From Octopus sinensis (taxonomy: Eukaryota): a DNA stretch of 64,000 nt. Shown here piece by piece: positions 1 to 64,000 of the stretch (position 1 is the first letter of the stretch; each line of letters starts with the position of its first letter). The DNA is taken from NCBI RefSeq assembly GCF_006345805.1, contig NC_043009.1, positions 31,682,001 to 31,746,000 of the forward strand, written 5' to 3'. The notes beneath the pieces were generated by a model, which saw only the letters and a list, made by a program, of their open reading frames with translations, did not search any database and was not told the origin of the DNA. Made by a program: the position numbers and the translations under genes.

Positions 1-82
1 AGTAGGGGAAGGAAGGGAACCCAAGTACACTACCAATTTAAACATAGAATTATGAAGAGAAAATTTAACGCTAAGGATAAGA

Positions 83-391
83 TTGAACACTAAAGATAAG
101 ATTGGTATTGATTACAGATTTATTGAAAAAGATAAAAATACTCATTGTGATTGTAAATTTAAAGAGAAATGTAAGCTTAATAATTTATGTAAACTGAAAG
201 ATGTATATAGATGCAAGATAGAAAACGATGGGCTAAATTACTATGACATTGGATCCACGTCAAATTTTATTGAATGTAGATTCGCCAACCACGAAAACAC
301 ATCTAGAAACAAAGATAGATCAAACTCCACTTGTCTTAGTAAATTTATTTGGGAATTAAAGAACAAAAATGGGGATTTATGTTTGATTTGA
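83..391 (+). mobile_element. Penelope-like element remnant, GIY-YIG endonuclease region
   Basis: Translation CDCKFKEKCKLNNLC...YYDIGSTSNFIECRFANH...NSTCLSKFIWELKNK fits the Cys-rich linker, YIG...RxxxH and LSKxIWxLK pattern of Penelope GIY-YIG domains. It is degenerate and truncated. Confidence 0.75.
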
Positions 392-2253
392 CATATTTGT
401 AGGTGGTTTGTCCTTGTCGTTTATTTTCACAGAGTATTTCTTCATATGACTTCTGCTGTTTCTGTTTCGCAACCTCACTTCTTGATTTACACTGAGCCCT
501 CTCCATACCTTTCTGGGCTCAAAGCATCGCTCCTCCACTTGCACTCAAATGGAAAGTCAGCAAATTGCTGTCTAATGCTGGAATCATAAAAATGCACCAA
601 TTGTGTGCTCTAAAGCCTTTAGCAAATGAGCAGAAAATGCACAAGGTTCTGTATTTAGCTTCTTTAATGTTGGTGCCATGAGAAAAGGCTCCGAGTCAAA
701 GTGGTTAGCAACAGGAAGAGCATCCAGTTGTTGAACCCTAGCCAAAATGTCCTGAATTAGCACCAAACAATGTGAACAGAACTCTTAATAGCACCATAAT
801 TTGGACAGTATGGAAAATGTATGAAAATGATGATGGTGATGGGGAGGAGGAGGAGGAGGATCATGATGACAGCGTTGATGTTGGTGGTGGTGATGAAGAT
901 GATGATCATGACCATGATAACAATGATAGTGATAATAATGCTGATGCTGGCACTGCTGCTGCTGATGACGATGATGAAAAAGATGTTGTTGTTGATGATG
1001 ATGATGATAATGATGATGACAAGACGATGATGGTGATGATGATGACTGTGAGGATAATGATGGTGAGGATGATGATATTAGTGATTACATTGATAAGGAT
1101 GACGACAATGACGACGCCAACAATGGCAACGGTGATGACTGTGATGACAGCAATGATGGTGATGATGACGATTCCATATCGCTTTTAAGTCCTGTTTTTA
1201 TCATTCGTATTCTTCTTCTCCAGATGACATATGTCACTTTTACAGAGCTAATGCACCAGTTATAATATATCTCTCGCAGTAAAGCTTTTATATTATGAAA
1301 TATTGTTAAATGTTAAATATTGTTAAATATTGTTCTTTAACCAATAATTTCTTCGTAGTTTTCCTCTTATTGTGATGGACACTGTAAGCAGAAGAATGTA
1401 AGTCTTTGTGATGGAGTTTAATCTTTTGAGAGGCCACCATATGTGACATTCACATAACATGCATTTCCTTACATGATTCCATTAAATTCCCACCACAGCA
1501 TGGCTTCTAAATGCTGGGCTGGCAGGTATTTTGTTTGTTTCTGAATGTATGTAATTGCTCCTGGATGATTATAGATTGTGGAAAAATCTTTCCATTTGCA
1601 GGCCCCCTTTGTATGTATCTTTGCTATGGTTGTCACACACTGTTATTTGTCATAGCAAAACATTACATTCTGCGAAGAATCACAACAAGCAAGATATAAA
1701 ATAATTGTTAGTTGTACCTGTGGATCCAAATACCAGCAACAATAACTACTAGCTTTATTAATATTGCTCCCGGGAATCAGTATTGGATTTGTTTCCCCTC
1801 CTTTCTTCACAGATCACTGAGTCAGTATCCGTGTTGTCATTCAGTATGTTGTTCTCTTTGCAATTTTTTTTTTATTATTGTCATCATCAGCATCATATTC
1901 ATCATCATCATTATTGTTATTAGTTGTTGTAGCAATTGTAAAAATGTCAGCAGGGAGGTAATATTAAGCAATGTTATGTTTTTGTTTCTCTCTTAAATTT
2001 TTAAAGCAAGTTCCTGTTTAGATCCTCTCCTTCCTGTTACCAAACTTTAATTTTGAAATGAACAACAGTGAAAAAATTATAATGGATGGAGAGAAACAGC
2101 AGTAACAAAAGGCTACATTGATGATGATGATGATGGTGGTGGTGGGGGTGGGGGTGGTGGTGGTGGTTGTGGTAATAATAATAGTAATAATAATAGGTGA
2201 GACTTGGAGTCAACTTGTACAAATACAAAGCAAAAGTCAAACATATAATAATG

Positions 2254-2295
<42 letters not shown>

Positions 2296-2304
2296 TAATA
2301 ATAA

Positions 2305-2363
<59 letters not shown>

Positions 2364-2671
2364 GTAATAAAATATAACCATCCATAAAATCTACAATAAA
2401 TGTTATAAGATTAATAAAAACTTAATAAAAAGAAACATGAAAACTTATTTAATAAAGACTGCAATGTGTACAACTAACACCAATTTTGTGTATTACATGG
2501 GATTAATATGCACAAACTATATCATTGACATAAAATACAACATTGTACATAAATGAAGTAATCATGTGGGATAAGCAACACTGGCTAAAATAAAGTTTTC
2601 AATAGAAAGAAAACAAAGGGAAACAATCTTGGTAACTACAATTGATATTTGTATTTCATATGAATTCCATG

Positions 2672-5350
2672 ATTGATTGATTGATTCTAGTTTCAGCTTA
2701 TGAGCTGTGGCCATGCTGGGGCACCGCCATTTGGTGTTGCTACTTGGTTTCACTTCATGGAGGCTTTCTAGCAACTGCTATTTGGTGCATGAGAGAGTTC
2801 GATGCAGCTGCCCTCATCTGCCCCTCCTGTCGTGAAGTTGGTTCATCTGGGACACCTGACAGGAAGAGATCCAGCTTCATTTTAAAGACATCTGTATCCA
2901 CCCCATGCAGGTCTCTCAGGTTCTTCGGGAGGATATTGAAGAGCTGTGGGCCTCGGAAGCCCAGGCTATCACAGAATCTTGTCCTACATCTTGATGGCAG
3001 GTTTGGAGTCCTAGGGACCACGCAGTGGCGCCCAGTTCTGGCATTTGCGTAACTCTCGATGCCAAAGTTCAGGACGCTTCCCTCCAGGATCTTCCAGATG
3101 TATATTATGGCATATCTTTCCCGCCTACGCTCCAGAGAATATAATTTTAATCTCTTGAGTCTTTCCCAGTAGCTTACATTCTGCATAGAGGCTATCTTCT
3201 TTGTGTAGCTTCGTTGGATCGCCTCAAGTTCTGTGATCAACTTGACACTGGATGGTGACCATAGCTGAGAGCAATAGTCAAAGTGGCTTAGGACAAGTGT
3301 CTTCCAGAGGATCATCATGGTTTTTTGTTCTCTTGTTCTAAAGGTTCTAAGAATCCATCCAGCCAGCCGTCTACATTTCATTGTCAGTTTAGCAACATGT
3401 ACATGAAAGGTCGCGTCATCACTCATGTGAATACCCAGGTCACGCACTGATTGTGCCTCTGGGATTGCAATCCCTCCGGGTCCAGTGTATTCATTGGGTA
3501 TTGCATTCAGTTTTGCATGCTGATAGTATAAAGCTTGAAACTTTCCAGCATTGAACTGCATGCTATTCTTTTCAGCCCACTTGTATATTTCGTCCAGCTC
3601 ACATTGCAGGTGTTTAGTGTCCTCAGGGTTCTGTATTGCCTGTGAACTTTTGTATCATCTGCATAACTTGTGATCGTGGCTCTCTGCGTGGCTGAGGGCA
3701 TGTCTGAGAGGGCCATTATGAACAGTAGTGGTCCCAGAACAGTGCCCTGCGGAACACCGCTCACTATTTGTGTGTTAATGGAGGTGGCCCCATTGGCTAC
3801 TACCACCTGACTTCTATCCTTCAGAAAGTCATGAAGCCATTCTCCCAGTTTTCCAACTATGTTGAGATCACGCAGTTTGTGACATATCATTCCATGATCG
3901 ACTTTATCAAAGGCCTTTGCAAAGTCGAGATATATCACTTCCACATTTGAGTGGTTGAGCAGCCGTTTCAGCACCCAGTCATAGTGTTGTAGGAGCTGAG
4001 TTAAACAGCTTCTCCCTGGTCGGAAACCATGTTGGGTGTCGGGCAGCAAGTCATTCTCTTCAAGGAAGGTGATCAGCTTCCTTCTGACTATTCGTTCCAT
4101 GACCTTGCTGATGTGTGAGGTCAGAGAGATAGGTCTATAGTTCTTGGCTTCCGCTCTGCTACCTCCTTTATGAATGGGGCATATTTTACCTTCCTTCAGT
4201 TTTCCTGGAAGTTTGCCAGCTGCAAGGAAGCTCTGAAAGAGGAACTGCAGTGGTCTTGCTAGGACTCTCTTACATGCTTTTAGGAGGATTGCCGGGAATC
4301 CATCGGGGCCAGTAGCTGAGTCTGTTTTCATTTCATCTATAGCCTTGGTTACATCGTCTTCCTTTATATCGATGTAATCTATCGTCGCCGCCTCTGATTT
4401 TATATCTGCAGTGGTAAAAAAGTCAGTTGGATTGGTGATTTGGAGATGCCCAAGGGGTGGAGTGAAAACACTCTTGAATTGCTCATTCAGTATTTCACTT
4501 ACCCTCATTGGTTTTCCTGTAAGTGTGCCATCCTTTTCGAGGAGTGGCCCTATTCTACAGTGCACTGTAGCTGTTTCTTTGGCATACCTGTAGAAAGCTC
4601 TGGGGTTAGATTTTATGTTTTCTATAGCCCAGGCTTCTTTGTCTGCTCTTTCTTTTTCATGGGAGAGTTGCAGACATTTTTCGATTTCCAACAGTTTTAT
4701 TTTTAGGCGGGACTTTTCACTGCTTTCAATCTGTTTGTTTAGGCGATTTGAAAATTTCGTACGCCGTCTCATTAAAATTTTCCTCTCTCTGGGGATTTTG
4801 TTCTTGTGTACAGTGGCCTTTCTCTCTGGGACACATTTGTAGCATATGGCTTGCATTACAGACATGAATTGTTGAAGTTTCACGTCGATGTCTGGCGAGG
4901 AGAGACAATTAGGCCAGTTTTGTTTGAGGATCTCTTTCTCAATTTGTTTCCAGTTTGCCTTATGGTAGTTCAAGCTGGAAAGATTTTGAGGGTTTCTTGT
5001 AGGCTGCATGTCCGTGCTCTCTTTTGGCCCGTACATGGTCAGCTCTATCATGTTGTGATCCGAGAGTAGTGTCGGTGTCACTTTCACATTATGGATGAGA
5101 TCCATGTCATTTGTGAAGCAGAGATCCAGTGTGTTACCTGCCCTGGTTGGTTGGAGTATTACCTGCTCCATGTACAGGGTGTTGATGAGGTTCAGGAGGG
5201 ACCTCGCCTGTCCTCGTTCACATCTTGTCATTCCTGGGAGAGAAAGGCCCTCGGGCCATCTGACATTGGGCAGATTGAAGTCTCCCATAAGAAGCACACC
5301 TATGTGTTGTTCTAATGTGGTTAGAATTTCTTCTATTTTTATAAGGCAGT
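2672..5350 (-). mobile_element. CR1/L2-group (Jockey superclade) non-LTR retrotransposon, 5'-truncated, young
   Basis: APE endonuclease C-terminal motifs (GDFN, LDLCFTN, SDHN), RT motifs (GPDG, YRPISLTS, QHGFRPGRSC, YLDFAKAFDKVDH, GVPQGTVLGPLLF, YADD) and C-terminal YSLERRRERY. It has a short 3' UTR and an (AATC)n tail. CATG flanks both ends (2668-2671 and 5351-5354) and may be a short TSD. Confidence 0.95.
2755..5297 (-). pseudogene. LINE ORF2 (partial APE endonuclease plus reverse transcriptase), single -1 frameshift near 3645
   Basis: ORFs 3507..5297 and 2755..3561 join if one base is restored in GTT-(T)CA after YADDTKV, giving SQAIQNPEDTKHLQCELDEIYKWAEKNSMQFNAGK. I saw no other stop in about 2.5 kb. 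Confidence 0.9.
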
Positions 5351-6156
5351 CATGTAATTATTTCACATATAAAATATTGTTTAAATATTGCACACATATG
5401 AAAATGAGGTAGAAATATTTGCTTAAGACAATGAAGCAGGATAAAACAGATTTTTATTTATGCATAAAGCATAAGTAAAAGATTTCAGTAGAAACCAGGG
5501 ATACTTTTTTATATTATATGAATTCCCTGTGTTATTAGACATGTGATATATTGTTTAAACAGCTCATGTAAAGAGACAAATTAATTCAGATTGAGAATGT
5601 TAGATTAGATACAGTCTGTGAAGTCAGGGATTTCGATTAGAACACTCTCTACATATTCTCAAGTGTACATGAAACTGGAAAATTAAAAAAGGAAGATTCT
5701 ACACATGTAGAAAACCGAACTCAATGCTAATCTAGAAAACTGAACTCAATGCTAAAAATAAGATAGGTATAAATACACTGGTTAGAAACTCCAACTGCAA
5801 CATCATAAGCTGGAAGTGAAGGGAACTGGTGTTTGTGGAAAGAAAACTGATAATGGTTTGAAGTTATCACTGCTAAACTGAATATATCTTCACTATGTGT
5901 AACGATAATGCAGTCTGATAAAAATAGATAAGTACTACAAAATAACAATAGTGGAACTAGAAAAATATATTAGACGTAAACAATGGAAAATAACAAAGAA
6001 AAATGTAAAGACCCAAAACTCTTTGCCTTGTTTATAAAAAAGTAATGGAATAAAAACTGGAAACTAAGTGCAGGAAGAGAAAAACATTAGATAAAGGCAA
6101 AACAATAATGTTATAAAAAGTAACAAAAAAAAAAAATAAAAATTTAAATATATCTC

Positions 6157-6378
6157 AACCCTTTAACATTTAAACCAGCCATATCCAGCACAAATGTTCT
6201 GTTTCATGTTCAAAGAGGCCTAGTCTGACCTCTCACACCTACTCTACAATGTCATTCTAAAATTAAATAATCACATCATTGTAATCTTGAAGCTTCGAGA
6301 TAGTGCATGATTAATGCAAAACACTATAAATAAATAAGTATTACATTTGGCAGATTAACCAGAAGGCTAAAGGATTAA
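6157..6378. mobile_element. piggyBac-type MITE (CCC...GGG ends, TTAA-like target), decayed
   Basis: Begins AACCCTTTAAC and ends GCTAAAGGATTAA. The internal sequence matches the host repeat at about 14500-14945. Confidence 0.5.
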
Positions 6379-6804
6379 TGAAAATATTGTAAGGAAAGCA
6401 ACTCTATTGCTAATAATACTCTGTAAAGCACAACAGATGTGAAGCAAATCAGAATAATTCAACAGTAATCAAATGGATTTGGTCTACAAACATTACACTG
6501 CCAGAAAGGCAACCCTACTCAACACAGCTCATCTCCTATAAAAGACAAATTAAGTTCACTAATGAATATAGCTGTTGGTCAAGTTTGATCATGCATTTTT
6601 ATATATATATGTTGTCGATTGCCTCAAAATGTGGAGTAGAGGAACAGCCAACAACTGATGAACGGTCATTCTTTATGCTACTTGTCTTGTTTTCTATTTG
6701 TTTCTCTCGATCACATACCCAGGTTTGTGTTTGTATTTCATATTGTTTACGTTTTGTGGTGCCCTGTACCCATATATGCTTATATATATATGCATATATA
6801 TATA

Positions 6805-6841
<37 letters not shown>

Positions 6842-7371
6842 ATATCAATAATACAGTGATTGTTTCTTGTCAGGAACAAAAAGATTAATAGGACTGCTAT
6901 AGAAGTGCTCTACTGAAAGAGACAAAAATATCAAACTAAAGTCATTGAACAAACAAAGGCATCTTTTACTTGAATAATTATTTAATAAGATTTCTAAACG
7001 ATGAACTTTTATTTTATTTACATGATATATATTATATATTTTTTATATGCTCCTATATGTATATATATATATTTTATATATTTTTATATACCTTTATATT
7101 TTTATATATTACTTTATATTATATTTTTACTTTCTAGGTTTTCGTTAAAAAAATGTATTTTTCTGAATCGGTAAAATATTAACTCTAAACTGTGACGAAA
7201 AAAATTTTTTCTCGCACCTTATTATTATTATATGCTTGTATGCTTGTACAGATGAATTATGTTCCATCTTGCAGGATGTTTATATGTATATTCTATGATT
7301 AAATGTTCGATTTATGAAATGATATGCAGATGACCTTGCCTTTGTTTGTTCAATAACTTTAGTTTGATATA

Positions 7372-7475
<104 letters not shown>

Positions 7476-7974
7476 GTAAGTATGTACATATATTTATGTA
7501 TATATGCATATATATGTTTATATTTAATTTATATTATGTGTGTGTGTGTGTGTGTGTGTGTATAAGCAAGCCTAGGCAAGGGCAAGATTGCTCTTAAGGA
7601 ATATTGGCTATTGTCTATGCAAGGTAGTCTACCTTCTTTATGCCACAGGTGTTTATCCAAGAGAAAGGTCACTAAACCCAATTAAACTGATATAGCTTGG
7701 CACCAGTCGAGGTGCCGATGTTGCTGTCAGAACATAAAGACATGGAATCAATACCACAATACATCATCTTATCTGACCCATTAATAATTCTATCAATCCA
7801 ATACCCTGGCTTGTTTATTTTGTTTTTTATCAAACCCAAAAGTTGACCTCATCAGGACTTGAACTCAGAATGGAGAGAGGACAAATACTACAAGGTATTT
7901 CTATGCTCCAATCCAACAACTCTTCCTCTTCATCACTTTTAGATTTAATACCTCAACTCAAAGCACACATCCTC

Positions 7975-8640
7975 TCTGCATAGCCTATACAGTAAACATG
8001 TTCCCTCTACATACCTCACAGCTTATACAAGAAACATAGCCTCTGTGTCTACCACATAGCCTATACAATAAACATACTCTCTGTATATATTACTCAACCT
8101 ATACAATGACCATACCTCATAGCTTATACAATAACCGTACTCTTAGTACATACCACAAAGTCTATACAATGACCATACTCTCTTTACATACCATATATAT
8201 TCTATACAGTAACTACCCAGTATAACACAACTCACACAACACTCTACTGAATCACCACCAAACACTATAGCACAACAGCATGTACTCCCAACAGTTGCTG
8301 TACACTTAATTAACACAATGCATGCTTGTACATAAGAAATATCAGACATTATATCAACAACAATAACATACTACAACCCACGCAACACATTATGTATGGA
8401 ATCAACATGGAAGATTACAACACAACACATACAACAATCAGAGTACAAGAAAATAATTCAACATGTACTCTTATGTAATAAATGGCTAACACCACTTTGA
8501 GCTCTACAATGTCAACACCATTTAATATACTACAGCTCACACAACTCATACTGAATAAAATTACTATTAAATGCTAGAACACAGCACTCACAATAATCAT
8601 ATAAAAAAAATGCTTCGACATACACTCACAACAATCACCA
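7975..8640. repeat. Degenerate ACA-rich minisatellite / low-complexity tract
   Basis: Recurrent (C)ATAGCCTATACAATAAACATACTCTC-like units about 35-40 bp apart, decaying into CA-rich sequence. Confidence 0.6.
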
Positions 8641-8647
8641 TATAAGT

Positions 8648-9017
8648 GCAGGCATGGCTGTGTGGTAAAAAGTTTGCCTCTCAACCATGAGGTTCTAGTT
8701 TCAATCCCAATGCATGGGTCTTTGGGCAATTGTCTTCTACTATGGCCTCAGGGCAATCAAAGCCTTGTGGGGGGATTGGGTAGACAGAAACTAAAAGAAG
8801 CTTCTCATATATATTTATGTGTGTGTCCGCATTTGTTCCCCACCACTGCTTGACAACCGGTGTTGGTACATTTACGTCCCTGTAACTTAGAAGTTTGGCA
8901 AAAGTGATTCAAAAGGATTTTTAAAAAAAGTACTGAGGTTGATTTGCACAACTAAAATTCTTTGAGGTGGTGCCCCAACATGGCCGCAGTCTAATGACTG
9001 AAACAAGTAAAAGAGAG
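8648..9017 (+). mobile_element. tRNA-derived SINE family A (LINE-like 3' tail)
   Basis: tRNA-like head (GGCTGTGTGGTAA ... GGTTCTAGTTTCAATCCC) and tail GGTGCCCCAACATGGCCGCAGTCTAATGACTGAAAC. Related copies lie at about 19680-19890(+), 28742-29092(-), 29953-30360(+), 30375-30835(+), 45095-45455(-) and 46910-47340(-). Confidence 0.85.
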
Positions 9018-9707
9018 AAGGTATAGTAAAGTATCATAACACGTGTTCTTACATAACCCCTGGCCAATGCTACATCAGCAGCAACTTCCACGCTCAATGG
9101 TCAACACTAATGAACATCTCACCACCCACGCACACTTCACAGTCACTGTCAGACGCTGAATCATGCAACATCATATGAAGTACAAACAACAACCAATAAA
9201 ACAACACAACACACACATTGTATATACTCCACTTAACAGACAAAACATTTAAAATAACACTTGAAAAACCAAAGCAAAAATTCCATGAAAAAACGGAAAA
9301 CAAACTTCAAATCCCATAACAAAACATGGCTAATGTACTTTGCAAACAGACTCCTACGATCCCAAAACACAACGTCACACATGTGTCTGGAAGACGGAGG
9401 TGTGTTTAGTAGTGGTTCTGTGGAAACGTAAAATTGCTGGAAAAATATAATACAATCAACAAATATATACATACAAATTAAGTAAATAAACAAACAAATA
9501 AAATAATGTAAACTGCAATAAATAATCAAATCTTGTGAGTTGCCTGTTTTATTAGAATTGGTCCCTTTTAGAATGGTTTTAATGGAATATTATTAGTTTA
9601 TTTGAAACAACGCTTTCAGCTTTGGCAAGAACGTAAAATAAAAATCACTTTATCCTTCTAGTTTCTTTGATCTCGGGAATTGTTTGGTCATTATTATTAT
9701 TATTATC

Positions 9708-9766
<59 letters not shown>

Positions 9767-9852
9767 CGTTATTATTATTATTATTATCGTTATTATTATT
9801 GTTGTTGTTGTTATTATTATTGTTATTATTATCATTATCATTATTATTATTA

Positions 9853-9889
<37 letters not shown>

Positions 9890-11399
9890 GTTATCGTCAT
9901 TATTGTTATTATTATTATAATCATCATCTTCATCATCATCATCATCATCGTTATTATATTTCGTCTGTTGGGGATTGAATCCCATTTTGTAAACGGTGTT
10001 TTTTTTTTCCTGGTTAAATGAGACATCAGCAATGTAGAGTAAGGTGGGCACTTGAGATTGGAATGATTCAGCAGATTTAGAAGGAACCTAGGAAGAACTA
10101 ATGTCCCTTGGTTCAATAAAAAAGAATAAAAAATGCCATACAAATTATTTTTAATTGGTCACCTGGTCATGTAATCAGCAGAAATGACAGGGGTACAGGG
10201 GTAGGTAACCCATTGCAATTCCAATTGAAGTCCAGCCTGCAGTCCATCCCGACTGATTCAACAGTTCACTTCCATCATTGCCATTAGTATTAACAGTTTT
10301 ATGTTCATCACTGTTTACAATTTTCTTCCATTAACCATTAAAATGTTGCCATTTATCGGAGAAAAAAACAAGAAATCTAGAATGACAGAGATGCTCAAAC
10401 AGTTGCAAGAGATATGATGGCAGGAGGGTTGGGGTAGTAAAGCCCTAAAATCATATGCTACCAGACCAGAGGTAACAGGTTCAAATGGGTATGTTTCTCA
10501 GGTTATTTGGTAAATATTTAAGGAATGAAAATGCAGTGATAGTAGTGGAAGGGCTTAGTTGTTCTTCAAAGCAGAAACTGTAATTTTTATCTGCCATCTA
10601 GCGGTGATCCAGATAAGATAAATTATAAATTGTTTACCTTGGAATGCATTGAGGTTGTGAGATGTTAGTATAGATAAATGGCTGATAGACAGCAAGCTGG
10701 CAGAACTGTTAGCATGCTGGGGAAAATGCTTAGCCACATTTCAGCTGTCTTTACATTCTGGGTTCAAATTCTACCTTGGTCAGCTTTTACATTGTCAATA
10801 AGATAAGCACCAGTAGAGCACTGGGGTTGATGTTATTGACCAGCCCCCACCCAACAACCCCAAAATTACTGGCCTTGTACCAAAATTTGAAACCAATATA
10901 CATAAATGGCAGGGTGGAAATGAGAAGAGAGAAAACCAGAATATGAGAGGAATCAGAGTTTGGGGGAGAAGATGCCAAAAGAAAGAAAGACTAAGGAATA
11001 TTTGGGAAGAAGTGGTGATAGCTTATCTCAAGAAGCTGACTTTCAGACAAGGAGAAGGATGTCATTGAAGATGATGATGTGGAGGAGGGTGACGATTTTG
11101 ATGATGATGTTGATGAGGAGGATGATGACAACAATGATGAAGATGGTTATGACAATACTGATGATGATGATGATGATGATTCTTACAATGATGAAGATGA
11201 TGAAAATAAGTATGATAAAGAAGACTAAGATGATCGTGACGACAACAATAATAATGGGGACAATGACAAAGATGATGATGATGATGTACGAAGCCTAGCT
11301 GAAAAGTATAGGGCATGAAAAATGGGGAATAACCTTGCAATAAAGTTACTGTTAAAATGGTGAGTTTTGAACAAAAAAATGTTTACTGAAATATCAGAG

Positions 11400-12430
11400 A
11401 GTCTTCCAAATGAAGCTGAATTCGAATGTTGCCAAAGTCAATTTTGTCTTTTATCCTTTCAGGGTAAAAAAAAATAAGAAGAAGAACCAGTTGAGCATTG
11501 AGGTTGATGTAATCGTCTTAGCCCCTCCCCTAAAATTGTTGGCCTTGTGCTCACATTTGAAACCAGTAGTTTAGTTCTAGGACAAAGCAATGAGCTGCCA
11601 GAATCATTAACAAAGTGCTGAGAGGCATTTTGTCTGTCTTTATGTTCTGTGTCTTAATTCCAATGAGGTCGATTAAATAAATACAAGTCAAGCCCTGGAG
11701 TCAATTACATCGACTTATCTTCCCCCACAAAAAAAAAAAAGAAAAGATTGCTGGCCAAAATTCGATCCATTAAATGTAGATCCATGTTTAATCAATACTG
11801 AAGAATATTGAAGTCCTGACAATCCATGTTTATTTTACAAGATCGTCTGCTGAATCATAGGAATTAAAACCAAATTACCATTAGTTTCAGAACAATCAGG
11901 AATTTATCTGAAGGATGCCTGGTATATTTTGCAGTTTAGGGAATTGTATAGCAGAAGCCCCCTCTTATTGGTTCTTGGCTAATATGTGAAATTTGTTATT
12001 ATTATTCTTTTAACCATTTGCTGGAAGATTTGGTTGAACACTGGAAATGAAAGCTTTGTGCTATTATTTGTCCTAGTTCTTAAGATTCTGAGTTCAAATC
12101 CTGCTGAGGTCAGTTTTGCTTTTCATCCCTTCAGAGTTAATAAAATAAAGAGCCACTCAAGGACTGTGGGTCAGTGATATCAACTAAGTCCTCCTCACAA
12201 AATTATTGTTCTGTTACCAAAATTAGGCACCTTATAAACTGGCAGAATTGGTAGAGCATCAAAGGAAAATGCCTTGCAGTATTTGTTCAGGCTATATAGT
12301 CTGTGAGTTCGAATTCCTTTGTGGTCAACTTTGTCTTTCATCCCTCCAGACTTGATCAAATTAAGTACCAGTCATGTCGTGGGGTTGATTGGGTCAACTA
12401 AATCCTTCCTCTCAAAATTGCCGATCAAGT
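11400..12430 (+). mobile_element. Cluster of decayed SINE family B copies
   Basis: Several successive matches to GAGCTGGCAGAA ... GTTCAAATCC ... CTTTGCCTTTCATCC ... AAGTACCAG ... GGCCTTGTG. Confidence 0.7.
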
Positions 12431-13642
12431 TTCTATATTTGTACAGAAGCCATCCTTAGGCATCAATTCCAAGAACTTTCATATTGCTTTCAAATTCCAG
12501 CACAGCCATGCTAACACCTTTACATGGATCATTGGAAATAATAACATGTTATGGTTTGTGTTTATCAGGATTGTTTTGTGGGGGGGGGGGAATTTAATTC
12601 CCATCCATCAAACCCAGTTCTTATTTCATTCCCAAATTTCATTCATCGATTTGTATCAAATTCTTAATTCACTGTGAATGGGTTGTAAATGGGTCTTTAT
12701 TAAAATTGAATAAAGTCTCCCATAGTCTTTAGAAGTTTACTGGGGCCTTAACAAAAACTTCATGTTTATGTGTTTTGTTGATCCCTATCAAAATGTTCAA
12801 GTTACCTGGAATGCATAAATCAATATTGTGAGACTTTATTAAAATCGAAAGAGATGTTCCGTAATTTTGGGGAGTTTAACTGGACCTTAATAAAAGCTTC
12901 GTGTTTATGGATTGCTTCATTAAGTGATTAAACCTTCTGAAGACTCTTCCCATCCAAGTGGATGACTTCAGTTAAACTTACATTTTTCTGATAAAGATGA
13001 AGCACATCTTCAAGAGAAAGAACCTGGCTACTGATACATCATATTGAGAACTTTCTGATGAAGAACTAACGAAGCCGGCCAGAGAAAACAAAATCAGTCG
13101 GAATCTTACAGTCTCGTTGGGTTGTCCACTTAAGGTAAAAAAAAAAAACACAGATTTTAAAATGACTTCAGACAACCTAAACTAAAAATAAATATTTCTA
13201 CTTGTGTTAGTCTTCGATGTTGGACACTTTTGATGTCAGGTCGGAACAAGACTGGAAACGCAACTGTGCTTAATAGGGGAGTGGCAAGATGGGAAGGGGG
13301 GGAGAGAGAGAGAAAGAGAGAGAGAGAGTAAAAAAGAGTGTGAAAAAATAAACATAATAAAGAGAGAAGTTAAGAGGGATAAAGAGAGAAATGAGATGGA
13401 AAAAGAAAAAAGTAAGATAGAAAGCAAAAGAAAGAGAGAGGAGGAAGAGGAATGAAGCAATTGAAGACAGAGAAAGAAGGGGAAGAGAGAGAGGTTTATA
13501 ATAGAAGGAGAGCAAATGGGGAAGGGCAGGGGGGGGAATAAGAGAAAAGATTGTGATAAGAACGAGGAATAGAATGAAGGAAATTCAATGAGGCAAAGAG
13601 AAGGTGGCAAGAATAGAAATAGAAAGAGTTTGTAAAAGAGTG

Positions 13643-13680
<38 letters not shown>

Positions 13681-13844
13681 AAAGAAAGTTAAGAAGAGAG
13701 ATTGAGAAAGATTTAAAATTCAATTTGCTAATAATATATTTTTGTGTGTTGAGGAAGGGGTAGTGAGTGGGGAGGTAATTGAATAAAAAAAAACCAACAG
13801 TTGAAGATCATCTGTTTGTCAGAATAAATTCTTGCTTTACGAAA

Positions 13845-13945
13845 GGCCAATTAACTATCTTATTGATGAAATGATTGGACAAACATTGCTTAACATGGCG
13901 TATAAAAGCCCACCAGACGAGAAATATTTTGGTAACCCATTTAGT
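13845..13945 (+). promoter_or_regulatory. Candidate Pol II core promoter (CCAAT boxes, YY1-like site, TATA box)
   Basis: GGCCAATT at 13845, ATGATTGG at 13871, AACATGGCG directly before TATAAAAG at 13901, downstream of a long GA tract. No linked CDS was found. Confidence 0.3.
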
Positions 13946-14625
13946 TAAAATAAAATAGATAATAACAATAAAAAAAAGACCATCAACAAAGAACACTTTA
14001 AGAAACTTAAGTAAACATTATTAAAAGACAAAAAAGAGAAAAAAAATTAAAAGCAACGAAAAGATTTGCACTAATTAAAGTTTAGTGAAAAAAATCCAGC
14101 AAAGATCTTGGCATTCAAAGTCAAATATAATTGTTGTATTTTGTTTAGGTTCAAGGTAGGAAAATCTTTTATTTAGGTAGGAAGGTCTTTCATTTAGATT
14201 TAGGTGAAGGATAAAGGAGAATTCCTGACATTCTAAAATGGCATTAGAACTATAATTGAAGTGAGATGATTTTTAATTTCACAATCAAAACATTCTTTGA
14301 AGTCATTTGCATTATTGTTATTTAGTTCTTCAAATTCTGTAGTTGATTTTAGCCAATAGAGCTTAAGCCATGCTGAAGCTGCACCTCAAATGTTCAACAA
14401 AGTTAAACAAAATATGGATCTGTTATAGAGATTTTGCACTATTTATTTGGTGGAACTGATTGTCCTGAACCTTGGTTAAAATCTAGCATACAGTTAGTTT
14501 TTTAAAAACTTTTACCTATTAAACCAACCATACTTAACCAAAATGTTCTTTCTGTTTATATCCAAAGTGACCAGATCTGACCCCTCACACCTGCCCTACA
14601 ATTTCAGTCTAAAAATCAACAATCA

Positions 14626-14831
14626 ACAAGCTTACGGCCATATCATGTTGAAAGCACCGGTTCTTGTCCGATCACCGAAGTTAAGCAATGTCGAGCCTAG
14701 TTAGTACTTAGATGGGTGACCGCTTGGGAAACCTAGGTGCAGTAAGTGTAACATATCGTTTTGAATGGCAGTGCCCCAGCATGGCCACAGCTCATGAGCT
14801 GAAACTAAATGAAAATGAAAAAATGAAAATG
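14626..14831 (+). mobile_element. 5S rRNA / LINE-3'-tail chimeric retroelement (candidate SINE3-type)
   Basis: 5S, then a 16-nt linker, then 44 nt (14764-14807) matching the LINE 3' end (2688-2731, reverse complement) at 42/44, then an (AAATGA)n tail. AATCA is duplicated at 14621-14625 and 14832-14836, and the insert splits a MITE. Confidence 0.75.
14630..14747 (+). rRNA. 5S rRNA-derived sequence, full length (retroposed copy or SINE head)
   Basis: GCTTACGGCCATATCATGTTGAAAGCACCGG...CCGAAGTTAAGC...TTAGTACTTAGATGGGTGACCGCTTGGGAA...GTAAGT. Box A and box C are recognisable and the helix I ends pair (GCTTAC/GTAAGT). It is a single copy outside any array. Confidence 0.9.
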
Positions 14832-17800
14832 AATCACATCATTTAAATCCCAAAGCTATGAAATAATGCATGATTAATTTAAACCAATGTGAATAAATAA
14901 ACATTGGATTTGACAGAGTAATCTGAATGCCGAAAGACTAAGCTTATCTTAAACTTGGTTTACTCTCAGTTATTTTCAAATCAAGATTAAAATCTAGACT
15001 TCATTTCGTATCTTGAACCTACATTAAATATTATGCTACAGTTTATTATCTCGAAACTAAGTTTAAATTTGGATTACAACCAATTGAAAATCTAGTTAAT
15101 GGTCAGTTAACTTTCAACTGACATAAAAAGAAAGGTTTATTAGTTGCAATAAATGTAAATCTGAGCCTAAGTCTGGTAACGGTTATTTTTAGTAAATCTA
15201 AGTCAAATACTCAGAATCCAAGAAAAATGTGGAATATTCTAGATTGACCATAATTGTTTTCCTCTCTTATTTTTTATCTCCCAAAGTTGTTGCTATTGTT
15301 GTTTAAGCATAGGTCAGGTTGATTTAACAGATCTTTGAGGAAACACATTCCATCTACATCCATCTTGTCTTCTTATGTGCAGGAAATTAAGGAATGTGTT
15401 ATCCAATGTGTTTTAGTCTAAAATATTAGGTGTCCTTTGAGAGAGGTTTTGTTGCTATTTCTATCAGGTCAAATGACTGCATGATTTCACAGAGGTGCCC
15501 ACATTGCTTCATTTCGACAGAATGTGTGAACAAGTGTATTATTGGTGGCAGATTCTCAGAGATCCAGTCACAAGTTCACTGACCTGACCTTCAAGGAGAA
15601 AGAACGACTGGGGTTTATTTGTAACTCAGCACAGAATAAGTATCACAAAGGAATTCATTTGGAAATAAAATCCAAATTTGACCATTTGACTGCGAGAGAA
15701 GGATAATAATTCAAACTTTTTAATACATGCATCTTCTGGTTTTAGATGAGGTGACCTTAAGCTTAAATACCAAGTTGACTTTCTTAACATATTAGTAGCA
15801 GTGTGACTATTGGTGCCAGTATGCAGGTGTTGTATGTGGTTGTCTTGTGGTTGTTCTTTTGGCAGTAGCAGTAGAATTATTGGTGTTTTTTGGCACCAGA
15901 CTACTTGAACTTTACAATGCAAATTGCTTAACACATTCTTAACAGCATTAGTTGCTAAATCATGATTTTTCTATAAGTGGATGCCACTCTTAATGCCAAC
16001 CATTTAATAGAGCTTATATCTTATTTTAAGGACTCATGGCACCAGCAAATAGAATGGAAAAGGTGTGGTCCCAGACGATAGCAAGGGAGGTGCACTGGAA
16101 CAGACCATCATATATAATTATGTGTAATTAAGCCGTTATACAATTTGCACAAGTATTTTCCCTCAGTAATAATCTCCATGAAGGTACAATAGAGGTAGAG
16201 AACACAAGAAAGGTGACAAAAAGAAGAAATTTAAAGCAAGCTGAAGCATCTGAATGAAGGAGATGGCAAGAGTCTGAGAAATGTGTTAGAAGAGAGCTCA
16301 TCTGTTGGCATATGTAGGTGAGGGACTTTACACCTATTAATCTATTAGTTGAATAGAGAGGGTTGCAGAATAGATTTTTTAAAAATAAACCGAACTTCTT
16401 TTATTGAGGAGATATTTCTATACTCAGTCAGATTCTGAATCAACCAAAGAATTCTGCTAATACTGGTTAATTTTGTTTCTTACAGGTTCATTTCAAGGTG
16501 TTTATTTCAAGGTGTTTCTGGCACATTCAGGAAACAGTCATTTCTTTATTGTCCTTGTCCACAGCGAGCTAAACATAGAGGGGACGAACAAGGACAGATA
16601 AAGGGATTAAGTCGATTACATCAACCCTAGGGCATAACTGGTACTTATTTAATCGACTCCAAAAAAGATGAAAGGCAAAATTGAATTTGAACCCAGAACT
16701 TAATGGCAGACGAAATACTGCTAAACATTTCGCCCAGCATACTAACGATTCTGCCAGCTCACCACCCTACATTCATGAAATATTGTCAAAGCTAGCAGAA
16801 TCTCAAGTTCCCTTCTTTCTTTTTTTATTATTCTTACATAGACTTTCACAGATTTGTGAAAAGCAGATAATATATATGTTTTAAACATTAGCTAAACCAT
16901 TTTAACTGCATGAGTGGAATATTGTTTTCAAGTTTTGACACAAGACTAGCCATTTGAGTAGAGGTGGAGGGGGGTGTAAGGCAATTACATTGACCCCAGT
17001 GTTCAACTGGTACTTCTTTTATCAACCCCAAAAGAATGAAAGGCAAATTCGACCTTGGTGAAATTTGAACTCAAGAAATCATGAAATGCTACCAGGCAGT
17101 TTATTGCCTTATCGTGGAATATTAAAATATATGCTTTTTTTTAATATATTTTAATATTTATTCCACATCATTTGTGGTCCACCTTCATCTAAAACCTTAA
17201 GCAGCAGCTTACTGGGATTATCTATTAATCCAGGCTAAAAATCACATAAACTTTGTTTGCCAAATCAGGATGCCAAACTAAATATATGTCTATTATAGAA
17301 TATACAGTTTTGTATATAGAAGACGATGTTCTATCACCAACAAATATTTCTAAATTTATTCGATCACCAATGAGTTGTGACATTCTTTTACTTCTAATTA
17401 CACGGAGACGGCAATGTAAAAGGATTTAGAAATTAGGAATGGTAAACACAGCAATATGTCTTCACATTAGCTGGAATGGAAAGACAAATGTCTATGGGTG
17501 TAAAAACTAAATTGACGGAGCATGAAATGATTGCTAGATGTGATAGATATTGTTAAATCAAAACAAATAGATGACATGGCGCTGATGTGATTTTACAACT
17601 GTTTGCAACAGACGCAGAGAATCTTGTCTATCGTCTATATTGATTTGTCTGATAAATATTTCTTTAAGATAACTAAACTGAGAGAATTTTTACAGATTTT
17701 CCTCTTTTTCTGTGCCTACAAAATAAGTAAATGAAGAAAAAAAACAGTAAAAAGAAAATAAAATGTAAAATAAATAAAAATTGTTTTGTTTGTGAAGTAA

Positions 17801-18141
17801 ATGCAGTTGTTATAAAAAAACATGACTTTCTGTTTTAAAAACATTGTTTTGTCTTTTGATGATATTTTTTCCCTTAGTTTTATAAATGAGACTGCAGCAG
17901 ATTATGTATTCACTTTCCTCCCAAGTTAATGCATGTGTGTGTTTGTGATCTGCAAGTGTGTATGTGTGTGTGTGTGTGTACATCTCTGTGAAGTGTTATT
18001 TATTTGATAAATAGGTGAGCTGCCATCACTCCATCACTCATACATCAATCTACATGGCACACTATATGTATATTCAGATTTAATGAGACCTAAACACACA
18101 TTGACATAGATGCATGTATACACACACACACACACACACAG

Positions 18142-18186
<45 letters not shown>

Positions 18187-18284
18187 CACTCCCCACTTAA
18201 ACAAGCACATACACAAATATGCATATACGTACATAGAAACATATATATACTGGTGCACTGTTGTACCAGTATTCTATATTTTCA

Positions 18285-18326
<42 letters not shown>

Positions 18327-18419
18327 ATAAAAGATCAGGGGTAAGACCAAAACAATACGAAGTAAATGCAACGTAAATAAAAAAAAAAACAAATATGTGA
18401 ATTAATGTAGACAAGACCC

Positions 18420-18830
18420 GTTGAGGCAAGTGAGGATCAGAATGGAAATCGATCAATGGAAATTGCAGATGTGTTACCAGTGCCGGTGGCATGTAAGAGA
18501 ACCTTCCGTTTCGCGACCGTTGCCAGCACCGCCCCGTTTTGTGTCCGTTGCCAGCCTCGCCTGGCCCTTGTGCCGGTGGCACATAAAAAGCACCATCCAT
18601 TCGTGGCCGTTTGCCAGCTCTGTCTGGCACCTGTGCGGGTGGCACGTAAAAAAGCACCCACTACACTCACGGAGTGGTTGGCGTTAGGAAGGGCATCCAG
18701 CCGTAGAAACACTGCCAGATTTGACTGGGCCTGATGAAGCCTTCTGGCTTCACAGACACCAGTAGAACCGTCCAACCCATGCTAGCATGGAAAACGGACG
18801 CTAAACGACGATGATGATGATGATGATACC
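18420..18830 (+). mobile_element. SINE-like family D with internal tandem repeats and (GAT)n tail
   Basis: GGCGTTAGGAAGGGCATCCAGCCGTAGAAA ... CCAACCCATGCTAGCATGGAAAACGGACGCTAAAC-(GAT)n. Copies lie at about 20130-20200(-), 35455-35690(+), 47350-47500(-) and 47695-48130(-). Confidence 0.8.
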
Positions 18831-19056
18831 TTGTATTCAATATTTTGGGGTTATGACCCCATTTTCAAGAAATTGATAATGTCAATTTCTTCAAAGTGGG
18901 GTCAAAATATTGAATATAAGGTATGTCTACATTAATTCACATATTTGTTTTCTTGTGATTTACCTTGCATTTACTTCGCATTGTTTTGGCCTTACCCACG
19001 ATCTTTTATATAATATATTCTAAACAATGCTTCACAGTAATTATTCCATAATTATT

Positions 19057-19094
<38 letters not shown>

Positions 19095-19162
19095 TATATA
19101 TATTAATAAGGAGTAAATCTTTTTTCTAGCAGGTTGGCACCTTTGTGCACCCTTATGATATA

Positions 19163-19212
<50 letters not shown>

Positions 19213-21119
19213 TATACATATATATACTCCATATAAATATACATGTATATATACCTAAATATACATACATATATATTGATAAATATATATATATTCACAT
19301 AAACATATGCTTACAAAAATATATACATGCACATGCAAACACACACAAACACAAATACATAACTAACCCTAAAAGAACTTCCTAACTTAAAGATATAAAT
19401 TTGACAATAATAGTGGCATGTGCATGTGTGTGGATGGGTATTTTTGTGTGGTTCTTCTGGGCCTTTCTTTTAAGCATGTGTGCATGTTCGATTGACACTA
19501 TTATTTTAAAGCACTTAAGAATAAGAACTGAGTATTTACTGATGCTGAGAGTCTGTAATGGAGATGAGTTTAATTCATTGAGAAGAGCAAGGTGATTGGA
19601 AGTTCACCTTGATATTCACAACACACACACACAGACTTGTAATACATACTTACACACACACATACACACACACATAGGTATATGTTTGTGTGTCTGTGTT
19701 TGTCCCCACCATCACTTGAAAACCAATGTTGGTGCGTTTACGTCTCCATAACTTAGCGGTTCGGCAAAAAGAGGACGGGTAGAAATGTACTAGGCTTGCA
19801 AAGAATAAGTCCTGGGGTCAATTCTCTTGACTAAAATGGTGGTCCAGCATGGCTACAGCCAAATGTCTGAAACAAGTAAAAGAATAAAAGAATATAAATA
19901 CATATGTATATTTGTTTATATATATTTATATATATTTATATATACATGTGTGTGTGTGTACATATAAACATACATATATACATAAATACACACACACATA
20001 CGTGTATATATATTCTTTTGAAGCCAGTGTAACTTAAAAGAGAGAAGTATAAGTGATCGCATGCATGTTAGTATATACACGGAATTAAATATATGTATTT
20101 GTATGTACACATTACAATTATAATTGTAATATCATCATCATCATCATCGTTTAGCGTCCGTTTTCCATGCTAGCATGGGTTGGACGGTGCATGGGTTGGA
20201 TGGAAATATATTAATATTTATAAAGATTGGAATATATATTTACGTATACAAAGTTTAAATGTATGTATATTTTCATATGTACTTTGATATTTTGATAGAT
20301 TTCAGCTAGTATTGACCCAGGCCATGTCTAACTTAATAGCATCACCTGGCAAAGTAGTTCAAATCAGGAATCAGACAACATGGCCCACTCAAGAAGAGAG
20401 TTATTGTTTCTGGAGACATATCTGGGTGTAGGAGGTTTATCAGGGATTTTTTGAAAGAATTTATCCAAAGACCTCTTGAACTTTATGGGGTCTGTCTCTG
20501 CTTTAATGTGTTTGGTGTAATGTTAAAAAGAGTGGGGCCTATTTAGGTGAAATAATTGTGCCGTATTGTTGTTATGTGATGCAAGTATGATTTATGTTGT
20601 TGGCGGATAGCACAGGTTTTAAGTCTTGGGTGTATCTTAAAGGCAATGCCAGCATCACTTGGGTAATGCTGATGGAATATTTTCCACATCATACAACTGA
20701 TACCACTTGAAATCTATATTTGTGTCTACAAAATTTCAATGGATCTATATTTGTATATACACAGATTGAAATATATGTTTGTATGAATAAAGTTTAAATG
20801 CATGTGTTTGTATATACACATAATGAAATGTACATTTGTATATACAACACTTAAATCCCAAAGAATGTACAGAAATTATTGCTGGATGCTATGCAGGCAT
20901 CTTTACAGTCGAAGATCAAACTGTTCCATCTCCATCACCTCTGATGCTGGACTCTATAACTACTATGAAATTTACACCAGCAATGCTGCAATGCCACCTT
21001 AAGAATAAATGAAATTATGCCTCTCCTGGTCTCGATGGTGTTACATACCTACTTCTCAAACACGGTGGGTACTTTCTTCTGAACCAACTTTCACTATTCT
21101 TTCAATTCTGTCTTGACAA

Positions 21120-21570
21120 TGGTGTTACTTCCCTGGGCATGGATACATTGAAACTCCGACGTCTGGCAACTGACTTGGCAGACACCCATAAAGTTATTAA
21201 CCATCTTACTAACAATAACTCTGAGCACCTTTTCAAATTCCACCTGTTTAACACCCATAGACATGTTTACAAAGTCAAAAAACAGTACAGCTCCCATGAC
21301 TTTCGGAAACGTTTTTTCACGCTAAGGGTTGCTGAAGTATGGAACAAACTGCTGGCATCAGTTGTTAGTTGTCAGAGCACTGCATCCTTCAAAACTTCCA
21401 TGCTTCCTGAGATTCGCCAACACTACACCTGATTTTCTCCCCTCCATATACATACAGCCATGTATCTGACTCATACACTGTTCACTTCCCAGACATTTGT
21501 ACATTACTGCATATGCTTTACACACACTTTTGACAAGTTGTGGTGCACCTGAGCAATGTACACAATAATT
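21120..21570 (+). mobile_element. 3' fragment of a second CR1-like LINE
   Basis: Translation LGMDTLKLRRLATDL...FFTLRVAEVWNKL...SFK fits the CR1-group C-terminus (LxxRR...FFxxRVxxxWNxLP). Confidence 0.7.
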
Positions 21571-22411
21571 TCATTATAACATTACTATTATAAATGTACG
21601 TATATTTATATGATGAAGTATAACTGTATGCATGCTTGTGTATATACAAATCGAAACATATATATTTATATATACAACTTTTAAATGTATATACATGAAT
21701 TAGTAGCTGTATCCGTGTTTCAGCTATGTTCAACAAAACAACGGAAATAATGAAAATAATGAGTTAAAAAAATGAAAACAAAACATAAAATTAAAATATT
21801 TATGATTCCAAAATGCATTTATTTTCTCATTTATTGTTCTTTGAAGTGAATTCTTCTTCTTCTTTTACAGTTGTCAGTGTTCATCTTTCAACAACGTTGT
21901 ACTTTTAAGTCCTATTTCTCTATGCTTATCTCTGGTAATACTCTTCAGCTTTTGTTCTCTTTGTCTTCGGTTTTATTGCATTGTTTTAATTCCATTCTTA
22001 GTTTTTTCTATTTGCGAATTCACTTCTTATATTTTCTGCTCCCATTTTTCTTTTAGATTTATTTATCAGGATCTTGGTTCTTCACTTAATTCTCATCTTA
22101 TTTTCGTGTTTAGGTATATTTTTGTCTCTTCATCTTTTGTGATATATTCAGTTCCTGATTATTGCTTCTTCTTGTTATTTTCCATCTTTGGACACAGACT
22201 CGATTCTTAGTGCTTCTGCTTTTATTCTTTGTTGTTCATTTTCTAGCAATGGCATCATTATAATAGCATGAAGTCCTGTTAAAGATGTCTCTGTCCAAGA
22301 ATATATTGGAGACACTCCTCAATATATTGGCTGCTATGTGATCACTAATTATGGCCTCAAGGTAATTGGAATTTACATATTTATATATGTGTGTATATGT
22401 GAGTATATATG

Positions 22412-22479
<68 letters not shown>

Positions 22480-23464
22480 CATACACATACATAAATATTT
22501 GTACAGACATATATATACGCACACACTACAGTCTCACACACAATACACAGTTATACACATTCACACACACATACATATTTGTTATGAGTGACAGAAGCAG
22601 TATTAGTCCAAAGTAGCAATCTATATATAATACTTAAAGCAGTACATCGTTGAAAGCTTGCTGAACTGTGCAAACACATTACAAGTTAACATCTCTTATA
22701 GATGTATAATGCTACAAAACACATGCACATAATGCAGTTGCTGTCAGCGTGGTGTGATGCAAGATACATATTAGAAAATTCTGGAAATATTGTTTGCAGA
22801 GTTATTGTATAACAAAAGGGGAAGCTGCGAATTATTTCTAATTTTCTGCCTGAAGAATCTCTAAAAGGAAATTCCTTACATGTCCATCTAACATGTAATT
22901 TTTTGTAATTCCTATTTGCAAATGAAACATGTGTAATGGAAAATAAATAATGACAAAAATTCTCCAACTTCTTGTTTTATGTATCTATATTGATGTATTT
23001 ATGTGTGTGTGTGTCCGTGTGTATGTGTGTGTGTGTGAGAGAGAGAGAGGAAAAAGAGAAGAGAGGCAGGGAGAGAGAAAATGAGATGAAGACAGTTGAC
23101 GGAAAGTGTAGTCATTTGAAATTTTATAGCAGTAGTAATTGCTTGCATTTAAATCCAGTTCTATAACAAGGAACCTAGTTATTGCAAGGTTCAGGTCTTA
23201 ACCAAATTCATAAATATGTCTACTAAATATTTTCATCTTGAATTTACTAGTCTTTATTTGTTAAGAATCCTGAGAAATTGTAATTGATTCTGTTTCTAAG
23301 AATGGTGAAAACAAATCGCTCTACATGATTTTACATCTCTGTAGCATCTGAGATCTCCAAAGAATTACCAGACAAAGAGACACCTGCTTTCTTAACCCAG
23401 TATGAATGGTAATAGTGTAACAGTGACTTCGTAAAGGTTAATTACTTTCCTAATAACAAGTTGA

Positions 23465-23790
23465 AGGCAAATGGCTCAGTGGTTATAGTGTCAGGCTCAC
23501 AATCATGAGGTAATGAGTTCAATTCCCAGACTGGGCTGTGTATTGTGCTCTTGAGCAAGACACTTTATTTCATGTTCACTCAGCTGTAGAAATGAGTTGT
23601 GACGTCACAGGTTCCAAGCAGTATCGGCCTTTGCCTTTCCTTTGGATAACATCAGTGGTGTGGAGAGGGGAGGTTGGTATGCATGGGTGACTGCTGGTCT
23701 TCCATAAACAACCTTGTCTGGACTTGTGACTTGGAGGGTAACTTCCTAGGTGCAATACCGTGGTCATTCATGACTGAAGGAGCTCTTTAC
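23465..23790 (+). mobile_element. tRNA-derived SINE family C
   Basis: Head TGGCTCAGTGGTT...GAGTTCAATTCCC and body CTTGAGCAAGACAC...CAGCTGTAGAAATGAGTTG. Homologs at 52708-53025(+) and 56746-57052(-), with related heads at about 24657 and 44413. Confidence 0.8.
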
Positions 23791-26344
23791 CAATCACAAA
23801 TTGTAATAATTTATCTGCCAAGATCCAGGGATTTTAGGCTATAGAATTCAGATACAGATGTATAAAAGTGGGTTGAGTGAATTTATCATGGATCCAATAT
23901 TACAGCTTCATTGATTTACCCTCATGTTGCTTTTAGTTTAGGGGTTGCAAGTTCCAGAAAGATGAATTCTTCAAGCCAGACCAACCAGCAGCAGATCTAC
24001 GAAAACAAGATCATGAATGTTGGATAACATAGTAAGAGTCTCACTGAGCCACACTTGGGAATTCAACCAGAAATTGTAATAAAGGTTGTTTCAGATAGGA
24101 CCCTATGGATGAAGTGCCTAAGGACTCTACACCCATGACCTTCCCATGAATAGTGGGTGGATATGTTGACTGGCTGGCTGGCTGGCTGGATGCGTAGATG
24201 GATGCATGGATGCATGGAATGAAGTAACAAAAATGTGTTGACAATTTCCGAATTCACTTTAAAATGATTAATTAAACTAAAACTAGAATTGCAGGAAGAA
24301 AATTAGTCTTGTGGTTATTAAGAGTAATGTAAGGAGACCAGATAAGAAGCTGAGTGGTGTGGGCTTCCATTTTTCATAAAGCAAGGAATTCCTTTCCTGT
24401 GATGTGTTTAATACTCTGTAGTGTGTATAACACTATATGGTATGTATGATACTACATGGGACAGGGCTTTTTCTTTCGTAATAATGTTATTGTTTGCATC
24501 ATGTTTAGTGTGTTTGATGATGGTAGTGTTGGACATTCTTACATGAAATTATATTGAAAATATGTTGTGTCTGTATATATAAGTGTGTGTATGTATACAC
24601 ATAAATATATATACACATGCATATATATTGATATATGTATGTGTATATGTATATATGAAGGCAAGTGGCTTAGTGATTAGGGTGTTACACTCACAATCCA
24701 ACAATTATGATTTCAATTCCTAGACCAGGTGATGTGTTGTGTTCTTGAGCAAAACGCCTTCCTCTCATGCTCCTCTACAATCGTTTCAACACCTGACATA
24801 AGATATACCAGACACCTGTTCAGACAACGTCGATTGGATGGAGAGATTGAGCTAATGTGTAGCACAAGCATTTGATCGCAATAAACAAATCATTTGTGCC
24901 GGTCGTTCAGCAAAAGCTGCTTTCTCATATATTGTCTTCAATAGAAGTGTCCATCATATGTATATATGCTTAAATATATCAATTAATAATGAAGGATACT
25001 ACTTGTAGCACCAGTGTGCTAAAGATAGCAGTCAAAACGACTCAAAATCACAATTTTCATATGTACACAAGCTTGAACAAGGGCGATTTTGCTGTGGTTT
25101 TGAGTGGTTTTGACTGCTATCTTTAGCATGCTGGTACCACAAGGAGTACCCTTCATTATTAATTGATAATTTTGCCTTTATGGTCCTTTCATGCATGTTA
25201 GCCACTGATATTGTAAATTATTAACAATAATACTCTTATACATAATATATATATATATGTATATATATCTTTTACTCATTTCAGTCATTAGACTGCAGCC
25301 ATGCTGGGGCACATCCATGTATCTGTCTGTCTGTCGTCTGTCATGCAGTCTCTGTTTGTTTGTGTGTGCATTTGTGCATATGTGTGTCTGTGTGTCAGTG
25401 AATCTATAAATAAGTATGAATATGCATGTATACAATGTTATGGGGAGAAAGTGAATAAAAAATAGTTTGAAGCGTAAATAATGAATATATCAAAATAATA
25501 GTAGACATTACCATGTTTCCATAAACTGTCTGACTTAGCAACAAAAACTAAAGCCACAAGCTTCACCAGCCAGGATCCAGAATTAAATTAAGGTTGACCT
25601 GGTTTCCTTCAAATTAGATTTGCTCGCAATAACAATATCCAAAGATGTCAATATTTTGTGAAACTTTAACAGAATTCAGTTCTTCCAGTTTTCTGCCATA
25701 CTACACTGTAAAGGAAATCAACAAGAACAGCCATGGCTATATTTGAAGTTCTCAATATTAGGTATATGTCCAACCACAAGGCTCAGGTCTTGCTGCCTTG
25801 TGGTGGATTGAGAGCTTTAGTGAACCAGAGGAGTGAGAGCTCTTGGTAGGGTCTCCCCATGCTTGGAGAGATCAAAGGACAGAGGTTAGACTAATACTCT
25901 TTCTAGAGGGAAAAATAGGATGACATTGGCTCAGTGCACCTAAGAAGAAAAAAAGCAAAGTTGCAGAAATTTTGGTTTCAATTTTTGGCTCAAGGCCAGC
26001 AGTTTTGGGGGACAAGGGTTAAGTTGCTTAAATTGATCCCAGTGCTCAAATGGTACTTATTTTATCGACTCTGAAAGGATGAAATGCAAAGTCAACATCA
26101 ACAGAATTTGAATTTAGAACCTTAAAGATGGACGAAATGCCAATAAGCTTTTTGCCGGACTGGCTAATGAGTCTGCTCGCTTGCAACCTTTCAAGGTTGC
26201 AGAAATATTGATGGCAATCCAAAAGCAATAAATCTTGGAAAGGAAAAGATATCTCAGATTTGGAAACATTGAAGAAAATTCATCGATGGCCTATGATGGA
26301 TTGGGAGCAAAGGACTTAAGTAAGTAAAACATTAATGAATGTAC

Positions 26345-26700
26345 ATTATTTACATTATTTACATTCGACGGATATTTGTCCTCATCTTGTTTGTTAATAC
26401 AACGTTTCGACTGATATACCCTCCAGCCTTCATCAGGTGTTTTGGGGAAATTTCGAGTATAGAACTGTATTAATGAATGTGTTTGGAGGTAAATATGTAA
26501 TTCAGTTTAGACCATGGTTTCTTATAGAGATCTCCGAGTTCTTCTGTGGATGACAAACATAATCAGAAGAAATCCATTTCTAACAACTAAAGGAATTGGT
26601 CAGATTAGATCTCTTCAAGTCTGGTTTCATGGACAAGGTGACACTGAAACGTGACTGGTGATACTTCATGGTGGCATCGGATTTGGACAATGGCCTCAGA
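26345..26700 (-). mobile_element. Probable Penelope-like terminal fragment carrying a hammerhead motif
   Basis: Hammerhead core on the minus strand at 26397-26440, preceded by decayed coding-like sequence. Confidence 0.5.
26397..26440 (-). ncRNA. Minimal hammerhead ribozyme motif (Penelope type), one stem I mismatch
   Basis: Minus strand reads ACAC-CTGATGA-A-GGCTG[GAGGGTATAT]CAGTC-GAA-ACGT-T-GTAT. Confidence 0.6.
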
Positions 26701-26959
26701 CACAGAAATTGCTAAAAGAGTGATGGTGGTGGTGGTGGCGGTGGTGGCGGTGCATTATATCTTTTGTCATTTCTAGTTAACAAGTAAAGAAGAGAATATC
26801 CATCAGCTCACAGACATCATCATCGTCATTGTCATTGCTGTGATCGCCATTATGCCTACTACCACCATACCCCCAATCATCATCACCATCATACTCATTA
26901 CTGTCGTCACCACCATCGTCAGCTCCTGTGCTCACACACACACACACACACTCAAGCAA

Positions 26960-26990
26960 ATATATACATGTAGAGAAAAAAGAGATAATG

Positions 26991-27028
<38 letters not shown>

Positions 27029-27146
27029 GTAGATAGATATATATAGAGAGAGATAAATGAATGGAGAAATAGAGAAATCGAAGAATGAGAGAGCAAAATG
27101 GAGAGAGGGGGAGAAAGAGACAGATAGATAAATAGATAGTTATATA

Positions 27147-27192
<46 letters not shown>

Positions 27193-27204
27193 AGAGAGAG
27201 AGAG

Positions 27205-27260
<56 letters not shown>

Positions 27261-27363
27261 ATAAATGGATGGAGAAAAAAAGAAATCGAAAGATGAGAGA
27301 GCAAAATGGAGAGAGGGAGAGAGAGAGCAGGGGAAAGAGAGACAGATAGATAAATAGATAGGC

Positions 27364-27430
<67 letters not shown>

Positions 27431-27570
27431 AAAAATATAGACCGACAGACAGATAGAGAGAGAGAGAGAAAGTATGAGAGAGAGAATGAGAGAGAATGCA
27501 TAGAGACAGAAATAGATAGAGAGATTAGGAAAGATAAAATGACAGGAAAAGAAAGAGAGAGAGAGAGAGA
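26960..27570. repeat. Compound (GATA)n/(GA)n/(TA)n microsatellite field
   Basis: Directly visible. It is one of many such tracts: (TA)n, (CA)n, (GAT)n, (TTA)n and (ATGT)n occur throughout the window. Confidence 0.95.
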
Positions 27571-30500
27571 AAGAGATTTATTGAAAGATAATTACTGTAA
27601 CAAAAAGGAAAAAAGCTGAAATTGTCAGATGTCAAAGTTGATAGAAGAAAAATTTGGATTCAATCTTTGCCTGCAAATAATTAATGACTTTGATGGATGT
27701 GTTCCCTGTTAATTACTTAAACGAATCTGTAAAAATATCAGCTGATTGGATCAAGTAACTGGTTCATATTTCAAAACTCCCAGACTATCAACCGATCCCT
27801 GGTTACAAGCAATCTTCTGTTAAGATGAAACATTTCATAATTAAGTTTTATTCTAGTAAATTGTATTTTGCTACATGTTAATTTTAATTGTTCAAAAAAA
27901 AAAAATTACCCAATCAAAAAAAAAACCATGATTTTAGAGCAAAATTTATTTAAATTTTTAAAAATCCTTAAATTTGCCATAATGACTCACAGAGATTCCA
28001 TTTATTTATTTCTCTTCCAAATGGGGGTTTAACCATTATTTTTTTGTCCTGACCCAGGATTGGATAAATAAATTAAGATTGTTTAGTTTTCTGGTCTGCC
28101 ATGATTAACAAGTAAATTAGTGATACTTAGTCTAATATTCAATTATTCCTAATATTAATTGCAGCAGAACCTCTATAGGTCCACTACATTTGCTAGAAAT
28201 GGCAGTGGGTATTTCTCTCTCTCTCTCTCTCACTAACATTATAATTTCTTTTTCATCTTCAAAAAAGATTATTTTCAAACAAGCATTTTCCTTTAATTAT
28301 AAATTTGAGATATCAATGAAACCGGCAAAATATATATTTGTGCCCATTTTGCCAGAAATAACAGTGAAGTCTTCTTCAATCTAAAACTATGATGTTGCTG
28401 CTGATGAGGGTGGTGGCTGTGGAGGTGGTGATGAACCTGATGATAATAGAAGTGGTTGGGATGCTGTTGTTGTTTTGCTGACTTCTGCTGCTAACGATGA
28501 AGATGATGATGCTGATGAGGAGGAGGAGGATTGGGGGAGGGCGAGGGGGAGGCAGAGGATGTTTGATGATGATGATGACGATGATGAGAATGATAAAGAT
28601 GGCGATCATGAAGATGATGATGATGATGATGATGATAATGACAACACTGATGATGACAATGATGACGATGGCAATGATAATGACAATGATATTGATGATG
28701 ATGATGATGATGATGTTGATTCTTTTATTCTTTTATTTGTTTCAGTAATTTGACTGTGGCTATGCTGGAGCACTGCCTTTAGTCAAGCAAATCGACCCCC
28801 AGGACTTAGTCCTTGTAAGCCCAGTACTCATTCTTTTGGTCTCTCTTGCTAAACTGCTAAGTGATGGGGATGTAAACACACCAGCATCGGTTGTCAAGCA
28901 ATGTTGGGGGGACAAACACAGACACACAAACATATACATGCATATATATATACCACCAGCTTCTTTCAGTTTCCATCTAACAAATCCACTCACAAGGTTT
29001 TGGTTGGCCTGAGGCTATAGTAGAAGACACTTGCAGTAGGACTGAACTTGGAACAATGTAATTGGTAAGCAAGCTTCTTACCACACAGCCACGATGATGA
29101 TGATGATGATGATGAAGATGTTGATGATGATGATGACGACGACGATGATGACGATGACGATGATGATGATGATGTTAATGATGATGACGATAATGACGAT
29201 GATGATGACATCGATGATGATGATGAAAGAAATCGTGAAGATGACAAGTTCTTCAACTTTTGCTGATACAATTTCTGATACTCCAAACAAAACACACAAA
29301 GAAAAAACACACTGCAAAGTTATTCATTTTTAAATAGGTGCCAACACTTTTGCATTTACTGCAAATTGTCAGCCGTGGATTTGATTACCTTAAAAATTAA
29401 TCAAGATTATTTTCAATTATCTTCGCTTTCAATTTTTTCAAATCTTATTTGTTTTCCCCCGTTGTCATAGCATTTAATACAAATCCGTGATTACTGACGT
29501 CTCGTAGAAAGAATTGTTTTCTAAACATGTATTTTATACATACAGTCTCTGGCAAAAATATAACCGATTGTTGATGACAATAAACAACAAGAGTAAAAGA
29601 CGATATGATATTCTGAATTCTAGGAGTTCTTCAGAGAAACAAATAAATCAACACTGCTTAACAAAAACCTTCACAGTAACATATACACATGGTGGCCCAA
29701 AAGTAGTTTTACAGTTATTCAACTATCTCTTTCATATTCATATATTAACAGTTTAGATCTTAATTAAGAAAAAATATGAAGCCATTATTCCATGCTAATT
29801 TAGTTAATTTTATCAAGGTCCCTTTTCAGTTTGGAAGATAGAAATTTAAATGTAATACAATGTTTTAAAAGAAATTTAAAGTGCCTGCATGATAACTGTA
29901 AACCTACTTTTGGGCCATATATATATATATATATGTATGTATGTATATATATAGGCACAGATATGGCTGTGTGGTAAGAGGTTTCAGTCATAACCACATG
30001 GTTCTAGGATCAATTCCACTGTATGGCACCTTGGGCAAATGTATTCTACTATAGCTTTGAGCCAACAAAAAACTTGTGAGCGGATTTGGTAGATGGAAAC
30101 TGAAGGAAGCCCATCGTATGTGTGTGTGCATGTGTACGTGTGTGTGCATGTGTGTGTGCGTATGTGCGTACCTCACCCCCACCAGTTGACAACTAGTGTT
30201 GTTTTGTTTATGTCCTTGTAACATAGCAGTTTGGCAAAAAATGAGTGATAGAATAAGTACCAGGCTTTAAAGAACAAGGTGGTGACCCTTGTTGGCCTAG
30301 ACCCTACAAGGTGGTGTCCCAGCATGGCCACAGTCCAATGACTGAAGCAAGTCAATGATGAAAAATAAGACATACATTTAGATGCCAGCATGGTTGTATG
30401 CTAAGAAGTTATTTTCCCAGCCACACAGTCCCAAGTTCAATCCCACTGCTTGGCAGTGCCATGGGCAGGTCTCTTCTACCAAAGTTCTGGGTTGGCCAAA

Positions 30501-33500
30501 GCCTTGTGAGTGGATTTTTAGACAGCAACTAAAACAAACCTGTTGTGTGCGTATACGTGTATGTGTGTGTGTTGTGTGTGCATGTGTGCGCGCATGTGTG
30601 CTTTTGATTTTGTGCTTGTGTTTGTCCCAACACCACCAACACCACTACCACTATCACTGCTTGACAATTATTGTGGCTTTCTTACAACCCCACACACTAG
30701 TAGTTCAACAAAAGAGACCGATAGAATAAGTATGAAACTTAAAATGAATGCTGGAGTCAATTTGCTGAGTTAAAAGCCCTTTGAGATGGTGCCCCAGCAT
30801 GGCTGCACTCCAATGATTGAAGCAAGCAAAAAAATAAAAATATATTATACGTTCAGTCGCTTGTAAAAGTATAAAAGTTTGTAGATGAAAATGAATTAGA
30901 GTTTGTTGATTTATGATGACGAGTATATAAAAACTTATATTCTGGAAATAAGTCTCCCTTTGGAGAAATAAATATATACAGAGACAAATGTAGGAGCCGT
31001 TGTTATTAAGTAAATATGGTTTCTAGACATAAATATTATACATAGAGGCCCTGGCAAATGAATGAAAGAGTAGAGGAAGAAGATATTGTATTGATTTGCC
31101 ATGATGAGTAAAGAGAAAACATGATGTTCTGGACGCTTGTGGTTCTGCAGAAGAGAAGGAATAAAATAAATGCTGAGACCCAAATTGGTAAAAGTGTATA
31201 GTTTTTATTCTATTTAGGTTTTTGTGTGCAACATATTTGCTTCTATATTTTCGGGCTCTGAAGAAGAATGGTTCTTCAAAGCATAGTATTTTCCTCTTCT
31301 CATTATAAATTAATCACACCTTAATTTAAATTTTATTTATGAAGTTTCATAGATTCAATCCATGGATTAACTTTTGTGGATTAATATTTGAGGATTTGCT
31401 TCTGCTAAAGCAAAGTATCACTGCACCTCATGGATTCTGGATTATATTGAACTGCAAATCCATATTTCCATTGTAACATTCTTGTATGTAATTGGTGCAA
31501 GTATTGCTGTATGTAGCAACAGGCATCAATGTGAAGTGGTTGGGATGCTGTAAGTGAGATAAGTCTAAGTGGGAGTATGTGTAGTTTGTGATGAAGACAA
31601 ATAGTGTGAGCAACAGAGCCTCTTATTGTGGATAAGTAATGTTGTTGATATTCCTTTTATTTCTGTATATATACAGATTAAGTGTTACCAAGTGAGTAAA
31701 ATGTTCTTTGTAGTAAAGATTGTTTGCCAAAAGCATGGCAGTACTGGTTTAGGACGAATGTTGTTGTAATTTAGCCCCAATCTTTACTGAAAAATACTGT
31801 TGCTGAATATCTCTCGTTGTGAGATTTCAAAAAACATAGTAATTTTCTAATTTATAGATCGGTGACTTTGAAAACAATATATTTCAAACAGGAATTTGGC
31901 AGCACCACCTCTAGCCGAACAATTATTCTGTGAAGAGAAATAACCCAGAAATTGCGATACACAGATATTGTTTTGACCTGAGTGGGGGTGCTAGATTCCG
32001 TTGTTCGAAAATATAAGAACACAGATCGTGTCATATAGCCAGCTGGAGATGATGTCTCCTGAGGCTAAATTACAGCAACATTCTTCCTAAACCAGGACTG
32101 CCATGTTATGTTGGCAAACAATCTTTACTCTAAAGTACTGTTGCTGAATATCTCTTATTGTGAGATTTAAAAATAGTAATTTTCTAAAATATTCTTTGCT
32201 GAGGAGTTCTAATAAGACTGAAACATATATGGTCTTTTGCCAGTTGGCTTGGAAGATCAGATCCACTCCAATCTACATCATCAATATTGTCCCACTATGT
32301 CAATCAATTGATCTTACAAGAGTTATTTTCCTTCTTTATAATAATTCTGCTTTAAATATCCCTAGAGGGTTTACTTCAAACACTGACTGCATAAATCATT
32401 TCAATTAAATATTTTTAAATTCTGTGTACTATATAGAAGACACCCTACTTTGTAGACCCTTCTATATTGACCCTAGAATGACAAAATACAAGTCAGCCTT
32501 AGCAGGATTTCACTGAAATACTGGACTGCATTCTGCCAATCTTTCTGATAATTCTGCCAATTCCACTTTCCTTATATGACCAAAAATTAACCAAAATCTT
32601 GATGACTGGGAACTTATGTTTTGGTATTTTCAAAGTGTTGTAAGAGCATGAGACCAAACAAGGCACAAAAAAAAAAAATCAAAATGAGTGGTTCATGGGA
32701 ACTGAACGCACATCAATTTGTATGACTTATCGAAGAAACACCTACAAGATACAGGTTCAATTCTTGTTAAGTTAATTATTTTTTACATATTTTTATTTCC
32801 ATATATAACATATTTTTTTTTACCTTATATCTACTTTTACACCATATATTCTGTCTGTTTGTCCAAACACAGAAGAGAAAAAAAAAAACTCACTTAAAAA
32901 TGGGAAAAATATATTATGTAAAATTATTGATTTATTTTCATAGCAAATGTTTTAACTTTATCTCCTTTGAAATTCTTCGAAAAATATTTTTTTCTTTAAT
33001 ATGATAGCCATTTGTTATGTTTCTAATTACTCTCATTGCTTTTCTCAAGAATTTACCAATTTCTTAAGTACATAACAACAAGAACAAAAACATTATGAAG
33101 AAAATGTGATAAAATTCACTCCAAAATATTTGTGTAGTTTTTGTCTAGAAAGTTCTGTTGTTTTATTTTTCTTTATATATTTTTCTTTGGCCTTTATTAT
33201 TAAATTGTTTTAAGGTACATCAATCATTAGCTGCATTCAAAAAGAAATTAGGCAATTTTTTCTCAATAAAACAAAAAGCAAAAAAATTCAAAATTAAAAT
33301 TAAAAAAAAAACTATTAGTATAACACTTGAAATGTGTGAAAGGCAGTTATTAATTAAAATAGATTAGAAATTCAAATAACAAAACTATTTATATAATATA
33401 TATGTAGATAAGTATCTGTGTATATATGTATATATACAAATATATATATATGTGTGAGTGTGTGTGTATGTATATATATATGTGTGTATATATATAGATA

Positions 33501-34224
33501 TGTGTGAGTATATATATATATATATATATATTTATATACACACACACACACATGTTCATATCTATATGCAAAAGTATACATACACACACGGACATTTAAT
33601 TTATGCTGGGGTATTATTGAAGTATATGTATAATTATGTACATACAGACATAATTATACATTGTTGCGTATGTCTCTCTGTGAGTGAATATATAAATAAA
33701 AAAATATATATATATACATGTATCCCCTTCTCATCATCAACATCATCATTATCATCATCATCATCATTATCATCATCATTATCATCATTATCAGTTTACC
33801 TTTGTTATTCCATGCAGGCATTTTAGATAGGTTTGGGGTAGGTAATCCAAACACTCCATACTGTGTTACATAATTCTCCTTTCAAACTATGATTCTACAC
33901 AAACCATTACTCAACATCTCTTTCCTTTTTGGCAAATGAACATCCCTTATTTTCCTTTTCCTTCGCCTCTTCTTACGCCATTGATTTTTTTTTGATGTTG
34001 CATTACAATGCTAGTTTCTAAAATTAAAGATACTTCATTCTGCTGCCGTACTTAGCTTTAACAATACCTTAAATACAATCTCGCTAATTTAGCATATTTT
34101 CACAAAATTGTTTCACAAAATACTGAGAAATTTCAGTTAGTCTGCTAATGTTGTTTCATTAAGAATTCTTGTATCTAACAATTCACCACAAGGTTCAAGA
34201 CAAACTTTATAAAAGTAATCAATC

Positions 34225-34261
<37 letters not shown>

Positions 34262-34286
34262 TAATAATAATAATATTGATAATAAA

Positions 34287-34344
<58 letters not shown>

Positions 34345-34654
34345 TTGATAATAAAAATAATAATAATAATAACTACATGAGCAACGGTAATAAAAATAAT
34401 GATGATGACAATAATGATAATAAAAATGATAATAATAATAACTACATGAGCAACGGTAATAAAAATAATGATAATGACGATAATGATAATAAAAATGATA
34501 ATAATAACAATAACTAACAATAAGAACAGTTAGAATAGTAGTAATAATAATAATGATGATGACGATAATGATAATGAAAATGATAATAATAACTATAACT
34601 AACAATAAGAACAGTTAGAATAGTAGTAATAATAATAATGATGACGACGACGAC

Positions 34655-34712
<58 letters not shown>

Positions 34713-35162
34713 ATGGTGGTGGTGGTGATTATGATGATGGTGATGATGATGATGATGATGATGATAGTAATAACAGTAATAATAACAATAACAACAACAA
34801 AAATAATAATAATCCTTTCTGCTATAGGCACAAGGCCTGAAATTTAGGGGAGGGGGATAATCGATTATATCAACTCCCCGTACTGACCTGGTACTTATTT
34901 TATCCCCGCCACAAGGATGAAAGGCAAAGTCAGCCTCCAAGGGGATTTGAACTTAGAGCATAAAGAGCCAGAAGAAATGCAACATGTGGCCTTAGTAACA
35001 ATAACAATGATGATGATGTTGATGATGATGACGACAACAGCAAAACAGTAATAATAATAATAATAATAATTGTTTGTAACTTAGGCACAAGGCCAACAGT
35101 TTCTTTTGGATGGGGAATAATTGATATGATCAACCCCAAGACTTGATTAATACACTATCTTT

Positions 35163-35441
35163 ATATATACTACTAGCAGTATCACCCAGCGTTGCTCAGG
35201 TTTGTAAGGGAAATAACTATATAAGCATTTTTAGAGAGTTACTTCCCTTATATGATAGCAAAAAAATGCATTAAAAATGGGAAAAAATTATGGTAAATTT
35301 TTTTTTAAATCGTAGACGCGTGCTAATACCCAGAAGAGCTCAATATGAATCACGACTATAAGATACCCGCAAAATGTGGGAGTAGTTAGGAATCTAAATC
35401 GAAAGAGACAGACACACAACTTCACTTTTATATATAAAGAT
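35163..35441 (+). mobile_element. Helentron-associated non-autonomous element (HINE / DINE-1-like)
   Basis: The 5' end TACTAGCAGTATCACCCAGCGTTGCTCAGG (decayed CCCGGC...CGGG stem) and 3' end ACAGACACAC...CTTTTATATATAAAGAT match the typical HINE layout. Confidence 0.6.
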
Positions 35442-35637
35442 TATCATATACTATTATCACCGTGCCGGTGGCATGTAAATAGCACCCACTACACTCTCGG
35501 AGTGGTTGGCATTAAGAAGGGCATCCAGCTGTAGAAACTCTGCCAAATCAAGATTGGAGCCTGGTGCAGCCATCTGGTTTGCCAGCCCTCAGTCAAAATC
35601 GTCCAACCCATGCTAGCCTGGAAAGTGGACGTTAAAC

Positions 35638-35691
<54 letters not shown>

Positions 35692-35713
35692 CATTATATA
35701 TAATGTATATATA

Positions 35714-35746
<33 letters not shown>

Positions 35747-36444
35747 AAGATGGATGGATAAGTGGATGGTTGGATGGATTGTTGAATACATGGATGAAGA
35801 GGTGGAAAGAAACCCATATATATTCACATTGTTTTAGAAACTATTGTATTAGCTTAATGTTTAAAAGGGAGGCAAAGATGCATAACATTTCGGATGTTAG
35901 TCCTTCATCAATTTAAAAAGAAAAGCATAAGGGGAATGAGAGTAAGGAAATATCTGTGAGAAAGGAGAAGGGGTTAGGAACCAGGTGGGAATACAGTTAT
36001 ATTGGTAGATTTACGAAAAGAGGAATGAACATGCATTTTCAAGCATAAGGGTGTATATATGTTTGGGGATGGCCATATGGAGGTGTGCTGAGTGTAATTT
36101 TTGGGGGACAGGGTGCATTTGTGAGTGGATATATCCAAGTGTTGAAGGACAGTGACATGGGTTAATAGGGGTGTGAGGGTGTGTAATTGTGAAATCTGTA
36201 TGAAGAAAAGGTAGATGTAAACAGATGGGAGCAGAAATGAGTGCAAGACAAAAGAGAAAGGTGAGAGGAACATGGTTGGAGAGATGGGACTATGTTCAAA
36301 TGTATAGATGTGAGGCTCTGTTACATGGAAGGCAGGAGTATTGATTGAAGAAGTGAAAGTGAGGGAAAATGTGTGGCTTCATGGAGGAAGGAGAAGTCAG
36401 AGAAAAATAAGAGGAAAATTAATTACAAAACAACACTGGCAAGA

Positions 36445-36481
<37 letters not shown>

Positions 36482-36858
36482 GGAGAGAGAGAAGGAGAGA
36501 GAAGCATTATAAATTCAGTGAGAGAAGAAAAATTACTTAAAAATTATGCAACATTGGTTGAAAGTCCTGGTACATTACATGCATGGGTTAAAAGACAGGA
36601 AAGAGAATCCTAAGTGTGGTGAGGAACTGGTGAAAGAAACTGAGCTGGGTGTGGCACAAAGAAAATCAAGAAGAATGTGATAGATGTGTGTGAATGCATC
36701 AGAGCATGAAGCACTTTTACATGGAAGAAAGAAATAAGAAAGAAAAAAAAACAAAACAATAATAATTCTTTTAAAAACTGCAACTTGTAGAAAGGTCAGA
36801 GAGTCCAAGAATGCAGAAGTAATAAATTCCTTAGGGAGAAATAAGGATGACACTAGCT

Positions 36859-36861
<3 letters not shown>

Positions 36862-36894
<33 letters not shown>

Positions 36895-37920
36895 TGTATA
36901 TGTATATGTATATATACATATGTACATACTGATATGCACTCATATTACTATATACATATATAACCATATACTCATATATATACTCAAACACATAGTGACT
37001 GATAGCCACAAACATACACGTGTGCGCACACACACACACACACACACATACACACACACTATTCCATGACACACAGTCCCACAGCACACAGATACTCGTG
37101 TGAACCCAATAGAGTCAGAACCCTTCCCGCCCAAACACCAATATACACGCATCCACATCCACATAGAGACACATAAATGCACACACACACATATATAAAC
37201 ACATAAAACCAGCATTCACATACACACTCGTATTCAACACATTTACACACACACATTCAACACACATCTACTCATATATAATCCTTCACACATTCTCATG
37301 GGTCTACTTTTGTAGCAACACACATCCACCAAATTTGCATATATACACATGCATGCACACACATAAACAGCTATGCACGTACACCGCATCCTACATACAT
37401 CCACCCCTATACACACGCACGCACGTGCATATATTAGTGAGAGTAATTTAGTTTGAAAGCCAGTCACTTAAGCCAGTGCCATCTAACCATTCATAAATCA
37501 TTGTCTCAAAAACCACCTTAGACAATACTTCGCATAAGCGATCAAGCATGAACCAAGCTAAGCAGGAGAGAGAGAGAGTGGAGGGGGAGGAGGGCCATTG
37601 GGTAGGTGGGTGGGAAGGGAGGGGTGGAAGGATGGGGAGGAGAAGAAGAGGAGGAGCATAACATTAACCTTTTTTTTCTTTAACTGTTGTGTCTAATAAG
37701 TGTCCATGTTGTTGTTGTTGTTGGTGGTGGTGGTCGAAGTGATGCTGGTGGTGGAGATGGCGTTGTGTTCGAACCAGTTGAGCGGCTACTGCACTGCCAT
37801 CATCACCATCATTATCAACAACATTACAAATGGTAAGGATGATGATGATGTTGATGATGGTGGTGGTATTAGTGAGGCAGAGGAGGAGATGACAATGAGG
37901 GTGATGGTCATGTTGATGAC

Positions 37921-37960
<40 letters not shown>

Positions 37961-38228
37961 ATGATGGTTTTGAAGATAAAATGCTGGTGATGATAGTGAA
38001 GATAATGATATTCATGATGATGATGATAATGATGATAATGATAATGATAATTATAATGATCATGAAGATGTTACTGCAGATCGCAATACTGTTGCTGCCA
38101 CTACTGCTGCTGCTGCTGCTGCTACTACTGCTTGCTGCTGATGAGGAGGATTATGATGATGATAATGATTATAATGATGAAGATACTGGTGACAATAGTG
38201 ATGATGGTGATGATGATGATGATGATGT

Positions 38229-38274
<46 letters not shown>

Positions 38275-38320
38275 GGTGATGATACTAATGATGATGATGA
38301 TGATGATGAAGGTGATGATA

Positions 38321-38351
<31 letters not shown>

Positions 38352-38410
38352 CGGTAATGGTGATGATGTAGTTATTTTTGTAATGGTAGCAGTGGTGGTG
38401 ATGACTGTGG

Positions 38411-38451
<41 letters not shown>

Positions 38452-38637
38452 TGATGATGATGATGATGGTGATAATGATGATGCTGATGATGATACCTTT
38501 GCTATCATGAATATAAATATTACTATTTTCTCATTTGTCGGTCAGTTTTCAGGTTTCCCTAATTCAACCTACTACAGACAGTCTCAAGTTAGAACAAATT
38601 ATTTTGAATATCTATCTTTGTATGTGTGTGTGTGTAA

Positions 38638-38670
<33 letters not shown>

Positions 38671-39714
38671 ATATAAATATGTATATGTATATGTATATAT
38701 ACATATGTACATACTGATATGCACTCATATTACTATATACATATATAACCATATACTCATATATATACTCAAACACATAGTGACTGATAGCCACAAACAT
38801 ACACGTGTGCGCACACACACACACACACACACATACACACACACTATTCCATGACACACAGTCCCACAGCACACAGATACTCGTGTGAACCCAATAGAGT
38901 CAGAAGCCCTTCCTGCCCAAACACCAATATACACGCATCCACATCCACATAGAGACACATAAATGCACACACACACATACACACATATATAAACACATAA
39001 AACCAGCATTCACATACACACTCGTATTCAATACATTTACACACACACATTCAACACACATCTACTCATATATAATCCTTCACACATTCTCATGGGTCTA
39101 CTTTTGTAGCAACACACATCCACCAAATTTGCATATATACACATGCATGCACACACATAAACAGCTATGCACGTACACCGCATCCTACATACATCCACCC
39201 CTATACACACGCACGCACGTGCATATATTAGTGAGAGTAATTTAGTTTGAAAGCCAGTCACTTAAGCCAGTGCCATCTAACCATTCATAAATCATTGTCT
39301 CAAAAACCACCTTAGACAATACTTCGCATAAGCGATCAAGCATGAACCAAGCTAAGCAGGAGAGAGAGAGAGTGGAGGGGGAGGAGGGCCATTGGGTAGG
39401 TGGGTGGGAAGGGAGGGGTGGAAGGATGGGGAGGAGAAGAAGAGGAGGAGCATAACATTAACCTTTTTTTTCTTTAACTGTTGTGTCTAATAAGTGTCCA
39501 TGTTGTTGTTGTTGTTGGTGGTGGTGGTCGAAGTGATGCTGGTGGTGGAGATGGCGTTGTGTTCGAACCAGTTGAGCGGCTACTGCACTGCCATCATCAC
39601 CATCATTATCAACAACATTACAAATGGTAAGGATGATGATGATGTTGATGATGGTGGTGGTATTAGTGAGGCAGAGGAGGAGATGACAATGAGGGTGATG
39701 GTCATGTTGATGAC

Positions 39715-39754
<40 letters not shown>

Positions 39755-40022
39755 ATGATGGTTTTGAAGATAAAATGCTGGTGATGATAGTGAAGATAAT
39801 GATATTCATGATGATGATGATAATGATGATAATGATAATGATAATTATAATGATCATGAAGATGTTACTGCAGATCGCAATACTGTTGCTGCCACTACTG
39901 CTGCTGCTGCTGCTGCTACTACTGCTTGCTGCTGATGAGGAGGATTATGATGATGATAATGATTATAATGATGAAGATACTGGTGACAATAGTGATGATG
40001 GTGATGATGATGATGATGATGT

Positions 40023-40069
<47 letters not shown>

Positions 40070-40119
40070 TGATGATGATGATGATAATGATGATGATGAT
40101 GATGATGAAGGTGATGATA

Positions 40120-40153
<34 letters not shown>

Positions 40154-40212
40154 CGGTAATGGTGATGATGTAGTTATTTTTGTAATGGTAGCAGTGGTGG
40201 TGATGACTGTGG

Positions 40213-40250
<38 letters not shown>

Positions 40251-40428
40251 GCTATAACGATGGGGATAATGATGATGCTGATGATGATACCTTTGCTATC
40301 ATGAATATAAATATTACTATTTTCTCATTTGTCGGTCAGTTTTCAGGTTTCCCTAATTCAACCTACTACAGACAGTCTCAAGTTAGAACAAATTATTTTG
40401 AATATCTATCTTTGTATGTGTGTGTGTG

Positions 40429-40455
<27 letters not shown>
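36862..40455. repeat. Tandem duplication of a ~1.79 kb unit bounded by (TA)n tracts
   Basis: Near-identical sequence at an offset of 1785-1794 (e.g. 37243/39037, 37700/39494, 38507/40301). (TA)n lies at about 36862, 38640 and 40435. The copies differ by a few SNPs and by microsatellite structure. Confidence 0.95.
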
Positions 40456-40477
<22 letters not shown>

Positions 40478-40509
40478 AGATACAGATATACAGCAAAATT
40501 TTATATCTT

Positions 40510-41010
40510 AGACATAGTTACCCAAGGTTTCACTTCCACAAAGCCAAAGCCTTGTGGTCAGCTCGCCAGACTCTCTACAAAAACCAAAATTTTTAATTTC
40601 CTACGTTGTGGATGTGAGGAAATGTTCAGAAATCAAGAAATACAATCTTAACAAAAAACGCTAATAAGGACGGGTCATCTCCCCTGAAGCAGAGGCAAAA
40701 ACAACCCGAAGAAGTTTAACCAGTAAACGGGGAGATCCAATTTTCCAGTAAGTAGCACTTGAAGTGGACACATTTAGAAAAGACTTCTTTGCGACTATTT
40801 AACATGCCAGGTTTCATACAGTCCTTAAGAATTTTGGCTCTCCCCGTGATGCAGATCTTGCAACAGCCACTTCCACTAATATATGGGCCCAGATGATCAA
40901 GTAATTTCTACCTGATATCACACAGGGTCTCTTCATCTTTGAGGTGCCACATATGGCAGGCCAAGAACCTGACAAGCTGTCTTTCTGGGACTCTGAAGGA
41001 AGACTGGCAG
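40510..41010 (-). mobile_element. Penelope-like GIY-YIG C-terminal remnant
   Basis: Minus frame reads SSFRVP...LACHMWHLKDEETLCDIR*KLLDHLGPYISGSGCCKICITGRAKIL...MLNSRKEVFSKCVH, matching the PLE pattern WxLK...IxWK...CxLC...LNxRxE...KCxH. Confidence 0.7.
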
Positions 41011-41384
41011 TTAAGAATATGTCACTTCAAAGAAGTATATGTATATTAAGTATATATAGTCCCACTGATGCCCACATGGGAGGCAGATGTCAAATGATGA
41101 TGATGATGATGATATGTATATACATTTATATATACAATAACTATAAAATAATACATCCTAACAATAATATATATATATACTCTGATTTAAAGCAACATTT
41201 TTTATGTAAACAATTGACTGAAAAATGATGAGCTAACCCAGTCCAGAATCAAACCCACATATCAACACTAACATGGCTCTATCTCCATAACCTACAAAGC
41301 CTTTGGGTTTGTTTACAAATATCATATATAATATATTTATGTATACATATATATGTGTGGGTGGGGTGCAAACAACTTGCACAT

Positions 41385-43050
41385 GCAAGTATTACCAGTC
41401 GAGAACTCCGCATACTGGAAGCCAGCAAGTGTATGGGGTCATCAAGAGAGAATGTGTGCTATTTCAGGGCCTACCTCTTGGCGGCATCAATACGCACCAG
41501 TCTCCCTCACTGATATGAGGATCTGCTTGCTAGTTAACCAGTTATCAAATAAAGCTCAATATTCTTCTAGCTATCTCTCATCATCTCCTTTTAACCAAAT
41601 CCAGTGGCTAGCCTTTTCCACTGTAGTTTGGATATCTTTTATGGTGGTATTTACTTTACAATGAATTAGGCCTAACGATAACAACAGTTGTCTCACACTG
41701 TATCCAACAAACCCTCTACATCTGACTTCAGTTGGAAAATGCTCCGCTTTCCATCCTGTATCGTCACATTCCTCGAGGTGGCTTACAAAACGGTCAATCT
41801 TTCGAGCCCAAGTGGCGTCCATGTTATCTTCACGAGGAACTGTTAACTTGACTAGATTCACAGCTTTCTTTCTTTCACACCACATTAAAATGTCCGGCTT
41901 TTTTGTAACTGGGATGGGAAAGAGTCCCTGGCACACTGGTACATCTGCAGTCACTTCCCAATAGCTGTTGGATTTTTCATCACTCACAAGAAGTTTGTTG
42001 TTCTTCTTGAAATGGATCCATAGTCCTGAGCGCACAAAGGTAATGAAATCTCTAGTAGGTTTCAATGGTTTTTTTCAATGGTTTTTCAAAGGTTTTTTTT
42101 TCAATGGTTTTTTTTCAATGGTTTTTCAATGGTTTTTTTTACTGTTGTTGAGATCAATTTGGTTCTCTATAGCATTGAAGATAACCTTAAGGACTAGGTT
42201 GTGTCTCGATGTATACCTGTTCAATGCTAGTGAACATGTGGAAAGAATATGTTTCAGTGTGCTGACCTTTCTGCATTTGCATATATCATTCTCTGAGACA
42301 TTCCATCTTACAAGCTTTGCAGGTGATGGCAAAACATCATAGGATGAACGAATCAGAAAACTTAGCCGATATGTGATCCACCTCCATATCTCATCCCAAC
42401 TTATTTTTCTCTCAAAAGCATGCTTCTTCCATCATGTCACTTGTCCTTCTTGAATTCATTGGATCAAATGAAGCTCTCTTCTCTCTGCTTCTCTCATTTT
42501 GAGAGATCTGCGTTCACTCCCCATCATACTTGCAAATGGTCTGAATTGATCTGTGTCAAAACCAAGTTCCTTTTGATGAATTTGCATTGCACTCACCATA
42601 TCTCGGTGAGAAGACAGGATGTCATCAGTCTCTGCTTCTGTTTTCACATCTGGTGGATTATGCCTGATTTCCATGTCTCAGCATCATCATCATTCGTACC
42701 TTCCCCAGTTTATAAATCTCGACTATTGACGCCAGTGGTAACTGAAATGAGCTTGTTTTACGATAAGGAGCTGAACTGTTCAATACCCAAGGTAGGCCTA
42801 GCCATTTTCTATTGAACACATTACATTTTGTTCAATGATTTGAACTCCTGACAATGCTACCTCGTATATTAAAAGTGACCACAAAAGTTGCAGATACAAG
42901 CTGAACTTTTATATTTACCTGGTTATCAATCGCTGATAATGCAACCTCAGCTTGTTTCATAATTTTCATTCCGCAACTCCTATCTGACACAGCACTAGCA
43001 CTTCTTGCATGGCACAAATTTAAGGAGTGGTCACTGAGATACTTGTAAAA
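41385..43050 (-). mobile_element. HERO-like non-LTR retrotransposon (RLE type), decayed 3' half
   Basis: Frames give RKWLGLP...FQLPLASIVE, WDEIWRW...SFLIRSSYDVLPSP, a CCHC knuckle (CKCRKVSTLKHILSTC...RHN) and the RLE motif KPDIL...KLTVPREDN...EVRCRGF. Many stops and frameshifts are present. Confidence 0.8.
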
Positions 43051-43781
43051 CAAAGACCTCTCAGCTGGGAGAGGACGGGGGAAGGACCAATGTGGCTTTC
43101 TGCTAGCTGGGAGGTTAAAATTTCATGGAGGGATTAAGATATGTGTCTTATTATGGAGGAGACACTTGGTTACCCAATTATGAGAAGAAAAGTGAGGAAG
43201 GACAGAGAGAGAGAGAGTCACAGACAAAGATGGAGACAGACAGAATGAGAGTTAGAGAGAAATGAATGATGGTACACTGAGGGCAGGGAGTATATAAGTG
43301 GCACAGAGGTAGATAGGGTAGGGTGTCACATAAGCATGTGAGAGAGGAGATGTTTAGAGATGGAGAAGGGGTGATTATAGCAAGTGGTGGTGAGGGAAAT
43401 TGAAGTTGGGGTCGGGGCTGTGGTAGATATGTGGAGGGCACAGACAGTGGTATGTGTATATGTGTGTGTGTGTGTGTGTGTATTCTCTTACTCTTTTACT
43501 TGTTGGTTCAGTCGTTTGAATGTTGCCATGCAGGAGCACCACCTTGGAAGGGTTTTAATCAAACAAACTGACTCCAAGACATGTTTTTTTCCCCCTTTTA
43601 AGCCTTGTTCTGATTCTATTGGTTTTTTATACTGAACAGCTAAATTATGGAGATGTAACCACACCAACACCAGTTGCCAAGCAGTGATGGGGGGAACACA
43701 AAGGCACACATACATAGATATATACATACACACACACACACACATATATACATTGATCCTCATTTTATATTTGCCAATTAA

Positions 43782-43996
43782 GGCAGCGAGCTGGCAGAAT
43801 CGTTAGCATGCTGGGCAAAATGCTTAGTGGTATTTCGTCTGTCTTTACATTCTAAGTTCAAATTCCACTGAGGTCAACTTTGCCTTTCATCTTTTCGGGG
43901 TCCATAAATTAAATACCAGTTGCATACTGGGGTCGATCTAATCGACTGGCCCCGCCTTCCCCAAAATTTCAGGCCTTGTGCCTCTAGTAGAAAGGA
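43782..43996 (+). mobile_element. SINE family B, full-length copy with 16-bp TSD
   Basis: GGCAGCGAGCTGGCAGAATCGTTAG...GGCCTTGTGCCTCTAGTAGAAAGGA, flanked by TATATTTGCCAATTAA at 43766-43781 and 43997-44012. Confidence 0.9.
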
Positions 43997-46661
43997 TATA
44001 TTTGCCAATTAATCTTCCCAAGAGTTGTATCCCTTTCAAATTTACTCTTCAGCCTCATTTTTCCCCCCCACCATCCCCACCACCAGCACCATTGCCACCA
44101 TCACTATTACCACAGGTATAGCAGAAGTTCAAATTGATAATTAACTTCATTAACCTTACCTCTATGAAAGGGCATGAGCGCCACCATTTTTCTTTTGACT
44201 AATTAATTAAAACTCTAATTAGGGTAAGGATGTATACAACATGTTTTCGGTATTTTTTAATTAATTATAGGAAGAAGAGGACAACGAAAAGAAGAGGGGG
44301 AAACTTTTATTTGTTTCCTTTCCTCCTAAAATAAGGGATTTCAGGAAGTTGCTTAGTCGGTGGATTCATTTAATTGTTGTTCAATAGTTTTATGGAGCTG
44401 ATGGTCAGTGAAGGGACGTGGCTCAGAGGTTTGTGCATTCAGCTCATGATCATAAGGCCGTGTGTTCAATTCCCAGCAATACACTGTGTCCTTGAGCAAG
44501 ACACTTTATTTCACACTGCTCCAGAGCACTCAGCTGGAAAAAATGTGTTGTACTTCCTATTTCAAAGGGCCAGCTTTGAGAACTCTTTGAGAACTATTTT
44601 AAGGGTATACATGTCAGTGGAGCATTCAGCCACTTGTACATTAATCTTTTGAGCAGGCTGTTCTATTGATTAGATCAACTGGAAAATTCTTCACCAAAAC
44701 CAATGGAGTTCCATTTGGTCAGTGAATGGAATCGCAGAGTTGATGGTCAGTGGATTTATATAACTATGTCTTGTTCTGTGAATTCCTAAAATGGATTACT
44801 AGAAAGTCAATGTGTGGAATAGAGATGTGTACAGAGAAAGTGTTTGGGGTCTGACCAAAATGCTTAACCAGACTGGACCCTGCCAAAGCGCTTAAGGAGT
44901 GATTGGTGTTGATCAACAAGATGGCACTTTTGGTTAATGTATTTGATGGTCAGTTTAGCTAAGATTTCAAACCTTACTGTTACAGCTAGTGAGTGACCCC
45001 TCTGGACAACAGGTATGGCTCAGCTTTCTTTAGTGTGGTCAGTGGTCAATCATTCCCATCTCCTTTCAATTTTGTGCAGTTAACTTGATCTTTTATCTTT
45101 TACTTGTTTCAGTCATTGGAGTGCGAACATGCTGGGGCACTGCCTTGAGTCAACCCCAGGATTTATTTTCTTTTTAAGCCTGGTGCTTATTCTATCAGTC
45201 TCTTTTGCTGAACTGCTAAGTAAACATACCAACAGTGTCTGTCAAGTAGTTATGGGGGACAAACACAGACACACACACACACACACACATACGACAAGCT
45301 TCTTTCAGTTTCCGCCTACCAAATCCACTCAAAAGGCTTTGGTCAACTCGAGGTTATACTAGAAGACACTTGCTCAAGGTACCACACAGTGGGGCTGAAC
45401 CCAGAACCATGTGGTTGGGGGACAAACTTCTTACCACACAGCCACACCTGTGCCTGCAGAAAGGAAGGTTTCTCTCTCCTTTTTAACTAAAGAAAAGGAA
45501 ACCAGCTGCAAAAAAAAAAAAAAAAACGAAAAAAAAAATAGTTGCTTTGAGAACAAATTGGTAATGATCCTACTTCCACACTGCCAGACAAAACCAATAT
45601 TTTTCTTTTTTTCACTTTTTTGCTACAAAGTGAACCAAGCACAGAGTTGATATTGAAATATTGAATATTGGAACAAACACTCTGTGGCTTTGAAGCATAA
45701 AAAATAACTGCCACCTGAAATATGAGGATATTCAAACCACTCCATACATTAAATGACACTCAGCTTACATTTGCCATAAAACCACACTGCACAGCAACTG
45801 TGTGTGTTTTTCTTTTCTTTTTATAAAGGGTGGAGGGGTGGGAAGAAAAAATGTGAAATGCTCCAACTATATTTTAGGACTGACAACATGCAATATTTAA
45901 AATTTATCTCTTCTATAAAACTGATAACAACAACAACAAAAACGAAGCTTCAACAACAACATCAACAATAATTCTAATAACAATATAGAAATATGCAAAT
46001 TTATAACTGAAAAAAGAGCATGTGTACATCATGTTGATGTAGCAAAGGAAAATGGATGTAAAATAAATTTTTTATTTAAAAAAACCCCTCAAATCCCTCT
46101 GGTATTATATGAAACTCTATATTCAATTCTTCATTTGAAATGGAGGTAATGTATGTAATATTAATTCTATATTTGTGGAAATATTTACAAAACCATTATC
46201 GTGGATTTGGTGTTGTTTAAAATATTTGTAAATGCCTAATGGAAAATGAGAACAAAAAAATTCTATAGAACCCTGCAATTCTATTAAAATTACATAGTTT
46301 TTATTTAATCCTAGAATACGTGTAGGAAAATATATGGGTGCAAGTAATGGTGTGTGTTTAGAATGTTTGCTTGCAAATCTATGGTTCTGAGTTTGTTCCA
46401 CGTTTGTTGCAGATTAAGGGGATATTGTTATCATAGCCTCAAATTATCCAGTGGAATTTTGTCAATGGAAATTGTTATGAAGCCTATCAAATTGCTCTAC
46501 ACTTACACACACACACACACATACACTCATACCTCACATTATAAATCAAAACAGCTTAATGTGTACATCAATATATGTAATGAAGAAAGTGCACAGTATT
46601 TAACAAAATGGTGCTAACCCCATACATACATACATACAAACAAGTATGTGTATATATATAT

Positions 46662-46860
46662 GTGACCACGTGTGTATCGTTGGCGATTTACTTTCTCTGT
46701 CTTCACTTCGTTGGACCTTTCCTTTTTCTATGTTTCTGACGAAGAGCTCTGCTCGAAACGTTAAATCCTCCTTCTTTCTTTCCTTTCCTGAGCGTCCAAT
46801 GACACTATACATGTTCCACGTCCTCATGTTGTTGTGTTTTCTCTTTGTTCATGTTAGGAT

Positions 46861-46864
<4 letters not shown>
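46662..46864 (+). mobile_element. Probable Penelope-like terminal (pLTR) fragment between TA repeats
   Basis: A pyrimidine-rich 200-bp segment that contains an intact minimal hammerhead and has (TA)n on both sides. Confidence 0.55.
46732..46766 (+). ncRNA. Minimal hammerhead ribozyme, core intact
   Basis: GTTT-CTGACGA-A-GAGC[TCT]GCTC-GAA-ACGT-T-AAAT: CUGANGA core, 4-bp stem II, GAA, palindromic ACGU stem III, GUU cleavage triplet, and stem I GTTT/AAAT. Confidence 0.7.
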
Positions 46865-46907
<43 letters not shown>

Positions 46908-47124
46908 TTTTATCTTTTTATTCGTTTCAGTCATTTGACTGCGGCCATGCTGGAGCACCACTTTTAGTCGAACAAATCGACCCCAGGACTTATTCTTTGT
47001 AAGCCTAGTACTTATTCTATCAGACTCTTTTGCCGAACTGCTAAGTTACAGGGACATAAACACACCAGCATTGTGTGACAAACACAGACACACAAACATA
47101 TACATACATACATATATATATATG

Positions 47125-47240
<116 letters not shown>

Positions 47241-48561
47241 CGGGCTTCTCTCAGCTTCCATCTGCCATTCCACTCACAAGGCTTTGGTCGGCTGAAGCTA
47301 TATTAGAAGACACTTGCCCAAGTTGCCACGCAGTGGAACTAATGTGTCAATCATCATCATCATCATCATCATTTAGCGTCCGCTTTCCATGCTAGCATGG
47401 ATTGGACGGTTCAACTGGGGTCTGGGAAGCCAGAAGGCTGCACCAGGCCCAGAAGGCTGCACCAGGCTGGATGCCCTTCCTAACGCCAACCACTCCATGA
47501 GTTGGAAATAGCAGACAATTATATACGATGTTATAGTAAAGTTTTACTGTATATATATATACTGGCAAATATGTTTGCAGGCAGTGAGCATAAACATTTT
47601 CATCATAACTGTAGGAAGAGCATTAAATAAATGTGCAACCCAGATGTGTATAATCAAGGTCCGAGGTTTCAAACTTTCCAAATTATGTTTATTAATCATC
47701 ATCATCATCATCATCGTTTAACGTCCATTCTCCATGCTAGCATGGGTTGGACGGTTCGACCGGGGATCTGGGAAGCCATGAAGGCTGCACCAGACTCCGG
47801 TCTTATCTGGCAATGTTTCTACAGCTGGATGCCCTTCCTAACGCCAACCATGAGTGTAGTGGGTACTTTTTATGTGCCACCTGCACTGGTGCCAGGTGAG
47901 GCTGGCATTGGCCACGGTCGGATTGGTGCATTTTATGTGCCACCTGCACGGAAGCCAGTCGAGGCGGCACTGGCTTCGGCCACGATTCGGATGGTGCTTT
48001 TTATGTGCCACCGACACAGAAGCCAGTCGAGGCGGGGCTGGCATCGGCCATGGTTCAGATGGTGCTTTTTGCGTATCTCCAGTCCAGGGGTCCTGGCATC
48101 TGCCGGGTGCCAGTCATAGGATTGGTTCAATTTCGATTGTAAATTTGATTAGTTCTCTTCGGCTAGGTTCACCTAGACAAATTTTCAAATGTTGCTACAT
48201 CAATGCCAGTATTTACTCATCTGAATGCCTAGCCATTAACAGACCAAGAACATGAAAATGTTTTCAAAGAAAATATATATATTTGTGTGGATGTCTTCTT
48301 TTATCACTGGTGGTGAGCTTGCAGCATCCTACCAAACCAAGCGCTTAGGGGTATATTTTGTAGCTCTTTACTCTCTGAGTTCAAAATCATGTGAGATTGA
48401 CTCCTTAATTCAGGGTCTACAGAATAAGTACCAGTTGAACTCTGTAACTGACGATATAGAAAAATGGTCCGGAACTGGCAGAAACAGGAACAGAACAAGC
48501 AAAATAAGTACCAGTTGAGTACTCCCCCGAAATTACTGGCCTCGTGTTAATAGTTAAAGCA

Positions 48562-48622
<61 letters not shown>

Positions 48623-48642
48623 TATTATTATTATTATTATCA

Positions 48643-49120
48643 TTGCTTTTGCACAGCTTCTAATGCTGGAGATTTACAATGATGCCAGCTGTTCACTGCC
48701 AGGGAAATAAGGTAACATCCCTTATTTTTCAAGCACCATCCAGAGTATTTGAGCAGTTCCAAGCAGTGCTGTTTTCTGCAAGTGCTCCACCCTTACTACA
48801 GCCCCTATTTATTCTATGTACTTCTCAAGAATTTTACTCACTGTTCCCAGGGCTCTGACAATTATTAGTACTATTACCACCTTTTTCATCGAACACAACT
48901 GCTTAACCTCCCAAGCTAACCTGTTATATCTATCAACTTTTCTTTCTTCCTTATCACATGCCTTGTTGTCAGCTGGGCATGCTATATCTATGATCCAGCA
49001 TCAATTAAGACTATCTCTTGTTTCCTATTCTCTATCTTATTGTCACACTGAATCATGAAATCCTAAAGGAACTTTGCATTATCATTTTTGATGATGCCTT
49101 CAGTTTTATGTTTGTACCAA
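48643..49120 (-). mobile_element. R4/Dong-like retrotransposon 3' fragment (RLE domain), old
   Basis: Minus frames give WYKHK...IIDIACPADN...EERKVDRY...ALGTV...LQKTALLGTAQIL. (TTA)n flanks both sides. Confidence 0.8.
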
Positions 49121-49308
49121 TTATTATTATTATTAATATTATTATTATTAATATTATTACTATTATTATTATTATTATTATTGTTATTATTATTGTTAAT
49201 ATTATTGTTATTATTATTGTTATTATTATTGTTATTATTATTGTTATTATTATTGTTATTATTATTACTATTATTATTATTATTATTATCATTATTATTA
49301 TCATTATT

Positions 49309-49856
49309 GAGTGAGAGAGCAGTTCATGCCATCAAAGTGACACTGGGGTAAAATATACGAAGCCCAATATACCCATCATGACTACCCATCTGATAAGGGT
49401 ACACCAGGCACATGCATCACAACCATATGTGCGCGACATGGTGATCTCATATCAAGATAAACAGCACATGACCTTGCAGGTGGGGCCCAGTTAGAATTTT
49501 CTTCAGGTTGAGTAGCCCATCCCGCTCAAAAGATCCCTGAATAAGGGTTGTTTAAGGGTGTTGAAAGAACCACCCATGTTTCCAGAGGTGAATTATTCAA
49601 ACCCCAAAGAATCCCGCTCAACACATGGCTATGATGCTCCCCCACTACTTCTGCTTGTGATCAGAGATGCACATATCGTCAGCCACTAAAGGACATGCTC
49701 AACTGGTTAAGGTCAAACAACTGACAAGCAAATCTGTGGTATTGAGCAGAATATTTGCTGTAGCCCATCTTTTATACCAAGACAAAACAATGTACATGAT
49801 AACACTTCCAATCAGTTAAGATCAGAAGCCATGAGAGCCACTGCCTGGTACTGCAT
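49309..49856 (-). mobile_element. Non-coding ~550-bp interspersed element embedded in (TTA)n
   Basis: High-complexity, ORF-less segment with sharp boundaries and pure TTA repeats on both sides. The strand is assumed from the neighbouring elements. Confidence 0.55.
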
Positions 49857-49896
49857 ATTATTATTATTATTATTATTATTATCATTATTATTATTA

Positions 49897-49929
<33 letters not shown>

Positions 49930-49939
49930 CATTATTATT

Positions 49940-49980
<41 letters not shown>

Positions 49981-50010
49981 TATTATTATTATTATTATTA
50001 TTATCATTAT

Positions 50011-51251
50011 TCAGTAGTTTTATTTTTTATAGCGTGCTTTCACTTCACTACCAAGCGCAGCTCTGTGTGCCTTGGGTATGTGCTGTGATTTGTTGTGATG
50101 CTCTGATGGTTACTGTATGTAAAATGTTCTGCGTAGGATGTGTGCAGTGCCTAGTAGTGCAATTTTCTGTATGTTATATGTGTTTGTAAGTCCTGGTGTT
50201 TTTGTTATGTATTTGTCTGAATATTTTTTATCATGCCTAATGCACCTACTATGATAGGAATTGTTTCTGTTTTTAGATTCCAAATTCTGGTTACCTCCAT
50301 TTCCAGGTCTTTGTATTTTGAAAGTTTCTCCATTTCTTTTAGAGACACGTTGTCATCTGCCGGTATTGATACATCAATTAGAAAGCATTTTTTTCTTCAT
50401 GATCTCTGACAACTATATCTGGTCCGTTGGCCTTAATTTCTCTATCTGTGTGTATCGGCATATCCCAGAGTATGGTTGCTTTTTCGTTTTCTGTGACCTT
50501 TTCTGGTGTGTGCCTATACCATCTTTTTTCTGTTGTTATTCCATAATGTTTGCATAGCTTCCAGTGTATGTAGGTTCCAACTCTGTCATGTCTGAATATA
50601 TTCCTTCTTAGCCAGGACTGGGCAGCCAGAGATAATATGATTTATTGTTTCTTGTCCATCTCCACATATTCTGCAGTTACTTGTTATATTTCTTTTCATT
50701 ACATGTTTTTGGTAATTTCTGGTGGGGAGGCTTTGGTCTTGTGCTGCAATTAAAAATCCCTCTGTCTCTGCTTTGAGTCCTGAGCTTCTCAACCATTGCT
50801 GGGATTTTTCTTTGTCTATTTCTTTTGCATTTAGTTTAGTCCAGTATTTACCACGAAGGGCTTTTTCTTGCCATCGTTTTATCATGGTTCTTTGCTGTTC
50901 TAGTTTTAGTTTGGATTTCATTTGTTTTATAGCTTTTGTTGTTTCTTCATCATCTTCTTCTTCTTCTTCTTCTTTATATTTGTTAGGTGGTATGATTTCT
51001 TGTTTATATTTGTCAGCTTCCTTAAATACTGAGAACAGTTTTTTGTTTTGCTCGTGTTTTGCTGCTATTTGTATCAGTTTTCCTTCCTTCTGAAGTAGAT
51101 ATTTTTGCAGTCCTATGGTGGTTATTTTATAGTAGTTTTCCAGCTGTATACGGCCTCTACCACCTTCTATACATTGTATATATAGTCTTTCTATGTCAGA
51201 TTTTGGGTGATGCATCCTAGACCCTGTCATTATTTTTCTTGTTTTCCTATC
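50011..51251 (-). mobile_element. R4/Dong-like retrotransposon, 5'-truncated (thumb, CCHC knuckle, RLE)
   Basis: DRKTRKIMT...HHPKSDIERLY...GGRG, LKAETEGFLIAAQDQSL, CRICGDGQETINHIISGC, RHDRVG, PDIVV...LIDVSIPAD...IIVGALG...LLGTAHILR. A few frameshifts are present and (TAA)n lies at both ends. Confidence 0.9.
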
Positions 51252-51261
51252 TATTATTATT

Positions 51262-51309
<48 letters not shown>

Positions 51310-51408
51310 GTTGTTGTTGTTATTATTGTTATTATTATTGTTATTATCATTATTATTATTATTATTATTATCATTATTATTATTATTATCATTATTATTA
51401 TCATTATA

Positions 51409-51455
<47 letters not shown>

Positions 51456-51510
51456 TATCATCATCATCATGATCATCATCATCATTATCATTATTATTAT
51501 TTTTAATATT

Positions 51511-51551
<41 letters not shown>

Positions 51552-51831
51552 TATTATTATTATTATTAATATTTTTATTATCATTATTATTATTATTATC
51601 ATTATTATTATTATTGTTATTATTATTGTTATTATTATTATTATTATTATTATCATTATTATTATCATTATTATTATTATTATTATTATTATCATCATCA
51701 TCATCATCGTCATCATCATCATCATCATCATTATCATTATTATTATTGTTATTATTATTATCATCACCATCATCATCATCATCATCATCATCATCATAAT
51801 CATCATTATTATTATTATTATTATTATTTTT

Positions 51832-51877
<46 letters not shown>

Positions 51878-51928
51878 TTATTATTTTTATTATTATTATT
51901 ATTATTATTATCATCATCATTATTATTA

Positions 51929-51978
<50 letters not shown>

Positions 51979-52624
51979 TATTATTAAGGCAGCGAGCTGG
52001 CATAATTGCTAGAATGCCCGGCGAAATGCTTCAGAGCATTTTGTCCATTTTTACATTCTGAGTTCAAATGTTGCTGTGGTCAACATTGCATTGCATTTCT
52101 TTTGGGTTGATAAAATAAGTACCAGTTGGTTATTAGTGGTGTGTTTGTGTGGAGGGTGATGTGATCCATTTACCCCCTCCTCTGAAATTGCTGGCCTTGT
52201 GCCAGAATTTGGAACCATTATTATTATTATTATGATGATGATGACAAGGATGATGAGAGTGACAACAATGATGATGATGATGATGATGATGACGGTGGGA
52301 ACCAATACGATGGCAATGGTATTTTAATGAAAAAAATTGATTTCAGAAAGAAAAAAAATATTCTTTTACCAAAACTAAAAAGGCCTCCTATAATATCCAG
52401 TTTTTTTTTTAAAGAATTAATTATTCTTCAAGCTGTTTTGTATCAATAATTCTGTTAGTGTGGCATTGCTTCAAAAAGATTAAATTGATCTTAAATAATT
52501 TTATGCTTCCTTTTATTGTTATATAAAGTGTTGTCTTGGAAGAGAAACTGGGCTCATTCACTTTCTAGTTTAATCACAATGTTTCCATTTTCAGCACAAT
52601 CAATCCTTCAATGCTTTGTTATTA

Positions 52625-52668
<44 letters not shown>

Positions 52669-52669
52669 A

Positions 52670-52700
<31 letters not shown>

Positions 52701-53059
52701 TATTGTGAAGGCACATGACTCAGTGGTTAGAGCTTATGATCATGAGGTTGTGAGTTCACTTCCCAGACCGGGCTGCGTGTTGTGTTTTTGAGCAAGACAC
52801 TTTATTTCACATTGCTCCAGTTCACTCAGCTGTAGAAATGAGTTGTGGTATCACTGGTGCCAAGCTGTATCAGCATTTGCCTTTCCCTTGGATAACATCG
52901 GTGGCATGAAGAAGGGAGGCTGGTATTGACTGCTGGTCTTCCATAAACAACCATGCCCAGACTTGTTCCTCGGAGGGTAACTTTCTAGGTGCAATCGCAT
53001 GGTCATTCATGACCGAAGAGGGTCTCAAATTATTATTATTATTGTTATTGCTCTCAGTA

Positions 53060-53690
53060 GGGCAGTGAGCTGGCAGAATGAGTATGTTCTGAGTTCAAAT
53101 TCCACTGGTGTTGACATTGCTGTTCATCCTTTCAAAGTTGATAAAGTATGTACCAGTGAAATATTGGGGTTTGATGTAATCAACTAGCCCCCTCCTCCAT
53201 TTTTCAGACCTTGTGCCTTTATTAGAAAGGATTATTATTATCATCATGAGTGGGGTGAGGTGGTAGAATCGTTAACACTCCAGACGAAATGTTTAGTGGT
53301 ATTTTGTCTGTCTTTACATTCTAAGTTCAAATTCTGTCAAAGTTGATTTTGCCTTTCAGGCTCCATAGAATAATAAGTATTGGAGCTGATGAAATTCATT
53401 ATCGTCTACCACTCAAAATCTACAGGCCCTGTGACAACAATGGGAACCATTATCATCATTATTATTAAGGGCAGCAAGCTGGCAGAATCATTAGCATGGT
53501 GGATGAAATGCTTAGCGGTATTTCGCCCGTCACTATGTTCCGAGTTCAAATTCTGCCAAGGTTGACTTTACCTTTCATCCTTTTGGGGGCAGTAAATAAA
53601 ATACCTGTTGCATGCTGGGGTCAATGCAATCGACTATCCCTCTCCCCCAAATTTCAGGCCTTGTGCCTATAATAGAAAGGATTATTATTA
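53060..53690 (+). mobile_element. Three head-to-tail SINE family B copies
   Basis: Successive heads at about 53060, 53245 and 53470, each unit ending toward an (ATT)n/(ATC)n tract. Confidence 0.75.
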
Positions 53691-53880
53691 TTATTAGTAA
53701 TAGTAGTAGCAGCAGCTGTGGCAGTGGTGGTGGTGTTGGCAGGGAGATAGTAGTAGTAAAGTTTGAATTTCTTCACAAACCCACTCACTGTATGAACACA
53801 CACACTCACACTCACACACACAACCATACACAGAAACACATACACACACAGAGACATTTCACTGTTTTAAAACACTGTAC

Positions 53881-53970
53881 CATGACTGGCTTCTGTGAGG
53901 TGGCTGAAAACTTTTGCATGGCCGTTTTTGGTGGTTGCCTCACACTTTCTCTCCTCATTCAGAACCCCTA
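53881..53970 (-). CDS. Candidate 90-nt exon of an unidentified gene
   Basis: CTAAC branch-like site and cttttattttgtag acceptor, open frame GVLNEERKCEATTKNGHAKVFSHLTEASH, and a weak donor (GTACAG). Confidence 0.25.
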
Positions 53971-54152
53971 CTACAAAATAAAAGGGTTAGGCATGAAAAT
54001 AGCTCCAACAGGGCCAATGTTTCATCTGTAGACAAACGCAAAGTGAAATATCCATTTATAAGTTAGCGATTAGGAGAAATTTACAATACAGTGACTGAAA
54101 ACAGTTGCACAGCAGGAGGAGACCAAAGTAACACACCACAATATCACTACCG

Positions 54153-54201
<49 letters not shown>

Positions 54202-54963
54202 ACCACACGATCACAACTGCGAAATAGCAGCAAAACTAATGCACAAGTGCAACACATCAATACACTAGAGTGTACTATAACACAACTACAACACAAAACT
54301 TAACAGTGCCATACCACAACAACACACAACTGCAACGTACCAATACATTCACACCACAGCAACACAGCACCGAACTGTAATACCACAGCATTTCATGGAA
54401 CCGTGCCACATTCACATGTTACCATGCAACACACTAACCCTAATTACAACAACAAAACTACCACACAACCACACCAATATACCACACTACCACATAACTA
54501 CGACACTCACCACCAGCACCAATACCATCTCACTATCAGAGTGCCTACTTCAATAAATTGTTATTTTACTTAATTATTTTTCTAGAAATCTGTTTATTTT
54601 ACTTTAGTCAGAATAATTTCATAAACCACTAAAGAAATTACTTTTATAAATGAAAATTCTAAATACATTTTCAAATTTTGTATTTTCAATTTTGCATGTA
54701 TACACACTCTTAGTTTTACATATTTTATGTGAATTTTATGAACATACTTACACACAGGCTTACAAATATGCATACACACTTACATACTCTCATATACATG
54801 AGAACATATGTGTTTGTGTGATACACACATATATACATACATATATACATATATATATATATTAAAAATGGGGAAGGCTGGGCTTCTTTCAGATTTATGT
54901 TTTCTACAAACAATATATATATATATATGTATGTATATATGTATGTATATGTGTTTGTGTGAT

Positions 54964-54998
<35 letters not shown>

Positions 54999-56153
54999 TA
55001 TATATATTATATATATATATATACATACACACATATATATATATTAAAAATGGGGAAAGCTGGGTTTCTTTCAGATTTATGTTTTCTATGAACAACATAT
55101 ATATATGTATGTATATATATATATATATATGTATATATATACATATATATGTATGTTTGTATGTATGTATGTTTGTATGTATGTATGTACGTATGTATGT
55201 ATGTCTGTATGTATGTATGTATGTATGTATGTATGTATGTAGGCATGCATGTATGTATGTATGCATGCATATGTATGTTTTAAGAATGCGATTTTGATTT
55301 TTTTTCTTTATTTCCATCAATAAGTTTCTCTTTCGAGAGTTTATGAATATTTTAAGTTATCTTGAAAGTGCAGTAAATGTATTTTGAGACATCAAAAACT
55401 TCCTCCAGTCGATGGAAAAGTTTTAAAAAGCAAGTTAAAAGCAAGCAAAACATAATTCTTTAATATATGGTGCATACATAACAATTTGCTGGAAGGCATT
55501 GGTTCCTTTAAGGCTCTCAAAATCAAAACATGTAGAGGAAAATTAAATGTTGTTTATATTAAGGAAAATTTTATCTTTAATGAATAAAATTTAAAGAATG
55601 GTTTTTATAACTTTTTCAGAAATTTTATGGCTGTTTATTTATTAATTCATTTATTTACTTATTTATTTATTTATATAAGGGAAAAGGGTGTATACTTTCA
55701 TTTAACAATTTCATTTAAAGGATTCAAAATAATATTTCGATTTTTGTGATTAAATCTCCAATAGATGGGAAGAGTTTCCTGTGGACATGATGGAAGTTTT
55801 AATACAAACTTGTTTTTATTAATGGATGCAATGTTTGAATTCTCATTCTTCCACTCTGAAAGAATAATCCAATATGATCTTCAATAGATTTCAGCATTTC
55901 CATCATAAATTAAATCATACACGCATGTTTATTACTTTAATTCTGTTTCCATTCTGTAGCCAAGAAGGTGCACTGCATACATGCACAGCTTTTACATTGT
56001 TGCAACAGTCATTATGGAACCATAGTGGTGCACTGTACATGCATGACTATTACATACTTACTGAATTATTTATAGAACCATACTAGCACCTTGCTCATGC
56101 ATGTGCATTAAACTGTTGCAGTATTCACTCTTTGGCCATGTTAGTGCCCTGTA

Positions 56154-57355
56154 TGAGTTACATTCCAGAAGTTTTTTTTTTACTTTTCGGAAGAGGGGCA
56201 GCTGTAACTGATTTAGGTTATTGTAATTTAAGTCTATCATCACTATATTTCTAATAAGCTGACATGCCAACTTTGTCACTCCAAATTGAAGGAGATGGCT
56301 GTAGCAGCACTTTGAGCACACCCTACTAAACATTGCTCGTCAAAGCTGACTAGTTTGCAGAATGCGATTGGGACACAAACCTTGCTGTGCAAATAAAGTT
56401 TCATGATAAACTGGGCAAAATCGAAACTTATGAAATTCTCTGTTTATGGATCGACTTTGTCTGAGGCTGGCATCTGTCATTCACTGGTAAAAAAGTTCAA
56501 GAATGGCAGAGGAAAAATGAGAGACGATGAAAGGTGGGGGAGGGAGAAGGAAGTCAGAATATCTGAAATGGTTGAGAAAATTTGCAGTTTTCTAGATGAA
56601 GACTGTGATGTGTCTGTAAAGACAATAAATGTACATTTTAAAGTTGGAGTGGCAACTGTAGACGTAATTATTCATGAGGATCTGAACATGCACAAAATTT
56701 GTGCTAAATTTGTTTGCAGGAGGCTCAGAGAAGAGCACCCTGATATGCTGAGACCCCCTTCGGTCATGTCTGACCGTGGGATTGCACCTAGAAAGCTACC
56801 CTCTCAGGCACCCGGGCAAGGTTGTTTAAGGAAGACCAGCAATCGCCCATGCATACCGGCCTCCCCTCTCCACGCCACCAGTGTTATCCAAGGGAAAGGC
56901 AACGGCCGATACAACTTGGCACCTGTGACGTCGCAACTCATTTCTACAGCTGAGTGAACTGGAGCAATGTGAAATAAATTGTCTTGCTCAAGAACACAAC
57001 ACGCAGCCCGGTCCGGGATTCGAACTCACAACCTCACGATCGTAAGGTCGACGCACCCTGATAACCAATTACATAATAGAGATGGGCATCAAAACTACCC
57101 CCTCACCCTTCCTACGGACCCCCCTTCAAGCTGAAGAATAACTTCAGAGGTAGTCGTTTTGAAGATGAAGGAGTCTGTGACAAGGGTCCAAGACACCTTC
57201 ATTTTGGAGGAGTCTTTTGTGAAGCAGCTGGAGTGCTACATCACGTGCATTAAAGTCAGAGGGTTCTGCTTCGAAGGAGATTAGAACTTTGTACTTCCTA
57301 CAAATTAATAAATGTCTTTCCTGAAAAAATCTCAAGACTTCTTGGATGCACCTTG
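56154..57355 (+). mobile_element. Mariner (Tc1/mariner) transposon remnant with internal deletion and SINE insertion
   Basis: Translations give ...DDERWGR...IIHEDLNMHKICAKFV, EMGIKTTPHPSY and RGSRFED...CIKVRGFCFEGD*. The terminal inverted repeats are degenerate (16/23 matches counting the flanking TA), with TA at 56152 and 57356. Confidence 0.85.
56746..57052 (-). mobile_element. Young SINE family C copy with 11-bp TSD
   Basis: CpG-rich copy flanked by GCACCCTGATA at 56735-56745 and 57053-57063. Confidence 0.9.
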
Positions 57356-59532
57356 TACATGCAAATTTCTTCAATTATTCTAGGCTTCATTCAGTAGCTA
57401 TTCTGTTGCCCTCCTTGCATTTTGGTTGCTGGTGCCGTTATTTAAATTGCATATCCTGCAATGCATACTGTGTCACAAGGAGTGTTGTTATTTGGAAGAA
57501 TCAATAGGTTAGTGGAAGCTACTCTTTCCTGGTTATAAAAACCCGACAGACTGTTTATGAGGGACATTAGAAAGTACTAGATCAGCAAACATTTTAAAGA
57601 CTTCAGAGAAACCAAAGTAGTTCGTAAACCTTGCTCTATTATATTGAATTACAATGAATTTTGAGTCGAAATATTATTGAATGTAAATAAGTGATTCATG
57701 AAAACAACAAACACACATACACACACATATGTAATAAAATAACAGTGTGTGATATCACTATAATATATAAACGTAAGTAGAGACATACACAAACATACGC
57801 ACGTGAATGTATATATGTTATGTTTCAGAAATGTTTGCTGCTTCAACACAAATGTAGAGCTAGAGTGTCATCTTTCTGTTAAGACTCAGAGATTTCAATG
57901 TTTTATCGTATGTTATTATGTTGGCAATTGTCATGCGGACAAGTGATTAATCATTACTGTTTTTCTCCAAGAGCCTCCCTGTCAAAGGAATAGATACTTC
58001 AAGTAGAAGCGGCAGCAGTAGCAGTAGTGGTCATAGCAGTCGTGATGGTGATGCTCGTGGTGGTGTCAAGTAGTTTTGACTGCACATGTGTTGTCACAAA
58101 ATTCCAGTTATATAAACGTATATGAAAACCATTAAGACACCTATGAACTATTTTTCCCCCATTTCAGTGGATTTAGAATACTCTATAAGTGCTTTATCGC
58201 TGTTGTTGTTGTTGTTGCTGTTGTTGCTATCAATGACCTGCTAGAACTATTAGTATGCCAGAGAATATTATCAGCAGATTTTTGTCTGTCTTTACATTAC
58301 TAATTTAGATTCCACCAAGGTCGACTTTGCCTTTCATTCAGGGAATGGCAAAGAATATTCTATGAATCCTTTGGTTGAGCTTCAGATCATCGTACTCCCA
58401 CGTCCCTGACCCTGAGATTCATATTGGCACTGGATATCGTTCCCTAGCTTGTCACTGGATCATGTCAGTAGGGTAAAAAAGGTCTGTGAGGTGCTGAAAT
58501 TTTAGGCTGTGAAATTGCCAGCGAGGGGACAATCCAATGCTCGGAGGACGTCATGGCAAGCACGGAAGTTGCAGACATGAACTTGGATAAAATAAGTACC
58601 AGTTACACACTAGGGTTCGATGTAATTGACTAACCCTCTCCCCAACTAATTCCCAGCCTTGTGCCTATAGTAGAAAAATTATTATTATTGACACATGAGT
58701 CTCCTTTCAGAAACATCTTATATTTTAAGTATTACAATTAGAATGTTTGCCATACCAGTAAATAAAACTAATGAAATACTTAAAAAGGGACTGACCTTAA
58801 CACACGGAAGTAGATGACTGAAAAAAGTGAGGTTATTTCACAAACTCTTAAACTCACATCGTATTTTGCTTCAAGGCCAGTTCATTCTTGTCTCATGACT
58901 ATGCCATTAGGTGCCCCCACTGGGTTTACCTGGTGAGCAGAGATTAGAATCCCAGCAGGACTTAAAACAAGACTTGTCAAAAGGATAGAGGAATCTAGTG
59001 TAGGCTTAACGACTATTTAGCAATAGCATGCGGACATCCCTGAGAAATTCTGAGTTTGTGTGTAGCATACAGGAAGTGAGGCACTCCTATGCTTTTGCTA
59101 AAGCATGTCTCCTGAAAAAAGGGCACTGATATAAAATTAGATATGCAGGGAATAGTAATGAATATTCTAGGAATCCTAATTCTAATTCGTACTCCCACGT
59201 CCCTGACCCTGTGACTCATATTGGCACTGGATATCGTTCCCCAGCTTGTCACTGGATCATGTCAGTAGGCTGAAAAGGGTCTGTGAGGTGCTGTGCAACA
59301 ATGACTGGATCTGAAATTTTAGATTGTGTAATCGCCAGTGAGGGGACAATCTAATGCTCGGAGGATGCCATGGCAAGCATGGAAGTTGCAGACATGAACT
59401 TGGATGAAGTCAACTGCTGGTGCAATAACTTTGTACACGGGCATTGCTGGCATTTTTAATTGGCAATGGTCAGTCAGGGTCTTCCTTGGTTGTGAATGGA
59501 CAGCCATCATCATATTCATGTATGTATGTGTG

Positions 59533-59564
<32 letters not shown>

Positions 59565-59699
59565 TGTATGTATGTATGTATGTATGTATGTATGTATGTA
59601 TGTATGTATGTATGCATGCATGTATGTATGTGTATCTAGCTTTCCTCAAATGAATATATAATTAAATGTTGGAAAGTTTTGTTCTTGTTTACAACTCAC

Positions 59700-59766
59700 G
59701 CAGCCAGTTTAATCCATAATAATCTCTCACCACAACCAAGTTTAATCCGTGACATTGGCGACCCCG
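59700..59766 (-). CDS. Candidate exon of an unidentified gene
   Basis: Pyrimidine-rich acceptor (ttttccatcttccatag) and GTGAGT donor. Two frames are open: RGRQCHGLNLVVVRDYYGLNWL or GSPMSRIKLGCGERLLWIKLA. I recognise no homology. Confidence 0.25.
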
Positions 59767-60711
59767 CTATGGAAGATGGAAAAATTTTGTCAAACCCAAC
59801 AGCATTTCTTAACCACAATAAATAATCCAAAAGTGGGTGAAAGAAAAATTTATATTTCTGCTTAGGAAGAGACAGAAGCAGATTAAATTTTGCCACATGT
59901 CAAGTAGTGAAACAAGACTTTCAGTACATGAACCAAAGGATTGGCTGCCAATTCAAGAGATTCCAGTGGCCATCAACCTTACTATCTAGTCGTCTTCAGT
60001 ATTTGAGTTAATTTGTTTCAAATTACGTGAAAGAGCTTTCCCATGTATCGAATATTTATGTAACTAAATCGAATTTATCGATGCACATGGTACAATACGA
60101 ATTTTGTTTGATTTTTGAATTAAAAATACATTTATCAGTTTTATATCGAGTCTCTATTTGTTTGCAGTCAATTAATATGTTTGTTGCCTAATGTGTATTT
60201 GGAATTTATATACGTGTAGCTGTAAGTTTTAATCTCCGATAGACACCACAGAAAGTTGTGATTATTTCTGTATCCATTATTAATTAGTTGCTTTTTTTTT
60301 TTTGAAAAAGGTGATCTAGATTCTCTCTAGTAGAGCACAGTGTTAACAATTAAACACAGCCTCATTAATAATGGATATACAAAAAGTTCTATAGACAACA
60401 ATTATCAATGATTTCAATTTCAAAATCAAAAACATATTGATACTTACCACCTCTGAGCACACCGACATCACACGATTTGAAACTTTGTTTTCCCACTCCC
60501 TCTTGAGAAAGAAAGTTAACAGCTATTGCAGCAGCGAAATTCTTTATGTATAAATGTTTCTCTGGTTTTATTTTTCAAATTCGTCATCAATGAGGAAAAG
60601 TGGTGTCTACATTAGGAAAAAAAAGACCTCTTTCATTGGAATTTGGGGAGTACTAACAGGGTAGTCTTGTACATATGTGTGTTTGTATATATATATGCGT
60701 GTGTGTGTGTG

Positions 60712-60743
<32 letters not shown>

Positions 60744-63422
60744 AATGTCTGCATGTATGTATGTATGTACACAGTGATGCACCATGGACTGCCAGTGCCT
60801 GAGTAAGGCAAATATTTTTCCATATTCTCTTTGTCTATTCATAGTCTTTACTCTTTTACTATCCACCCACCATGCTACCCATGAGTTAGTTGTTGGTTCA
60901 ACCAGTCAGCGGTCCTAATACTGGAAAATGTATAAAAAAAAAGCTTGAAGCTTGTATTTCATTGCATGAAGCATTACTAAAAGCTTTCTCCTCTTCTGAT
61001 TTACATAGAATTAAAATCTCAAGTTCTTCAGTCCCACGTGATTGGAATGTATGCTGCAACTATTTGATGCCTTTGGTTTTATAGTGAAGTTACTTTCTAG
61101 CCTGTCTTTCAGACACAAATATGCTTCAAAGGCGATGTGGTATTAGAAGCAATTTTTTTAGATACAAACGAATGTGTGTGCTGTAGGTGTCTTACTTTAA
61201 ATGTATTTTCATTTAACCCAATTTACAATTATCTCTGGTCTGTCAGTTCTGCATCTGTTCTGTATACTATTTCTTTAAACAGGTAATTTCCATTCAAAGA
61301 GCACCTAATAAAGTTTCTACTGTAACATTCAGCTTGCGTTATTTGTGATCTGGCTATAGATCTTGTGGTACCGTTACTTTTATAGTTTTGTAAATCTGTG
61401 TTACGCATACAATAACTAGTGTAAAAAGTTTTGTAGAAAGCTTTTGTGGTATCTGTGTCAAGTAGAGAAGTGTGTAATGATTAGTGGAAAGTAAATCCTA
61501 CTGATATATGTGTAAACATTTAAACTATGAGAAATATTAAACTCATTCTTTTCTACTTTTATGTTTGGTGTTATTTGCTTTGGATTATTTTGTATATTCA
61601 GTTTTGTTTTCCGGCTTCAAGCTAAATTTTTATTGTAGTTTGGAGCAGTATTGTTAGATATAACACCATTCGGTTATAGGTTACTTACATGTCCACTAAC
61701 GTTGCATGATCGTGGACGCGTATATGGAGCTTCTATTTATGTGTTTTGTTTCTTCATATATTTAATGCTTCACCTTGGAAATTTACTACCTTCACATTTA
61801 TATTCATCATCAGTTTTAAATCAAATTCTTTAAAAACTCAGCTAATTAGAATTTTCGCCATATAGTTTTATAGCAATCCGTTCTAAGTATCGCTCCCTAA
61901 TTCTTATAGATTTTTAGTTTTATCATCTTGCACAAATATATTGTTTGAATTTATGAGAGATGATGAATCGTTTAATGGGTTTTAAAAGACACTGTTGTAA
62001 TTATTAAATCGTAGTAGTTTATGAGTTTAATTAAATGGATTTCGAATTTTGTCAGATCATTATTCTGCGAGGGATTCCTATTGAGTTTGAAGTTAAATTT
62101 TCTCTTGTGCATTTCTGGAAGAATTATACCTTCATATATATACATGTGTGTCTGTGTGTGTGTGTGTGCATGTATACTTGTGCGTGCGTATTTAATGTAC
62201 ACACATGCCCAGATATATATATACATATATATACACACACACATATGTATATACATATATGTATATACATGCATACGCACACACACACACACTTATAAAC
62301 ATATACAGATACATTTAAATATATATTCAAACATACACACACAAACATAAACCAGAGTTAGCTTATTTCTATTATTAACAAATGGGCTTTTTATGAATCC
62401 AGATAAATTTTTTGGTGAACTTTTCCAAGACATAGCACCATTTTCGAAGATGTAGCAGTTGAACAATTTTGTGTCTTTTTTTTTTTTTCTTATTTCTTGA
62501 AAAGCTTTTGGCATTTATTAATTGAAGTGTGGAAATTCATTCTCTATCTAAAAGTTAATGTGATTCTGAGAGAAGGAAAACAAACTTAATTAGTTCATAG
62601 AAAATGAAATTGTAGTGAATGACACATTTTTGCAGGAGTGACATATTTATTGTGAATACAATATGTGCTCTGAAGTTAAATGCTATTGACATCTGCTTGA
62701 GAATGTAGAAATAAGCAATGAATTATTATAGCATTGCTATGTCCATTTTCAGAGCAGCTGTGCTGCCAGTAAGACAAACGTAGCTTCATTAACTCCTGCT
62801 CCTCATAAGAAGAGATTCTTCAGATGACTAATATAAGCATGCACGGACATAGACTGTGCACGACTAAAAATTGCCAAAATATAGTTTAATGTTTGATATT
62901 AAATAAGAAAAGGGATCGATTTAAGGCATCAGTTCATTTATCAGTCTCGTCATACGCTTATGTGTATACACGTATAATAATCCTATGTACTTTAGAATAA
63001 TACTCAAACCATATCTGAAGTGGTTGTCATATTGCTAAAGGTCAAAATATTTCCCTATATTTCATAGCTAATTGATTAAAATTTCAGAGTTGTCAGCCCT
63101 GCATTTTCTTTTAATAAGATTTGCATATTTATATAATGAGTATTCTCGTTAAAAATTTAATATTCATAGTCATTCTAAAACTTGCAACAACATTTTGACC
63201 GTGTTTTCCTTAAGCCACACAAGACACATAAACTTACCTGAAAATGTCACCATATTACTAAAATTCACTGTATTTTAAACTTAATTAATCCTAATGAATT
63301 ACAATAATGGTGTTGCTTCCCTGCTATTTTTCATCTAAATTATTCATTTAAAAAACATTTGTTTTCATCATTAAGAGTTTAGTTTTTATTAAAATACATT
63401 AAGTACGCTTGAACTTATTTTA

Positions 63423-63488
<66 letters not shown>

Positions 63489-64000
63489 GTGTCTATCTGT
63501 CTGTCTGTCGATTCATCTATTGTTTCTGTTTCTCTTTATATACGTGTGTGAGTGCACATACACACACATACACACACATTCACGCATACGTGGGTATGTG
63601 TGCGTACATGTAAATGTACATGTGTATTCTAGGTGCTGCCTATGTCTGCTCAAGAGTATATAGACTCTTGAAACAATTATCGAAAGTATGGTGCATGTGT
63701 TCAATATCGTAAAAGCGAGGCTATGCAAATATGTGTGCATATTGTTATACATTTAAGTATTCTGGCTACAACACAATTTATATACATGTTTTAAAAACTA
63801 TTCGAGATTTTTATCCCTAAATATATACATGCTTACAACATTATTCTTGGAAAAACAAAATAAGTTTATAGTCTGACGGCTACTATTCATAGCAGATCAC
63901 GTTGTCCATGAAAATTTTATGAGTAAACAAAACAAAGCCCCATGGATTTCTTTGTTTTGTCGCGTGGTTGTTTGTTGTTCGAGTTGAGCTGATCAATGAT

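What the first reader, a model, noticed from the sequence alone, without database searches (positions are those of the whole stretch)
14621..14836. Full-length 5S rRNA fused to the local LINE's 3' tail: candidate 5S-derived SINE
Seen: a complete 5S sequence (14630-14747), a 16-nt linker, 44 nt matching the LINE 3' end at 42/44, an (AAATGA)n tail and an AATCA duplication. It interrupts a MITE whose empty form is visible at about 6157-6378. Established: SINE3-type elements pair a 5S head (type 1 Pol III promoter) with a CR1/L2-type LINE tail. Inference: this is either a SINE3-like family or a one-off template-switch chimera. The octopus SINEs I know of are tRNA-derived, but I cannot confirm novelty. 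Caveat: a T4 run at 14759-14762 could terminate Pol III before the tail.
Basis: partly seen in the sequence, partly recalled or inferred. Interest (0 to 1): 0.8.

Follow-up and report, generated by a model that had tools for sequence, protein, structure and literature searches.

The report
5S rRNA fused to LINE tail
A complete 5S ribosomal RNA transcript, terminator included, was retro-copied into this octopod genome joined to the 3' recognition tail of a local LINE; this is the ground plan of a 5S-derived SINE, a known kind of mobile element, but whether it is one copy of a family or a single accident could not be tested here.

Summary
Rfam finds one full-length 5S rRNA (14630-14748, 101 bits). 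A 14-nt trailer ending in T4 follows it. Next come 44 nt that match the 3' end of the LINE at 2686-5351(-) at 42/44, and a sister LINE copy (L001) at 55/58. Then comes an (AAATGA)n tail. The 206-bp unit sits between AATCA duplications inside a ~220-bp repeat whose empty paralog is at 6157-6379.

New points:
- The "linker" looks like the native 3' trailer plus Pol III terminator of a 5S gene. Native 5S genes in related marine contigs carry a T4 run 8-11 nt after the gene. So the 5S part is a complete primary transcript, from +1 to the U-run.
- The LINE tail is a conserved box plus a hairpin with compensatory changes, then GAAAC and a microsatellite. The window's abundant SINE copies share this module.
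- The LINE lineage has two ORFs, so it is CR1/L2-like and not RTE.

Copy number, which decides between a SINE family and a one-off chimera, could not be tested: no cephalopod nucleotide collection was available. A published count of about 24,000 5S-derived loci in giant squid, plus a sampling argument, tilt towards a family (about 0.55). The intact internal T4 argues the other way. This is a new member of a known kind, of moderate interest.

The parts
14621..14625 (+). Left target-site duplication AATCA
   Evidence: The left flank aligns to the empty paralog up to its AATCA at 6269-6273.
14626..14629 (+). Four extra bases (ACAA) at the 5' junction. They are absent from the empty site and are not part of 5S.
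   Evidence: Their origin as untemplated or junctional nucleotides is inferred.
14630..14748 (+). Full-length 5S rRNA copy (head), which includes the region of the type 1 Pol III internal control elements
   Evidence: Rfam RF00001, 101 bits, model positions 1-120. About 90% identical to native 5S genes L006-L009, which score 107-122 bits. Differences from those genes mostly keep base pairs.
14749..14762 (+). 3' trailer TAACATATCG plus T4 (14759-14762). Read as the native trailer and Pol III terminator of the source 5S gene.
   Evidence: Native 5S genes L008/L009 have ATCTTAA+TTTT+G after the gene, and L007 has TTTCATTTTT. That the octopod's own 5S genes look like this is inferred.
14763..14807 (+). 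LINE 3' module. Conserved box/hairpin 1 is about 14766-14787. Hairpin 2 has stems 14788-14792 and 14797-14801 with loop CATG. GAAAC is 14801-14805.
   Evidence: 42/44 to the window LINE and 55/58 to L001. The hairpin 2 pairs are kept in 93.8% of cells across 13 LINE/SINE tails, and 2 of 5 pairs show compensatory changes. Slid controls give 1.5-37% pairing.
14807..14831 (+). (AAATGA)n-like microsatellite tail
   Evidence: TRF. L001 ends in the similar GATAAAATGAAAA.
14832..14836 (+). Right target-site duplication AATCA
14506..14941 (+). Host ~220-bp interspersed repeat (MITE-like), interrupted by the insert
   Evidence: Flanks are about 79% identical to 6157-6379. Weak terminal inverted repeat.
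6157..6379 (+). Paralogous copy of the host repeat without the insert (empty site)
2686..5351 (-). Local copy of the partner LINE. It is 5'-truncated and frameshifted, and its 3' end is hairpin + GAAAC + (AATC)n.
   Evidence: Pfam RVT_1 and Exo_endo_phos_2. ORFs. 90% identical to L001 positions 543-3210. 3' end.

Best explanation
The 206-bp insert (14626-14831) is a LINE-mediated retrocopy with the full architecture of a 5S-derived (SINE3-type) SINE.

Its head is a whole primary 5S rRNA transcript, from +1 through a short 3' trailer to the U-run of the Pol III terminator. The head is joined directly to the last ~45 nt of a CR1/L2-like LINE plus that LINE's microsatellite. Those ~45 nt are a conserved box, a covarying hairpin and GAAAC, which together form the module this LINE lineage and the abundant local SINEs share.

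Most likely history:
1. A founding event joined nascent 5S RNA to the LINE's 3' end. This probably happened when the LINE reverse transcriptase switched template after copying its own 3' recognition module.
2. The resulting element keeps the 5S internal promoter. Pol III can transcribe it, with read-through of the weak T4, into the tail.
3. The LINE enzyme can recognise that tail in trans and copy the RNA into new sites.

I take this copy to be one member of such a multi-copy family, inserted by target-primed reverse transcription with a 5-bp duplication.

Shown: the parts, their order, the single-event insertion, and the conserved, structured tail module.
Inferred: the template switch, Pol III read-through, trans-mobilisation, and above all that other copies exist.
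For: Anatomy and insertion:
- Full-length 5S.
- Tail matches the LINE 3' end at 42/44, and a sister copy at 55/58 including the microsatellite.
- One AATCA duplication flanks the whole unit, and an empty paralog exists.

Tail as a recognition module:
- Four LINE relatives (57-90% amino-acid identity, including Argonauta) and seven SINE copies in the window keep it.
- The hairpin shows compensatory changes: CG/UA, CG/CG and UA/CG.
- The same tail architecture therefore already mobilises non-autonomous elements in this genome.

The 5S head:
- It is near-intact and keeps its helices.

Copy number (indirect only):
- The giant squid genome paper PMC6962438 reports about 24,000 loci above the Rfam 5S threshold in 2.7 Gb, 'likely SINEs'. 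That is roughly one per 110 kb.
- Sampling inference: if the window is a random sample of a genome of a few gigabases, the chance of meeting one of a few dozen sporadic chimeras in 64 kb is about 1e-3 or less. For a family of thousands it is several percent to tens of percent.

Precedent:
- 5S-headed SINEs with LINE tails are established: SINE3, HaSE3, CoeSINE5.
Against: - No second copy was seen. There is one 5S in 64 kb and none in 22 kb of Argonauta.
- An intact T4 lies between the promoter and the tail. It should stop many Pol III transcripts before the tail. As far as I know, successful SINEs normally lack internal T>=4 runs.
- The head is a complete 5S with a native-looking trailer. That is what a fresh, direct copy of a cellular transcript looks like. 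It is unlike the diverged, promoter-only heads of described SINE3 families.
- Native 5S genes in related contigs have a conserved upstream TATA-like block. 5S retrocopies may therefore be poorly transcribed on their own.
- The sampling argument assumes the window was picked at random.
Confidence: 0.55

Rival explanations
1. This is a one-off or sporadic chimeric retropseudogene. During one LINE retrotransposition event the reverse transcriptase copied the LINE RNA's microsatellite and last ~45 nt. It then switched template onto the 3' U-run of a nascent, unprocessed 5S transcript and copied it to its 5' end. The cDNA was integrated with a 5-bp duplication and 4 junctional bases. The product is transcriptionally inert or terminates at its own T4, and it never amplified. 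This is the CR1-like counterpart of the human U6/L1 and 5S/L1 chimeras.
For: - Both ends of the 5S part coincide with the RNA termini: +1, and the U-run of a terminator placed as in native 5S genes.
- The T4 is intact.
- The 5S is full-length and structurally near-intact.
- The LINE part differs from a sister LINE copy at only 1 of 44 positions.
- A single target-site duplication surrounds the composite.
- Chimeras of small Pol III RNAs with LINE 3' ends are documented. Of 253 in human, 10.5% involve 5S, and each is an independent event that does not propagate.
- No 5S SINE is described for octopus in the papers searched.
Against: - Such events are rare. There are a few dozen 5S/L1 chimeras in the human genome, mostly antisense and truncated. 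Meeting one in a random 64-kb window is therefore unlikely.
- Giant squid has about 24,000 5S-derived loci.
- The fusion keeps exactly the minimal recognition module, as SINE tails do.
Confidence: 0.38
2. Two sequential events: a dispersed 5S gene or pseudogene with its own 3' flank already sat here, and a severely 5'-truncated LINE copy later inserted just behind its terminator.
For: The trailer plus T4 looks like genomic 3' flank of a 5S gene. An 11-mer upstream of the 5S matches native 5S upstream sequence.
Against: - The empty paralog shows that 5S, trailer, tail and microsatellite are all absent together.
- The two flanks abut on one AATCA. No separate duplication flanks the LINE part.
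- The upstream 11-mer belongs to the host repeat, since the paralog has a similar sequence.
- The 5S part starts exactly at +1, apart from 4 junctional bases, as an RNA copy would.
Confidence: 0.04
3. A functional, dispersed 5S rRNA gene that merely lies next to a LINE fragment.
For: High Rfam score. A promoter-like 11-mer lies at the native distance upstream.
Against: - It is a single copy inside an interspersed repeat, with retroposition hallmarks.
- It scores 6-21 bits below native genes, with changes in the conserved GGGAAUAC region.
- It lacks the native TATA-like block.
Confidence: 0.03

Closest known systems
SINE3 (5S rRNA-derived SINEs; zebrafish SINE3-1, Kapitonov & Jurka 2003, cited in PMC5786205 and PMC10886601)
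   Same: A 5S-derived head with a type 1 Pol III promoter is joined to the 3' tail of a CR1-like LINE. The element is short, non-autonomous and flanked by duplications.
   Different: Here the head is the whole 5S, including its 3' trailer and T4 terminator, and there is no body domain. Copy number is unknown. The host is a cephalopod.
HaSE3 (Lepidoptera), CoeSINE5 (coelacanth), 5S-Sauria: 5S heads with RTE tails (PMC5786205, PMC3272025)
   Same: An independent birth of a SINE by fusing 5S to a LINE 3' end of about 40-50 nt.
   Different: Their partner is RTE, which has a single ORF. The LINE lineage here has a long ORF1 with CCCH zinc knuckles in relatives and a hairpin-plus-microsatellite end. 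Those families also carry extra body segments.
U6/L1 and 5S/L1 chimeric retrogenes of mammals (Buzdin et al. 2002/2003; bioRxiv 10.1101/2025.02.02.635956; PMC6789731)
   Same: A small Pol III RNA in sense orientation is fused 5' to a truncated LINE 3' end in a single insertion with a duplication. As with U6, the small RNA is complete down to its U-run.
   Different: The partner is a LINE with a structured 3' end and a microsatellite tail, not poly(A)-tailed L1. Human 5S/L1 chimeras are mostly antisense and truncated. Those chimeras do not propagate.
About 24,000 5S rRNA-derived loci in the giant squid genome (PMC6962438)
   Same: A cephalopod genome with very many 5S-derived copies, suggested to be SINEs.
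   Different: That paper gives only a count from Rfam hits, with no anatomy, partner LINE or junction. It concerns a decapodiform, not an octopod. Homology to this element is untested.
Octopus tRNA-derived SINEs OK, OR1, OR2 (Ohshima & Okada 1994; 'OK SINE/tRNA-Core')
   Same: The abundant SINE copies in this window share the same 3' module: GTGCCCCAGCATGGCC, a hairpin, GAAAC and an A-rich repeat. They presumably use the same LINE group.
   Different: The head is different (not 5S). Their hairpin sequence is CAGTC/GACTG, against CAGCT/AGCTG here. I could not confirm that the window's SINE copies are OK/OR, because no reference sequence was at hand.

Membership tests
SINE3 / 5S-derived SINE | 5' head derived from 5S rRNA and carrying the internal (type 1) Pol III control region | tested here: met
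   Rfam 5S_rRNA, full length, 101 bits. The region covering boxes A, IE and C is about 90% identical to native genes L006-L009. Promoter activity itself was not tested.
SINE3 / 5S-derived SINE | 3' tail shared with a partner LINE present in the same genome | tested here: met
   42/44 to the LINE at 2686-5351(-) and 55/58 to L001. The tail module is conserved, with a covarying hairpin.
SINE3 / 5S-derived SINE | Retroposition hallmarks: target-site duplication and a precise empty site | tested here: met
   AATCA on both sides. The flanks are contiguous in the paralog 6157-6379.
SINE3 / 5S-derived SINE | Dispersed multi-copy family: many copies with the same head-tail junction and different flanks | not testable with these tools
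   No cephalopod nucleotide collection was available. Junction scans of the metagenome, prokaryote-genome and viral collections found nothing relevant. A control pattern for the octopod LINE/SINE tail was run on the prokaryote-genome and viral collections only, and both lack it. ORF-based searches were empty.
SINE3 / 5S-derived SINE | Pol III can transcribe from the head through the LINE tail (no efficient terminator in between) | tested here: inconclusive
   A T4 run lies at 14759-14762 between head and tail. The next T4 is at 14973. T4 can be leaky (general knowledge), so this weakens the claim but does not exclude it.
LINE-mediated chimeric retrocopy (template-switch type) | The 5' partner is a cellular small RNA in sense orientation that ends at its own RNA 3' end | tested here: met
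   The 5S part runs from +1 to the U-run of a terminator placed as in native genes. The octopod's own 5S 3' flank was not available, so the match to 'native' is by analogy.
LINE-mediated chimeric retrocopy (template-switch type) | The 3' partner is a 5'-truncated LINE 3' end, and one duplication surrounds both partners | tested here: met
LINE-mediated chimeric retrocopy (template-switch type) | The junction is unique in the genome (independent event, no propagation) | not testable with these tools
   Same limitation as for copy number.
CR1/L2-group LINE (partner element) | APE endonuclease plus RT in ORF2, a separate ORF1, and a 3' end with a stem-loop and short tandem repeats instead of poly(A) | tested here: met
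   Pfam RVT_1 and Exo_endo_phos_2. Best PDB relatives are LINE-1 ORF2p and R2. ORF1 of at least 406 aa lies upstream in L010, and a homologous CCCH-knuckle ORF overlaps the ORF2 start in L005. 3' ends.
CR1/L2-group LINE (partner element) | Phylogenetic placement of the RT within the CR1/L2 group | not tested
   No reference set was at hand. The C-terminal motif FDYCSQLWSP...LE.IQR..TK.I...SY.ERL..L.L.SLE.RR resembles CR1 from memory only.
RTE-clade LINE (considered for the partner) | Single ORF of about 1000 aa with no long ORF1 | tested here: not met
   Relatives L005 and L010 have an upstream ORF1. The 3.2-kb L001 contig is simply cut 44 nt before ORF2.
Functional 5S rRNA gene | Native genomic context (array or upstream TATA-like block) and a canonical sequence | tested here: not met
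   It is a solitary copy inside an interspersed repeat. It lacks the TATATAA block seen in L007-L009. It scores 6-21 bits below native genes.

The most novel reading that the evidence does not exclude
This is a copy of an uncharacterised, young 5S-derived SINE family of octopods. It would be the first 5S SINE with described anatomy in cephalopods or molluscs. It still carries the complete primary 5S transcript with its terminator, so the founding template-switch junction would still be readable. The same process may explain the roughly 24,000 unexplained 5S-derived loci reported in giant squid. A further twist is possible: the host repeat supplies, at the native distance, an 11-mer identical to the upstream element of native 5S genes. 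That could make this particular copy transcription-competent.
Probability: 0.45. Interest if true: 0.55.

Novelty: new member of a known kind. Interest (0 to 1): 0.4.

Why it matters
SINEs are thought to be born when a LINE reverse transcriptase jumps from its own 3' end onto a small Pol III RNA. In established families the founding junction is usually eroded. Here the junction is clean: +1 of 5S, the whole gene, its trailer, the terminator U-run, then the minimal LINE recognition module.

If copies with this same junction prove numerous, three things follow. The family would give a case of SINE birth that can be dated. It would provide a natural test of how much an internal T4 limits SINE transcription. 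It would also give a concrete model for the unexplained excess of 5S-derived loci in cephalopod genomes.

If the junction is unique, it is an ordinary chimeric retropseudogene. It would still show that a LINE with a structured 3' end and microsatellite tail makes the same kind of chimeras as mammalian L1.

Tried and rejected
1. Junction ORF searches. I translated the reading frames that span the 5S-trailer-tail junction and searched for them as spurious proteins. There was no candidate in the 5.8-billion protein set. The 1.84-billion representative set gave only weak matches I took to be spurious; I did not inspect them. This is uninformative, because octopod DNA is barely represented: the LINE itself has a single hit at 90% identity or more.

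2. DNA pattern scans for 5S 3' end, gap, tail.
- Metagenome contigs gave one hit with no Rfam match, which I read as a chance match in a coding-looking contig.
- Prokaryote genomes and viral contigs gave none.
- A control pattern for the octopod LINE/SINE tail, run on the prokaryote-genome and viral collections only, is also absent there. Those two negatives carry no weight. No such control was run on the metagenome collection.

3. Exact look-up of ten window ORFs to identify the source assembly: none is on record. The nearest named relative of the LINE is from Argonauta hians, at 57%.

4. RTE hypothesis for the partner LINE. It was suggested by the 3.2-kb L001 contig and by the octopus RTE literature. 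I rejected it because relatives carry an upstream ORF1.

5. Tail derived from the abundant SINE instead of the LINE. Rejected: the hairpin and downstream sequence match the LINE, not the SINE.

6. Helix I G.A mismatch as a sign of decay. Rejected: native genes L007-L009 have the same GGTGCAGTAAG.

7. The Octopus vulgaris 5S rRNA paper (PMC326244) is not held. The octopod's own 5S sequence and 3' flank therefore remain unknown.

8. The RepeatMasker table of the O. vulgaris transcriptome (supplement of PMC9115989) has no SINE3 or 5S-class entries in the stored part. This is weak evidence, since it is a Pol II-biased transcriptome and the file is truncated.
Full report
**Observation**

The window is AT-rich (65% A+T) and packed with repeats. 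Rfam's gathering-threshold scan gives exactly one hit: a 5S rRNA at 14630-14748 (+). It covers model positions 1-120 with 101 bits, against a threshold of 38.

Directly after it comes TAACATATCG, then TTTT (14759-14762), then G. From 14764 to 14807 the sequence matches the 3' end of a LINE on the minus strand at 2688-2731 with 42 of 44 identities. A 39-nt core with up to 3 mismatches occurs twice in the window, against none in 100 shuffles. An (AAATGA)-like microsatellite follows at 14807-14833.

The flanks belong to a ~220-bp interspersed repeat with a second copy at 6157-6379, about 79% identical. The left flank aligns up to 14625 and the right flank from about 14827. Both end on the paralog's single AATCA at 6269-6273. 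The unit 14626-14831 (206 bp) was therefore inserted as one piece with a 5-bp duplication. Four bases (ACAA) at the 5' junction belong neither to the target nor to 5S. Only the linker length (14-15 nt, not 16) and the strength of the 'MITE' label need adjusting; the repeat has a weak 14-nt inverted repeat.

**The partner LINE**

Window 2686-5351(-) is a 5'-truncated, frameshifted LINE copy with APE-type endonuclease and reverse transcriptase domains. Its closest relative in the protein collection (P0001, 90%) sits on a Logan contig, L001. L001 aligns to the window copy over its positions 543-3210. The nearest named relative is from Argonauta hians at 57%, so the window is octopod.

L001's 3' end reads ...AATGGCGGTGCCCCAGCATGGCCACAGCTCATGAGCTGAAACTAGATAAAATGAAAA. 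It matches the insert over 58 nt (55/58), including the start of the microsatellite. The tail was therefore taken from this LINE family, from a subfamily closer to L001 than to the local copy.

I first suspected an RTE element. The contig is 3.2 kb with one ORF, and the octopus literature stresses RTE. But a 66% relative (L005) has an open frame with a CCCH zinc knuckle running into the start of ORF2. A 43% relative (L010) has an upstream ORF1 of at least 406 aa with homologous knuckles. The lineage has two ORFs. With its stem-loop and microsatellite 3' end, it is CR1/L2-like in architecture. Its clade was not placed phylogenetically. A CR1-like C-terminal motif is recognised from memory only.

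**The tail is a structured recognition module**

I aligned the insert's tail with four LINE 3' ends (window copy, L001, L005, two Argonauta copies in L003) and seven copies of the window's abundant SINE-like repeat. The alignment shows:
- an almost invariant box, GGTGCCCCAGCATGGCC, which can itself form a hairpin;
- a 5-bp stem;
- GAAAC;
- a family-specific A-rich repeat.

The stem is CAGCT/AGCTG in the insert and its LINE, CAGCC/GGCTG in Argonauta, and CAGTC/GACTG in the SINE. Across the alignment, 93.8% of cells pair, and 2 of 5 pairs carry double compensatory changes. No shuffle out of 500 reaches the covariation score. Sliding the partner by 1-3 columns drops pairing to 1.5-37%.

The SINE copies are related to each other, so the number of independent events is about two or three, not nine. 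This is the pattern known for LINEs that recognise their own 3' end and mobilise SINEs through it (Kajikawa & Okada 2002, cited). The insert carries the entire module. Its hairpin and downstream bases match the LINE and not the SINE, so the tail was not borrowed from the SINE.

**The 5S head and the 'linker'**

No octopod 5S gene was available. I searched the protein collection with peptides that the 5S sequence would encode if mis-called as an ORF. This recovered four native 5S genes on marine metagenome contigs (L006-L009). They are about 90% identical to the window's 5S and score 107-122 bits.

They give three results:

1. The only non-canonical pair that Infernal flagged in helix I comes from GGTGCAGTAAG, which L007-L009 share. 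It is native and not decay.

2. Most differences between the window copy and these genes keep base pairs, through wobble or a compensated change (for example column 70 with 105). The copy therefore derives from a functional 5S. It scores 6-21 bits lower and has two changes in the conserved GGGAAUAC stretch, so a few post-insertion substitutions are possible.

3. Native genes do not terminate flush with the gene. L008 and L009 read ...GTAAGC ATCTTAA TTTT G, and L007 reads ...GTAAGTG TTTCA TTTTT. A paper on bivalve 5S rDNA likewise places the T-rich stretch a few residues downstream.

The window's ...GTAAGTG TAACATATCG TTTT G has the same layout. I therefore read the 'linker' as the native 3' trailer plus Pol III terminator. 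If the G at 14763 is the LINE's A (an A-to-G change) or an added base, the join lies exactly at the end of the U-run. The 5S part is then a complete primary transcript, bounded by the RNA's own 5' and 3' ends. The step from analogy to the octopod's own gene is an inference.

**Mechanism**

The structure is what one reverse-transcription event would produce. It starts on the LINE RNA's microsatellite, copies the 45-nt module, and continues on the 3' end of a nascent 5S RNA up to its 5' end. The alternative is an RNA joined beforehand; ligation has been shown for U6/L1 (PMC6789731).

Mammalian U6/L1 and 5S/L1 chimeras are the documented precedent. The most recent survey counts 253 in human, 10.5% of them with 5S. 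Each is an independent event that does not propagate, and the 5S ones are mostly antisense and truncated. The same kind of event is also the accepted origin of SINEs. 5S-headed SINEs with LINE tails are known from fish, coelacanth, reptiles and moths. The open question is therefore whether this locus is a primary chimera or a secondary copy of an amplifying element.

**Family or one-off**

This cannot be settled with the tools at hand. None of the searchable nucleotide collections contains cephalopod DNA. Junction patterns found only one metagenome hit with no Rfam match, which I read as chance, and nothing elsewhere. A control pattern for the octopod LINE/SINE tail, run on the prokaryote-genome and viral collections, is absent from both. 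ORF-based tricks failed. The window's ORFs are not on record.

For a one-off:
- the T4 between promoter and tail is intact, and it is the only T4 before 14973;
- the head is pristine and complete;
- native genes carry a conserved upstream TATA-like block, which suggests that retrocopies are weakly transcribed.

For a family:
- the element is a minimal but complete SINE;
- the same tail architecture already drives a very abundant SINE here, with seven copies in 64 kb;
- the giant squid genome paper reports about 24,000 loci above the Rfam 5S threshold in 2.7 Gb and suggests they are SINEs, without describing them;
- if the window is a random sample, meeting one of a few dozen sporadic chimeras in 64 kb of a genome of a few gigabases has a probability near 1e-3 or less, while meeting a member of a family of thousands is not unusual.

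I weigh these as about 0.55 for a multi-copy family and 0.38 for a sporadic chimera. The rest goes to sequential insertion or a functional gene. The empty site and the duplication argue against both of those.

**An unexplained detail**

The 11 bases AGTCTAAAAAT at -24 to -14 of the 5S start are host-repeat sequence. They are identical to the 11-mer at -23 to -13 of the native genes L008 and L009, where they follow the conserved TATATAA. An exact match of this length, within 3 nt of register, occurs at 2.2e-4 of all window positions. No further flank similarity exists. It may be chance in AT-rich DNA. If it is a real upstream element, this copy would be better placed than most to be transcribed.

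**Comparison and novelty**

In function and anatomy this is a SINE3-type element or its founding chimera. Membership in 'SINE' fails on nothing that was tested, but the defining multi-copy criterion could not be tested. The internal T4 leaves the transcription criterion inconclusive.

The papers I could search describe only tRNA-derived SINEs for octopus, and Ceph-SINEs for squid and cuttlefish. None describes a 5S SINE for any mollusc. The squid count shows that the phenomenon has been glimpsed. I could not consult Repbase or Dfam.

I rate it a new member of a known kind, with moderate interest. The most useful products of this work are three readings:
- the linker as the native trailer and terminator;
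- the covarying tail hairpin shared by the LINE, the SINE and the chimera;
- the correction that the partner LINE has two ORFs, so it is CR1/L2-like and not RTE.

Noticed in passing
window 14606-14616 (compare L008 743-753, L009 648-658): AGTCTAAAAAT lies upstream of the retro-copied 5S, inside the host repeat. It is identical to the 11-mer at nearly the same distance upstream of native 5S genes in marine contigs. The empirical frequency of such a match is 2.2e-4. It is either chance or a promoter-like element.
   Followed up: partly
window 8970, 19839, 30314, 30789 (+); 46958, 28773, 25312 (-): There are seven copies of an abundant SINE-like repeat. Each ends in GTGCCCCAGCATGGCC, the hairpin CAGTC-AAAT-GACTG, GAAAC and an (AAAAGAAT)-like repeat. 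This is the same 3' module as the LINE, with compensatory stem changes. ARAGORN finds no intact tRNA in the window. Identity with the published octopus SINEs OK/OR was not checked.
   Followed up: partly
window 37000-38673 and 38785-40466: A tandem duplication of at least 1.69 kb at 98% identity. It may extend upstream of 37000. It explains the identical ORFs at 37981-38454 and 39775-40173.
   Followed up: partly
window 2686-5351 (-): The LINE copy is 5'-truncated at position 543 of the L001 reference and frameshifted near 3507-3561. Its microsatellite is (AATC)n, whereas the sister copy L001 and the chimera have AAATGA-type repeats. The tail repeat therefore varies between copies of one family.
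   Followed up: yes
L005 1-330; L010 2-1222: Relatives of the LINE carry an ORF1 with CCCH zinc knuckles (C-x7-8-C-x5-6-C-x3-H) and no Pfam match. It overlaps the ORF2 start in a different frame.
   Followed up: partly
window 50586-51920 (-), 41571-42065 (-), 56403-56957 (+): Further transposon-like ORF fragments: a retroelement C-terminal part with a Cys-rich motif behind a long low-complexity run, an unassigned 164-aa ORF, and an ORF that looked transposase-like by eye. None was run against any database or analysed further.
   Followed up: no
L007 288-593: The called gene on this marine contig reads straight through a native 5S gene, and the locus does not translate to the recorded protein under table 11. 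It may have been called under a different genetic code. It is a spurious ORF over an rRNA gene in the public protein set.
   Followed up: no
window-wide: Very dense microsatellites and low-complexity tracts: 272 TRF rows, including long (TGA)n, (ATT)n, (TAA)n and (AGAT)n arrays. No convincing host exon appears among ORFs of 110 aa or more.
   Followed up: no
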